The notes under the pieces: model-generated
The model's database searches: none
Seen by the model: only the letters and a program-made list of their open reading frames with translations
What the model was told of the DNA's origin: nothing
Part shown: piece by piece, positions 1-64,000 of the stretch
Layout: each line of letters opens with the position of its first letter
Numbering within the stretch: the stretch's first letter is position 1
Made by a program: the position numbers and the translations under genes
DNA from: Nitrososphaerales archaeon
Lineage (GTDB): Archaea > Thermoproteota > Nitrososphaeria > Nitrososphaerales > UBA213
DNA length: 64,000 nt
Direction of reading: 5' to 3'
NCBI GenBank assembly: GCA_965197925.1
Contig: CBDAOC010000020.1
Span: 704,001-768,000 of the forward strand

Positions 1-748
1 ATACGAGAAGGAACCCTGTACTTGCTGAACTGATATAATTCATAGTTATCATATCCCTCATCTGCAGCAACGTACCTAATTCCTTCTGCCAATGGATGCT
101 GTTATACTCTGATAGATATTATCATCACGAATATTGGCAGTAGTGAGTTCAGCAGATAATGGTACAATCGATGAACCTCCACTAGATGTCATATACAGCT
201 TGTATCCAAATATCCATCCCTTGGTTTTGCCGTAGCCCCATCTTGCATCTATATCTATTCCAGTGTAAGGAATAATATTCTTTATCATGCTTGATTTGTG
301 CCATACACATTCTTTTTTCAATATACAACTATCAGCAGATACAATGAATGGATCTACCAATTCTTCCCTCACAAACATAACCATTACATCTATTCTTGAC
401 TTTATGTCATACGATATGGTCTTGTTCCTTCTGTAGAATATTCTTCTATCTGGCAACCTATCAAGATCACCTGATTGCATAACTCTCCTGTCGTATGCAA
501 TATCTAACGAAGAATATTGATGTAATAGATTATTGCTAGGAAGTCTTAGCCACATTGTTACGATGAAGCACCTTAGCATTACTGTTAGTGAATAGTAGAA
601 GGGTCTCCCTCTTCTTATTAGGTTTTGGCTGAGGAACCAAATCAATCAAAAATAATATACAAAGAAGTATGGAGTCTGAGCTAAACATATAAACAATAAA
701 AACTAGAACCTGATCTTATCGTTTCGAACTAAATTACGCCCAAGCCTC
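1..748 (-). mobile_element. IS family A, divergent copy A1 (DDE_Tnp_1-type transposase pseudogene); runs off the window start
   Basis: Left end rc GAGGCTTGGGCGTAATTTAG ends at 748, the same terminus as the other A copies. ORF 76..645 has the DARWGYGKTKGWIFGYKL motif and is frameshifted. Confidence 0.9.
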
Positions 749-749
749 A

Positions 750-1631
750 ATTAATCAGGGAATTGATATACAGTTTGGAAAAAAATTAAAGGATATTGAA
801 ATTATCAATTCTCAAAAAGTGAAAGCTCATTTTGAGGATGATACCACAGCCGAGGGTAACCTTTTGATCGGATGTGATGGAATTAGTTCACGAACACGTA
901 AGATCATAATTCCAGATGCGCCAAAGCCCCGATACGATGGTATAGTAGCCACCGGTGGAGTTTCCAGAGTTCCTATCGAACCTAGATCACCTAATTACTT
1001 CTATGCGAACTTTCTAAACGGTGCTACGGTTGCCCATCTTACATCAAAGGAAGGCGAAACATTTTGGTGGCTATCTCTAGCATACTCAAAAGAACCAACG
1101 AGAGAGGAGCTAAATTCCATTACAAGCGTTCAATGGAAACAAAAATTGCTTGATTTGTGTGACGGTGCTCCTTCTGTATACAAGAAAATCATTGAGGGAC
1201 ATGAAGGAAATTACCCGAAGATTCCACTATACGATATTGAATTTCTAGAAACTTGGCATAAAGGTCCAATCTGTTTACTTGGGGATGCTGCACATCCAAC
1301 ATCGCCACACGTTGGTCAGGGGGCTTCTATGGCTCTTGAGGATTCTATAACTCTTGCAAAGTGTTTGCGAGATATAGAAGACGCGCAGAAAGCTTTTGCA
1401 AAGTTTCAAAGCCTCCGGAAAGAACGAACAGAAAAAATGATAAAATTTTCACGGCAAAGTGGACAAAGTCTTCTCATGACCAATCCTATCAAAAAGTGGT
1501 TCAGAGATCGAATGCTCTCAATGTTTACAAAACCTTTTTTCTTAAAACATTCCATAAGTGGGGATAGATATAGCATAGATTTCTTTTTTGGATATAAAGT
1601 AGATTGGGATCAAAAGATATCTTTAAATTAA
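750..1631 (+). pseudogene. FAD-dependent monooxygenase (UbiH/salicylate hydroxylase-like), 5' part cut off by IS A1
   Basis: LLIGCDGISS and LLGDAAHPTSPHVGQGASMALED flavoprotein motifs. The frame is open up to the IS end (INQGIDIQFGKKL...) and the N-terminal GxGxxG is missing. Confidence 0.85.
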
Positions 1632-1730
1632 ATTTGAGAATGAAGATAAGAACTAACAAAAAGTCATACTTTGAAACATTTAGCTTAAATTTCATACTAG
1701 AACAGGAGTTCCCTTATCCAATACAAACCA

Positions 1731-1758
1731 CGTTATTTTACAGACCTAGAAAATAACG
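1731..1758. terminator. 9-bp inverted repeat between convergent genes, possible terminator or binding site
   Basis: CGTTATTTT-N10-AAAATAACG. Confidence 0.3.
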
Positions 1759-1914
1759 GGTCAAAACCCATGGTTGGTAAGAAGATGTAACTATATTAAG
1801 TGTCAAAATTTATTTTCATTTTATTAAATCTCGGCATTAGTATTGTAGCAAAAATAAGAGATACAGCGGTTGCAAAAATAGCTAAGAGGTACGATCTAAA
1901 AACGAACATGATTC

Positions 1915-2343
1915 TTATTCTATGCTTATTTCACTACCATAGACCTTCTTTGGCAATATTACTTCTAATACACCATTTGTGAATGAAGCCAGTGCCCTTG
2001 TAGGATCTACAGTGCTTGGTAATTTTATAGTCTTGCGATAGGTTTCAAACTCCATTTCTTTTTCTCTATGATGTAAAAGCCTAACACATTGATTCATTTT
2101 GGCCTTTATTGTTACGGTCTCTTCTGTGCTCTTAACGTCAATGTTTGCCTTCATAACACATGGTAAATCTACACTAACAATAATATCGTCAGGCGTTTCG
2201 GATATCTGGTCAAGGGGACGAAGCTCCTTGTGCTCAATATCGTAAAATTCCTCTTCGAACGAAGAAAGTTCTAACATACTACGCATCATATTCCTCATCC
2301 TTCTAATCTCATCAATAATTTCTTGGGTTTCATCTATATCCAT
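1915..2343 (-). CDS. Hsp20/alpha-crystallin small heat-shock protein
   Basis: VDLPCV..., RKTIKLP...ASFTNGVLEVILPK. ATG at 2343 is preceded by a GGTGA Shine-Dalgarno-like motif. Confidence 0.9.
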   Translation of the reverse strand: MDIDETQEIIDEIRRMRNMMRSMLELSSFEEEFYDIEHKELRPLDQISETPDDIIVSVDLPCVMKANIDVKSTEETVTIKAKMNQCVRLLHHREKEMEFETYRKTIKLPSTVDPTRALASFTNGVLEVILPKKVYGSEISIE

Positions 2344-2347
2344 AAAA

Positions 2348-2510
2348 TCACCTATAAATCGCAGGATGTGTACCTTCAATCTTTGTCTCCTTTAGGGTAC
2401 CTTCAGTCTGTCTCATAAGCTCTCTTGTTTTGATCCTTATCATTTCAGCCTCATCCTGTAATGGTTTCAGATTTACGTTTGTTTCTAGAATCTTATTCAC
2501 TATAGACAAT
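2348..2510 (-). pseudogene. C-terminal remnant of a PAC2-like proteasome assembly chaperone, truncated by IS B1
   Basis: ...IVNKILETNVNLKPLQDEAEMIRIKTRELM...PAIYR resembles the archaeal PAC2 C-terminus. It abuts the IS end at 2511. Confidence 0.6.
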
Positions 2511-3388
2511 GAAGTCATCCCAATACTCTCCAATACATCATAATCGACGAAATGATAACAAATGCCAGATAGTTTTGTGCATTCTTCTCATATCTGATCC
2601 TGGTTCTGTGGAACCCATTCTTCAACCAGGCAAAGAATCTCTCCACAACATAGCGCGTCTTGCCGTATAGGTATTGTTCTGTATTATCATTTTGTTGTTG
2701 TGTCTTACTGTTTTTTCTGTAAGGCATGCAGTCAGAGATTTTTCTTTTGGTGAGGTATTTCCTGATGAATTCTGCATCATAGCCCTTGTCTGCTTGGCAC
2801 CGCGCAATTTTTCTGATAGATCTCTCATCCAGATATTGTGAGATGCCATCCATCACGTCTACAAATCTTGCAGAGTCATGCTGATTTGCAGGACATTACT
2901 ACTGAGACTGGCAGTCCGTTTTGTTCCACCGCAACGTGTATTTTTGTGCCTGAAATCCTGTTGAATCCGTTGTATCCTATGACGCTTCCCCTTTTTTGGC
3001 CGGAACTGATGACGAATCGACCGTTTTTTGCAGCTGCATCTTGCCTGATCTGTGGGCTGATTTGACTGCAGCGGAGAGGATATTCTTCCATATTCCACGT
3101 CGCTGCCAGTTCTGCAGTCTGCGGTGCGCAGTTGATTTGGAGCCGTACCTTTGTGACATCCCAGTCCACCTGCATCCTGTTATCCCGACAAACAGGATTC
3201 CGTTGACTGTCTTTCTGTCGTCTGCCCTTGGCCTTCCGGTTCTGGCTGGCTTGGGGAGATGCGGTGATATCATCTTCCATTGTTCACCTGTTATCTCCTG
3301 AAATTTCATGATCTGCTACGGGCAGCATTGCAAATAGATCCAAATGATCGTCAATTATTCACTAAATGATCAGTTTTGGGATCAGTTG
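2511..3388 (-). mobile_element. IS family B copy B1, IS5 family (two-ORF, -1 frameshift type), defective
   Basis: Termini GAAGTCATCCCAA / TTGGGATCAGTTG. orfA 2977..3309 (TGCRW), A6G4 slippery site, DKGYD and RYVVERFFAWL motifs. Extra 2-bp deletion in orfB. Flanks AAT/TTC do not match. Confidence 0.95.
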
Positions 3389-3565
3389 TTCAATATACTT
3401 CGGCAATCTTGGAATTATATTCATCTTGGATTCAGTGTTAATTACAATATTTGCGGAACCTGGAATGTGCTTCCTTTCATACCGTTCTTTTTTCCCCATA
3501 TCTAACACTATAATTGGTCCTCCACTGTCCAGTCTATGTTTCAATTCGTTCGCTGTGATAGCCAT
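3389..3565 (-). pseudogene. N-terminal rhodanese-domain fragment truncated by IS B1
   Basis: MAITANELKHRL...VLDM...YERKHIPGS rhodanese signature runs into the IS end. Confidence 0.75.
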
Positions 3566-4180
3566 AGGATTACATTGTGGCTCGCACTCATTCGTACCCA
3601 TGGTTGTTGGTATGAGAAACTTCATGCTATTTATATGATAAGAAATAGCAGTCTAACAAGGTGAGGGGTTTATGCTTGAAATTGGATTTGAGTATTTGAA
3701 TTTTCGCCTGTTACAGTTGGTAGTAAGGAGTAATCCGAGTTCTAGTTGGGAGGATTTTGTTTCGAATATAAAGTATCAATATAAGATAATATATGGAAAA
3801 TTAACAACTTATAAAATATGAGATCTTATTATTTTCTGTTTAAATATCTATAAACTAAGTATGACTTTTCTCAGTTTGAATAATACATTCTTCAGATGAT
3901 TAAATAAATCCTTATCTGTCTTGCATAATGGTAGCATCAATAAGTTTATTGATGGATTCCGTTTCGTCATGGATTTTCTTAGTACTTTACCCCTTTTATG
4001 ATATTTCGGAGTGTAATTTTTCCTGCTCAAAATTTTGGTTCGGATTGGAAAGAATTTGATTGAGTCAATCCGGACTTTGTCCTAGACAATCGAAGTAATT
4101 GAACCATGATGTAGGAAATTATATTAGGTTCACTAAAGTTAATAATTCTAGTGATTATTGTGCGCAATAAAGGAGAAGAA

Positions 4181-5695
4181 ATGGAGGCAAACCAAACCAA
4201 GCCCATTGGTGGCATAGCAAAAAAGAGAATTCATCCCAATCAAGCGGCTGTATGGGACAACCTACTCCTTAGTGTTGGTTTTAAGAGGAATCTGGTGAAG
4301 GTATTTTACTTCCTCTAAAAAACAAAGAAGAAGGTAGAGGAAAAATCGATCTGGCATTTCCTGATCCTCTGGTATACTCCATGATCCTCTTTGGACCCCC
4401 TGGAATAGGAAAAACGGTTATAGCAACAGCAATGGCGAATTATCTCGGTTGGCATTATTGTTACATCACTCCGGAGGATTTCACATTCAAAGATAAACTA
4501 TATCAATAGAGCTTTTAGGTTTATTTTGAATAATAATGGTAAAATTTGGAAACACCTAGAATACACAGTTCTTATCTTTGATTAAATAGAAGAGGTCGTT
4601 GGTCACAGAGGGAAAGAGGGTACTGACATTGCTCGTCGTTTGGCTACAACTAATATGCTAACTAAATTTGAGCAACTTCGGAAAGATGCAGAAAACAGAG
4701 AGATTCTTATTGTGGTATGTACTAACCATTTAGAAAATCTTGATCCTGCCTTCATAAGACGTGGAAGGTTTGATTGGTTGGTACCAGTAACTACCCCCGA
4801 CAGAAGAGCTCGTTATAAAATGTTCAGTATTGCTATGGAAGAAGAACCCAAAGTAATGTTACATCATGACCCTGAAAAGCATAAGGTAGTATTACATAGT
4901 TTGAGTAGAATTTCTCAAGGACTTACATATTCAGAGATTGTAGAGTTGTGTAAAAATGCTAAAGTTCAATTTGGAAAGGAAGCTTCATTGCGTGAGTTTG
5001 AAAGGGCAGTTCTTAAACTCACGGAGAAACCCGCAATAAATAGAAAAGATCTCGAGCTGGTTGAAGAAGAGTCAAGAACCTTCGCTAGAGGACATCCGTT
5101 TGAGTATCAGACAAATCTTAACAATGCAATAGATAATGAGTTTGGCAGAATTTTGGTATACGCAGAGTTGGAAGAGGTACCTGTTGGACCAGGAAGGGAT
5201 TGTGTGATCTATGTCAAGGTCGTGAATCTCACAGACTTCGAATTAGAAAATGTGGAGATGATTTATAGAAGCGAAGACCTTGATCCAAATTATAAGGGCA
5301 AAGGCCGTGAATCAACTTACGGGAAAACTATTTTCAATAACATAGAGACATGTTACGGCAGGATCAGTTTCAAGGAAAATAAAATTCAGCCTAATGATGA
5401 TAGAGATTATACACTCTACCACAGGCTCAAGAATTATTATATGTTAAATAAAAAAGAAAGAGAATATATCAGACTATTGACTTACCTAAAGACGGATATT
5501 AGGGTAAAGCTATCTGATTCCCAATCATTAGGGCGGTATTTTATACGTCCAGGTTCCTTCATAGCAAAGGCAGTTCGAGTGCCGTCAGATGAAGAAAATC
5601 CTATTGTAATTTCTGGGTGGCAAAAAATACCTTCTTTTTACATTTACCTGATTTCCGCCATAGGAAAAAATATGAGACTGTACATAACATCCTAG
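4181..5695 (+). pseudogene. AAA+ ATPase with C-terminal extension, pseudogene
   Basis: Walker A (ILFGPPGIGKT, about 4381), Walker B broken by a stop (LIFD*IEE, about 4570), SRH TNHLENLDPAFIRRGRFD in ORF 4640..5695. Frameshifts upstream. Confidence 0.85.
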
Positions 5696-6252
5696 GTGAA
5701 GCTGGCTTCAAGGATAGTGAATGTTTGGGGATGCAAAAAGATATTCTTGCAATGATTCACAAAGGAATTATTCCTAAAGAGATAGCGAAAACAATACAAA
5801 GCATTAGGGAATGATTTGTATGAACAGAAAATATCTTTAGGGAAATTTTTATTTTACTTTAGGTGAGAAAAATCAATAGTTCATTTACTTTCTCAGAAAG
5901 ATGGTAATTAGTGGGAGGTATTACTGAGTAATAAGTAAAATACGACCAAGTTATTTTTCAAAATCTTTGGATAATAATCAATGAATTTATTTTGCCTATA
6001 CATGGGCAAGTCATGTTAAATTACTACAGGGTTTAAGAAAAATAGTACATAATGGGCTAAGAAGAGGAATGATTGAAATATTTGTCAAACCGGAGAACAG
6101 AAGGAAAATTGTTAGTCTTGGCAAGACATGGTAATGGTCAATACTTTGGATGTTTCGTAGATAAAATAATTTCTCGTCTCTTCACATATTATTAAAAGCC
6201 ACACAAGGTAGGAATAACATGAAAAAAATGACAAGGAAATCTGTTAATGTTG

Positions 6253-6639
6253 TTATAACATTTGACGTGCGGTTTTCAGATGCATTCTTGCTTCTCTCAG
6301 ATCCTTAAGAGCGGGCCTGTAATCACCTTCATCGATATTATTCTGTGCTAAATCAAGGAAACCCTGAGCAGCTTCCACTTCCGCTTGCGCATCTGTATTT
6401 CCTTCTGTGTCTACTTTGTCTTGTACCCTATCTGATATTTTTTCCATTACAGTTAATATTCTTTGAATTCTATGTATTTTTCTATCTCTAGCAGTGTCTT
6501 TCCTTTCTTCTCTCTCATCCTTAGCAGTGTCTTTCCTTTCTTCCTCTTCTTCTTGTCCCATTGCTGGGTTTACAGCAAATGACGTTGTAAGAAGAATAAC
6601 CATCAAAGACCCTGCAAGTAACATCATCGATTTCTTCAT
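6253..6639 (-). CDS. Secreted helical hypothetical protein with an 11-aa internal repeat
   Basis: MKKSMMLLAGSLMVILLTTSFAVNPAMG signal-like N-terminus. EERKDTA occurs twice (33-bp period, 6489..6543). Confidence 0.7.
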   Translation of the reverse strand: MKKSMMLLAGSLMVILLTTSFAVNPAMGQEEEEERKDTAKDEREERKDTARDRKIHRIQRILTVMEKISDRVQDKVDTEGNTDAQAEVEAAQGFLDLAQNNIDEGDYRPALKDLREARMHLKTARQML

Positions 6640-6891
6640 ATGATGAATGTTATAGCTGTGAGATTTCAATTAACGGATGTATGGATTTCTAACAGACAAA
6701 CTCACATTTTCCCCTAACAGTAGGAGATTAAGATATCATCCTCCATTAATGAAAAAAAGGAATGAATTAAATCGCAAGTTGTACAATATGATGTGGCTTA
6801 TTCCTTCATGATTTCATCTAGTAATAAAAATTACTCTTTTTCAAAATATTCTATGTATTACAAAAGTCTTCTATCAGCATCAAGTTTGAAG

Positions 6892-7007
6892 TGGGCCCGG
6901 AGGGACTCGAACCCACGATCTGCGGTTCCGAAGACCGCCGCCCTAATCCTCTCTAGGTCATGAAAACATACTTTTACATTTCACATGACTAGCTAGGCTA
7001 CGGGCCC
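6892..7007 (-). tRNA. tRNA-Arg(UCG) with a 40-nt D-loop intron (6951..6990)
   Basis: Acceptor stem GGGCCCG/CGGGCCC, anticodon arm GCGGT-CT-TCG-GA-ACCGC, T-loop GTTCGAGTC. BHB motif CTAG/CTA ... CTAG/AGA. Confidence 0.95.
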
Positions 7008-7321
7008 AACAGCTAATTTATCTTGGCCTAATATTTTAGTGATTTGGCAATATATTGTTATTATAAATATGGTAATAGCCTATTATGGCAGATACATATC
7101 CTCCATCTTAATTTTATATTGTTAATCAATCAATCTAAAGAAGGAATATACTGTATATTCAGCCTTCTTCAACTTATTAGAGATATAGCAAACCATGAAA
7201 TTCACAGTAGGAGAAACACTACGAAAAAGAACCTTCGAACAAGAAGGTTGTTGTATAGAATCTAGTTGGATTAGAGACTGTAGGCAATGATTTCAAATAC
7301 TTAAACTCGTTCAATCATGTG

Positions 7322-8200
7322 GTCAGTTTTTCATTTCTGGTTAACATTATGTCATAAGTTATGGTTACGTCATTGATTGTTTTTGTAATGGTTTCACGAA
7401 GCTAGGTCATTTACATTATATGAATCAGAATTGTTAGGTAATCCTACATGAACCGAAACACATGTGAGGCGGCCTTGCTGGACAAACCTCGTTTTGATTT
7501 TTTCTTGGTTTGACAGTACCACACAGCTATCAAGCTTGTTTCTAATGTGTTTGACCTCTTCGTTGGGTGGACTAGCCAATAGCATTTGAAGTAATATTTT
7601 CTTATTATCTTAGTTGGAATTGATATAGTAGCAATGACAAGTCAAAATACTATTATTGGGTCGACATAGAGAGAGGCTTCCTTCCAACCGATTTCTGATA
7701 ATATAAATGAAATTACAAATGCAAAAAGTATAGCGCCATTAATGACACTTTACCTTCCAGTTTTTAACATCAACTTCTATTAGAGGGTATACAATCTGTC
7801 TGTAAAAATAACGTAACCAAACCATTGTTGCGACAAATCTTAAAGTTGCTAGCGCAGAATACAAAATTGCCTATCCTAAAGAAAGTTGAGAACCACCACT
7901 AAGTAAACTTTTAATTGTTAATACTAACGCCATAATGGAAATACTTAGAACCGAAAGTCTCTTGATTATGTTGATAAGCGGTTCAAAAGAATAATACCAG
8001 AATTGAAATCGTTCAGTTTCTCCTTTTTCAATTAGTAAAAAAATCTTCAAGGTTACAATTCCTAACACAAGTGTAATGAAGTTGAATATTCCATCTAGTG
8101 AAATTGCATCTGAATTAGTAAAAAGTGCAAAACTAATTCCAAAACCAACCATAGAAATGCTACCTCAAAGTGAAATTTTCAATACGGCCTTCTTGTTCAT
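7322..8200 (-). pseudogene. Cation diffusion facilitator (CDF) transporter pseudogene (3' end approximate)
   Basis: TNSDAISLDGIFN...ERFQFWYYSFEPLIN CDF motif. In-frame stops, including TGA at codon 12, and fragmented ORFs 7871..8152 and 7394..7585. Confidence 0.75.
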
Positions 8201-8346
8201 TCCTTCTGGAAAGTGGTTGTACAACTTTTAAAATGTTATATCCAAGACACTTTAGTTTGGTGTTTTGAAAATACATTGTCAAAGAAATTGTTTAAGTTAT
8301 GGCATCCGTATATTAGATCTGCAATTTATTGAAAGGACAGGTAAAT

Positions 8347-9438
8347 GAGGCATGGGCATTATTCCATATAACAAAAATAACTTGATGCCTCTGATTGATT
8401 AACTTCCCAACATGTGCTTCAATGCCCTTAATGGTCTTCCTGTCAAGTAGTTATAGTATACCATCAGCTGGTATAGCAATATAGAAATCAGAACGATGCT
8501 CCTAGCTTTATCGAACCCTCTAACTGGCAATGGATCTATGGTAAATACATCCTTCATATGCTCTATCAATGGCTCAACGCTTATGCTCCTCCGAGAATAT
8601 ACATGCTGTCCAAATTCAGATTGATAGAACTGCAGCAATGCCAGTCTATTATTATCTGTAGTATGCTTGTACCTTTCCAATGGGAATACTGGATACCCTC
8701 TATACCTGCTGAAATCACATAACTTGTGATCATCATATCCTTCATCTCCTACAACATACCTTACCATTCCTGTAGGCAATGAAGATGTTATGCTTTCATA
8801 CATCTTGTTATCAGTAATGTTAGCTGTTGTGAAATCAGCTGATAATGGAACTATCAACGAACCTGTGCTACATGCTAGATGCATCTTGTATCCGAATACC
8901 CATCCCTTGGTTCTGCTGTAGCCCCATCGAGCATCTGTATCTATACCGGAGCGTGGCACTTCATTCTTCTTCATGCTAGATTTGTGCCATACATGTCCCT
9001 TTGCTTTCAACAATGAACTGTCAACGGATACTAATGGGTCTACCAACCCATCTTTTATGAAGAGCATACCCATAGCACCTATCCTTGATCTTATGTCAAT
9101 TGATACGGCCTTGACCTTCTGTCGAATGTTCTTCTGTCTGGCAACCTATCAAGACCACATGCCTTCATTACCTTCCTGTTGTATGGCATGTCTATCGAAA
9201 AGTATTGATGTAACACATTGTTGCTTGGTATTCTTACCCATACTCTAACGATGAAGCATCTCACCATAACTGTAGGAGAATTGTAGAATGGTCTACCCCT
9301 TTTCCTATTAGGTTTTGACTAAGGAATCACGTCAATCAAAAATAATATACGAAGAAGTATGGAGTCTGAGCTAAACATATCAACAATGAAAAATGGAACC
9401 TGATCTTATCGTTTCGAACTAAATTACGCCCAAGCCTC
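8347..9438 (-). mobile_element. IS family A copy A2 (about 1.09 kb; DDE_Tnp_1, IS4/IS5/IS982-like, family unassigned), defective
   Basis: Imperfect 17-bp TIR GAGGCWTGGGCRTWATT. Perfect 8-bp TSD AGGTAAAT (8339..8346 and 9439..9446). W-to-TAG stop and a 1-bp deletion in the transposase. Confidence 0.97.
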
Positions 9439-9876
9439 AGGTAAATAGAACATTATTGTTTTGGTAACCTTCGGATTCTAACCTAATATTGTCCAATTTA
9501 CCGAAGAAATTCCAAACGACGAGATACTCAAGGAGAGAAAAGATATTAGCATCAAAAGTTGTCTTGACAATTTTAGTGGTAATTGAAATGGACGTCCATC
9601 CAACTTTGTAGTTATGTTTAGACAGCATTCTATATCAGGAGACCTACTTCCTACTCGCTTAACAAAAACATGTCAATAGTGATCAAGAGGTCAATAGAGT
9701 AAGAGGTATGTCAAATAACGATTTAGCAAATAACTTTTGAAGTTCATCATATAATTGGAAAGTTGGATTAACATTTACTTATTTCTTCAATACCTATATC
9801 TTATAATCTTCAAACAACAATCAAGTAAAGTAAGGTACCTAATTCTTTAATAGTTCAGGTGCATGGTGGTATAATA

Positions 9877-10455
9877 ATGGCTTTGTTATTTGAAGTGGCT
9901 CATTACAAAATAATTACCAGTGCATTATTACCAATGGTAAGAATTAGATTAAGAGTTACAAATGAGACAGGGAAGCAGTTTAGTGCTGGTATGATTGTAT
10001 GTGATGTTTATCTTGGCAAGTCAAAGTCACAAATTGCAGATCTACCCTACTTAACTACGTCTGTCTCTACCAGTAATGTTTGGGTAAGTTCTGGTAATAG
10101 TTTTGAAGTTCAACTTAATATAGCTTTTTCTCAAGAAATATTGTATAGACTTGATAAGCTAATAGAAACACAAGATGATGTACGCTTAAACCTTCACCCA
10201 CATGTCCAGATCTTCTATCTGGATCAACAAGGCAAAATCGAACAAACTGCTAGTGATACAGGTATATGCAATTTTGAAATCAAAATGAGCGACTGGACCA
10301 AAATAGCCTATGATTGGGGTAAAGATATGGTCTTGGTACCCATGTCACCAGAAACACATGAAAGAATAAAAGAACTTTTAAAAACCAATAAGCATTTGAA
10401 AAACATAGATGAATTAATGAAGGAATTAATGGACGTACACTCAAACCAGAGTTAG
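9877..10455 (+). CDS. Hypothetical protein, beta-rich with a possible C-terminal ribbon-helix-helix-like segment
   Basis: Intact ORF (9859 is an alternative start). C-terminus LVPMSPETHERIKELLK...IDELMKELMD. Confidence 0.65.
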   Translation: MALLFEVAHYKIITSALLPMVRIRLRVTNETGKQFSAGMIVCDVYLGKSKSQIADLPYLTTSVSTSNVWVSSGNSFEVQLNIAFSQEILYRLDKLIETQDDVRLNLHPHVQIFYLDQQGKIEQTASDTGICNFEIKMSDWTKIAYDWGKDMVLVPMSPETHERIKELLKTNKHLKNIDELMKELMDVHSNQS

Positions 10456-10541
10456 ACCTTATATGATCACCTATGTAGATAGTAGGTAAAGTACCGGCGT
10501 AGGTAATTGACTGATTTGTCTGCGAGATACAATATGTAGTT

Positions 10542-11636
10542 GAGGCATGGGCATTATTCCATATAACAAAAATAACTTGATGCCTCTGATTGATTAACTT
10601 CCCAACATGTGCTTCAATGCCCTTAATGGTCTTCCTGTCAAGTAGTTATAGTATACCATCAGCTGGTATAGCAATATAGAAATCAGAACGATGCTCCTAG
10701 CTTTATCGAACCCTCTAACTGGCAATGGATCTATGGTAAATACATCCTTCATATGCTCTATCAATGGCTCAACGCTTATGCTCCTCCGAGAATATACATG
10801 CTGTCCAAATTCAGATTGATAGAACTGCAGCAATGCCAGTCTATTATTATCTGTAGTATGCTTGTACCTTTCCAATGGGAATACTGGATACCCTCTATAC
10901 CTGCTGAAATCACATAACTTGTGATCATCATATCCTTCATCTCCTACAACATACCTTACCATTCCTGTAGGCAATGAAGATGTTATGCTTTCATACATCT
11001 TGTTATCAGTAATGTTAGCTGTTGTGAAATCAGCTGATAATGGAACTATCAACGAACCTGTGCTACATGCTAGATGCATCTTGTATCCGAATACCCATCC
11101 CTTGGTTCTGCTGTAGCCCCATCGAGCATCTGTATCTATACCGGAGCGTGGCACTTCATTCTTCTTCATGCTAGATTTGTGCCATACATGTCCCTTTGCT
11201 TTCAACAATGAACTGTCAACGGATACTATGGCTGGGTCTACCAACCCATCTTTTATGAAGAGCATACCCATAGCACCTATCCTTGATCTTATGTCAATTG
11301 ATACGGCCTTGACCTTCTGTCGAATGTTCTTCTGTCTGGCAACCTATCAAGACCACATGCCTTCATTACCTTCCTGTTGTATGGCATGTCTATCGAATAG
11401 TATTCATGCAAAGCATTGTTGCTTGGTATTCTTACCCATACTCTAACGATGAAGCATCTCACCATAACTGTAGGAGAATTGTAGAATGGTCTACCCCTTT
11501 TCCTATTAGGTTTTGACTAAGGAATCACGTCAATCAAAAATAATATACGAAGAAGTATGGAGTCTGAGCTAAACACATTACCAATATGAACTAGAACCTG
11601 ATCTTATCGTTTCGAACTAAATTACGCCCAAGCCTC
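10542..11636 (-). mobile_element. IS family A copy A3, defective
   Basis: Near-identical to A2, with the same TAG stop and frameshift. Flanks ATGTAGTT/ACTTAATT do not form a TSD. Confidence 0.97.
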
Positions 11637-12313
11637 ACTTAATTAGTAACTTATTAACAACGAATTCAGATACGACTTCTGTAGTACCTTTTGCATTTAC
11701 CATACGCCAGGCCATAATATCTAAAAATACAAATGAAATTTTTAATACTTGTGTACCTCAAAATATTAGTCAAAAATACTGAGTGTGAGATATGGTATAA
11801 ATTTTCAACTTGACAGCGAGGTAAACCAAATCACAACAAAGTACTTATTTTACTGAGGATTATCCAGAAAAATTTGATTTATCATTAATGAGTAGGCTAG
11901 GTTGCCTTGCCAGGTTGGTGTTAAAGAAGATAAAAGAAATGCATAGTCCTTTGTGTCAATAAGTCTTATAATCTCTTTCCTCATTGTTCTGTTATTAGTT
12001 CGGTATGACAATAGTAGTTCTAACTCTAGGCTCCTGACTCCTATGTTTTTAAAATATTATGAGGGATTATTTATCTCCATTTTTTATAAAAGGCAAATAT
12101 GAATTTGCAGACATGTGAATGTCATTACCTTGACTTTAGTGAAAGCTCTTCCCAAAAGGAAGCATATACATATTCTAGATGATTTAATAATAAATTACCA
12201 TATTAGTTCAACTCTCTAGTTATAATTAACGTCTTTGGCCTGAATATCGCATTTGATCTCATAAAAGAAGTAAAACTTTATTTCTAATATATTGATAATT
12301 TATCAAACTCGTC

Positions 12314-12808
12314 ATGAAAAGGAAGACTCAGATTCTTGTGATTGGATATAACAGCAATTCATGCTCACGCAAGGCTTATGATATTGCTTACAGCGTAGGT
12401 AGAGAAATCGCTAAAAGGGAAGCAGTGTTAATAACAGGTGGACTAGGTGGTGTAATGGAGGCAGCAAGCAAGGGTTCAAGTGAAAATAATGGAATGGCAA
12501 TAGGGATAATTCCATTTGACGATCTTGATTATGCGAACAAGTATTGTGGTATAGTGGTGTGTACGGGAATTGGTTTTGCAAGGAACTTCATAACTGCTTA
12601 TTCTGCGGATGGTGTGATAATTGTTGGGGGAGGCATTGGAACATTGATAGAAGCTGGTGTTGCCTATATGAAGGAGAAGCCTATAGTAGCGATGTTTGGA
12701 AGTGGGGGAATTGCTGACAAGTATGCCGGTAAATATCTTGATGAACGAAAACTTGTGAAGATACTTGCAGCTAAGACCCCTAAAGAAGCAATGGACATCA
12801 TTCTTTAG
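12314..12808 (+). CDS. LOG/TIGR00725-family Rossmann-fold protein
   Basis: LITGGLGGVMEAASKG, ARNF and GGGIGTLIE motifs. Confidence 0.9.
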   Translation: MKRKTQILVIGYNSNSCSRKAYDIAYSVGREIAKREAVLITGGLGGVMEAASKGSSENNGMAIGIIPFDDLDYANKYCGIVVCTGIGFARNFITAYSADGVIIVGGGIGTLIEAGVAYMKEKPIVAMFGSGGIADKYAGKYLDERKLVKILAAKTPKEAMDIIL

Positions 12809-12835
12809 ATCATGTTGAATCTGTTAACTTATAAT

Positions 12836-13711
12836 CAACTGATCCCAAAACTGATCATTTAGTGAATAATTGACGATCATTTGGATCTATTTGCAATGCT
12901 GCCCGTAGCAGATCATGAAATTTCAGGAGATAACAGGTGAACAATGGAAGATGATATCACCGCATCTCCCCAAGCCAGCCAGAACCGGAAGGCCAAGGGC
13001 AGACGACAGAAAGACAGTCAACGGAATCCTGTTTGTCGGGATAACAGGATGCAGGTGGACTGGGATGTCACAAAGGTACGGCTCCAAATCAACTGCGCAC
13101 CGCAGACTGCAGAACTGGCAGCGACGTGGAATATGGAAGAATATCCTCTCCGCTGCAGTCAAATCAGCCCACAGATCAGGCAAGATGCAGCTGCAAAAAA
13201 CGGTCGATTCGTCATCAGTTCCGGCCAAAAAAGGGGAAGCGTCATAGGATACAACGGATTCAACAGGATTTCAGGCACAAAAATACACGTTGCGGTGGAA
13301 CAAAACGGACTGCCAGTCTCAGTAGTGATGGGTCCTGCAAATCAGCATGACTCCCAGACTTGTAGACGTGATGGATGGCATCTCACAATATCTGGATGAG
13401 AGATCTATCAGAAAAATTGCGCGGTGCCAAGCAGACAAGGGCTATGATGCAGAATTCATCAGGAAATACCTCACCAAAAGAAAAATCTCTGACTGCATAC
13501 CTTACAGAAAAAACAGTAAGACACAACAACAAAATGATGATACAGAACAATACCTATACGGCAAGACGCGCTATGTTGTGGAGAGATTCTTTGCCTGGTT
13601 GAAGAATGGGTTCCACAACCAGGATCAGATATGAGAAGAATGCACAAAACTATCTGGCATTTGTTATCATTTCGTCGATTATGATGTATTGGAGAGTATT
13701 GGGATGACTTC
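12836..13711 (+). mobile_element. IS family B copy B2, IS5 family, defective
   Basis: Same termini as B1. 3-bp TSD AAT/AAT. Two extra frameshifts in orfB. Confidence 0.95.
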
Positions 13712-13952
13712 AATTTCAATAAGTTTCAATGATCAAATCAATGGTATTGCTAATCGAGTATGAAACTAATTCATACTTCAATTGGCCTCACAATGCGTCT
13801 AGTGCTTCAGAGATTATCATATATCAATTTGAACTTTTTACTTTTATCAATTAATAATAAGAGATCTAATTTTATTAATTGAAAAGATTATGACCATTAT
13901 CCATATCTCTAGTTTCATAATTCTGTATGTTTATTGGGCACTATTGTTAACG

Positions 13953-15104
13953 CTATACATCAATACCTGCTATTTTTAGTAATGTTTGATCAGGTTTGTA
14001 AAAACCACCATATTTTTTCGCAGCCTCATTCAATTCGGTTACTATCTGTGCAAACCCAAACTTTTCTGCAAGGGGGAATAGACCCTCCTTCAATCCAAGA
14101 CCAAACTTTGTTGCTCTGTCTATGTCTTCTCTATTGCTAACCCCATTAGTTATCAACCAACAAGCATTATTAACAGCAACTCCAAGTAAACGCAGAGGAT
14201 TGTGATGTTCAGAGTCCTCTGGAGTTAGTCTAACCCTCCCAAATGTACTCCCCTCATACTCGTAAAAACCCTTACCAGACTTTTGACCGTAATTACTTTC
14301 ATTAAATAACTTCTCAACAACTGGATGTGGACTAATTACGCCTTTGTCTCTAGAAAACATCTCCTGCGTTGCATTGTGTACAACATCTATCCCGGTATAA
14401 TCGGCGAGCTCAAATATCCCCATAGGGAATCCTAGTTTGAATTTTATAGACGCATCTATTTCAGTCATCTTCGTATTATCTCTCTCAAGCGACCATGCAG
14501 CCTCGTGAATAAGGGGAATGAAGATCCTATTAATAATGAAACCCGCAACATCTTTCCTGCATAATACGGGTTCTTTACCAACATTCTTGACATATTCGAT
14601 AGTTGCATCAATCAGATCTCTCTCAGTTTGAGCTCCAGGTATCACTTCAACTAGCCGCATCAGTTGTGGGGGGTTAAAGAAGTGTATTCCAATGAATCTT
14701 GTGGGTCTCGTCGTAACCTTTGACAATTCTGTAATCGGTAACGTACTAGTATTTGATGCAAATACAGTCTTACTTGATGCAAGTTTATCAAGATCTGAAT
14801 AAACCTTCTTCTTCAAATTCATATTCTCCGGTACAGCTTCAATCACAAGGTCACTGTCATCAAGAGACTCTTTTAAATCAACATTTGTCTTTATATTATC
14901 CACGATCTGCTCAGATTCTTCTTTTGAAATCTTCCTCTTTTCCACAAGTTTATCTAGACTCCATATGATCTTCTCCATTGCTGTGTCAAGAAACTTTTGA
15001 TCTATGTCGCGTAAAGTTACTTTATAACCAGCCATTGCAGAAACTTGTGCAATACCATGACCCATCACTCCAGCACCAAGCACGGTTATCCTTTTAATAT
15101 TCAT
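13953..15104 (-). CDS. 3-hydroxyacyl-CoA (3-hydroxybutyryl-CoA) dehydrogenase
   Basis: GAGVMGHGIA, VIEAVPE, ASNTSTL and GIHFFNP motifs, with a duplicated C-terminal domain. Confidence 0.92.
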   Translation of the reverse strand: MNIKRITVLGAGVMGHGIAQVSAMAGYKVTLRDIDQKFLDTAMEKIIWSLDKLVEKRKISKEESEQIVDNIKTNVDLKESLDDSDLVIEAVPENMNLKKKVYSDLDKLASSKTVFASNTSTLPITELSKVTTRPTRFIGIHFFNPPQLMRLVEVIPGAQTERDLIDATIEYVKNVGKEPVLCRKDVAGFIINRIFIPLIHEAAWSLERDNTKMTEIDASIKFKLGFPMGIFELADYTGIDVVHNATQEMFSRDKGVISPHPVVEKLFNESNYGQKSGKGFYEYEGSTFGRVRLTPEDSEHHNPLRLLGVAVNNACWLITNGVSNREDIDRATKFGLGLKEGLFPLAEKFGFAQIVTELNEAAKKYGGFYKPDQTLLKIAGIDV

Positions 15105-15508
15105 GAATGTACACCTGTAAGATCAGATAGTTTTTAAAATTGTCTATGTAAGATAAAGAATTATTCCCAATTCGAGTTCATATAAATGGGAATATTATTG
15201 TATTAGGTTTACACTCATCATAACTTAATTAATACATTTGAAATTGTATTAACCAAACTTCTAACCGATAATTACAAACAGTTCTCTCTACTTTCAAGAG
15301 TATCTTTAGTGAACATGGGAAGGCAGTCAAATGGAAGAATATGTTGAAGGAACTGATGCTGAAGGCTTCCAGATACAACATGTTCATTGCAGTGAACCCA
15401 AAAGGGGTTGGATAACTGCTATAATATGGTAATTATTTGACACAGCAATTTTATTGATACGATTTAATTACAAAATTTAAATTATGAGGAAAGAATGAGA
15501 AAGATAGA

Positions 15509-17045
15509 TTGGATCTTGAGAAGTTCACTCGAGATGTGAACGTTGTCACATACAAGTTATGCATGAATGAAGATGAGCTTATCTTGCAGAGGGTAAATTT
15601 CGTCAAAGAGAGGCTGATTGATCTCTATAAACACAATTTGGTAAAAATAAATCACTCCGTCATGGAGCTTATCTGCGCTAAGCATTTAATAAAATATGGT
15701 TATGAGGTCGATGTCGAACGACATCTTTCAGATACATTAGTTTGTGATGTTTATGCTACGAAAGGGGACGGAAGTATTGTGGTTGAAATCGAAACAGGTT
15801 TTACTCCCCCGGAACATGCACTAGATCCTATTACCAACTCATCTCAAAACCCTACAATACATCAAAAATGATGCAGGATTAACAAATGCCAGGTAGTTTT
15901 CTGCCGTTCTTTCATACCTGGTTCTTGTTCTGTGAAATCCATTCTTGAGCCATGCAAGGAATCTCTCAACTACAAATCTTGTCTTGCTGTAATGTTTGTA
16001 ATCATTATTTTGCAAGATGAACTTGGAATTTATTTTGTATGGGATGCAACATGCAATATTTCTATCCCACAAATACATTCTGATGTATTTTGCATCATTT
16101 TGTCTGCATAAACTGGTTCTATCTGTTGTATTGAATCATCATCAAGATAGTCTGAAATTGATTCTATAACATCCATGCATTTTGTACTGTCATGTTCATT
16201 TGCTGGACTCAACAGTATGGATATTGGAAATCCGTTACCCTCTACTGCGGCATGTATTTTTGTACCTGTTATTCTCTTGAATCCATTATATCCAGTTACA
16301 TTGCCCCTTTTTTATCAGGAATGGATGAAGAGTCAACTGATATTTTTTGTAGATTAATTTTGCCAGATTTATGTGCTGAGTGAATAGTACGCGATAGAAT
16401 CTTTTTCCAGATTCCTTTTTGTTGCCATTTGTTTAACCTTCTGTTTGCAGTAGAATCATCACCATATCTTTTTGGCATATCGTCCCATCGGCATCCAGTA
16501 GTTAGAACATGGATTATTCCGTTAATGATTTTTCTATCATAATCCCTAGGCCTGCCAGTTTTTGCATGTGGTGGTATGTGTGATTCCATCATACTCCACT
16601 GTTTGTCTGATAATTCTTGGAATTTCATAAAATAATTTTAGATGTCGCTATTCATAGATCTAAATGGCCGCTAAAAATTGTCTAAATGGTTAGTTTTGAG
16701 ATGAGTTGTACTTATTATGTTACAAAAATTGCCAGTAAAATAACTAGATACAGCCAATATGCAAATAAATTTGCTTTGGCTACACCAATAATGAGTATTC
16801 TTCCTTTACCTGAAATCTTTTTGAAACTACCGAGGAATAGGAGACCCATAGAGACAAATAAACTCAAGGTATTGTGTGATAATTATTACAAGAATCCCGC
16901 CCTAGACACACCCACGATGGCTAATGCACGTCTCCATGCAGTTTATTTGATAAACATAGATGAAACAAGAATCACGGAGTTAGATCCTGACACCTATCAG
17001 GGACTTGTGGATGACCTGAACAGTTCGTCGGGATTTCGAGTATAG
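15509..17045 (+). pseudogene. Hypothetical protein (PD-(D/E)xK-like motif) interrupted by IS C1
   Basis: Removing the IS and one TAC gives a continuous frame ...CDVYATKGDGSIVVEIETGFTPPEHALDPIT|YYVTKIASKITRYS... Confidence 0.85.
15835..16708 (-). mobile_element. IS family C copy C1, IS5 family, defective
   Basis: Perfect 16-bp TIR CAACTCATCTCAAAAC. TSD TAC/TAC. orfA 16296..16628 and an A6G4 slip site. Deletion within the DKGYD motif. Confidence 0.97.
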
Positions 17046-17393
17046 TATATCAAAGATATGCGATGAGCAAAAATAATTTTATGTTAGTTATCTAATCAAA
17101 AATGCAAGATGATTAACCGATAAGAATCGAGAGACTAGGGTGGCTCTGATCTGAATAATATTGAATTTTCCAGTGGTATAATATATGATTGTAGAATCTT
17201 ATAGAACACCAACTATAGCGAGTTGACGTAATATAGGATGTGAACCTAAACAAGGACATGGAGGAAGTAGATAGTCTTATCATTTTCGAGTATTATAGAA
17301 TTTTTTCATATATCATGAATGAATTTCACATTTTGCGTCCAATTTTTACAAACTATACTTTTAATTCGTGAGCTTACAAGTTATATAGTTTTA

Positions 17394-18230
17394 ATGGGGG
17401 CAAACAAACAATTGAAGAAAATAGGTATTATTGGGTGTGGAACTATTGGCTCTGAACTAGCTAGGACAATAAATGCAACAAAAATAAACGCAAAACTGGT
17501 TTCCTTATTTGATATAAACCTAGATGCTACAAGAAAACTTGCAAATAAACTTGATATCAAAGTCGTTGTTGCAAAGTCAATAGATGAATTTTTATCGGTT
17601 GATACAGATATTGTTTTAGAATCAGCCTCACAGAAAGCTGTATGGAATTATGCGAAGATCGTGTTGGAACGTGGTATGGACATTATGATAATGAGCGAGG
17701 GTGCATTACTAAACAGGAGATTGTACCGTGCGGTTATCGATACTGCTGAAAAGTATGATGTAAAAATCTATCTTCCGACAGGTGCGATTGGTGGGATAGA
17801 TGCTATCAGAAATGTGAAGAGTATTCTTGCTGAAGTAAAACTTACAACAACAAAGAATCCCAAAGGTTTTGAAGGTGCACCGTTTTTTGATACGCATAGA
17901 ATAGATCTGAAAAATATTAAAAAACCAACAATTCTCTATGAGGGAAAGGCCTTGGAAGCTGTGAAACTGTTCCCCGCAAACGTGAATGTAGCAGCAATAT
18001 TGAGTTTGGCAGGTATTGGAGGAGACAAGACGAAAGTTAGAATTGTGGCTGATCCAAAATCAATTATGAATGTGCATGAAGTATCTGCCAAGGGAAAATT
18101 CGGTGAAATGTATTTCCAGTTCAAAAACTTCCCCAGCCCTGTGAATCCTAAGACAAGTTATCTTGCAGTACTTTCAGCGGTAGAATGTCTGCGCTCTATT
18201 TGCAACGATAGAGTGAAAATAGGAACTTGA
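17394..18230 (+). CDS. nadX: L-aspartate dehydrogenase
   Basis: IGCGTIG, PTGAIGGID, FPANVNVAA and NPKTSYLA motifs. Adjacent to nadA and nadC. Confidence 0.93.
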   Translation: MGANKQLKKIGIIGCGTIGSELARTINATKINAKLVSLFDINLDATRKLANKLDIKVVVAKSIDEFLSVDTDIVLESASQKAVWNYAKIVLERGMDIMIMSEGALLNRRLYRAVIDTAEKYDVKIYLPTGAIGGIDAIRNVKSILAEVKLTTTKNPKGFEGAPFFDTHRIDLKNIKKPTILYEGKALEAVKLFPANVNVAAILSLAGIGGDKTKVRIVADPKSIMNVHEVSAKGKFGEMYFQFKNFPSPVNPKTSYLAVLSAVECLRSICNDRVKIGT

Positions 18231-18325
18231 ATCCAAAAATCTAGGCAATTATCGCATGCTAATTTAATCTGTTAGACAACCAATCCCGCCATTATATCCG
18301 TTTAAATATACTTTTTTGAAGTCCA

Positions 18326-19291
18326 ATGGTAATGGAAAACAATTCTCTAAAGGATAGGATACTGTACTTAAAGAAGCAGAAAAATGCAATAATCTTGGCA
18401 CATAATTATCAAATACCGGACGTGCAGGATGTAGCAGATTTTGTAGGAGATTCTCTAGGTCTTTCACAACAGGCTGCGAGTGCAACTGAAGAAATTATTG
18501 TGTTTTGCGGAGTGCACTTCATGGCAGAAACAGCATCGATAATATGTCCTGACAAGAAGGTATTGATACCCGATACAGAGGCAGGATGCTCGTTATCTGA
18601 TACTATAGATGCGGATGAATTGATGAAATGGAAAGAAGACTATCCTAATGCTGTAGTTGTTGGATATGTTAATACAACAGCTGATGTGAAGGCAATGTGT
18701 GATTACTGTTGTACATCAAGCAACGCCGTAAAGGTCGTTAACAGCATACCTGCAGACAGGACTGTGTTATTCCTGCCTGACATGTTCCTCGGCGCCTATG
18801 TAGCTGAAGTTACTAATCGAAAGAATATGTTCATCTGGCCGGGAGAGTGCCATGTGCATGCCGGCATACGACCAGAGATGATAAATAAGATGTTGATGAT
18901 GCACAAAGGAGCTGAATTCCTGATACATCCAGAATGTGGTTGTACAACTTCAATGATGTATTACTATGGTAAGGGTAATGGTATGGATAATGAAAATTGT
19001 AATAATGTAAAGTTTTTCTCAACGGAAGGTATGATGAAACAAGCAAAGAATTCGAATGCTAAGAAATTCCTAATTGCAACAGAAACAGGGATCCTATACC
19101 GAATGCAGAAGGAGAATCCAGATAAGAAGTTCATACCCATGAGTGAAAATGCAATATGCAAGTTCATGAAGATGATCACTCTAGATAAAGTTTTAAAGTC
19201 CCTCGAAGAAATGGTATATGAGGTCAAGGTGCCTGAGAGTACTGCAGCGAAGGCGAAATTAGCGATAGACAGGATGCTTGCTATAAATTAA
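18326..19291 (+). CDS. nadA: Quinolinate synthase A
   Basis: ILAHNYQ, FCGVHFMAET, AGCSL, GECHVH and HPEC motifs. Confidence 0.97.
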   Translation: MVMENNSLKDRILYLKKQKNAIILAHNYQIPDVQDVADFVGDSLGLSQQAASATEEIIVFCGVHFMAETASIICPDKKVLIPDTEAGCSLSDTIDADELMKWKEDYPNAVVVGYVNTTADVKAMCDYCCTSSNAVKVVNSIPADRTVLFLPDMFLGAYVAEVTNRKNMFIWPGECHVHAGIRPEMINKMLMMHKGAEFLIHPECGCTTSMMYYYGKGNGMDNENCNNVKFFSTEGMMKQAKNSNAKKFLIATETGILYRMQKENPDKKFIPMSENAICKFMKMITLDKVLKSLEEMVYEVKVPESTAAKAKLAIDRMLAIN

Positions 19292-20127
19292 GTTTGTTGT
19301 ATTTCAAGGCTCATATCTATAGCTTTTACAGAATTTGTCAAGCCTCCGATGGATATAATATCTATATCTATGGATGCATAAAGCTTTACGTTCCTATGTG
19401 TTATACCTCCAGACACCTCTATCAAAACATTGTTACGTAATCTATTTTTCTTCAAAGCATTAACAATTGATCTTACCTGCTTTGGGGTAAGGTTATCGAG
19501 CATTATCATGTCAGCCCCTGCCTCTATAGCTTCAACAGCTTCTCCGAGGTTTCTAATTTCAACCTCAATCCTAGTTCGGCCCCGACGAATTTCTCTGGCC
19601 TTTTTAACAGCTGCATGAACAGAATCCATAATTACAAGATGGTTATCCTTTATCAGAATCATTTCGTCAAGTCGTACTCTATGCGTTAACCCTCCTCCAA
19701 TTTTGACCGCTCTTTTATCGAAAATCCTAAACCCGGGTGAGGTCTTTCTAGTACATGCGATCCCTACATTACAATTTATTTTTTTAATTTCATCAATAAA
19801 GCATTTTGTTTCAGTAGCTATTCCGCTCATTCGCATGAGTACATTCAAAGCAGTTCTCTCTGTTGCTAAGATTGCTTTGGCATTTCCTTCTATCGAAACA
19901 ATGGTTGAATTTGGTTTAATAATTGATCCTTCCTTTACTAGGTTCTTTGTTTTACACTCCATCAGTTCAAATAATGTATCAATTTCATTTAGGCCAGCAA
20001 CGATCCCCTTCTGCTTGCAGATTATTTCTCCTTTTGCCTGAACATCGGGTAGTATCATGCTGGTTACATCTCCACAACCAATATCCTCCTTTAGATATTC
20101 CGCAAGTGCCTCCTTTAGCACCAGCAT
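19288..20127 (-). CDS. nadC: Quinolinate phosphoribosyltransferase
   Basis: ERTALN, CTRKTSPG, LIKDNH, IMLDN and EVSGGIT motifs. Confidence 0.97.
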   Translation of the reverse strand: MLVLKEALAEYLKEDIGCGDVTSMILPDVQAKGEIICKQKGIVAGLNEIDTLFELMECKTKNLVKEGSIIKPNSTIVSIEGNAKAILATERTALNVLMRMSGIATETKCFIDEIKKINCNVGIACTRKTSPGFRIFDKRAVKIGGGLTHRVRLDEMILIKDNHLVIMDSVHAAVKKAREIRRGRTRIEVEIRNLGEAVEAIEAGADMIMLDNLTPKQVRSIVNALKKNRLRNNVLIEVSGGITHRNVKLYASIDIDIISIGGLTNSVKAIDMSLEIQQT

Positions 20128-20128
20128 C

Positions 20129-20317
20129 TCATGTTACCTTTAAAGCATACTTCCCTTTTTTTATTATATTCAGTGCCTTTGCAACCCGTGAATTTTCTGA
20201 ACGAACTATCAGTATTATTCCAGACCAATCTGGTGTCAGGTCCGATGATTTGCATATAGGGCACACCTTCCCCGTTGTAATGGCTCTGCACTTTCTGCAA
20301 GCTAACTCTTTTACCAG
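20129..20317 (-). CDS. spt4: Transcription elongation factor Spt4 (RpoE2), apparent CTG start; missed by the ORF track
   Basis: (M)VKELACRKCRAITTGKVCPICKSSDLTPDWSGIILI...GKYALKVT*, 62 aa. GGAGG lies 8 nt upstream of the CTG. Confidence 0.92.
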   Translation of the reverse strand: MVKELACRKCRAITTGKVCPICKSSDLTPDWSGIILIVRSENSRVAKALNIIKKGKYALKVT

Positions 20318-20908
20318 CTAGCTTGCCTCCTGCACTTGTTGTTTCTCCTGTACCCGTCCACTAGCCTTCTTGACCTCTTCTTCTATCCATTCTTCTGCAC
20401 CCAAGAATGGTTGTCTGCATGTAATTCCTATCTTTCCCATTGCAGCCCCTTTGCCCAAACTTACAGCTGTAATCCTTGCCCTTATTTTTGAATTAATCTT
20501 CAAAGTTTTTGCACTCTGCGTAGCGATTATCATTCCCGCCTTGAGATCACTCTTTAAGTAATTATCAAGTATTTGAGATAGATGTAGTAGGGCATCCGTT
20601 GGTCCTATTCTAACAAATGCACCAAATTCCGTGATTTCAACGATTTCACCTTCAACAATTTCCTGCAATATGGGAAAGAATGTCAAGGATCTGAAACTCA
20701 CTCTATGGTAAGTAGCTCCCTCACCAGCAATCAACTTTCCTGTTGAGTTAACATCAGCATTAATTATCATTATGACATATCCTAGCTCTGGGCTGATCAT
20801 ACTTTCATATTTTTCCTTCAAAATGCTTATGGCTGCTTCACTTAATGATGTACCCAGACGATTAGGCGGTATCCTAATTACATCTGACATGTCAACAATA
20901 GTAAACAT
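20318..20908 (-). CDS. rpoE1: DNA-directed RNA polymerase subunit E' (Rpo7)
   Basis: EIVEGEIVEITEFGAFVRIGPTDALLHLSQI S1 domain and KIGITCRQPFLG. Confidence 0.97.
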   Translation of the reverse strand: MFTIVDMSDVIRIPPNRLGTSLSEAAISILKEKYESMISPELGYVIMIINADVNSTGKLIAGEGATYHRVSFRSLTFFPILQEIVEGEIVEITEFGAFVRIGPTDALLHLSQILDNYLKSDLKAGMIIATQSAKTLKINSKIRARITAVSLGKGAAMGKIGITCRQPFLGAEEWIEEEVKKASGRVQEKQQVQEAS

Positions 20909-21241
20909 ATATGAGAGAGAGAAGAAAGTATCAATTTATGAATCTTTTGTTTAGAGTGAGGACAAGAGATCAATTAAGATGTAAGACCTTAATCCTTCCT
21001 GATTAACTACTGTAAATTTAACTCATGAACACAACAATATTGAATTATAGTGACTTTTATATATTATAAAAATTAGTTGTAAAAAGTGTTTTTTCGCTAT
21101 TGTATTCATAGGAGACAAATCAATTCATCGCTATTTCATGCGATTTGTTTAAGAAACAATAAGTCTGATATTGTAATATAATTTTACAATTTGATCAGCA
21201 ATCAAATGAGGTTTATCATTATAGAAATGATTGAACCAGTA

Positions 21242-22201
21242 GGCTCTGCAGAAACCATACCATAAATACAGTCAATCTATGCATGTTGTAGGCTATCACT
21301 CTGAACATCAGTTCCCTATTCTATATCTTCACCAGTCTTGATGTTATATGCTTACCAAACTTCTCTTCATCACTGATAGTATCGCCTCATTCTTGTTTCT
21401 TTGATGGTATAGAGATGTATAGAACCTCCTCTTCATTTGCTTCCTGTACCTTCTATGTGTTCTCTATACTGGAACATCTTCATATCTAGTTGGTATGATA
21501 CTAACAGCATCAAGTTCTTCTCGTACAAATTCATGATTTGCTTCGCTATCATAGCCCTTGTTTGCTACAACGATAGATAATGGCATTATGTTTGATGCTC
21601 TTTCCACAATGGGTTTGAAATCTACAGTATCATGCTTAGGAGCACGCCTGATCTTTAATGAACATGTTATTTGCTCTCTTAATTCAGCACCCATCGATAG
21701 CTTGATGTACTTCTTCCTTATTCGTGCTCTGTCTGTGTAGTATGACGATGCACTGCTCGACCTGAATCCAGACGCATCTATTCCTACCAACAATTTCCTA
21801 ATCTTGGTAAGGAGTATGAATGAAGAAATTATTCTGTATGGTATGCTGTCATCTATCCCTGCAGAAAATTTCTGAAATGTAGTATAATGTGGGCCGATCT
21901 AACTGGATGAACATTCTGAGAAAGTATGTTTCATGCAACAATTCCACAAACCTTCTAAAGCTCTTCCCTTCATACTGCCTAAATGCTAGCAGGATGAAAT
22001 ATTGTCATACCGACTACATATGGTTGCTCTTCCTGTGCATGTAGGAAGGTACTATAGCCCTTATCAAGACACTAAGTATTGTTTTTGCAAGTTTGGCATA
22101 TCACGATTCTTTCATGCATAAGTATGCATGGCATGTAACACATTGGTCTAATGGTTCAATTCGATATTCAATATGCTAAAATCTATGGTTTCTACAAAGC
22201 C
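21242..22201 (-). mobile_element. IS family E, IS5 family (IS903-like ends), heavily decayed
   Basis: TIR GGCTCTGCAGAAACCATA / rc GGCTTTGTAGAAACCATA. Transposase fragment GIDASGF...ANKGYDSE (catalytic D to N). Flanks AACCAGTA/AAATAGTA match 6/8. Confidence 0.88.
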
Positions 22202-22254
22202 AAATAGTATGAATATTTAAATAACTTGTTTTGAAGATATTTGTTGAAGACTAG

Positions 22255-23325
22255 ATGGTTAATGTAGATGAGGTTCTAGACGCCTTGAAGACAGTAATAG
22301 ATCCTGAACTTCATAGGGATATAGTATCTATGGGGATGATCAAGGATCTCTGCATTAATGTGGGAGTGGTTAGTTTTAATTTGGAACTTACTACTCCTGC
22401 ATGTCCATACAACAGCGAGATAGAACAAGAGGTTAGGGAAAAGGTAAAAGCAATTAACGGTGTTAAAGATCTTGAATTGAAGGTATCAGCAAGAGTAATG
22501 GAGGGCAGATCGATTGGGGTAGACGAGCTTTTACCCAAGGTGAAGAATGTTATTGCCGTTGCAAGTGGAAAGGGAGGGGTTGGTAAAAGTACAGTCGCAG
22601 TTAACACCGCCTTGGCATTAGCTAGGACTGGTGCGAAGGTTGGGTTGCTTGATGCAGATATTTATGGACCAAGTATACCTTTAATGCTTGGTTTAAAGGC
22701 AGGACTTGATGCTGAGGAGAACAAATTAGTACCACAACAGGCTCACGGCTTGAAGGTAATATCCATGGGTCTTGTTCCACAGCAGGGAGAGCAAAATGTG
22801 GGTATATGGCGAGGACCCATAATATCTGGTATAATCAAACAGTTTCTTACCGATGTCAATTGGGGTGAGCTTGATTATTTGGTGGTAGATTTACCACCTG
22901 GCACTGGTGACGTACCACTAACACTTGCACAAACCATTCCAATAACTGGTGTGGTAGTTGTTAGTACACCTCAGGACGCAGCTATGAATATTGCTTTAAA
23001 GGCCGCACTCATGTTCAAGAAACTTAACATTCCTATAATAGGTGTTGTTGAAAACATGAGTCATTTCGAATGTCCACATTGTAACAAGGAAACACATATT
23101 TTTGGCACGGGTGGAGAGGAGCGAGTAAGAGAAAAATTTGATGTTGCATACCTAGGGCAGATACCGCTACATCCAGAAATAATGGAGGGTAGTGATGCTG
23201 GTAATCCAATTCTTGTCAAAGAACCCGATTCTCCACATGCTAAAGCCTTCAATAATATAGCTATGATTGCAGCGGGAAGGATCAGCGTGATTGCTGCAGA
23301 GATGCAGACCAATGCAGCTCAATAG
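22255..23325 (+). CDS. mrp: Mrp/NBP35 (ApbC) Fe-S cluster carrier ATPase with N-terminal DUF59
   Basis: SGKGGVGKST, DADIYGPS, DLPPGTGD and ENMSHFECPHC motifs. Confidence 0.95.
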   Translation: MVNVDEVLDALKTVIDPELHRDIVSMGMIKDLCINVGVVSFNLELTTPACPYNSEIEQEVREKVKAINGVKDLELKVSARVMEGRSIGVDELLPKVKNVIAVASGKGGVGKSTVAVNTALALARTGAKVGLLDADIYGPSIPLMLGLKAGLDAEENKLVPQQAHGLKVISMGLVPQQGEQNVGIWRGPIISGIIKQFLTDVNWGELDYLVVDLPPGTGDVPLTLAQTIPITGVVVVSTPQDAAMNIALKAALMFKKLNIPIIGVVENMSHFECPHCNKETHIFGTGGEERVREKFDVAYLGQIPLHPEIMEGSDAGNPILVKEPDSPHAKAFNNIAMIAAGRISVIAAEMQTNAAQ

Positions 23326-23815
23326 GGAAGAACTTCAGCTTCTAAAGAAACCTATGGGCGTCCTCATTGATAATAAACAAGTTAATCTGGACTATTTATC
23401 ACAATATCTTGGGGTTGAGCTGATAATCAGTGTAGGTGATGGCACCACAGATAAACTGTTTGAACTTGGTATAATTCCTGCTATCCAAATAGTGGATGGG
23501 AAGGAAAGAAGAATTGAGAGGAATCTTCCTTTGGAAAATTACATTAAAGTTATACGTTGCAATAACCCAGCAGGCACAATTTCAATTGAAGCAATAAATG
23601 CCTTCAGGAAGGCCCTAGCATCTGAAAAACCTGTAAGAATACTCGTAGATGGAGAGGAGGATCTAACTGGTGTAATTGTTCTTGCACTAGCTCCAGACAA
23701 TTCTATTCTGTTTTATGGACAACCATTGGAAGGACTGGTTATTGTTAGGGTAGATAATCAAGCAAGACGCAAACTAAAAGAAATAATAAATAAGATACGT
23801 TTATCGCTGAACTGA
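23312..23815 (+). CDS. DUF359 family, GTP-dependent dephospho-CoA kinase
   Basis: SVGD, IVDGKERR, NPAGTI, VDGEEDL and YGQPLEG motifs. Confidence 0.9.
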   Translation: MQLNREELQLLKKPMGVLIDNKQVNLDYLSQYLGVELIISVGDGTTDKLFELGIIPAIQIVDGKERRIERNLPLENYIKVIRCNNPAGTISIEAINAFRKALASEKPVRILVDGEEDLTGVIVLALAPDNSILFYGQPLEGLVIVRVDNQARRKLKEIINKIRLSLN

Positions 23816-25260
23816 AGGGGAATGATGATGTGGTGGCTGATTGATCAATGATAGACTAAACTAATGTCTGACCCCACAAAAATAAAATGTAAAGGAATGG
23901 TTATTCTATTCTACTTGCAATATATATTATGATTTTGCAGATAGGAGATTTGGTTGCAATTCTTTGTATCAGATCATGTGTGTTTCCATGAACCATTTAC
24001 AAAAGGCTTTGGTTACTTACATCTACAGATATAATGCTAATGTACGCTTACTATGTCTTGTCCTACTTGTATTAAACTGGATAAAGGGAGACAACTGTGC
24101 TTTGTTTCTTGTTATCCAAACATATAGAAAAGTTAATACTAACTTGATACCCCAGTTTGTTGTGGGGTAACATTATGTGTACAAGTCACTCACAATTGAA
24201 TTGTTAGTTGTCTGTTCGTTAAATCGATTTTATTCATAATTTTCTATATTATTCAAATCGATTTTTTTTACACTTATCCGTTATCTCCAATAACTACCGT
24301 GATTCCTGGAGGGTGCTTGCATTTCAACTACTTGCCATAATCACTATCCTACTAACCTTTGATGTACGATTAGTTGTTTTTTTACATATTTGTTTTCCAA
24401 TTCTCATCATATTATTTGGATAAAATCAAGTCCCAACTGATTCATAATTCTTCATTGTTTCTACAAACGCTTTCTCACCTCTGACATACATCTCAGTTTT
24501 GATATGAGCTACCTACACTTTTTTCTTAAATTATAGGACTAAATTTCTGAGGCTCTTAATTTCAACCTGTTGTATGACCCTGTAGCTTCAACTGACACAA
24601 CTTGTCACTCCGTAATACAGCAATTGAATTCGACTGTTTCACTAATAAACGTTGTTCTCCTCTCTATCACTATTTATTATCATTTGTTTTGATGCATACT
24701 ACAAACTCGAATCTCTTTACAGCTGTTTGTACTTTCTAATCAAATCCCTTAGAAATACTACTCTTAATCCAACAAAATTTCATCTTGCTTGACCAAGAAA
24801 AGCTCCTGTTTTCAAATTCCTTTGGATTTCACATATTGCTGACTTGTTCTTCTACTAGTGAGTGATCCCTTTTTTATCTTGAGCAGCTAGCTGGTCGCTT
24901 GTTAACTGCCTAATAATACTGATGTTCTCTCTACGTCCTCCGAAAAACTCAGTATGATTACGACATGAATTGTCTGTGTTACAGCTTTTCACACTGTCAC
25001 TAATCATAAAATTTCCTTCTCAATCCTTGACAATATGATAGTTATTCAGGCGTATCTACAAGAATGTTTTCCGAATATAAGAAAATAGCATCATACAAAC
25101 GTTTCAATCACAAGTTCACGTTGATGGAGTACAAATACATATTTATCGTTCTGATATCAGCAAAGTTGATTTATTGGTCAAGGCAAAAGTTGTCTCTTAT
25201 TCTTACGAACACTTGGTTAAATTGTCTAGTATGCTGTATTCATATTTAAGGTGTTAATTT

Positions 25261-25959
25261 GTGTTAGAGATAAGACTTGTGGCATGTACAGTGATGCTCA
25301 TACTAGCGTCAATACTTGATCTGAAGAATAGGAAGATAAGCGATAAGGTTTGGATAGTCTTTGGAGGACTAGGATTAATTCTTACATCTTTTGAATTTAT
25401 TGTCAATTCATTGAACCTCTTGCAATTTGGTATCGGAATATTGGTAACAACACCAATCGCCTATGGGATTTACAGAGCTGGTTTATTTGGGGGCGCTGAT
25501 GCAAAGGCATTAGTAACAATTGCGATTCTTCTACCATTCTACGATATGCCATACAAGATACATGGGCTTACAGCATTTACTGTACTTACCAATGCCACGA
25601 TCCTAACATTTACACACATCATTCATAATATGATAAGGAATTCTATTGATCTTGGAAGAGGACGAACCATTTTCGAGGGTTTCAAAGAATCAGGTATAAG
25701 AAAGTTGTTAGCCTTTTTGATCGGCTTCAGATCTGATTCACCTAAAGGATATCTTTTCACAATTGAAAACAACGGAGGCAGACGTAGATTTACATTTCAC
25801 CCTGCTGCATATGAGGAATATGTTACTTCTGACACGAAAAACATCTGGGTCACACCAGCTCTTCCATTTATTGTGTATATGGCATTTGGTTTCATACTCA
25901 TGATAATATTTGGAGATCTATTAGCATTGACATTCAGTAATATTCTTAGATTCATCTGA
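25261..25959 (+). CDS. Prepilin/preflagellin peptidase (A24, FlaK/PibD-like)
   Basis: ASILDLKNRKI, FGGADAKAL and WVTPALPF motifs; multiple TM segments. Confidence 0.9.
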   Translation: MLEIRLVACTVMLILASILDLKNRKISDKVWIVFGGLGLILTSFEFIVNSLNLLQFGIGILVTTPIAYGIYRAGLFGGADAKALVTIAILLPFYDMPYKIHGLTAFTVLTNATILTFTHIIHNMIRNSIDLGRGRTIFEGFKESGIRKLLAFLIGFRSDSPKGYLFTIENNGGRRRFTFHPAAYEEYVTSDTKNIWVTPALPFIVYMAFGFILMIIFGDLLALTFSNILRFI

Positions 25960-26230
25960 AAAATGAATATATATTTGAGGCTTGGGCATAATTTAGTTCG
26001 AAACGATAAGATCAGGTTCCAGTTCATATTGGTAATGTGTTTAGCTCAGACTCCATACTTCTTCGCATATTATTTTTGATTGACGTGATTCCTTGGTCAA
26101 AACCTAATAGGAAAAGGGGTAAACCCCTACTATTCTCCTACAGTTATGGTAGATGCTTCATCGTTAGAGTATGGGTAAGAATACCAAGCAACAATGTGTT
26201 ACATCAATATTTTTCGATAGACATGCCATA

Positions 26231-26340
26231 CAACAGGAAGGTAATGAAGGCATGTGGTCTTGATAGGATATCAAGTCTACTCATAAGGAGTTGTTTGTCA
26301 TTGCAACAGGAAGGTAATGAAGGCATGTGGTCTTGATAGG
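26231..26340. repeat. 37-bp perfect direct repeat flanking a unique 36-bp insert
   Basis: CAACAGGAAGGTAATGAAGGCATGTGGTCTTGATAGG at 26231..26267 and 26304..26340. Insert ATATCAAGTCTACTCATAAGGAGTTGTTTGTCATTG. Single-copy in A2, A3 and A6. Confidence 0.97.
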
Positions 26341-27068
26341 TTGCCAGACAGAAGAACATTCGACAGAAGGTCAAGGCCGTATCAATTGACATAAGATCAA
26401 GGATAGGTGCTATGGGTATGCTCTTCATAAAAGATGGGTTGGTAGACCCAGCCATAATATCCGTTGACAGTTCATTGTTGAAAGCAAAGGGACATGTATG
26501 GCATAGATCAAACATGAAGAAGAATGAAGTGCCACGCTCCGGTATAGATACAGATGCTCGATGGGGCTACAGCAGAACCAAGGGATGGATATTCGGATAC
26601 AAGATGCATCTAGCATGTAGCACAGGTTCGTTGATAGTTCCATTATCAGCTGATTTCACAACAGTTAACATTACTGATAACAAGATGTATGAAAGCATAA
26701 CATCTTCATTGCCTACAGGAATGGTAAGGTATGTTGTAGGAGATGAAGGATATGATGATCACAAGTTATGTGATTTCAGCAGGTATAGAGGGTATCCAGT
26801 ATTCCCATTGGAAAGGTACAAGCATACTACAGATAATAATAGACTGGCATTGCTGCAGTTCTATCAATCTGAATTTGGACAGCATGTATATTCTCGGAGG
26901 AGCATAAGTGTTGAACCATTGATAGAGCAGATAAAGGATGTATTTGATATAGACCCATTACCAGTTAGAGGATTTGATAAAGCTACGAGCATCGTTCTGA
27001 TTTCTATATTGCTATACCAGCTGATGGTATACTACAACTTGACAGGAAGACCATTAAGGGCATTGAAG

Positions 27069-27208
27069 TGCCTTGTTGCATAACTATGAAATCCATTACT
27101 GAATAACGAAAATATTCTATAATTGTGGTGAGAATTTCTGAATTGGGTTTTTAATTATTTAATCATAAGACGAAAAATTACAGAATTTTTGAGTTGTGCA
27201 ACAAAGCA
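27069..27208. mobile_element. 140-bp MITE with IS6-like ends nested in IS A4
   Basis: TIR TGCCTTGTTGCATAACT / rc TGCTTTGTTGCACAACT. 8-bp TSD CATTGAAG (27061..27068 and 27209..27216). The empty site is seen in the other A copies. Confidence 0.92.
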
Positions 27209-27443
27209 CATTGAAGCACATGTTGGGAAGTTAATCAATCAGAGGCATCAAGTTATTTTTGTTATATGGAATAATGCCCATGCCTCAGATATATTATAAA
27301 TTATCAAAACTATAGCCCACTAGTTTTCAGTGAGCTAATCAACTTCTAAATCTGATACTTATCATTTTCTTTATTGATGGTTTCACAAATACAAAATTAT
27401 TCCTATGTTGATTTATAAGACCTATCAAAAAATCTCTACTTTG

Positions 27444-28592
27444 ATGCATTATTACGATATAGTTGTAGCTGGTGGGAGTATTTCCGGTCTTCTGGTAGCG
27501 AGAGAAGCATCGGCCAGGGGATTTTCGGTGCTAGTGGTAGAAGAAGATATGGAGGTAGGAACACCGGAACACTGTGGAGGATTAATCAGTATTAATGGTA
27601 TTAGGAATTTAGGAATAATTCCCACAAACCAAGTGTCACATCAAGTAATCAAGAAGGCAGAAATATTCTCCCCATTCGGTTCCAGTTTTTCCTTGAATGC
27701 AGAAAAACAGGGGGTGATAGCTATAGATAGGAGAGCTCTTGACAAACAGGTAGCTCATCAGGCAACTAAATGTGGAACAGATATTTGGATAAAATGTTCA
27801 ATTAAATCATTCAAGGAATATGGTGATCATGTAAACGTGGAAACTACTAATGGAAATATTCAATCCAAGTTAGCTGTAGATGCTAGGGGCTGTGCTTCTA
27901 TAATTGAAAAGAATAGAAACGGTATATTGCTTTCCGCCCAATACGAGGTTTATGCAGACTGGATACACAATACTGTTGAAATTTATTTCGACCAATTGAA
28001 ATATCCTTCGTTCTTTGCATGGGTGATACCTAGTGGTAATAACACAGGAAAGGTGGGTGTTGCTGGCAAAGCTATCAATGCCTCTAAAGTGTTGTATGAA
28101 TTTCTTGAAAGCAAGGGGCATCACGTAGTGATCCGGAAAGTATTTGCACCTATCTGGATTCTAGGTCCCATAAATCATTTTGTATCTGGTCGTATAGTCA
28201 CAGTAGGTGATGCCGCTGGTCAGACAAAACCGACTACTGCAGGTGGCATATATACCTGTGGTATGGCTAGCATACTAGCTGGTCGGGCAATCGCAAATGC
28301 TCTTACAAATAATGATTTGGGATTGTTACACGAATATGAAAAAAACTGGTTTAGAATTTTTAAACAAGAATTTGATAGAATGCTTCTGGTGAGGAAAGTT
28401 TTTGAACATTTAAATAACTCGGCTATAGATGAAATGTTTAGGCTGATAACATCTGAAAGCTTAGAAAATGTCTCGGAGATTGGTGAATTTGATTTTCATT
28501 CTCAGGCTTTATCAAAATTGCTCAGTGTTGAAGGTGCAATAAAGATTGCGAAAGCAATCTTGGGAAATGAGGTTCGTAAGCTCTTTTCATAA
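27444..28592 (+). CDS. Geranylgeranyl reductase-family FAD-dependent oxidoreductase
   Basis: YDIVVAGGSISG, PEHCGG, FAWVIP and VGDAAGQTKPTTAGGI motifs. Confidence 0.88.
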   Translation: MHYYDIVVAGGSISGLLVAREASARGFSVLVVEEDMEVGTPEHCGGLISINGIRNLGIIPTNQVSHQVIKKAEIFSPFGSSFSLNAEKQGVIAIDRRALDKQVAHQATKCGTDIWIKCSIKSFKEYGDHVNVETTNGNIQSKLAVDARGCASIIEKNRNGILLSAQYEVYADWIHNTVEIYFDQLKYPSFFAWVIPSGNNTGKVGVAGKAINASKVLYEFLESKGHHVVIRKVFAPIWILGPINHFVSGRIVTVGDAAGQTKPTTAGGIYTCGMASILAGRAIANALTNNDLGLLHEYEKNWFRIFKQEFDRMLLVRKVFEHLNNSAIDEMFRLITSESLENVSEIGEFDFHSQALSKLLSVEGAIKIAKAILGNEVRKLFS

Positions 28593-28624
28593 GGTATAAA
28601 TTATATTCATAATCAAATCATTTA

Positions 28625-28807
28625 ATGTCACAGAAACCCTTGCAATTACCTGTTTGTACTTCTTGTAGTAGAACTATAATGCCCAATGATGAATGTGTAA
28701 AATTTAGATGTCCCAATTGTAATGATTTCCTTATATGGCGGTGCGAGAGCTGCAGGGAGTTCGCCAGGATATACAGGTGCTCCAAATGCAAGTTTGAAGG
28801 ACCGTAG
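28625..28807 (+). CDS. DUF1610 Zn-ribbon protein
   Basis: CTSC...FRCPNC...IWRCESCR...YRCSKCKFEGP; typical position upstream of aEF-1beta. Confidence 0.9.
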   Translation: MSQKPLQLPVCTSCSRTIMPNDECVKFRCPNCNDFLIWRCESCREFARIYRCSKCKFEGP

Positions 28808-28815
28808 GTGATTAA

Positions 28816-29091
28816 ATGACAAAACTTATTGCAAGAATAAAGATTCTACCTAACGATATAAACATAAATCTGGATAGTATTGTTGAAAAATTAAACTCTA
28901 CGTTACCCAAAGATATGCAGGTTAGGAATTCTACAAAGGAGCCAATTGCATTTGGGTTGAACGCGTTGATCGTAGATTTTTTCTTGGAAGATAAAGAAGG
29001 ACAAATGGATGAACTTGAAGGCACTTTGAAAAATACTGACGGTGTAAGTGAAATTGAGATCATAACTTTAAGCAGACAAGCAGGAGGATAG
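28816..29091 (+). CDS. ef1b: Translation elongation factor aEF-1beta
   Basis: KILPNDININLD...EPIAFGLNAL. Confidence 0.93.
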   Translation: MTKLIARIKILPNDININLDSIVEKLNSTLPKDMQVRNSTKEPIAFGLNALIVDFFLEDKEGQMDELEGTLKNTDGVSEIEIITLSRQAGG

Positions 29092-29101
29092 GAAAGGGAT
29101 T

Positions 29102-31282
29102 ATGATGAATCCTAAGGTTGAACCTGCACTAATGAGAGTTAGTGAAGCAAAGCAAAGAGATGTAGGTAAAAAAAGAGCACGTGTTACTGACGAAATTATG
29201 GGTTCGCTACGTATAGCTCCTGGTGAGGTTATAGAAGTTTGTGGTAAGAATTGTACCGGGGTTACTGCTTGGCCTGCAGACGAAGATAATATGGATAAGA
29301 ATGTTATTCGAATAGATGGTCAAACTAGGAAGAATGCAGGCGTTGGACTGAATGATTTGGTCAAAGTAAGAAAAATAATTATTAAATCTGCAAGAGGAGT
29401 TACACTTCTCCCAATGGGTGTAAAAATTAAAGTAGATAAAGAGTTTTGCGAATTCGTTAAAAATCGGATGAAGGGAATTCCAATAGCTGAGGGGGAAGAA
29501 ATTTCTGTCGTGATACTGGGCAATTCTATGGATTTCAAGGTGCAGAAGACAGTACCAAAAGGTATAATCAGTCTTAACCCTATAACGAAATTGAATATAC
29601 TCACAGAAATGACCGTTACAAAGAAACCCACTATCACCTATGAAGAAATTGGAGGCTTGAAGGGAAAGATAGAAAAACTACGTGAAAGTGTAGAACTCCC
29701 TTTGAGACATCCAGAGGTCTTCCAGCGCCTCGGAATAGAACCACATAAGGGTATTATGCTTTACGGGCCTCCAGGTTGTGGCAAAACATTAATTGCGAAA
29801 GCGCTTGCAGGTGAATCGGAAGCAAACTTTTTCTCTATAAATGGTCCCGAGATCATGAATAAATACTATGGCGAAACGGAAGCTAGGTTAAGGGAAATAT
29901 TTAGAGAAGCGAGGGAAAATTCTCCTAGTATAGTATTCATCGACGAAATAGATGCAATAGCACCGAAACGTGAGGAAGCTTTTGGTGACGTGGAGAAGAG
30001 AGTAGTGGCACAGTTACTCGCTCTTATGGACGGATTATCCGACCGTGGAAATGTTACAGTTATCGGAGCAACAAACAGACCAGAAAGTGTGGACCCGGCG
30101 TTGCGGAGACCTGGAAGATTTGACAGAGAATTAGAGATTGGGGTTCCAAATATCGAAGAAAGAATAGAGGTATTGCAAATACATACAAGAGGGATGCCAT
30201 TGTCAGATGATATAAACATGAAGAAACTTGCCGGCGAATTACATGGATATACTGGTGCTGATATCAAGGCGCTTTGCAGGGAAGCTGCTATGAAGGCTAT
30301 GAAACGCTACTTGCCAGAAATAGATTTTGAGAGTGACACTATACCTCCTGAAGTTCTTGAAAATATAATGATAAACAACAGGGACTTTTACGAAGGAATG
30401 AAAGAGGTGGTTCCAACTGCTTTGAGGGAGTTTTATGTTGAAACCCCTAAAGTAAAATGGAGTAATGTTGGAGGTTTGTATGAAGTAAAGAGATCACTTC
30501 ATGATAATCTCATTACCACAATAAAGGACCCAGAAAGATTCCAGAATTTGGGAATATCTCCACCAAGGGGTGCTCTTCTTTATGGTCCTCCTGGTTGTGG
30601 CAAAACATTACTTACTTGGGCTCTTGCTACTGAAAGTGGGGCAAACATGATCATGGTAAAAGGGCCAGAAGTGCTGTCAAAATGGGTTGGCGAATCGGAG
30701 AAAGCCATTAGAGAAATATTTAGAAAAGCTAGAGCATCATCCCCATGTATAATAATTTTTGATGAACTTGATTCGATAGCTAGGCCTAGAGGTTCTTCTG
30801 GTGAGGACTCTGCTGTAGGTGAGAGAGTACTTAGCCAGCTGATCACTGAGATGGAGGACATTGGACCAACGGGGATTATAGTTATAGGAATAACAAATAG
30901 GCCTGACCTTCTAGATACTTCACTGCTTAGACCCGGTCGATTGGATTTAATAACATACATACATTCCCCTGATGAAGAGTCAAGATTGGAAATTCTGAAA
31001 ATAATCACGAGGAAAATGCCACTTGGAAAGGATGTGAAGGTAGAGGAGCTTGCCAAGATAACTACCGCGAACAGTGGTGCTGATCTTGTAGGAATCTGTA
31101 GGGAGGCAGCAATAAATGCAATAAGTGAAAAGAGGAGCGAGATAACTTGGTTAGATTTCGAGAAAGCATTGAAGAGGGTGAAACCTTCTATAACATCAGA
31201 CGTGGAAGAATGGTATGATTCAATAAGTAAAAATATTACATATGCGATGCCGAAGCCTATTGATAAATCATTCTACGGATGA
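29102..31282 (+). CDS. cdc48: CDC48/VCP (VAT) AAA ATPase
   Basis: N-domain plus two AAA modules (GPPGCGKT twice; [19 protein letters not shown]). Confidence 0.97.
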
Positions 31283-31288
31283 AGAATC

Positions 31289-31507
31289 ATGAACTACCCA
31301 TTAAGAAATCTAATTTATGAAAAGATAAAGCAACAAGGGAACATCACTGACGTGGATCTCATGAATCAACTTACAAAAGAAGATGTTAGTATTACAGAAC
31401 ACAAGTTCAATAAAACACTTTTAGACTTGGAGATTTACGGACTGATTAGGGTAGGATGGATAACAAAAAACAAAAGAAGGATCGAAGACGCTAAAGAGGC
31501 AGAATAA
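31289..31507 (+). CDS. Small winged-helix-like hypothetical protein
   Basis: Intact ORF directly after cdc48; FNKTLLDLEIYGLIRV. Confidence 0.75.
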   Translation: MNYPLRNLIYEKIKQQGNITDVDLMNQLTKEDVSITEHKFNKTLLDLEIYGLIRVGWITKNKRRIEDAKEAE

Positions 31508-32369
31508 CATCTAACATCAATGCTATGAATATTATAGCTAAATATGGACTTGATACCTTATATGCTTTCCATGCAATTTCCTTACTAGGATTTTTGATTA
31601 GTTTAATGCTATATGCTAGCATTATAAGCCCAGATGTTGATGCGACTATTAAATAAAATAATCCTAGACCGAAAAAGTACAACATAATTGAATATGAAAT
31701 AAGCACCAATGTGTTTACCAAAACATATTTTGCGGCAGCAATATCACCAACAAGTACCGGTAGCATTGGTATTTTTGCAGCTACATACTCTTCCTTACTT
31801 TTGATGGCTAAACACCAAAAATGACTCGGGGTCCATAGAAATACCAATAGACCTACCAAGAATCCCAAAAGGTCCAGCGTTCCGGTAGCTGCTACCCACC
31901 CAGCATATGAAGCACAGCTGCCGGCAAATCCTCCTACCACAATATTAGAGGCATTGTTCCTCTTTAGCCATGCCGTATATACTATCACGTAAAAGAAGAT
32001 ACCTAGACCTATAAATCCGGCTGCCAAAGGATTGAGCGTAAAGTATGCAAAGATAATAGAGACAATACTTAGCATGATACCAAATACAAGGGCGCTCTTA
32101 GCACTCAGTCTTCCTGACGGAATGGGACGTTTCATCGTCCTGAACATTAAGTGATCTATATCCCTGTCATAGTAGTGATTAAGTGCGCTTGATCCCATAG
32201 AGGCAAGAGTACCTGCAATGAACAGGAAAAGTAAAGTTTCCCAAGAAAACTGCCATTTGCTTGCAGCCATAAATGACGTTATGGCAACAAGGTTAAGAAC
32301 TGCTACTATCCTAAACTTCGATATTTCGGCATATTCCCTAGTCCCCACATTATTGAAGCTGGCTACCAA
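31491..32369 (-). CDS. ctaB: Protoheme IX farnesyltransferase (heme O synthase)
   Basis: NHYYDRDIDHLMFRTMKRPIPSG, YTAWLKR and WTPSHFWCLA motifs. Confidence 0.95.
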   Translation of the reverse strand: MVASFNNVGTREYAEISKFRIVAVLNLVAITSFMAASKWQFSWETLLFLFIAGTLASMGSSALNHYYDRDIDHLMFRTMKRPIPSGRLSAKSALVFGIMLSIVSIIFAYFTLNPLAAGFIGLGIFFYVIVYTAWLKRNNASNIVVGGFAGSCASYAGWVAATGTLDLLGFLVGLLVFLWTPSHFWCLAIKSKEEYVAAKIPMLPVLVGDIAAAKYVLVNTLVLISYSIMLYFFGLGLFYLIVASTSGLIMLAYSIKLIKNPSKEIAWKAYKVSSPYLAIIFIALMLDVILPL

Positions 32370-32423
32370 GCATTTAATCGTTAAGAAAAGATTATTTAGA
32401 TACGGCGAGGTTGGTATTTCAAT

Positions 32424-33266
32424 TTGACCGATTGGGAGCTTATGGTCCCTGGCATAGGGTTGACTGTACTTGGTATGGCAGGTGTGGGTTTATCGTTCTC
32501 TGGGATTGCTAAAACCTTTCTAGAAGGGATGCATGCAGTTTCAGCTTTAATGATGTTTATTGGCATGATCATATTAGTCACGGGTATTCTGAAGGATGGC
32601 TTACCAAATAGCAATCAGGCTAAGGCTGCGGCTTTAATCATAATTGGATTTTTGGTTACTGTAGGTGCATTCGCCGCAGGAATTGCAGAGATTCAAGTTT
32701 TGACCACTTTAACAGGGATACTGTTGTTGATCCTAGTACCTGCTGTGGTGATTGCTTGGGCTGCGCATATTAAGAGTCCACATTTCAAGGCCTTGACTAT
32801 TCTATTCTCAAGTGCGTCTGCAGTTGGAATAATAGTATTCTCTATATTCGGGTTAGTAGCACCTCAACCCATAGAGACTGGATTCATAGAACAACGTGAA
32901 GTTTTCCAAGAAGAGGTATCTGAACCTGAAACTTCTGATGAGAAGACAACAGTTTCCATTTCGAAAACTAAAATAGATGTAAACATCTCAGGTGGTTCTG
33001 CAAACGTAGCAAACCTAGAATTTTATGTACCCGAAGAACTGACTGTACAAGTAGACACTACTATAGTTTGGACAAATTTTGATACGGCTGGACACACTGT
33101 AACGAGTGGTAGTCCCACTGATGATGAGACTGGAACACTTTTTGATTCCGGCTTCCCATTGATGAAGCCTAATGAAAAATATGAGTTCACCTTCTCAGAA
33201 AGAGGCGATTATCCATATTTCTGTCTTGTACATCCATGGATGTTTGGTAAGGTAATAGTTACGTAA
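32424..33266 (+). CDS. Multi-TM membrane protein with a C-terminal plastocyanin-like cupredoxin
   Basis: About five hydrophobic helices, then WTNFDTAGHTVTSG and YFCLVHPWM type-1 copper ligands. Confidence 0.88.
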   Translation: MTDWELMVPGIGLTVLGMAGVGLSFSGIAKTFLEGMHAVSALMMFIGMIILVTGILKDGLPNSNQAKAAALIIIGFLVTVGAFAAGIAEIQVLTTLTGILLLILVPAVVIAWAAHIKSPHFKALTILFSSASAVGIIVFSIFGLVAPQPIETGFIEQREVFQEEVSEPETSDEKTTVSISKTKIDVNISGGSANVANLEFYVPEELTVQVDTTIVWTNFDTAGHTVTSGSPTDDETGTLFDSGFPLMKPNEKYEFTFSERGDYPYFCLVHPWMFGKVIVT

Positions 33267-33670
33267 TGATAAGAATAGTTGTTCTGAGCTCCACACATGT
33301 AAACGCGCTCAAAAAATTCGCTGTTGATTCATTACCTATCGAATCATGTGCACTGCTGGCAGGTAATATTTATGAAGAACAGGTAGTCGTTAGAAAAATA
33401 ATATTCACAAAAAATGCAGATAGTTCTCAGACCACTTTTAGAATAGAACCAGAAGAATTATTTGATGCATACAAAGAGGCTGAAAACTCTGGCTTTGATA
33501 TAGTAGGGATATTTCATTCCCATCAGGCTTCTGTGGAGCCATCCACTACTGATTCATATTATATGAAAATAAACCCAGTACCGTGGTTAGTAATGTCGAC
33601 TATAAACAACGAATTAAAGGCATTTCTTTATGACAATAAGATACGTGAATTGGAGTTGGTCGTAAATTAG
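33266..33670 (+). CDS. JAMM/MPN+ (M67) metalloprotease
   Basis: ESCALLAG and FHSHQASVEPSTTD (HxH-x7-S-x2-D). Confidence 0.9.
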   Translation: MIRIVVLSSTHVNALKKFAVDSLPIESCALLAGNIYEEQVVVRKIIFTKNADSSQTTFRIEPEELFDAYKEAENSGFDIVGIFHSHQASVEPSTTDSYYMKINPVPWLVMSTINNELKAFLYDNKIRELELVVN

Positions 33671-33835
33671 ATTATAGTCAAAGTATAATGTATTAAATAG
33701 CGTTAGTACTATTGAGTTTTAGTATATTATCTATGATTTTCCAATATCTGCTTGTAATTCTTTATTGAGATTTTAACAACAACACTCTCATGTTTTGGGT
33801 GTTTCAATCCGTTTTTCTTATTATACCAAATATAT

Positions 33836-34373
33836 GAGGCATGGGCATTATTCCATATAACAAAAATAACTTGATGCCTCTGATTGATTAACTTCCCAAC
33901 ATGTGCTTCAATGCCCTTAATGGTCTTCCTGTCAAGTTGTAGTATACCATCAGCTGGTATAGCAATATAGAAATCAGAACGATGCTCGTAGCTTTATCAA
34001 ATCCTCTAACTGGTAATGGGTCTATATCAAATACATCTTTCATATGCTCTATCAATGGTTCAACACTTATGCTCCTCCGAGAATATACATGCTGTCCAAA
34101 TTCAGATTGATAGAACTGCAGCAATGCCAGTCTATTATTATCTGTAGTATGCTTGTACCTTTCCAATGGGAATACTGGATACCCTCTATACCTGCTGAAA
34201 TCACATAACTTGTGATCATCATATCCTTCATCTCCTACAACATACCTTACCATTCCTGTAGGCAATGAAGATGTTATGCTTTCATACATCTTGTTATCAG
34301 TAATGTTAACTGTTGTGAAATCAGCTGATAATGGAACTATCAACGAACCTGTGCTACATGCTAGATGCATCTT
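33836..34373 (-). mobile_element. IS family A copy A5, right half only (left half lost next to IS C2)
   Basis: Right TIR at 33836. The sequence stops at ...GATGCATCTT, where IS C2 begins, and does not resume after it. Confidence 0.95.
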
Positions 34374-35243
34374 CAACTCATCTCAAAACCCTACAATACA
34401 TCAAAAATGATGCAGGATTAACAAATGCCAGATAGTTTTCTGCCGTTCTTTCATACCTGGTTCTTGTTCTGTGAAATCCATTCTTGAGCCATGCAAGGAA
34501 TCTCTCAACTACAAATCTTGTCTTGTTGCAATGTTTGCAATCATTATTTTGCAAGATGAACTTGGAATTTATTTTGTATGGGATGCAACATGCAATATTT
34601 CTATCCCACAAATACATTCTGATGTATTTTGCATCATTTTGTCTGCATAAACTGGTTCTATCTGTTGTATTGAATCATCATCAAGATAGTCTGAAATTGA
34701 TCCTGTAACATCCATGCATTTTGTACTGTCATGTTCATTTGCTGGACTCAACAGTATGGATATTGGAAATCCGTTACCCTCTACTGCGGCATGTATTTTT
34801 GTACCTGTTATTCTCTTGAATCCATTATATCCAGTTACATTGCCCCTTTTTTATTAGGAATGGATGAAGAGTCAACTGATTTTTTTAGACTAATTTGCCA
34901 GATTTATGTGCTGAGTGAATAGTACGTGATAGAATCTTTTTCCAGATTCCTTTTTGTTGCCATTTGTTTAACCTTCTGTTTGCAGTAGAATCATCACCAT
35001 ATCTTTTTGGCATATCGTCCCATCGGCATCCAGTAGTTAGAACATGGATTATTCCGTTAATGATTTTTCTATCATCATCCCTAGGCCTGCCAGTTTTTGC
35101 ATGTGGCGGTATGTGTGATTCCATCATACTCCACTGTTTGTCTGATAATTCTTGGAATTTCATAAAATAATTTTAGATGTCGCTATTCATGGATCTAAAT
35201 GGTCGCTAAAAATTGTCTAAATGGTTAGTTTTGAGATGAGTTG
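34374..35243 (-). mobile_element. IS family C copy C2, IS5 family, defective
   Basis: Same 16-bp TIR as C1. Flanks CTT/ATT mismatch. Shares the DKGYD deletion and has a further orfA frameshift. Confidence 0.96.
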
Positions 35244-35317
35244 ATTAATTTTTCAATTTTGTCCCATGATTGATACAATCATATAAAAAAATTGTTTAAT
35301 TACATCCTCAATTTTTC

Positions 35318-35986
35318 CTAATTCTTTTCATCTTTAAACTTGATGTACCAATGTATGCCATCACAAAACGGCTTGTTTTTTGATCCACCACATCTACAGA
35401 GTGTATAGTGCTCCTTTGACGCCCCATCCCCAAATGATTCGTCAATCAGTTCTATCCCACCTGTAACATGATAAGGCCCATCTTTTGAAACTGTGAGTAT
35501 AGGTTCTCTATCCTGATCCTTGTATTCTACATCATCAATAGAATAACTTAGTGCCCCGGAAGGACATTGCTTGATGGTTTTAATTATCTCCTCCACTGTA
35601 GCACCATCTGCGTCTATCCAAGGTTCCGTCTTTGAACGGAATACCTTTGCCAGGTTATTTGTACAAACTCCGGAATGAGCGCAAATTCCCCGGTTATCAT
35701 TAACTGTTACCTTTTCACAAGCATATCTTTCCCTCTTATTCTTGCTACCATCTGTAAGTTTCTCACTCTTGAAGCCATTGATGCCGTGAGTACCATCACA
35801 AAATGGTTTATTTTTTGACCCGCCACAACGGCAAAGCGCAATACCATTAATATTTGAGAGTTTTTCACCCTTAGAATTATGCAGGTTATCCACAACATGC
35901 ATCTTAAGGTCATTCAACAAATAGTAAGGACCGTTTGGAAGACAAAGAATCTTTGGTTTTTCATCGTTCATCTTAATTACATACAT
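35318..35986 (-). CDS. CDGSH iron-sulfur protein (two CDGSH domains flanking a divergent ferredoxin-like domain)
   Basis: LCRCGGSKNKPFCDG(T/I)H twice; ICAHSGVC...QCPSGAL. Confidence 0.92.
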   Translation of the reverse strand: MYVIKMNDEKPKILCLPNGPYYLLNDLKMHVVDNLHNSKGEKLSNINGIALCRCGGSKNKPFCDGTHGINGFKSEKLTDGSKNKRERYACEKVTVNDNRGICAHSGVCTNNLAKVFRSKTEPWIDADGATVEEIIKTIKQCPSGALSYSIDDVEYKDQDREPILTVSKDGPYHVTGGIELIDESFGDGASKEHYTLCRCGGSKNKPFCDGIHWYIKFKDEKN

Positions 35987-36642
35987 GATTACTATATTAA
36001 AGAATTCCCCTCAATTGTACAAAATCCATATCTAATTAACCTATATTTTCTCGATTAAAGATTTAACCATTGACTGACCACGCATTGTTGTTAGCAAGAA
36101 AACAGGAGGCGGCTAGAATCTTTTGTCCGCCTTGGTATTAATTAGGATTCCTGATGTAATTCTATTTTTAGGTGCATAGATCGGAACTATACATTATTAC
36201 TGGCTTACAATTGGAGGGAATCCGGTTTAATCTTATTCCTCTCGTTACTGAAAAGAATGTGATACTAAAAGTGGGAATGTAGAAGCGAGTATAATACTTC
36301 CGCTAGAAAAAGACTTGTCCTGCTGCAAATTATTCCAGACTGAATCATTCGTGATCCAAATTTGCTTGACCACTAGATAGTGGATATCTGGATTCATCAT
36401 CCTTGAAGAATAAAGATGCAATACTTCATTCCATATAATAAGTAAAAGGCATGGATGAAATACTTCATCCAATATCTAGAAAAATGAGGGGGAGGGATCA
36501 TTGAACCCTGATAAAAAATTGGTAAAACAACTCATGGTGGATCATCAGAACTCAGATTCTGTTCTTTAATAATTTAATAATTTGTTGAACCATTGTAAGA
36601 TATGCATAAATCTGAAGTTAGCAAATAAACGTATGGAACTAA

Positions 36643-37690
36643 GAGCCTATCCTAAAATTCTAGCTGATAGTTAATGATTGGTAGAAATGATATCATTTAG
36701 AATGCAAGAATATTAGTTCAAACTGTCAGGTTTAGTTTTCTTACTATTGATTTTATTAGTATTGTAGATAGTAGATACTAGAAACAGTTGCATTAACGTG
36801 TTTATGACACTACCAATATATCGCTCTGTATATTATTAGGCAGTTAGCAAATTCTACTAGCGCCTGATAATTTTCCTCTCTCTTCTCGAACCTTACCAAT
36901 AACTTTCTGAACCTGTTATGCCAAGATGCGGTTCTTTCTACAACCCATCTCTTTGCTTTGTATAAATTCTTTTTCAACACTTCACCCTTATGACGAATGT
37001 GATCCACATATCCCCTTCCTAACTCCATATTTCATACTCTATCTCAGGGAAATCATATCCTATTCATGCATATGTTCTGTTTAACTTTGGGCCTATCAAC
37101 AACAATGCTATCTATTGTAGGAAAGGCTGATTTCATATCGTGTTTATTTGCTCCAGTAATTACAGATGAGAGAGGAATACCTCTTCTATCAACCAGCATG
37201 TGACGTTTGGTACCTAGCTTGCCTCTATCCGTTGGGTTTGCTCCGGTCGTTTTCCCCCTAATGGGGCCTTCGGTACGCTATCCATGGATTGCCAGTCCCA
37301 TCCTATACTCTTTAATTCATCATATATTTCCAGCAGCCTCTTCCATACCTTCTTGAATACTCCTATCCCAATCCATTCCTGAAATCTTGCATGGCAAGTT
37401 GAGCCAGAACCAAATTCTTTAGATACCTTCTTCCACTGGCATCCAGTTCTTAATACGTACAGTACTCCATTCAACACTTTTCTAAATGGCACAGCTGGCC
37501 TTCCAACTGTTCTTGCTGGTTTCTCTGGTGGCAGCACTAGTTTGAACTCTACCCATAGATTGTCTGGTATATGCCATATGGTCGGCATGCTCTTTTTCTT
37601 TGATTTTCTCACAAATTTAGCTAGAGAGACAGATCTAGATCTGTTTCGGTATAAACAATTAGGCTATGATGTTAATTTTCGGATAAGCTC
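36643..37690 (-). mobile_element. IS family D copy D1, IS5 family, defective
   Basis: TIR GAGCCTATCCTAAAAT / rc GAGCTTATCCGAAAAT. TSD TAA/TAA. orfA LRTGCQW and orfB RWVVERTASWHNRFRKL. Confidence 0.95.
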
Positions 37691-38065
37691 TAAGCGGATT
37701 GATAATGCGTAAAAGTGAATATATGATACTCCCTTCTTTGTTGCCTTCACCACTACCTGACCTTAAAGAATTTCAATTACTCATACTCTAAAAGATATTC
37801 TAGGATTTTGTATTGAAGAACGTGACGTTTCTTGTGCTGTGATCAATAATAATGAACTTAATGAACCCTTCATCGTGTTGTTGCAAACAAAATAAGGTGG
37901 TAGATTCCCGAAATCTAGTTTGGAGATTTGATGGATTTCTTTCGATTTTTATTTTACTGACATATCTTGTGGTTAGTTCGACGATGTATCTCTTACTTGA
38001 AGCGTTCAAGATTCTCTTTAATCATTTCACATAAAGATTATGAACTGTGAGAACAATGGAAGAGT

Positions 38066-38281
38066 ATGCAAAAAATAAACACCGCGAAAATTGTAATGTT
38101 CACTGTGCTCGTGTTGGGTACACTGGTAGTGGCGTCAATGGGCTTCCAGACTAATGCTTTTGCAGCACATTCTGGTGTGCTCTATGATGAAGAGGGATTC
38201 ATCGAGTCTGCTCCCTCCATTGTACGTGACAATGTTGTAGCATCTAACGTGGATGTCTGCCCCTATCCTTCATGCATGTGA
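38066..38281 (+). CDS. Small secreted protein ending in CPYPSCM
   Basis: Signal-like N-terminus ending TNAFA; 71 aa. Confidence 0.6.
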   Translation: MQKINTAKIVMFTVLVLGTLVVASMGFQTNAFAAHSGVLYDEEGFIESAPSIVRDNVVASNVDVCPYPSCM

Positions 38282-38484
38282 GCATTTAGAAGAGGCTCAT
38301 GCTGACGACGAGGCGTGAGAACCACCCCTATTTGTTTTCTTAGAATAAATTAGTTTAGTAATTCTTTTCTCTTCTCTTCGTTCATTGTTTATGTTTCAGG
38401 CTATCGATCTCGATGCCTTTTCTACTTCAAGTTCAAATTACAGGCCTTGAGCCGTCCACAAGGTTAAATGAAAAATGTTGTATG

Positions 38485-38922
38485 CTATTTCACAATAAGG
38501 ACTGAATAGTGTGCTCGCTGGGATACACCCTGGGCAACACTTCCCACAGCTAGTTTCCTTAACCCTTTTCTACCCATAGTGCCCATAACAATAAGATTCA
38601 CTTTTTTCCTTTTTGCATATTCCACTATCGACTCCACCACCGTTGTGCTACGCATAAGAACCTCATGATTTATTTTAACATTCTGCCTCTTTGCACTACT
38701 ATCTATCTTATTGAACCAGCCCTTCACTTTTTCTCTTATTGCCTTTAACCCTTTATCATCTTCTTTCAGCAAGTATTGAGGTATTGCGAAATAGGGATAT
38801 ATTCCGACTATATGAATTAGAGTGATGTTTGCACCCAAGCCTTTAGCCAGCTTTATTGAAAACTCGGCAGCTTTCGCTGAGTATTTTGACTCATCTACAC
38901 CTACTAATAATTTCATAACCAC
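38485..38922 (-). CDS. Universal stress protein (UspA family)
   Basis: LLVGVDES...LIVMGTMGRKG...VGSVAQGV...VLIVK. Confidence 0.93.
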   Translation of the reverse strand: MVMKLLVGVDESKYSAKAAEFSIKLAKGLGANITLIHIVGIYPYFAIPQYLLKEDDKGLKAIREKVKGWFNKIDSSAKRQNVKINHEVLMRSTTVVESIVEYAKRKKVNLIVMGTMGRKGLRKLAVGSVAQGVSQRAHYSVLIVK

Positions 38923-39451
38923 ATCTTTCTTACGAATGATATATTACATATACTTGTTGATAATTCTCAAATCTAGAAATCATCAGATGATGACGTATAA
39001 AATATGCGATCAAATATGTTAGAAATCAGAATAAAGTTAGGCGGCAATGTTGTTGATAAAACGTCTTTCCGAGATAATTTGGAAAACATATATGATGATT
39101 CACATGCCCAACTGGATCGGGAAGAAGCATAGAACAACAAGTATGTGACTTTCCTTACAAATTATTGGATTGGTCTTGTGATGAATTTCTCCTCCATCCT
39201 GAAGAATAAGAATTTAGAAAGGTTAGATCAGAACCTCCACCAATCCAGACAAAAAAAGGATATGGAATTAGCTCTCCAAGAAACAATACCTGTACTAAGT
39301 ATAATTAAGCCTTTAGGACTCAAAATTGATATGTAATGTGTAGGGTAAACGGGTACAATACCAAGGTAATAACAAATTTAAATAGAAATTTAGAAGATCT
39401 GGTTGATAGAATGATGATGCGTTTTTCATATGACATCGTATGTGAAATACA

Positions 39452-39658
39452 ATGAGCTCGATGGAACAACCCTCGCCAAGCCAAGAGGAAGAGGTTTTTG
39501 AGTGGGCATTAGACCCTGCTACAAATAAATGGGTAAAAATAACGATGGAGAATGCTATGGGTAGAAAATGTGGCCATTGTGGTTGTAATTGCTCATGTAA
39601 ATGTCCTTGTTGTAAGAAAATGTGTTGTACTATTAGTAACGAAGAATCGGCCAGTTAA
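39452..39658 (+). CDS. Cysteine-rich metallothionein-like small protein
   Basis: CGHCGCNCSCKCPCCKKMCC: 10 Cys in 20 residues. Confidence 0.65.
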   Translation: MSSMEQPSPSQEEEVFEWALDPATNKWVKITMENAMGRKCGHCGCNCSCKCPCCKKMCCTISNEESAS

Positions 39659-40376
39659 AGCAGCAGTACAAAGCTCAATCATTTACTATGTTTATATTAT
39701 AACGATTGAATGATCCGTAAGCCTATGTCTAAATTCTGAATGAGAGTGATATGCAACAAATCGGTAGAGGTTTGTTCTTTTTAATCGAAATATAAAAAGC
39801 CCGCTTTTTTCAAATTGTATTCATGGATTTCTATGATTCAACTATGTTTATATTAAATGAATATAGCAATTATTTCCTGCACTGACTCCGGTCTTTTGAA
39901 TTTTAGCTAACAATTCCCTGAACGACCTTCTTAACTTACCTCCTTTTATATCATCATCAATCAAAGTAAGATGTAACGGGGTTATCCTTAACCCTAGAGC
40001 CACAACTATGGGATACTATACTTTTCTTAGTATTTCAGTATTAGTAAATAATATGCCTCTATTAATTAGCTTAATCAGATTCCACGGAATATAGAATTCT
40101 ATCAATTCCTTCTCTAATGAGCCCAAGGCACTCTGAATCTAGCCCAAGAATACAATAAAAAAATAATAATATTTCTTTATTTTTGACAAGATCTTCCATG
40201 GTTATATGTTAGAGTATGGAGATGTAACCATATGATAAAAGTGTCAACAGCTGTTTTCTGGTGAAAAAATGTTATATAATTTTTTAAAGAATTAGCGTTG
40301 AAACCGGTCTTGTCAAAAGCAGAAGGAGTTAATAATGATAAACATTCCTTATCATAATTCTTATGTTTAGCTTCAA

Positions 40377-40517
40377 TTATGGTAACTCTTCTTTTATATC
40401 AGAACAAAACTTGTGTACCCACTGTCCTTTAGAATTTTTTGCTATTTCTTTACCCACTTTGATTGGTTCATTACAATCTACACATTTTCCGCTAAATCTA
40501 GCCTTCAACCTAATCAA
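40377..40517 (-). CDS. 46-aa Zn-finger-like protein (below the ORF-track cutoff), TTG start
   Basis: MIRLKARFSGKCVDCNEPIKVGKEIAKNSKGQWVHKFCSDIKEELP (CxxC...HxxC). Confidence 0.75.
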   Translation of the reverse strand: MIRLKARFSGKCVDCNEPIKVGKEIAKNSKGQWVHKFCSDIKEELP

Positions 40518-40791
40518 TGTAGGAAGTTGCCTAATTTGAATTTACTTATATAAGATAAAATGCTTATTACTACATGAATAAATTTTATCAGTTAAGATAA
40601 GGAGTATAATATTGTATTTTCACATGGATTCTAACTTTCCTCCGATCAAATCAAAGTTGTAAAATGACCAACTAGAGCATACTCATTTAATGAGGCAATT
40701 ATTCAATGTAAAGGTTAAGTTTTGGTGAAGAATACAACATCTAACAGAATCTAATATTTTATTTTTGCTAAACACTAGAAATGTTATTTTA

Positions 40792-40998
40792 TTATGTCCA
40801 ATCTTCTTTGGATTTTTTCCAAATAAGCTTTCCATCAATGTAGGCATGATCAGTTTCTTCCAAAACAATATGCCATTTACCATTATGTGGAAAAATTCTG
40901 TTTAACTCTTTGACCTTCTCTATCGTAGGGTTCTTATTCATTAATGCGCCCCATCTCATGTTCGGGATTTTTGGCATTATTTCATTGATGTCCCTCAT
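40792..40998 (-). CDS. Small hypothetical protein
   Basis: Intact 68-aa ORF MRDINEIMPKIPNMRWGALMN...FPHNGKWH with an upstream TTTAAATA box. Confidence 0.7.
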   Translation of the reverse strand: MRDINEIMPKIPNMRWGALMNKNPTIEKVKELNRIFPHNGKWHIVLEETDHAYIDGKLIWKKSKEDWT

Positions 40999-41362
40999 AC
41001 AACATCTCTGGAAAAATCCTTATTTAAAACCATTGTTTGACAAACTATTCAGGGTACTTGCCTATATCTATAGGTTAACTCCCTTTATGTCCTATTAAAT
41101 CCTATCGAATCACAGATAGGACCCTTACTAAAGGCATGAAAATTTTGTTATACAAATTATCTAACTCAAACAAAATCGTGATTCACATAGATACCTATCG
41201 AACTAAAGGAATGCGGCAGACCCTCAAATAGAGGGGCGACTACTTATTCCGTGCATATATAATTATCTCAAATAATTATCCTATAGTGTAAATATATTAT
41301 AATTATAAGTGTAAGAATTATAACAAACGTAGACTTATATTATAGAAATTATAACTAAGTTT

Positions 41363-41539
41363 ATGAGACATAAAAAGGAAGTATTTAGAAGCAAAGTGAA
41401 TAGATTCGCTGAAGTGAGAACTTCACACGAATATAGATGCCATTGTTGCAATTCAACTCTCCGTAGTGGGGACGAACTTGCAGAACATATGTATGGAATA
41501 CATTTACGCTTTGGCTTCTATCTTAAGCCATTTATTTAG
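41363..41539 (+). CDS. 58-aa C2H2 zinc-finger protein (below the ORF-track cutoff)
   Basis: YRCHCCNSTLRSGDELAEHMYGIH (C-x2-C-x12-H-x4-H). Confidence 0.65.
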   Translation: MRHKKEVFRSKVNRFAEVRTSHEYRCHCCNSTLRSGDELAEHMYGIHLRFGFYLKPFI

Positions 41540-41861
41540 TAAGCTAACTAAAATCCTGTTATTATATATATTACCCCAAATTATTTTTTTTTCATTTTTT
41601 TCTATCTAACCTCTTCAACCTCTTGAATGGGTTGAGGTAATGGTTCCTATTCGTCTTATAATAAGACAATATCATTTATGGATTGATCGATCTTGTCCCC
41701 AAACACAAGTAATGAAGGATTTCAAACTGAAATGTGGTTTGTTAGAGGATAAGAGAGGGAATTCCAAGCTTTATGCTTCTATCCTTAAATGAATAAAACC
41801 TTTAGGTTTCCTAATAATATATAGAATAGAAGGATTACATCACCATCCTGTCGCTGTTATA

Positions 41862-43196
41862 TTATTTTCCATAAAACCTGTTTCTAATCTCGCTAAAGAT
41901 CCCGTCTAAATAAGATGTGAATCGTGGTTCTCCCACGTCGTAGCCTTCAAAGGATACTTTCACCGTTGGTCTTATTATCTTCATAATTCTCCTTAAATCT
42001 GCTGGGGTTCCTAGTACTACCGCATCACAATCAACGGCATTTATGCTATCCTCTAGTTCCTGCAATTGAACACGGTTGTATCCCAGAGCCGGTAGCACAG
42101 ATCCAATCCAAGGAAATTTTTCATATGCCTCCCTAATAGAACCTACAGCATTATCCCTTGGATCTACAAGTTTACAGTTTAATCCCCTAGCAGCAACCGC
42201 ACCAGCACCTTCCCTGAGCTCGCCATGCGTTATCGATGGCCCATCTTCAACAACAAGTACGTTTTTGCTTCTAATCAAATCTGGGTTATCTACCGTTGCT
42301 TCTGAATTTACCTTGAAAATTTTTGCTTTATTGTTGAGTTGTGTACATGATTCCATTACCTGTTCTACCATACCAATCTCTGCAACGTTAACTTTATTGA
42401 TCACAAAAGCATCTGCTAATCTTACGTTAACTTCAGCCGGATGATACCGGGTTTCATGACCAGCCCTCAACGGATCAATAACTACTATTGTGTAATTCGC
42501 AACAATGAATGAATAATCATTATTACCTCCATCCCATATTATTACATCAAAATTCTTTTCAGCCTCCTCCAGAATCTGTTGGTAATCAACACCTGCAAAG
42601 AGCTCCACTCCCTTTGCTATATGATCTGTATACTCTTCCTCTTCTTCTACAGTTATCTTGTATTTCTTGAAATCTTCGAATGTCTTGAAATGTTGCACTG
42701 CCTCACTTAAATCGCCATATGGCATAGGATGTCTCAACACCACGGGTTTGAGATTTGATCTCCGCGCAGCATCTACTACCATTCTTGCAACTGTACTTTT
42801 GCCTGCACCAGTTCTAATCGCTAATACAGAGACAATAGGTTTTTTTGATTTTAATTGCGTATCTTTTGTGCCGAGGAGTGTGAAAGACGCCCCTGCAGCA
42901 ATTACTTTGGAAGCAATATGCATCACAGTTTCGTGTGAAATATCACTATATGAAAAAAAGACCTCGTCTATCTCATGCTTCTCTATGAGTTCAACCATAC
43001 TCTGTTCGTTATAAATCGGTATTCCATTTGGATACATGCTGCCTGCCAATTCTGCCGGGTAGATTCTTTTTTCTATGTTAGGAATTTGTGTTGCCGTGAA
43101 CGCTACAACGGTATAGTATGGATTCTTGCGAAAGAACATGTTGAAGTTATGAAAATCTCTCCCAGCTGCACCTAAAATGATAACTTTCCGTGGCAC
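41862..43196 (-). CDS. COG2403-type P-loop GTPase / cyclic 2,3-diphosphoglycerate synthetase-like protein
   Basis: GAAGRDFHNFN, RTGAGKS, RHPMPYG, WDGGNND and VEDGPSITHG motifs. GTG start at 43196 (TTG at 43217 is an alternative). Confidence 0.85.
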   Translation of the reverse strand: MPRKVIILGAAGRDFHNFNMFFRKNPYYTVVAFTATQIPNIEKRIYPAELAGSMYPNGIPIYNEQSMVELIEKHEIDEVFFSYSDISHETVMHIASKVIAAGASFTLLGTKDTQLKSKKPIVSVLAIRTGAGKSTVARMVVDAARRSNLKPVVLRHPMPYGDLSEAVQHFKTFEDFKKYKITVEEEEEYTDHIAKGVELFAGVDYQQILEEAEKNFDVIIWDGGNNDYSFIVANYTIVVIDPLRAGHETRYHPAEVNVRLADAFVINKVNVAEIGMVEQVMESCTQLNNKAKIFKVNSEATVDNPDLIRSKNVLVVEDGPSITHGELREGAGAVAARGLNCKLVDPRDNAVGSIREAYEKFPWIGSVLPALGYNRVQLQELEDSINAVDCDAVVLGTPADLRRIMKIIRPTVKVSFEGYDVGEPRFTSYLDGIFSEIRNRFYGK

Positions 43197-43240
43197 GCCA
43201 ATCAAAATAGAATACAACTATTGGTATTATTAATTTATCA

Positions 43241-44179
43241 TCAGTAGATAATTGTACCGGAATTACCCATTACTGCATCCCTTAACTTATTGAGATTGAC
43301 TATTATTGCTTCATGACCAGTATTCTCAACGAATCTGACAGCTGCTTTCACTTTTGGTCCCATGCTACCCTCCTCAAACTCTGATCTTTCCAACAATTTT
43401 CTCATTTCAATCATCTTGATCTTTCTACGGAGCTTCTTGCTTTTAGTTCCATACCGCAAGTAAACACCATCTACGTTGGTCAAACTGACAAATTTTGATG
43501 CGTTTATACCTGTCGCAAGTCGCTCACTGGCCAGGTCTTTATCGATTACGGCATTGGCAAATCTCAATTTCTTATCAGCTAGCACAGGAATTCCTCCACC
43601 ACCAACGGTCACTACAACGTAGCCTTGGTTAACAAGATCCCTAACAGCATCAATCTCTATTATAGAGACAGGATCAGGTGATGGCACAACTCTTCTATAG
43701 TGGTTAGGAGCAACTTCCTTAACTGCAAGAAATGCATTCTCTTTCATCATCATCTTTAAATCATTTTTCGTAAAAACCGGACCAACCGGTTTTACCGGAT
43801 CCTTGAACGCAGGATCTTGTTTAGAAACAATAGTCTTTGAGATCAAGCTAACAATACCGATTCGCTTGCCAAACTTGTTTAAATGATTTAGCAAGGATGT
43901 TTGGATCATAAATCCCAGCAACCCCTGTGTTTCTGCAACACATGCGAATAGTGGTAATGGGGGCACAAGTTTTTTTGCTGAGTCATGTCTCAACAAATCA
44001 TCTCCTACCTGTGATCCGTTACCATGTGTAATAACAATTCTGTAACCTTCAGTTACAAGGTGGGCGATCCCTTTGGTTGCTGAATAAATTGTTCTGTATT
44101 GTGAATCGAAAGTTCTGGATTTGCTCATTATGGCATTTCCACCGAGTGCTAAAACAACTATCCCCTTTTGCAATTGCAA
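43241..44179 (-). CDS. arcC: Carbamate kinase
   Basis: ALGGNA, THGNGSQVG, RRVVPSPDP, GGGGIPV, AVIDKDLAS and GSMGPKV motifs. Confidence 0.93.
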   Translation of the reverse strand: MQLQKGIVVLALGGNAIMSKSRTFDSQYRTIYSATKGIAHLVTEGYRIVITHGNGSQVGDDLLRHDSAKKLVPPLPLFACVAETQGLLGFMIQTSLLNHLNKFGKRIGIVSLISKTIVSKQDPAFKDPVKPVGPVFTKNDLKMMMKENAFLAVKEVAPNHYRRVVPSPDPVSIIEIDAVRDLVNQGYVVVTVGGGGIPVLADKKLRFANAVIDKDLASERLATGINASKFVSLTNVDGVYLRYGTKSKKLRRKIKMIEMRKLLERSEFEEGSMGPKVKAAVRFVENTGHEAIIVNLNKLRDAVMGNSGTIIY

Positions 44180-44541
44180 TGGTGATTAACAATCAGTATT
44201 TATTATGACTAGTCTACATAATTTGGACATTTCGATAAATACAAGTTATACTTGTTAATTGGAGAAGATGCTTCAGCTAGAAAATTCATCTATTATTTAG
44301 ACTTCCCTATACAGTTCCCTTAAAAAGTACAGGCCCTACCATCACACACTGATTATACTATCGATGAGGAATGTTACCTGTCTTGAATTACTCTCAACAA
44401 ACATACTATTGAATATCATCTCAAAACCGGAACATAAAGGTGAACTAGAATGGGAAATTGTCATGTTAATTATCATTGATATTGGACAACAACATATACT
44501 AACTTAGGTCCAAGATATTCCAGGTATCAACTGTCTCATCA

Positions 44542-45393
44542 CTACACTACTGTCAGTGCCCTTACCACATCAGTCTTTGTAACTATACCATTCAAATTGT
44601 TATCAGAGTTAACTGCTGGGAGACCGCTTATCCTATTATTAACCATCATTTGCGCCGCCTCTGCCAGATCCAGATTCTTCGTAACAGTTATTGGGTCCCG
44701 CCGCATTACATCTCTTGCTAACAAAACATGACTGATACCTGATAAAGGAGCAGTCGACTGTCTTCGTGACATGGAAACCTCGGTGGGCAATCCACGGGTA
44801 TCTTCTTCTATCATTGTACTAATTGGCAGGAGATCATGTCCTGTGACGATACCTATAGGTTTCTGACCTTTAACCACAATAACTCTCGATACTCTATTTC
44901 CCATCATTGTAGAAATTACTGTGTGTATAGAATGGCTAGGCATTACCGTTAACACCTTCTTTGTCATGTAATCCTTTACACTGTTTTTCGCTGCATAATG
45001 CCGAAAATAAACATTAACCAAATCACTTTTGGTGAATATGCCCGTTAGATTGCCATTGCTGTTAACCACAATAAGGGAGCTAATTTGGTTCTCCTTCATT
45101 AGCTGTGCACATTTCTTGAGATCAGTCCCTTCGCCTACAGTTATGAGATCGGTTTTCATCACTTGGTCTAGTCTAATCTCATCAAGAGATCTACCAATAG
45201 CATCTTTGAATAGAAATCGACTCAAACTTTTCTCTGTAACAATGCCTACTGGCTTGAAGTCTTTAGCCACAACAACTCTACTTATGTTGTATCTTATCAT
45301 AGTATCACGCGCGTCTCCAAGAGTATTCTTAGGTTCTAGTTTGACCACCTTCCTACTTACATCCTTAGCCTTAAGTTTCACATATTGTCCCAC
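44542..45393 (-). CDS. Four-CBS-domain protein
   Basis: Four repeats ending GIVTEKSL, GIFTKSDL, GIVTGHDL and GIVTKTDV. Confidence 0.92.
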   Translation of the reverse strand: MGQYVKLKAKDVSRKVVKLEPKNTLGDARDTMIRYNISRVVVAKDFKPVGIVTEKSLSRFLFKDAIGRSLDEIRLDQVMKTDLITVGEGTDLKKCAQLMKENQISSLIVVNSNGNLTGIFTKSDLVNVYFRHYAAKNSVKDYMTKKVLTVMPSHSIHTVISTMMGNRVSRVIVVKGQKPIGIVTGHDLLPISTMIEEDTRGLPTEVSMSRRQSTAPLSGISHVLLARDVMRRDPITVTKNLDLAEAAQMMVNNRISGLPAVNSDNNLNGIVTKTDVVRALTVV

Positions 45394-45972
45394 GTGATGA
45401 ATTCCTTATTACATTATTTAAGCAGATAGCACGATTCTTAGTCCTGAAAATAATCCATAATGTTCAAATCATTCAACTATCAAAAAGCAATAGTAAAATG
45501 AAAAATGAAATATTAAATTCTTCGATTATTACTAGCCATTTTAAGATTTGGTGAATCATTGGATATAAGTATATGTTGTGTTTGAATTGTAGCTTTTCCG
45601 CACTCCTTCCTCGTCAATGAGGTTTTATGTTTTCCCAATCCACATACTGTTCTTACTCTAATCCCATAATTATTGGCTTCGTCAATTATCTATTTAACAC
45701 TCCTCCAAAACAGATTATCTCCCATTATTCCCATCACTAATTCTGTTGTTTCTGCAGAGATTTACATTTCATGATTACCAAGTCTATGAAAAACATCTAT
45801 CCGATGAATCCTAGAATTATGAAGTATTTGATATCTTATACTATTCCACAACATATAGATAATCGTAGCTGCTGACCATGATAATAAAATCAAAATCGCA
45901 AGTATAACCATAAAGGAGATAAATTACACTCGATACATCCTGCTAAAGACCAATAGGTGTCAGTATAACTTA

Positions 45973-47007
45973 GAGCCTATCCGAAAATCCTATTCCATAG
46001 ATTGTACGCTGCTCATACCAGCAATAATTAAATCGGAATGATGGAAAATAAATATATACATCTCTTCCTGGGTGTGATTTTATCAATTTTGTAGAAAGCG
46101 CACGCTATAGTAATTCCAAAATCATATGAGCTTACCAGTGAATTGCTCTGTATACTATTAGACAGTTAGCCAATTCTACTAGCGCCTGATAATTTTCCTC
46201 TCTCTTCTCGAACCTTACCAATAACTTTCTGAACCTGTTATGCCAAGATGCGGTTCTTTCTACAACCCATCTCTTTGCTTTACACAAATTCTTTTTCAAC
46301 ACTTCACCCTTATGACGAATGTGATCCACATATCCCCTTCCTAACTCCATACTCTATCTCAGGGAAATCGTATCCTATTCATGCATATGTTCTGTTTAAC
46401 TTTGGGCCTATCAACAACAATGCTATCTATTGTAGGAAAGGCTGATTTCATATCGTGTTTATTTGCTCCAGTAATTACAGATGAGAGAGGAATACCTCTT
46501 CTATCAACCAGCATGTGACGTTTGGTACCTAGCTTGCCTCTATCCGTTGGGTTTGCTCCGGTCGTTTTCCCCCTAATGGGGCCTTCGGTACGCTATCCAT
46601 GGATTGCCAGTCCCATCCCATGCTCTTTAATTCATCATATATTTCCAGCAGCCTCTTCCATACCTTCTTGAATACTCCTATCCCAATCCATTCCTGAAAT
46701 CTTGCATGGCAAGTTGAGCCAGAACCAAATTCTTTAGATACCTTCTTCCACTGGCATCCAGTTCTTAATACATACAGTATTCCATTCAATACTTTTCTAA
46801 ATGGCACAGCTGGCCTTCCAACTGTTCTTGCTGGTTTCCCTGGCGGCAGCACTAGTTTGAACTCTACCCATTAGATCATTTGGTATATTCCATATGGTCG
46901 GCATGCTCTTTTTCTTTGATTTTCTCACAAATTTAGCTAGAGAGGACAGATCTAGATCTGTTTCGGTATAAACAATTAGGCTATGATGTTAATTTTCGGA
47001 TAAGCCC
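45973..47007 (-). mobile_element. IS family D copy D2, IS5 family, defective
   Basis: Near-identical to D1 over the transposase, with the same TIR. Flanks CTTA/TAAG. Different 3' non-coding segment. Confidence 0.95.
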
Positions 47008-47298
47008 TAAGTTACAACCTGAATTATTTTTATTAGGACAGACATATTGTTTTCCTTTATGTTGAAGGATCTAATTTAGACTGGATAAAATGGGATATCT
47101 AAGGAGGGGGATAATGTTGGCCAAAGAAGTGTTCTCAGTAGCCCCAAAGATATTATTATCTACATTCTAATTAATGATTTCAAAAATGTTCTATTAGAAC
47201 CGATCCTAGGGAAGGCACCGAAGCAATTGACATAATCCTGTATAATTGCACACTTTTATTATCAGAACAAAGAAGATTACTTGTATCACCGTTTACCA

Positions 47299-48315
47299 TT
47301 AAGGAGTCAACACTGCTCTGGCTTCTATATTGCTCGTTTTCAACTTTGCAAGAACTTCATTCGCATTACTTAGTGGGTATTTTTCACAAATAACTTCTAT
47401 CGAATTGTTAGTAGCCAGAGCAAGAACCTGCTTCATATCATTCCTTGATCCAATAACGCTGCCCTTAATGACCTTTTCATCAACAAACATAAAATCATCA
47501 CCTATAGATCCAAACACACCCAGGACAATGGTACCACCCTTCTTAACAGATTTTACTGCCTGACTTATCGCCTCCTTGGCAGGTGCAAATACTATAGCGG
47601 AATCCACTAAGCCCATTTTTTGAATAGATTGCACGACATCTTCCTCTGAAGGAGATATAACAACATCCGCACCAAGCTTTGATGCCAAATTAAGATGCAT
47701 CTTGCTTCTTGTAATTGCGACAACTTTTGCTCCATATAGCTTTGCTATCTGCAGCGCAATATGACCAACCCCTCCTATACCGAACACCGCAACCATATTT
47801 CCTGGAGAGAGATTGGCTTGTTTGACAGCTTTGTACGCGGTAACACCAGGGCAGAACAGAGGCGCAGCATGCAAGTCATCTATCGAATCAGGAATCTTGT
47901 AGGTGAAATCGGATGGAACTTTCATGTATTCAGCATAACCACCATCTTCGGTATCACCGGTTATCTTCCTATTATCACACAGGTGCTCCTTTCCAGTTAG
48001 ACAATAATCACAATTCCTGCATGCACTGTACAATGGTTGTATTCCTATTCTCTCTCCTTTACTAAATTTTATAACATCACTGCCAACCGATTCAACAACA
48101 CCAACGATCTCATGCCCGGGAATGATTGGAAGTTTGGGGGGTATACCGTACTTCAACCAGTCTCCTTCGATCAAATGTAAATTGGATCTGCATACACCGC
48201 ATGCAGTTATTCTCATAAGAATCTGATTCTTGTCGAGTAATGGAATATCGACATCAGTTAGTTTCAAGGGTCTATCTTCAATCGGAGCCGTTCTATTCAG
48301 GATCATTGCTTTCAT
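47299..48315 (-). CDS. Zinc-dependent alcohol dehydrogenase (MDR family)
   Basis: CGVCRSNLH, PGHEIVG, CRNCDYC...C and GIGGVG motifs. Confidence 0.93.
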   Translation of the reverse strand: MKAMILNRTAPIEDRPLKLTDVDIPLLDKNQILMRITACGVCRSNLHLIEGDWLKYGIPPKLPIIPGHEIVGVVESVGSDVIKFSKGERIGIQPLYSACRNCDYCLTGKEHLCDNRKITGDTEDGGYAEYMKVPSDFTYKIPDSIDDLHAAPLFCPGVTAYKAVKQANLSPGNMVAVFGIGGVGHIALQIAKLYGAKVVAITRSKMHLNLASKLGADVVISPSEEDVVQSIQKMGLVDSAIVFAPAKEAISQAVKSVKKGGTIVLGVFGSIGDDFMFVDEKVIKGSVIGSRNDMKQVLALATNNSIEVICEKYPLSNANEVLAKLKTSNIEARAVLTP

Positions 48316-48670
48316 TACCCCTTTCTATACAACCAATTATTTTAATTTAAAAAGTGCTTTCCGACTCAGGTAACTCCCAACCACATTTAATATCAATTGC
48401 CAAAGTTGGACTCACACCCTCATCAATAAATGCTGCTAGCGATTTTCTTGGTTTTTTGGATAGAACGCAGCAGCTGCTTGGATTATCACCTCTTAACATG
48501 ACTAACCAATTTTTCAAGCTCCAAGACTATATAGTGCAAATATGGGTGGCAAAAACCCTTGTAAAAAAAGTAAATAATCAATATGTGCTTGATCAAATTC
48601 AAGCAAGCCAAATTGGACCAAATATGCTTAATGTAAATCTTTTAAGTAAACGCATTAAATTCCTATTGTA

Positions 48671-49957
48671 TTGGAATTCGAACTGCCTAGAGGAATGCGC
48701 GATCTGGAACCAAAAGAATATCAAATGATTGAACTGAGCAAACGAAAGTTCTTTGACGCTGCAGAGCTGTTCGGTTTCAATTTAATGGAACCATCACCAG
48801 TGGAATCGCTATCGACATTGGAGGCTAAGAGTGGTAATACAATCAGGCAGGAAATTTATAGTTTTATGGATAAGGGGGGTAGAGATGTTGCTTTGCGTTT
48901 CGACCTTACTATAGGCCTAACAAGATATGTTACTTCAAGGCGGGATATGCGTTTACCTGTCAAGCTTGCATCGTTTGGTGGAATGTTCAGGTATGACGAG
49001 CCACAGCTGGGTCGATATAGATGGTTCCACCAGTGGGATGTTGAGGTTTACGATTCTTTCAATATAGAATCTGATGCTGAGGTGATGGAGTTTACTGCAG
49101 TATACCTAGAATCTCTTGGGCTCGATGCTGTAATAGATATCTGTGATCGAGAACTGCTGGAAGATTTCATACGTAGCAGATTACATGTCAGTGATATGGA
49201 TGTCATACTGGAAATGCTAAGGGCAATTGACAAAGTTCCTAAAAAAGGTCACAAGGCTGTACTAAAGGAATATTCAGATAAGGGTATGGATGTAAAGAAG
49301 TTGGAAGAACTTCTTGAACTCGCGGAAATGAAGGGAAATCCAGAAAAGATCATGTCCGATGATCGCATTAAGAACCTAGATAAAATTGGTAAACTCAAGG
49401 ATATCATGGATTCGATAAGGTCAAGGGGGGTGAAAAATATTAGAGTAAACATGGGGATAGTCCGGGGTTTAGATTATTACTCTGGTGTGGTTTTTGAAGC
49501 CTTTGACAAGTCTGGAGGAATAGGTGCACTGGTTGGTGGGGGAAGATATGATAAACTTACCACTACTTTTGGCAGATCCGATATGGGTGCAACCGGCGCA
49601 GCGGGGGGAATTGAAAGAATAGTTTCCATATTGCTCAAAAAAGGGCTTGCAGATCGGAGACTATCAAATAAATCTGTCTTCGTGGCATATGTTTATGATG
49701 ATTTAAAGCAGAATGCAACAAGTCTTGTATCTTCATTGCGTAAAAGTGGCATAATTTCTGAGTTTGATATGAATAACCATTCGCTTAAGAAGCAGTTGGA
49801 GGAGGCATCGAAGAGAGGATATATGTTCACTGCTATACTTGCTCCTGAAGAATTATCTAGGAACGAGTTGATACTAAGAAATATGGATACCGGATCTGAG
49901 GTAAAAGCAAAACTCGATGATTTTTCGAAGGATCCAAGAAAAGCATTGGAAGCTTAA
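48671..49957 (+). CDS. hisS: Histidine--tRNA ligase
   Basis: PRGMRD, ALRFDLT, FRYDEPQLGRYRWFHQ, VRGLDYYSG and GGGRYD motifs. Confidence 0.97.
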   Translation: MEFELPRGMRDLEPKEYQMIELSKRKFFDAAELFGFNLMEPSPVESLSTLEAKSGNTIRQEIYSFMDKGGRDVALRFDLTIGLTRYVTSRRDMRLPVKLASFGGMFRYDEPQLGRYRWFHQWDVEVYDSFNIESDAEVMEFTAVYLESLGLDAVIDICDRELLEDFIRSRLHVSDMDVILEMLRAIDKVPKKGHKAVLKEYSDKGMDVKKLEELLELAEMKGNPEKIMSDDRIKNLDKIGKLKDIMDSIRSRGVKNIRVNMGIVRGLDYYSGVVFEAFDKSGGIGALVGGGRYDKLTTTFGRSDMGATGAAGGIERIVSILLKKGLADRRLSNKSVFVAYVYDDLKQNATSLVSSLRKSGIISEFDMNNHSLKKQLEEASKRGYMFTAILAPEELSRNELILRNMDTGSEVKAKLDDFSKDPRKALEA

Positions 49958-50619
49958 AGCTTAAACCCTCTACTTAACATGACAAGCTCCGGACCTGTAG
50001 TTAACGTACCGACAACGGCGGACTTGGAATTTGCAATAACACCTGATGCCAAAAAGGGAACACCACCATTAACTGTAGCAGGTTCCACATCAACTTTCAA
50101 ACTTTCCTTGATAAGATCAATCTTAGGCTCGCTTGTCTTTGGATGCACAACTGCACCAAGATTGGTGCTTACCACAAGTGCGCCTACTTGGTGATAGGTA
50201 TCCATGCTAAAGTGTTCTATAGGCACGCCTAGCACATCTTGCATTTCTTTCAATGAGTCCTTTGGTATAATGGTTGATGCCAATCCTGCCTTATCATTGG
50301 CAACTATTAGATTTCCCAGTGCAGTAACTTTCAATTCTATCCTTCCGACGTTCATTTCCGTAGATTTTTTTAACTCCCGTATTTCATAATCTTCCGTTAT
50401 CCATGGTACAAGTATACCATTATTGTTCATTACAGACAAGGGACCAAGTAACCTTGTGTCTGCTATAGAAACACGCACACATTGAACCTCAAAGAGATGT
50501 TGAAGTTGTTCTTCCTTGGAGTCCGAAATACCTTTTGGTACAAAAAGATAATTATCATTTGCTTTTAAAAATATGCCAATATTAGGACTTCTGTAAATAT
50601 AATACCTATTGATGCCCAT
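49954..50619 (-). CDS. eif6: Translation initiation factor aIF-6
   Basis: SPNIGIF, NNNGILVP, ALGNLIVAND and TVNGGVPFLASG motifs. The real start is ATG 50619 (the track's 50901 extension overlaps the ferredoxin). Confidence 0.95.
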   Translation of the reverse strand: MGINRYYIYRSPNIGIFLKANDNYLFVPKGISDSKEEQLQHLFEVQCVRVSIADTRLLGPLSVMNNNGILVPWITEDYEIRELKKSTEMNVGRIELKVTALGNLIVANDKAGLASTIIPKDSLKEMQDVLGVPIEHFSMDTYHQVGALVVSTNLGAVVHPKTSEPKIDLIKESLKVDVEPATVNGGVPFLASGVIANSKSAVVGTLTTGPELVMLSRGFKL

Positions 50620-50703
50620 GAACTTAGGTAGCTTGAATATGAAATAATATGAATTTACCTTACTCCAAGTTTCCATATCATTTATATAATATATCAAAGG
50701 TAG

Positions 50704-51261
<558 letters not shown>

Positions 51262-51284
51262 CCCACATTGAAATCTTTTTTTAA

Positions 51285-51845
51285 TTAAAGATCAAATACC
51301 CTTACCATATTTTTTACATCGAATATTATTACTTCACTCGGAAGGTTCAGAACTGACATTTTTTCGTTGGGAGGATCAAATGTCAAAATATGTAAAAGCA
51401 TGCTAGACTTGTTTGTTTTGACCTTTTTCTTTAACCTAGCAGAGAGTACCTTCTTTCCTATTACTATATTCGGATTGAACAATACATCAAGTGTATGAAG
51501 GTAAGTGCTCCCCCAAATGACGAAAGAATATTCGACCTTGAAATAGGGGATAGATACCGCTGGATAATTAAGCTTACCTGAATTATGCAGTGCTTCATCT
51601 GCATAATAAAACCTATCATGGAAATTATCCACGAAAGGAACCTTTGCGTAAACGGTTTGCCTTAAACCCTTTCTATCACATATCATCGAATACTTCTCAA
51701 ACACTTGGTCAGGTAAAGTTGAGAATCCATACTTGTAGTCGTCATGTATTCTAATCCTCTTATTTACGACAAAGTGTTGCTTTGATTCCAAAAGTCGTCT
51801 TACATTCTCGACGAACTGATTCTCATTGCATTCAAAAATAGGCAT
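51285..51845 (-). CDS. Hypothetical protein
   Basis: Intact 186-aa ORF abutting the upstream ORF. Confidence 0.75.
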   Translation of the reverse strand: MPIFECNENQFVENVRRLLESKQHFVVNKRIRIHDDYKYGFSTLPDQVFEKYSMICDRKGLRQTVYAKVPFVDNFHDRFYYADEALHNSGKLNYPAVSIPYFKVEYSFVIWGSTYLHTLDVLFNPNIVIGKKVLSARLKKKVKTNKSSMLLHILTFDPPNEKMSVLNLPSEVIIFDVKNMVRVFDL

Positions 51846-52112
51846 TCAATCAAACACCCCAATGATCTTGCTTATTGTATTTGAGGAACCGCAGATAGTA
51901 ATGATAGGATCTTTTGGATAAACATCCCCAAGTTCCTCAGATACGCTAACACATTCTGATTTGCGCACAAAAAGGATCTTGTTCCAGAACATTCCGTCAC
52001 TCACCGTGGTGGCAGAATCAAATATAGAAAAGCCCATTTCTAACAGACTGGTATGAACCTTATCGCCAGGAATCCATACCGCAATCGACTTTATTTTAAG
52101 TTTCATTGACAC
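51846..52112 (-). CDS. Hypothetical protein
   Basis: Intact 88-aa ORF whose stop abuts the next ATG. Confidence 0.65.
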   Translation of the reverse strand: MSMKLKIKSIAVWIPGDKVHTSLLEMGFSIFDSATTVSDGMFWNKILFVRKSECVSVSEELGDVYPKDPIITICGSSNTISKIIGVFD

Positions 52113-52220
52113 ATTCTAATTTACGGATCCAATATAAAAATTGGTTGTATTTGATTTTGACACAATATATGATCAAAGTTTATCTTTAATATTTATCTTT
52201 AATAATATTCATTAGAACTC

Positions 52221-53183
52221 ATGTGTTCCGTTGTCGTTATGCATGGTGATGCTCTTGCAAACTATGGTTTCGGAGGCTCACATCCTTGGGGCTCAGATAG
52301 GCTTTATGCATTTTGGAACAAGTTCCTGAGCGAGCGACTGGATAAAGAACCAAATATCATTATAAAAGAACCTGTTCTAGCAAAGGAAGACACATTGTTG
52401 AACTTTCATTCCAAAATCTATGTGGAATTTGTTAAAAAGGCATCGTCATCGGGAAAGGGTTTTCTTGATCATGGTGATACACCAGCCTTCAAGGGAGTAT
52501 TTGAGGCAGCCAGCTACATCGTTGGCTCTACCTTAAAGGCACTTGATATGGTGATAAAGAAGGAAGTCGATCATGCCTTCAATCCAATAGGTGGATTACA
52601 TCATGCTAGGAGGGAGTTTGCCGGAGGGTTTTGTGTGTTCAATGACATCGGCATTGCTATAGGAGTAGCAAGGAATTATTACCAAGTAAAGAAGGTGACT
52701 TACGTTGATATAGATGCGCATCACGGAGACGGTGTCTTTTATGAATTCAACAAGGATCCAGATGTATTCATAGTTGATGTGCATGAAGATGGTAATTATC
52801 TTTATCCTGGAACGGGTTTTGTGCATGAAACCGGTGAAGGAGATGCAGAAGGATCGAAACTAAACATTCCCATGAAGCCTTTTGCAAACGATAATGATGT
52901 TTTGAAAGCATTCAAGCAGGCAGAAGAATTCCTTGATGATGCCAAACCAGAACTGATCATTCTGCAATGTGGAGGTGATGGCTTGATGGGAGATCCTCTT
53001 ACACACTTGAATTTTAGCGAGGGTACGCACAGGCATGTTACAAAATTTCTTCACAATTTAGCACATAGATACTGTGATGGCAGGATGATTGCTTTGGGTG
53101 GGGGAGGTTACAACAGAGACAATATTGCTAAAGCGTGGACTGAAGTCGTAAAGGTACTAAGCAACTCGGGAGTACACATCTAA
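52221..53183 (+). CDS. acuC: Histone deacetylase-family (AcuC-like) Zn-dependent deacetylase
   Basis: GGLHHA, GFCVFND, DIDAHHGDG and GGGGY motifs. Confidence 0.92.
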   Translation: MCSVVVMHGDALANYGFGGSHPWGSDRLYAFWNKFLSERLDKEPNIIIKEPVLAKEDTLLNFHSKIYVEFVKKASSSGKGFLDHGDTPAFKGVFEAASYIVGSTLKALDMVIKKEVDHAFNPIGGLHHARREFAGGFCVFNDIGIAIGVARNYYQVKKVTYVDIDAHHGDGVFYEFNKDPDVFIVDVHEDGNYLYPGTGFVHETGEGDAEGSKLNIPMKPFANDNDVLKAFKQAEEFLDDAKPELIILQCGGDGLMGDPLTHLNFSEGTHRHVTKFLHNLAHRYCDGRMIALGGGGYNRDNIAKAWTEVVKVLSNSGVHI

Positions 53184-53211
53184 ATATGCTATGTTCCTTT
53201 ATCTCTGATGC

Positions 53212-53332
53212 GCAGGAGTGGCAGAGTGGCCGAATGCGCGGATTCTCCAAAAGAGATGCGTAAGCCTTGAGTCCACAAAAAGACAGCCCGTGAGCCGCAA
53301 GGCTCTCAGGAGTTCAAATCTCCTCTCCTGCG
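53212..53332 (+). tRNA. tRNA-Ser(UGA) with two introns: 29/30 (53242..53263) and 37/38 (53272..53284)
   Basis: Acceptor GCAGGAG/CTCCTGC, long variable arm GAGCC-GCAA-GGCTC, T-loop TTCAAAT. Removing both inserts restores CGGGC-CT-TGA-GA-GCCCG. Confidence 0.92.
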
Positions 53333-53796
53333 CCTTTATTTTATCTAATATTGGCGAGTCTTAGAATTCTTTTAAAATTCAATAGGTCGGTTGTATTATG
53401 AAATTAACATAGGTGACCTTGTAAGACTATTGTGAAAGAAATAACGTAAAGAAAATAATGTAAACATAAAAATCTAAAGACAGTTTGGTATAGGAAAACA
53501 ATTTGGTGTGGAAGATTCTCATGAAAAACGAGACTGCATTAGCCAAAGTCAATTGGAGAACTTCCCATTTGAGCACGATTAATATGTAAATGAAATGAAA
53601 ATAATGATTACAAGCTTCAATTATAATCCAACGGAGAATAATTATGACTATTTCAAATGATCTAGTGTTGTATATCCTGTGTACGGTGACAATTATTTTA
53701 TTCGGCCAATCATAATTTCCTCTATGAGATGTTTTTTGATTAGTCGGTAATGCACCCAATTGAATATATATATAATTTTGATTTAAACTAGGCAAT

Positions 53797-54150
53797 ATGG
53801 AGAAAGAAATGATCTATGCTGTATTTGGCATAATTTTGATCGTCGCCCTTTCTAGCGTAGTAATTATAGTAAGCCTTGATCAAAATCAGAAACCTGGTCC
53901 TGTACCTATTATACCCACTTTACCACAAGACCCTAAGCAGACAAGTAACCATTCCGATGACTGGGACGAATTACCTGTTTCATTTATGGACTCGAATAAT
54001 ACTATTCCTGAAGTGTTGGTAACTCAAAAGTGGACTAATGCGGATGCATTACAAGCTTGCAGTATGTTGCTTGAGAATTCCGTTATTCAAGAGACGGTGG
54101 ATAAGGCCGACATTAACTGGTGTAGAGAATTTGTGAATTCATTAAAGTAG
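53797..54150 (+). CDS. Membrane-anchored hypothetical protein
   Basis: N-terminal TM helix, Pro-rich linker, two Cys. Confidence 0.65.
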   Translation: MEKEMIYAVFGIILIVALSSVVIIVSLDQNQKPGPVPIIPTLPQDPKQTSNHSDDWDELPVSFMDSNNTIPEVLVTQKWTNADALQACSMLLENSVIQETVDKADINWCREFVNSLK

Positions 54151-54290
54151 TTTGTATGTGGAATTCATATTCATTTTTATCTTGGCATTGAATTCACTAT
54201 TGTTAAATATTTCATTGTTTTATCACATATTTCACTATTGTTGTATTTTTGTATTCAATACTAAAATAGTTTAATCCCATCAAAAGAGAC

Positions 54291-54656
54291 ATGAGCGATA
54301 CGGAGTTATTTGAATTGACATGGTATCTCAGGGATTACCTCTTCAGAAATCACAATCAAGAGGGCACTGAAATTGTAGCGGATAACATTCCTGTCAAGAT
54401 GAAAAGCTTGTATTTACGGTACAGGAATAGCAATATAGAACATTTAACGGAATTGGCCAAATTGGTGACAGAAAAATTACAGGAAACATCAGTACTAATT
54501 CCATTTGACGGTTCAAAACTAAAGATGAATGCCATGCTAGATAGATGGCAGTGTTCAAACTGCAAGTACATATCTTACCTGACCAACCTTGAGGAAATGA
54601 AGTGTTTTAGATGTGGTTCCAAAGAGATTAAGGAATTCATGAGAAGAAGAGCATGA
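54291..54656 (+). CDS. Hypothetical protein with a C-terminal Zn ribbon
   Basis: QCSNCKYISYL...KCFRCGS. Confidence 0.75.
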   Translation: MSDTELFELTWYLRDYLFRNHNQEGTEIVADNIPVKMKSLYLRYRNSNIEHLTELAKLVTEKLQETSVLIPFDGSKLKMNAMLDRWQCSNCKYISYLTNLEEMKCFRCGSKEIKEFMRRRA

Positions 54657-54709
54657 ATACAAAATTCTGAATACAAAATTCTTAAAACCAACATCATATA
54701 ATAAAAGAC

Positions 54710-54967
54710 ATGATACCCAAGGATGATGCAAACCAGATAATACAGATGCTTGCTCAAGGACTTGCAAATATTAAGGTTGAGGCTGATCAGAAGGATTACG
54801 TGTTGCTGGATCTAAGTAATGACATAAAGGCAGAGGAAGGCAGTGAAACCTATCACACCATAGGACCCCTGATAATAAGCAACGATGCTGAGAAGGCAAA
54901 TGCGCTTAGAAAGCAGATACGAGAAATCATCAATAAAGAACTTGGAATTGGGAGCAGTAGTACCTAA
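54710..54967 (+). CDS. Hypothetical protein
   Basis: Intact 85-aa ORF. Confidence 0.6.
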   Translation: MIPKDDANQIIQMLAQGLANIKVEADQKDYVLLDLSNDIKAEEGSETYHTIGPLIISNDAEKANALRKQIREIINKELGIGSSST

Positions 54968-55192
54968 TTTCAGGCTTTAACTACGAATTTGCCTTCATTG
55001 AACCTGAGAATCTGATAAGATATTCTTTCTAAGGGAAATGAGATGCAAATACCAGAATCAGTTGTCCTGTGTTAGTTGAACTTGAGAGCCATGGAAAAGG
55101 TAATTCGCACTTCTGAAGACTAATATTTTAAATAACTATATGGTCCTAGGATAGACGAGCCAGTAATGGTGAAATAAATAAGGTAAATAATA

Positions 55193-55432
55193 ATGGGATC
55201 TAAATGCTCTGAATGTGGTCATGATATGGAAATGCATGATAACAAACTGGGATGCAAGGAAGAAGGATCATCCAGTATGTGCCCTTGCTTGTATGCAACT
55301 GAATACACATTCATTGATGATAACCATGGTGTAGCACTCTGGGAATGTAAACAGTGCAAAATAAGGGTCTTTGATTTTGATACAATGAAACATTCCAATT
55401 TTCATACCAAAGTTGGTTCTGATGACAAATAG
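55193..55432 (+). CDS. Small Cys/His-rich putative zinc-binding protein
   Basis: CSECGHDMEMH...C...CPC and CKQC...HSNFH. Confidence 0.65.
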   Translation: MGSKCSECGHDMEMHDNKLGCKEEGSSSMCPCLYATEYTFIDDNHGVALWECKQCKIRVFDFDTMKHSNFHTKVGSDDK

Positions 55433-55700
55433 CCCATATCTTTGTAAAGTCAATTCTCACGTTTAAACAGCCATAAACCAGTGATACCATATCCCAGGCC
55501 CTAATATTAGCAAAATGAGGTAAACACTCTCCTCCCATTGACAATCCTGGGAATTTGACCTTGGTCACTTTTCTATTGAATAAGGGTCAGATCAGGTGTG
55601 AAAAGATCGTTCCTTTCCCGTTTCATAGGATTCCTTATATCAAAACCTTTGGTAATGGTAAGTAATGCACCTAAGAATATAGAGGTTTTGGACTCCTATT

Positions 55701-56870
55701 TTGGTAATAGCCTCATTTGTCGTAGGCATAGTGGTTAGCCCATACATAACCCCAATTGTCCAACCATTAAATTTAGAGTCTACAACTGATAATGGGGTAG
55801 AGAAATTCAATGAAATAGACCAAGAGTTAATGAAGCTCTCTAACGAGCTAAATGAGTTCAAGAATATCAACACAACCGTGAGTGTGTCAGAAGAGACTGT
55901 AGAGGAAATTTCAAACCTCCAAGAATGGGTAGAAAATATTGATTTGAGAATTGATAAGTTAAGCAGTTTATCTCAAGATATAAGTGAACTTAGGAATGAG
56001 ATTGCAAACCTGCAGGTCTCCCCTGAATCACAATCCCTGACAGCATCCCTAGATAGATCCCAGTATAGAGTAGGAGACTCTTTGATTGTGAATGGAGTTG
56101 GAATGCCAAACAGATCTGTGGGCATCTCCATATTGGATTCCAACACTGCCGTCAGTGAAGGATCAACTATGACCGACTCATCTGGGAAATTTGCATTCAC
56201 GATGCAACTGTCGAACCTGTCAGATGGAGATAATTATGTCATCAAAGTCATCCAGGAGGGTAAAGTGGTAGAAAAACCATTTACATTATCACCAAGATTG
56301 ATTCAGACTGGAGATTTTACTCTTGAAACAGATAATGTAGAATATGAGAAAAGTGAAAAAGTTCTGCTGAGTGGTATTACTGATCCGAATGTGTGGATTG
56401 ACTTGGACATATATGATAGCAACAATGTGCAGATTATAAGGACATCGACCATATCGGACGGCAGTGGAAGATATAGTCTAGAGTACACGATTTCTTCAAC
56501 CGCCGTTGTTGGTGATTACTTGGCTAATGCCTCGGTAAATGACAAGCAGGTCAGTGTCAAGTTCGCTGTTGTCTTGACTAGCACATCAACCTCATCCAGT
56601 TCATCCAGCAATCTAACGATTGAGACGGACAGGTCCATTTACAATAGAGGAGATTTCGTAATTGTAACGGGCAAGGGTAGCCCTAATGGCAAGGTGACTA
56701 TCCTTGTTGAACCTCAAACAGGGGATGATATACTGCTTGGAGTCAACACAGATGGTTCGGGAAACTACAGAACTATATTTGCTACAAAGCAGGACTCTTT
56801 TAGAGGTGACTGGGAAATTACTGTAAAACAGGGTTTGGATAGAACAACAATTAACATCACTCTTGTTTGA
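55701..56870 (+). CDS. Membrane-anchored coiled-coil protein with three Ig-like (MG2-like) domains
   Basis: TM, heptad region, then three repeats: LDRSQYRVGD, TDNVEYEKSE and TDRSIYNRGD, each with DxSG(K/R/N)(F/Y). The 5' end is uncertain (in-frame TAG at 55680). Confidence 0.75.
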   Translation: MVIASFVVGIVVSPYITPIVQPLNLESTTDNGVEKFNEIDQELMKLSNELNEFKNINTTVSVSEETVEEISNLQEWVENIDLRIDKLSSLSQDISELRNEIANLQVSPESQSLTASLDRSQYRVGDSLIVNGVGMPNRSVGISILDSNTAVSEGSTMTDSSGKFAFTMQLSNLSDGDNYVIKVIQEGKVVEKPFTLSPRLIQTGDFTLETDNVEYEKSEKVLLSGITDPNVWIDLDIYDSNNVQIIRTSTISDGSGRYSLEYTISSTAVVGDYLANASVNDKQVSVKFAVVLTSTSTSSSSSSNLTIETDRSIYNRGDFVIVTGKGSPNGKVTILVEPQTGDDILLGVNTDGSGNYRTIFATKQDSFRGDWEITVKQGLDRTTINITLV

Positions 56871-57118
56871 TTGGTACCAGGAAAAAGTAATATCATTATA
56901 AAGTGCTACTAATACCATAATCTAGTTAATTGAGGCATGGGCATTATTCCATATAACAAAAATAACTTGATGCCTCTGATTGATTAACTTCCCAACATGT
57001 GCTTCAATGCCCTTAATGGTCTTCCTGTCAAGTAGTTGTAGTATACCATCAGCTGGTATAGCAATATAGAAATCAGAACGATGCTCCTAGCTTTATCAAA
57101 TCCTCTAACAGGTAGTGG

Positions 57119-57237
57119 GTCTATATCAAATACATCCTTTATCTGCTCTATCAATGGTTCAACGCTTATGCTCCTCCGTCTATATCAAATACATCCTTTA
57201 TCTGCTCTATCAATGGTTCAACGCTTATGCTCCTCCG
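57119..57237. repeat. 59-bp perfect tandem duplication inside IS A6
   Basis: GTCTATATCAAATACATCC...GCTCCTCC twice, period 59; single-copy in the other A elements. Confidence 0.95.
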
Positions 57238-57406
57238 AGAATATACATGCTGCCCAAATTCCGATTGATAGAACTGCAGCAATGCCAGTCTATTATTATC
57301 TGTAGTATGCTTGTACCTTTCCAATGGGAATACTGGATACCCTCTATACCTGCTGAAATCACATAACTTGTGATCATCATATCCTTCATCTCCTACAACA
57401 TACATT

Positions 57407-58285
57407 CAACTGATCCCAAAACTGATCATTTAGTGAATAATTGACGATCATTTGGATCTATTTGCAATGCTGCCCGTAGCAGATCATGAAATTTCAGGAG
57501 ATAACAGGTGAACAATGGAAGATGATATCACCGCATCTCCCCAAGCCAGCCAGAACCGGAAGGCCAAGGGCAGACGACAGAAAGACAGTCAACGGAATCC
57601 TGTTTGTCGGGATAACAGGATGCAGGTGGACTGGGATGTCACAAAGGTACGGCTCCAAATCAACTGCGCACCGCAGACTGCAGAACTGGCAGCGACGTGG
57701 AATATGGAAGAATATCCTCTCCGCTGCAGTCAAATCAGCCCACAGATCAGGCAAGATGCAGCTGCAAAAAACGGTCGATTCGTCATCAGTTCCGGCCAAA
57801 AAAGGGGAAGCGTCATAGGATACAACGGATTCAACAGGATTTCAGGCACAAAAATACACGTTGCGGTGGAACAAAACGGACTGCCAGTCTCAGTAGTGAT
57901 GGGTCCTGCAAATCAGCATGACTCCCAGATTTGTAGACGTGATGGATGGCATCTCACAATATCTGGATGAGAGATCTATCAGAAAAATTGCGCGGTGCCA
58001 AGCAGACAAGGGCTATGATGCAGAATTCATCAGGAAATACCTCACCAAAAGAAAAATCTCTGACTGCATGCCTTACAGAAAAAACAGTAAGACACAACAA
58101 CAAAATGATAATACAGAACAAATACCTATACGGCAAGACGCGCTATGTTGTGGAGAGATTCTTTGCCTGGTTGAAGAATGGGTTCCACAGAACCAGGATC
58201 AGATATGAGAAGAATGCACAAAACTATCTGGCATTTGTTATCATTTCGTCGATTATGATGTATTGGAGAGTATTGGGATGACTTC
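57407..58285 (+). mobile_element. IS family B copy B3 nested in IS A6, defective
   Basis: Same termini as B1 and B2. TSD ATT/ATT. Confidence 0.96.
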
Positions 58286-59119
58286 ATTACCATTCCTGTA
58301 GGCAATGAAGATGTTATGCTTTCATACATCTTGTTATCAGTAATGCTAGCTGTTGTGAAATCAGCTGATAATGGAACTATCAACGAACCTGTGCTACATG
58401 CTAGATGCATCTTGTATCCGAATACCCATCCCTTGGTTCTGCTGAATCCCCATCGAGCATCTGTATCTATACCGGAGCGTGGTACTTCGTTCTTCTTCAT
58501 GCTAGATTTGTGCCATACATGTCCCTTTGCTTTCAACAATGAACTGTCAACGGATACTATGGCTGGGTCTACCAACCCATCTTTTATGAAGAGCATACCC
58601 ATAGCACCTATCCTTGATCTTATGTCAATTGATATGGTCTTGACCTTCTGTCGAATGTTCTTCTGTCTGGCAACCTATCAAGACCACATGCCTTCATTAC
58701 CTTCCTGTTGTATGGCATGTCTATCGAAAAATATTGATGTAACACATTGTTGCTTGGTATTCTTATCCATACTCTAACGATGAAGCATCTACCATAACTG
58801 TAGGAGAATAGTAGAATGGTCTACCCTTTTCCTATTAGGTTTTGACCAAGGAATCACGTCAATCAAAAATAATATACGAAGGAGTATCGAGTCTGAGCTA
58901 AACACATTACCAATATGAACTAGAACCTGATCTTATCGTTTCGAACTAAATTACGCCAAAGCCTCAATTAGCTATCTACTCATCAAGATAATAAAAGTAG
59001 GGGTAAGTAAGAAGGTAAAGCCGGGTCGAGGTAAAGATGAGTCAATTATGCGACACCTCATTGGTATGAAGAAGTATCTACCATACTGTCAAACCATAAA
59101 TTTATCGCAGAACACGAGC

Positions 59120-59221
59120 TATGCATGACATCAATATTTTTCGTTAGATATGGTATACAACAGGAGAGTTATGAAATCATTTGGATAGGTGCCAAATATA
59201 AGAACTTTCAACAGAAGGTTC
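59120..59221 (+). pseudogene. Old remnant of a family-A-related transposase N-terminal region
   Basis: Encodes HQYFSLDMVYNRRVMKSF...RTFNRRF, homologous to the A-family HQYFSIDMPYNRKVMKAC...RTFDRR. Confidence 0.75.
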
Positions 59222-59531
59222 GCGGGAAGAACCTCCAGTAACCACTGATGACAAGCTGAATGATGAACCCGACAACCAGTAGTAATCAATGCTCGACGGA
59301 CCCGCCATTATTTGGTAACTATGCCTGCCTTTTCACGAAGATCTTGCTATTTGTTTGGGTTTCGGATATTGTCAACCTTTCGCGATAAGTTGTTCTACAT
59401 CGTCTCTTGTAATGACCAATTACTTACTTTACTTTCAAATCAAGTTACTTTTGGATATAGCTGGGATTACTTGTGGAAATGAAAATGAGGTCTGTTAATA
59501 CTAAGGGTGATAGTTTTACTGTCCAATCTCT

Positions 59532-60149
59532 CTAGGTTTTTCGAGAGAATACGAGATAAAGACTAGCTGGATCCTCCACGTCTTCCATTATCTCGTTAAT
59601 GTTGAAACCCCGCATTAAACCCATTATGTCTTGTTTACTGAAAAATCTGATCTCAAAACCATTTACATCATAAACTCCATCAAAAACGTGTCTACCCTTA
59701 CCATAAAACTTGTCCTTATCACTTCTAACAGAAAAGAAATGCAACCCTCCAAATTTGAGAACTCTCTTCACCTTATTAAACAAAAATGCCAACTCTTCAT
59801 ATGTGAAGTTCATGCTGAAAAACATATGGGAATAAACAGCCTCAAATTCTTGGTCTTGATAAGGAAGCCCGGTTTTGGCGTTATGCACCACTGCACTTAT
59901 GGGAAGCGTGTGTGCTTTAGCCTGTTTAACAACGGCATTTACTGCAACTTCAGAGTAGTCGAATGTCTCAACATCAATTCCATTGGTGGCAAATAAAATA
60001 CTATCTCTTCCTTGGCCACAGCCAAGTTCCAAAAGTCGCATAAGATCATATCTTTTCATACACTGGTAGCATAATAATGCAAAGCGGCTTGGCTCTTCGC
60101 CAAAAAAGGAAGAATCCTTGTCATATAGTTTATTCCAGACTTCCTTCAT
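59532..60149 (-). CDS. Class I SAM-dependent methyltransferase
   Basis: LLELGCGQGRD motif I; RVLKFGG. Confidence 0.9.
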   Translation of the reverse strand: MKEVWNKLYDKDSSFFGEEPSRFALLCYQCMKRYDLMRLLELGCGQGRDSILFATNGIDVETFDYSEVAVNAVVKQAKAHTLPISAVVHNAKTGLPYQDQEFEAVYSHMFFSMNFTYEELAFLFNKVKRVLKFGGLHFFSVRSDKDKFYGKGRHVFDGVYDVNGFEIRFFSKQDIMGLMRGFNINEIMEDVEDPASLYLVFSRKT

Positions 60150-60311
60150 TTAAGATGCATGAACAACTACTTAATTTCTAGATTTTGTTCTACTAGGAGA
60201 TTTTAACATCTTTTCCATACCCAAGCACCGCAATCCTATTCAATTTAATTGGTGCCATGGTTACTGGATTATAACATCCAGAATCTACTTCCTTTTATAT
60301 AATGTGATAAT

Positions 60312-61292
60312 TTGAGTAAAACTGTGAGCAAATTTACAAAGGTTGAACCATCTTATTTTTCTAAAGACGGATGTAGACTTGTATGGACCGGAGTAGATGA
60401 GGATGATACAGCCACTGTTATCTTGAACGAAGAGGAACTAGATCAGTTAATTGAGATTCTAAAAAACAACATTGTTGGAAAGGTCGAGCTTGAAGACAAT
60501 TTCAGTGAAATTTTAATTAATTCTGATGTTGTACAGTTTCGATTAAAAGAAAGGGACCAACTTGAAGCAAAGACTAGTGAATTTAGAAAAAAGGTATTGG
60601 AATATGCCAAAGTTCCCACCGAACCACTATATGTACAGGTTTTCCCAAAGGAATTTTATCCATCAGTATGGATTCAAAAAGATGACACTGTTGAAACGAC
60701 TAAATTTGGAAAACCCAAAAAGTCTCTTTTAAATGCTATATTATCTGGTAATCCAAAAAGAGTAGAACAAGAAACCTCTGAAACGGATTTGTTTCGGGTC
60801 ATAGCTACAAGACGCTCAACAAGAAGGTTTGCTAAAACTAAGGTAGAAGACTGGAAGGTTGAGAAGATTCTAGCTGCTGCAGATACTGCCCCTACCGCTG
60901 GAAACTTTCAAGGATTAGAGGTATTTTATATAAAAAATAAAAAAGCAAAACAGGCACTTGTAGAGGCTGCAAACAAACAGCCCTATGTTGATGCTCCTCT
61001 TGTTCTAGTTTTTTGTATGAATCCCAGTAGGGTAAAGATGGATTTCCCACCAGAGATGCTTGCAAAGTTCTCAATACAGGATGCTACCTTGGCTGCAGCA
61101 TACTCACAACTAGCGGCACATGCTGTAGGGTTGAGCTCAATCTGGGTAGGTATGATTGATGAAGAAAAGGTAAAGAAGATACTTGAAACTGATTTGAAAC
61201 CCTCCTCTATTCTTTGTGTGGGTTATCCTGCAACAAGAAAACCTCCAAAATCTAGAAGAAAGTTAAAGGATCTAATTCATGTATTGGAATAA
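60312..61292 (+). CDS. Nitroreductase-family protein with an uncharacterised ~150-aa N-terminal domain
   Basis: RRSTRRF, APTAGNFQ, QDATLAAAYSQLAAHAVGLSSIWVG and ILCVGYP motifs. Confidence 0.88.
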   Translation: MSKTVSKFTKVEPSYFSKDGCRLVWTGVDEDDTATVILNEEELDQLIEILKNNIVGKVELEDNFSEILINSDVVQFRLKERDQLEAKTSEFRKKVLEYAKVPTEPLYVQVFPKEFYPSVWIQKDDTVETTKFGKPKKSLLNAILSGNPKRVEQETSETDLFRVIATRRSTRRFAKTKVEDWKVEKILAAADTAPTAGNFQGLEVFYIKNKKAKQALVEAANKQPYVDAPLVLVFCMNPSRVKMDFPPEMLAKFSIQDATLAAAYSQLAAHAVGLSSIWVGMIDEEKVKKILETDLKPSSILCVGYPATRKPPKSRRKLKDLIHVLE

Positions 61293-61569
61293 AAGTAATT
61301 ATTTCAATAAATAAAATTGCTATACAGACATGGATGTTCTATATGATGGACATCTGAAAACTTTTTAGAACAAAAATATTATACTCTCATTACAACCTAA
61401 AGATGTTGAAGTCTGACGTGAACTAATCGTTAGAAACTAATTGAGTTAATTTCTAACAACCAGAAACAAACTCGCCTAATAGACAAATATCCTTGACATC
61501 CTGGGCTAACCCTCCCCACCTCCGTGAGTAGAAATCCCTGGCGTGACTAAATTGTGATGAAAGTAGAAA

Positions 61570-61593
61570 TTGTTAACAGTTCGTATCAAATGT
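61570..61593 (+). repeat. 24-bp direct repeat, copy 1 (candidate recombination site)
   Basis: TTGTTAACAGTTCGTATCAAATGT; 23/24 identical to 61991..62014. Confidence 0.85.
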
Positions 61594-61633
61594 AAAAAAA
61601 GAGTTAATATTAGTCCGCAATAAAAAGTTCTTA

Positions 61634-61948
61634 GTGATTTATTCCGTTAAGGCTCGATACATTGAAAATAAGATGGGAGAATTTTATCAAAAACTAATCG
61701 ATGGTACAATTCAGAATCAAAAAATTGATGGTTATGAGATCGTTAATTCTATGAAACGTGCTAAAATCACTGAACCAAACATAATCCAATGGTCTGAGAT
61801 GTGTCTTTGTCCATCGCCCTTACAACATGAACGTGCGACCGTGTACAATCATTTTCTAACCGATATAGAGACTGAGGTTATAGATGATTATGTAGAGTAT
61901 TAAGGCGAGTCTTTTATGGATTTTTTAGCAAAACAAAATAATGAATAA
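61634..61948 (+). pseudogene. Hypothetical protein between the 24-bp repeats; ORF stops at 61903, probably prematurely
   Basis: 89-aa ORF. The same frame continues 14 codons (GESFMDFLAKQNNE) to TAA 61946..61948, just before the hairpin. The premature-stop reading is inference. Confidence 0.6.
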
Positions 61949-61990
61949 TCCATCGAGAGCCGTACTGGTTATAAGATTAGTTACGGACTC

Positions 61991-62014
61991 TTGTTAACAG
62001 TTAGTATCAAATGT
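61991..62014 (+). repeat. 24-bp direct repeat, copy 2, preceded by a bulged hairpin (61954..61993)
   Basis: TTGTTAACAGTTAGTATCAAATGT. Confidence 0.85.
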
Positions 62015-62790
62015 CAATCATAAATTCTCTTTTTAAAAATAATTTAGTGATAACGGTGTGACCTATTCATCTTATGATTAATTCCTGTTAGCGACTCGCT
62101 AAAATCTCTTTTGTTTGCATTTAGATCGACTTCCCTAGTCTTTTCTCTGAATATTCCTATGTCAGACAGATTTCTTGAAATAATACTTTGTCTCAGTCTG
62201 TTTGGATTTTTTGAATTTGTAATGATCCTTCTTTCCTTTGAGTTACAACATATTCACTTTCATTAAGACCTTAAGCATTATCCAACTAATCATAACGTGT
62301 GTATTAATCTAGATAAAGGACACAATTCCGTGCCTAGGAAGGGGATTTCTCTTTTTAGTCAATTCGTGTATGTGTTTTGACTAGATGGAAGAGCCAGAAT
62401 ATGTTTCTGCTACAAACCTATATGGTTCAAAATATGTAATTTTGTTTTGTTAAGTTTTTTACCCAAAAGATTGTATTCTGTCCAAAACTCTGTACCATGA
62501 ACATATTTTAAATCAGTAGATTTTATGATATTAACTTGTGGAGTTAACACTTCATAATTGCTAATGGTTATAATAAAGTCCCAAATTTTGTCAACGTTTT
62601 GATTTATTATATCTAAATTATGAATTTACAATGAATGAATGTGTAAGTACGGTGTTCAAAGATAATAAACCAAGAATGTTTGAGGACATTAAGGAAGATC
62701 ATCTAATAATGAGCTTCAAGTAACCGGTTTGTTACTTGATTACCCATGTGTTACTAGCTTACATAAATACAAGGCAATTATGAAGTATTA

Positions 62791-63624
62791 ATGGCAAATC
62801 AAAAAATTGCAGTTGTTACTGGAAGCTCAAGTGGAATAGGACTAGAAACTGCAATACTTCTAGCAAAAAATGGTTTTAAGACGTTTGCCACAATGCGAAA
62901 TACTAACAAATCTGACATAATAAAACAAAGATCACAGTCTGAAAATCTACTAATAGAAATACTTCAACCTGATGTAACTGATGATGCATCTGTAAAAAAC
63001 GCAATTAACACTATAGTAGAAAAAGAAGGACGGATTGATGTTCTAGTAAATAATGCAGGATATGGAATAATGGGTGCTGTTGAAGACCTATCTTCTGAAG
63101 AAGTTAAAAATCAATTTGACACTAATGTCTTTGGTCCTTTTCGTACTGCCCGGGAAGTTTTACCTACTATGAGAAAACAAAAAAGTGGAAGAATAATTAC
63201 AATTAGTTCTATCACTGGATTTATGGGAATGGCAGTGATGTCTGCATACGCAGCTTCTAAATTTGCAGTTGAAGGATTCACCGAATCTTTACGACATGAA
63301 GTTTCTCAATTTGGGATTCACGCATGTGTTATAGAACCTGGAGCTATCAAGACCAATATACAGTTGCAGGCCGCAAAAGAATCCATGGAAAATTCTGCAT
63401 ATTCTGACATGACCCAAGCATTGGGAAAAGCAATGGTGAATATGATGGAAAATCGATCCTCTCTTCCTAGTGTCGTTGCTGAAGCGGTACTAAAAGCGGC
63501 AACAGCGGAGAATCCTGAGACTCGATACACAGCCGGTGAAGACGCTAAAATGGTACAACAAGCAAGAAAAACAAAATCGGATAAAGATTTTGAAGAATTT
63601 ATTCGAACTAGCTTTATGTCTTAA
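62791..63624 (+). CDS. Short-chain dehydrogenase/reductase
   Basis: TGSSSGIG, LVNNAG and YAASKFAVEG motifs. Confidence 0.93.
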   Translation: MANQKIAVVTGSSSGIGLETAILLAKNGFKTFATMRNTNKSDIIKQRSQSENLLIEILQPDVTDDASVKNAINTIVEKEGRIDVLVNNAGYGIMGAVEDLSSEEVKNQFDTNVFGPFRTAREVLPTMRKQKSGRIITISSITGFMGMAVMSAYAASKFAVEGFTESLRHEVSQFGIHACVIEPGAIKTNIQLQAAKESMENSAYSDMTQALGKAMVNMMENRSSLPSVVAEAVLKAATAENPETRYTAGEDAKMVQQARKTKSDKDFEEFIRTSFMS

Positions 63625-64000
63625 TTAATTTGAATGGAGTTTTTCCAAACCTTCAGCAATCATCTTATACACAGGCTGAAAATTATTTCGTAAATCGTCT
63701 TCACTAATTCCTTTTGGTTCTGCAGTGGAGGAAAAATCTAGTTCTGTTGCCGTCTAAAGCTTTGACCTTTACAGTAAATATCCCATTTGATACTGGCATT
63801 GGTCCTTCTAACAAAGTTATGCTGATGGTTTTCTGGGATTCATCTAGAGATTCTAATCTCTCGGATAATTTACCTGTGCTTCCATCTAGCTGTGAAATTG
63901 TACAGATACGAGTTGCTCCAACGCCACTTCCTTGAACTTCAGTTTTTTGTACTAATGGAAGATATTTCTCTACGTTATCAAAACTTTTCAGTGTATCCCA
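63625..64000 (-). pseudogene. SRPBCC/polyketide cyclase-like protein, frameshifted near 63735; 5' end outside the window
   Basis: WDTLKSFDNVEKYLP...GSGVGATRIC...ERLESLDE. The C-terminal helix VYKMIAEGLEKL is in a different frame. Confidence 0.75.

Follow-up and report, generated by a model that had tools for sequence, protein, structure and literature searches.

A 26-bp palindromic site that probably serves the exchange of small gene modules in Nitrosopumilaceae-type archaea, and a decaying orphan module in a Nitrososphaerales genome

In some ammonia-oxidising archaea of marine sediment, small gene modules are gained, lost and reordered between genomes at a recurrent 26-bp site (hereafter the main site), probably by way of a tyrosine recombinase that acts in trans and of circles as the form between one position and the next. 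What the genome sequences display is the anatomy, copy number, intergenic position and co-orientation of the site, exchanged flanks, empty alleles, a permutation and an exchange point inside the site; from these we infer the class of the enzyme (judged from the shape of the site), the circular intermediate and present activity. In the mechanism that we propose, the tyrosine recombinase would bind both arms of the site and exchange strands across its 6-bp core; a pair of directly oriented sites would free the intervening DNA as a circle with one site, and the circle would re-enter at any other copy, giving rise to co-oriented arrays and leaving single empty sites behind. A two-module circle re-entering by its inner site would produce a permuted module order. 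The pointer to the site-rich genomes came from a 64,000-nucleotide stretch of a Nitrososphaerales genome, here called the window; therein lies the value of its locus, which is itself an orphan decaying module with a pseudogene.

The window locus

Two 24-nt direct repeats in the window, at 61570-61593 and 61991-62014, are identical at 23/24 positions and lie 421 bp apart (93% identity when 27 nt are taken). A sequence-only reading had described these repeats together with a palindrome, two AGTAGAAAT repeats, a hairpin and one enclosed ORF, all of which are indeed in place. With the repeats given as full sites, the features of the module are as follows.

61572-61581, + strand: left arm of site copy 1, GTTAACAGTT; the whole site has a matrix score of 39.5 (maximum 42.4)
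61582-61587, + strand: 6-bp core of site copy 1, CGTATC, from the sequence
61588-61597, + strand: right arm of site copy 1, AAATGTAAAA, from the sequence
61594..61633, + strand: leader of the cargo gene; an AT-rich, TATA-like stretch precedes the start by about 25 bp, from the sequence
61634..61948, + strand: cargo gene of about 104 codons; start at 61634, full-length stop at 61946-61948
61947..61990, + strand: hairpin region, likely a diverged member of repeat family B (which resembles a tRNA-Lys 3' end plus a tail)
61993..62018, + strand: site copy 2, with left arm GTTAACAGTT and right arm AAATGTCAAT; matrix score 34.3
62003-62008, + strand: core of site copy 2, AGTATC, with one change relative to the consensus

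Across the whole 2.91-Mb genome there are exactly two matrix matches of at least 16, both of them the window sites, and none in the reversed genome. A direct repeat alone is not rare in this genome (pairs matching at 23/24 positions and spaced 100-1000 bp occur at 87 loci); the window repeat stands above chance because the same site recurs in other genomes. The junction at site copy 2 recurs, with 91% identity on either side, in G004, which belongs to another genus of the family. In each of four runs, from three studies, a single identical contig of 6,244 bp spans the locus, and since it does so without any difference the locus is no assembly error; the contigs of these runs, which show presence and not absence, held neither an excised or empty form nor a joint skipping the 421 bp.

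The cargo gene is a pseudogene with a premature TAA at 61901-61903, present in 4/4 runs. Its leader is likely the module's own promoter, going by archaeal promoter geometry, and similar A-rich leaders precede several of the homologs. These homologs number 573, the best being 80-89% identical; the protein matched no Pfam or NCBIfam family, and Atlas gave a weak lead to its function (DUF4936 at 0.82). Whether homologs of the gene have the same flanks had been raised in the sequence-only reading: a site lies within 8 kb at 4/39 homolog loci, and at 0/39 is the gene bracketed as in the window. The 14 kb around the closest homolog (85%, L016) contain no site, nor are the copies in G483, G486 and G487 flanked by any. 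Given that no homolog locus is bracketed alike, the case for mobility of the window module itself draws on the evidence from the site family and on the 91% remnant in G004. The neighbours of the locus are a nitroreductase and a short-chain dehydrogenase, and the integrase-like sequences of the window genome are located elsewhere, with no integrase in the window. We regard the pair as a likely relic: horizontal transfer would have brought it into this lineage, where it decays with no cognate enzyme known; the pseudogene and the lack of a recombinase nearby bear out the earlier description of a decaying orphan module.

The integron-like anatomy that had been suggested for the locus, an attC hairpin downstream and attI elements upstream, did not hold: the site is a 26-bp palindrome at both module ends, and neither a hairpin nor RYYYAAC is conserved to its left. 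Folding of the hairpin (61954-61993) is not significant relative to shuffled sequences (z -1.2, 23/200 shuffles equally good). Its region resembles a family B copy in L271 (80.6% over 36 bp) and sequence of G004 (85%), and a family B profile matches it weakly (6.1 bits, E 0.65) at the expected place. Family B itself matches tRNA-Lys 3' ends (score 16, control 10), the ends so matched stand just before some integrases, and 14/37 family B matches abut a main site. Because it resembles a family that matches tRNA-Lys ends and often abuts main sites, the window hairpin is likely a tRNA-Lys attachment-site scar lying beside the main site. The main site, when compared with tRNA bodies, scored no better than control, and the Rfam search returned nothing real.

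Upstream of the module, the palindrome at 61429-61457 has 11/12 arm matches and a 5-nt centre, and its middle resembles a motif downstream of cargo homologs in L011, L013 and L017; as a repeat family in site-rich stretches it was not found. The GC tract and the AGTAGAAAT direct repeats (at 61527 and 61562), which had been taken for attI parts, lie beside no other site, occur in 0/8 family genomes and are of a kind met at chance level, an exact 9-mer repeat within 60 bp being present in 177/3000 and an 8-bp inverted repeat in 166/3000 random 150-bp windows. The third, degenerate site proposed at 62544 fell away with a matrix score of -15, compared with 39.5 and 34.3 for the window sites. In the left half, the 62544 sequence is similar to a variant that follows one integrase.

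The region as a whole is rich in mobile-element debris. A MITE-like repeat at 62210-62357 has more copies on contigs C1 and C18 of the same genome and in G004, and an 18-nt inverted repeat (62544-62561 / 62774-62791, 94%, 212 bp inside) ends at the start of the short-chain dehydrogenase gene. Frameshifted or truncated transposases of IS4/IS5 type occupy 57486-58602 and 58643-59219, along with a 64-nt inverted repeat pair.

Anatomy, distribution and arrays of the site

The site is a 26-bp imperfect palindrome of the form arm–6-bp core–arm (RTTWACAGTT-CGTATC-AAATGTWAAT). The consensus was derived from 147 distinct sites, 142 of which were used for the site matrix, and among the 147 there is no conservation beyond the 26 bp, left flank included; a metagenome scan listed at least 128 stretches with the site. 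Arm spacing is exactly 6 bp in 68/68 exact-arm matches from two site-rich genomes (0 at 4, 5, 7 or 8 bp), and the asymmetric core is conserved like the arms, at 85-98% per position in 124 sites. This shape suggests a tyrosine-recombinase site of the dif/loxP type. The dif layout, in the part of PMC8371274 available to us, consists of a 6-nt spacer between two arms that are each about 11 nt long, and the right arm has ATGTTAA in common with the XerD arm of pdif sites in a table of PMC13141974. Directly to the left of 25/251 sites, and to the right of 1/251, stands an inverted arm copy with another core. This copy could be an accessory site, or could form a single-strand fold of the kind seen in the CTX phage, whose attP folds into a single-strand site.

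Confinement of the motif to the window, which would have spoken for a local duplication, is not what was found, as it recurs at high copy in other genomes. It is present in 1/8 family genomes and 3/400 phylum genomes, one of the latter with the site inside an ORF. Among 61 genomes around G479, searched at up to 3 mismatches, 7 carry 15-148 copies, 2 carry 1-2 and 52 none (reversed control 0-1), and a further 56 sites at up to 1 mismatch were found in G542. The site-rich genomes, all of them fragmented and incomplete assemblies, are of Nitrosopumilaceae type; their loci are labelled Thaumarchaeota or Nitrosopumilales, including NP-theta and NP-iota, which the available part of PMC8397731 describes as clades from deep-sea sediment cores. 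In an order-level sample of completeness at least 95%, which missed most site-rich assemblies because of that requirement, the site is present in 3/111 genomes; a universal chromosomal dif was rejected on this count. In sediment runs of four studies, a one-site stretch reaches depths of 4,482, 67, 11,627 and 1,846, greatly exceeding the neighbouring sequence in every run, and site-spanning contigs carry many unrelated flanks; joints with sides of 32 letters or fewer were left out of this evidence. A link to the replication strand was rejected (GC skew positive in 24/57 stretches).

For the architecture of the arrays we used 1.04 Mb from seven site-rich genomes, in stretches chosen for holding sites (348 sites). 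Inside ORFs of at least 100 aa lie 2/348 sites (control 0), and neighbouring sites are co-oriented 149:13 when less than 1 kb apart, 51:9 at 1-3 kb and 28:15 beyond. The median module length is 575 bp; among 200 modules below 3 kb, 113 contain one ORF, 44 none and 43 more than one, and in 107 single-ORF modules the ORF lies on the strand of the site in 37 and on the opposite strand in 70. Sites often touch stop codons, are equally frequent at 3' and 5' ends, and stand at variable distances from starts. The 304 module ORFs fall into 179 families and 0/304 scored as integrase; Pfam assignments for 75 of them comprise TPR, Lrp/AsnC, response regulator, kinase, Usp, P-II, TFB, cation efflux, ferritin-like, multicopper oxidase, aquaporin, methyltransferases, ParA and Fic, next to many unknowns. 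The module genes appear to be accessory, with a homolog in the window genome for 23/148 of them vs 235/424 genes far from sites. Site-punctuated arrays of unrelated genes at gene-length spacing are thus present in other genomes, a pattern that the sequence-only reading had proposed to look for as a mark of an archaeal gene-cassette system; a fixed distance from gene starts was not seen, and the neighbours are functionally unrelated.

Several other repeat families share the arrays with the main site. Family A (CTAAGAATTAAGAATTTTCAG) is a second abundant intergenic repeat, with 88 copies in the 1.04 Mb of the seven site-rich genomes (L271-L310, L199-L238), none of them in ORFs; where it stands alone, 5/7 left and 9/11 right flanks seen twice have different partners, that is, flank exchange. 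Non-coding mini-modules of about 70 bp, composed of main site, family B scar and main site, occur in L201, L282 and L310, and in L221, L236, L226, L208 and L215 main sites follow tRNA genes (Ser, Arg, Thr, Val) at distances of about 10-140 bp. A viral origin was considered and rejected: the four exact site matches in IMG/VR are likely due to chance because three are in one phage gene, family A has 0 matches, and the integrase of L066 is without a close viral relative.

Exchange at the site and the search for an enzyme

Flank comparison was restricted to genomes because some metagenome contigs are from the same population as G479. In 107 cross-genome site pairs, both flanks are common to 3, the left only to 51 and the right only to 53; at control gene ends away from sites (n=41), the downstream DNA was kept in 23 and unrelated in 18. 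Empty-site alleles, which had been anticipated for a mobile module, do exist in other genomes in the form of five empty/filled pairs, and in the three checked by blastn the breakpoints fall on sites and the main segments are 93-97% identical. L289 cleanly lacks a 176-bp module of L292, at an identity of 95-97%. L117 and L296 share two modules, of 524 and 894 bp, in opposite order and with both junctions seen, as would follow from re-entry of a two-module circle through the other of its sites. Modules seen repeatedly were found in different contexts in 15/23 cases, two of these with mismatched lengths. A free module circle was not observed.

Sequence variants within the site locate the exchange further. 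Left-arm variants track the left flank (81/208 vs 11/257) and right-arm variants the right flank (96/204 vs 28/284), and core variants track neither (3/76, 1/54), the pairs in these counts not being independent. These patterns map the exchange to about positions 9 to 20, the middle of the site.

Integrases were sought with PF00589, NF040815, TIGR02249 and our own 24-sequence profile. XerA did not exceed the cut-off in any of 61 genomes, nor did IntI (TIGR02249) in any of 5 genomes, four of them incomplete (best 33 bits vs 265), and the scanned integrases score far below the XerC/XerD cut-offs. A quick tree of 58 integrases of at least 200 aa contained no clade common to all site-rich genomes; G478, with 43 sites, has an integrase fragment only. 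Two candidate clades were rejected, being found in site-free genomes and missing from site-rich ones. A compact integrase clade, found in 3/9 site-carrying and 0/52 site-free genomes plus G542, is a weak lead on the enzyme; it is located on plasmid-like elements, more than 1.5 kb from any site, and the window genome lacks it. The 1.8-Mb assembly of G542 has about 21 distinct tyrosine-recombinase genes, many more than its relatives, and the main site was found within 1.5 kb of none of them. At one metagenome locus (L066) an integrase precedes a site by about 620 bp; a main site immediately ahead of an integrase was not found. The absence of an enzyme is soft because the site-rich assemblies are incomplete. 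For the earlier proposal of a tyrosine-recombinase system this leaves a mixed outcome, in which the site shape fits and a co-occurring enzyme common to the site-rich genomes is missing.

Alternative explanations and known systems

The many integrases of these genomes, up to about 21 in G542, invite the explanation that the sites are scars of many integrations of larger elements, and that modules were rearranged by homology or microhomology repair across the 26-bp repeats. Family B as a tRNA-Lys-like scar abutting main sites, the other repeat families in the same arrays, family A also with flank exchange, and searches that yielded no cognate enzyme point the same way. We nevertheless consider it unlikely: the main site is unlike tRNA, the modules are small and hold no integrase among 304 ORFs, the 149:13 co-orientation, the precise 176-bp empty allele and the reciprocal permutation fit circle exchange, and the fixed 6-bp core fits an overlap region. 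The palindromic arms and the almost wholly intergenic position would also suit the site of a transcription factor or chromosome-organising protein that acts as a passive rearrangement hot spot, and the adjoining family A reads like a promoter on the opposite strand (as judged from the BRE/TATA consensus). Such a protein would hardly account for an asymmetric core conserved like the arms, for sites equally common at both gene ends and at no constant distance from starts, for functionally unrelated neighbours, for the co-orientation of neighbouring sites or for exchanged flanks, so that we hold this explanation to be very improbable.

Exchange of modules by a recombinase also has to be set against artefact and against integrons proper. 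The window genome has 2 copies only, among 87 other near-perfect 24-bp pairs, and the comparative evidence comes from metagenome assemblies, which might indicate a local duplication or assembler misjoins at a short repeat. The high-copy site in at least 8 other genomes and at least 128 metagenome stretches, rearranged partners that differ by 3-7%, arm variants that segregate with flanks, and sediment contigs of four studies spanning the site with many different flanks make this extremely improbable. A canonical or near-canonical integron, with a downstream attC hairpin, an upstream attI and IntI supplied in trans, would match the mostly single-gene arrays between co-oriented sites, and archaeal integrons exist (PMC9668308, available part). 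We give this the lowest probability of all, close to none: IntI was found in 0/5 genomes, there is no enrichment of a fold or of RYYYAAC to the left of 200 sites (left flanks -3.5 vs right -3.7 kcal/mol; RYYYAAC 6 vs 16 in shuffles), genes face either way (37 vs 70), and both module ends are the same site.

The preferred reading, module exchange by a recombinase acting in trans, describes a system that works like pdif modules and integron arrays, yet differs in orientation, enzyme and attC. As described in the available part of PMC13141974, the pdif modules of Acinetobacter plasmids share the arm–6-bp spacer–arm layout, small accessory modules, a crossover in the site and ATGTTAA, and in both systems the recombinase gene is absent beside the modules. 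Crossover within the site and spacer identity, characteristic of pdif modules, were likewise found here by sequence comparison. In the same part of that source, pdif modules lie between inversely oriented sites whose spacers vary, and they move in pairs, whereas neighbouring sites here are direct repeats with one dominant core, so that single modules can leave. It also places pdif on plasmids, with host XerC and XerD each acting on an arm of its own; here there are 15-148 copies across archaeal chromosomal contigs, no XerA was found in 61 genomes, and no XerC or XerD among the integrases scanned. Integrons, archaeal integrons and CALINs, as far as the available text of PMC9668308 describes them, have in common with our arrays the mostly single-gene units, the co-oriented sites, and the gain, loss and reordering of units. 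In contrast to them, IntI, a folded attC and an attI adjoining an integrase are all missing here; the genes, which in integron cassettes generally share one orientation, point in both directions and seem to retain promoters of their own, and the sites are scattered across many contigs, in some cases next to tRNA and conserved genes.

Archaeal dif with XerA resembles the site in having a 6-nt spacer flanked by inverted arms of about 11 nt (PMC8371274, available part); dif is single-copy and conserved across a lineage, whereas the main site varies between 0 and 148 copies in a genome and is lacking in most relatives, and XerA was not found. Closer to the window, the portion of PMC6563490 at hand reports attL/attR scars in Nitrososphaerales, short direct repeats tied to XerC-like integrases with a cargo of UspA, CBS, Zn-ribbon and multicopper oxidase, and family B fits these directly. 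The main site differs from them in that it is not tRNA-derived, its units are too small for an integrase, and it is reused at high copy; the motif is absent from four supplementary files of that paper. The available portions of PMC8397731 and PMC10746724 hold no mention of such repeats, and we found no description of the site in the open-access literature, subscription papers and bioRxiv supplements lying outside this scope.

A wider picture may be sketched, which we consider less likely than not: a genome-wide, integron-independent cassette platform of marine-sediment ammonia-oxidising archaea, in which one dedicated recombinase would serve at least 100 identical sites, much of the accessory genome would consist of promoter-carrying modules circulating between species as small circles, and families A, B, D, E and F would be parallel shuffling layers. 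Independently of that wider picture, module exchange at the main site would let abundant sediment nitrifiers gain, lose and reorder accessory genes (for signalling, stress, copper oxidases, transcription factor B and transporters) unseen by integron finders. The 26-bp site is a marker that predicts synteny breaks, and perhaps the poor assembly of these genomes, and a compact enzyme of this kind, able to exchange single modules at one type of short site, could serve as a genome-engineering tool.

Two further integrase loci may be recorded. Family F (L273:15503 and upstream, G487) is palindromic and has a spacer of 7 bp; one copy precedes an integrase gene by 122 bp, two more are on the same contig, and it is possible that the repeat and the adjoining integrase are a cognate pair. 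At L405:1435-2226 in G542, an ORF joins an N-terminal part that by eye is like transcription factor B to an integrase catalytic domain.
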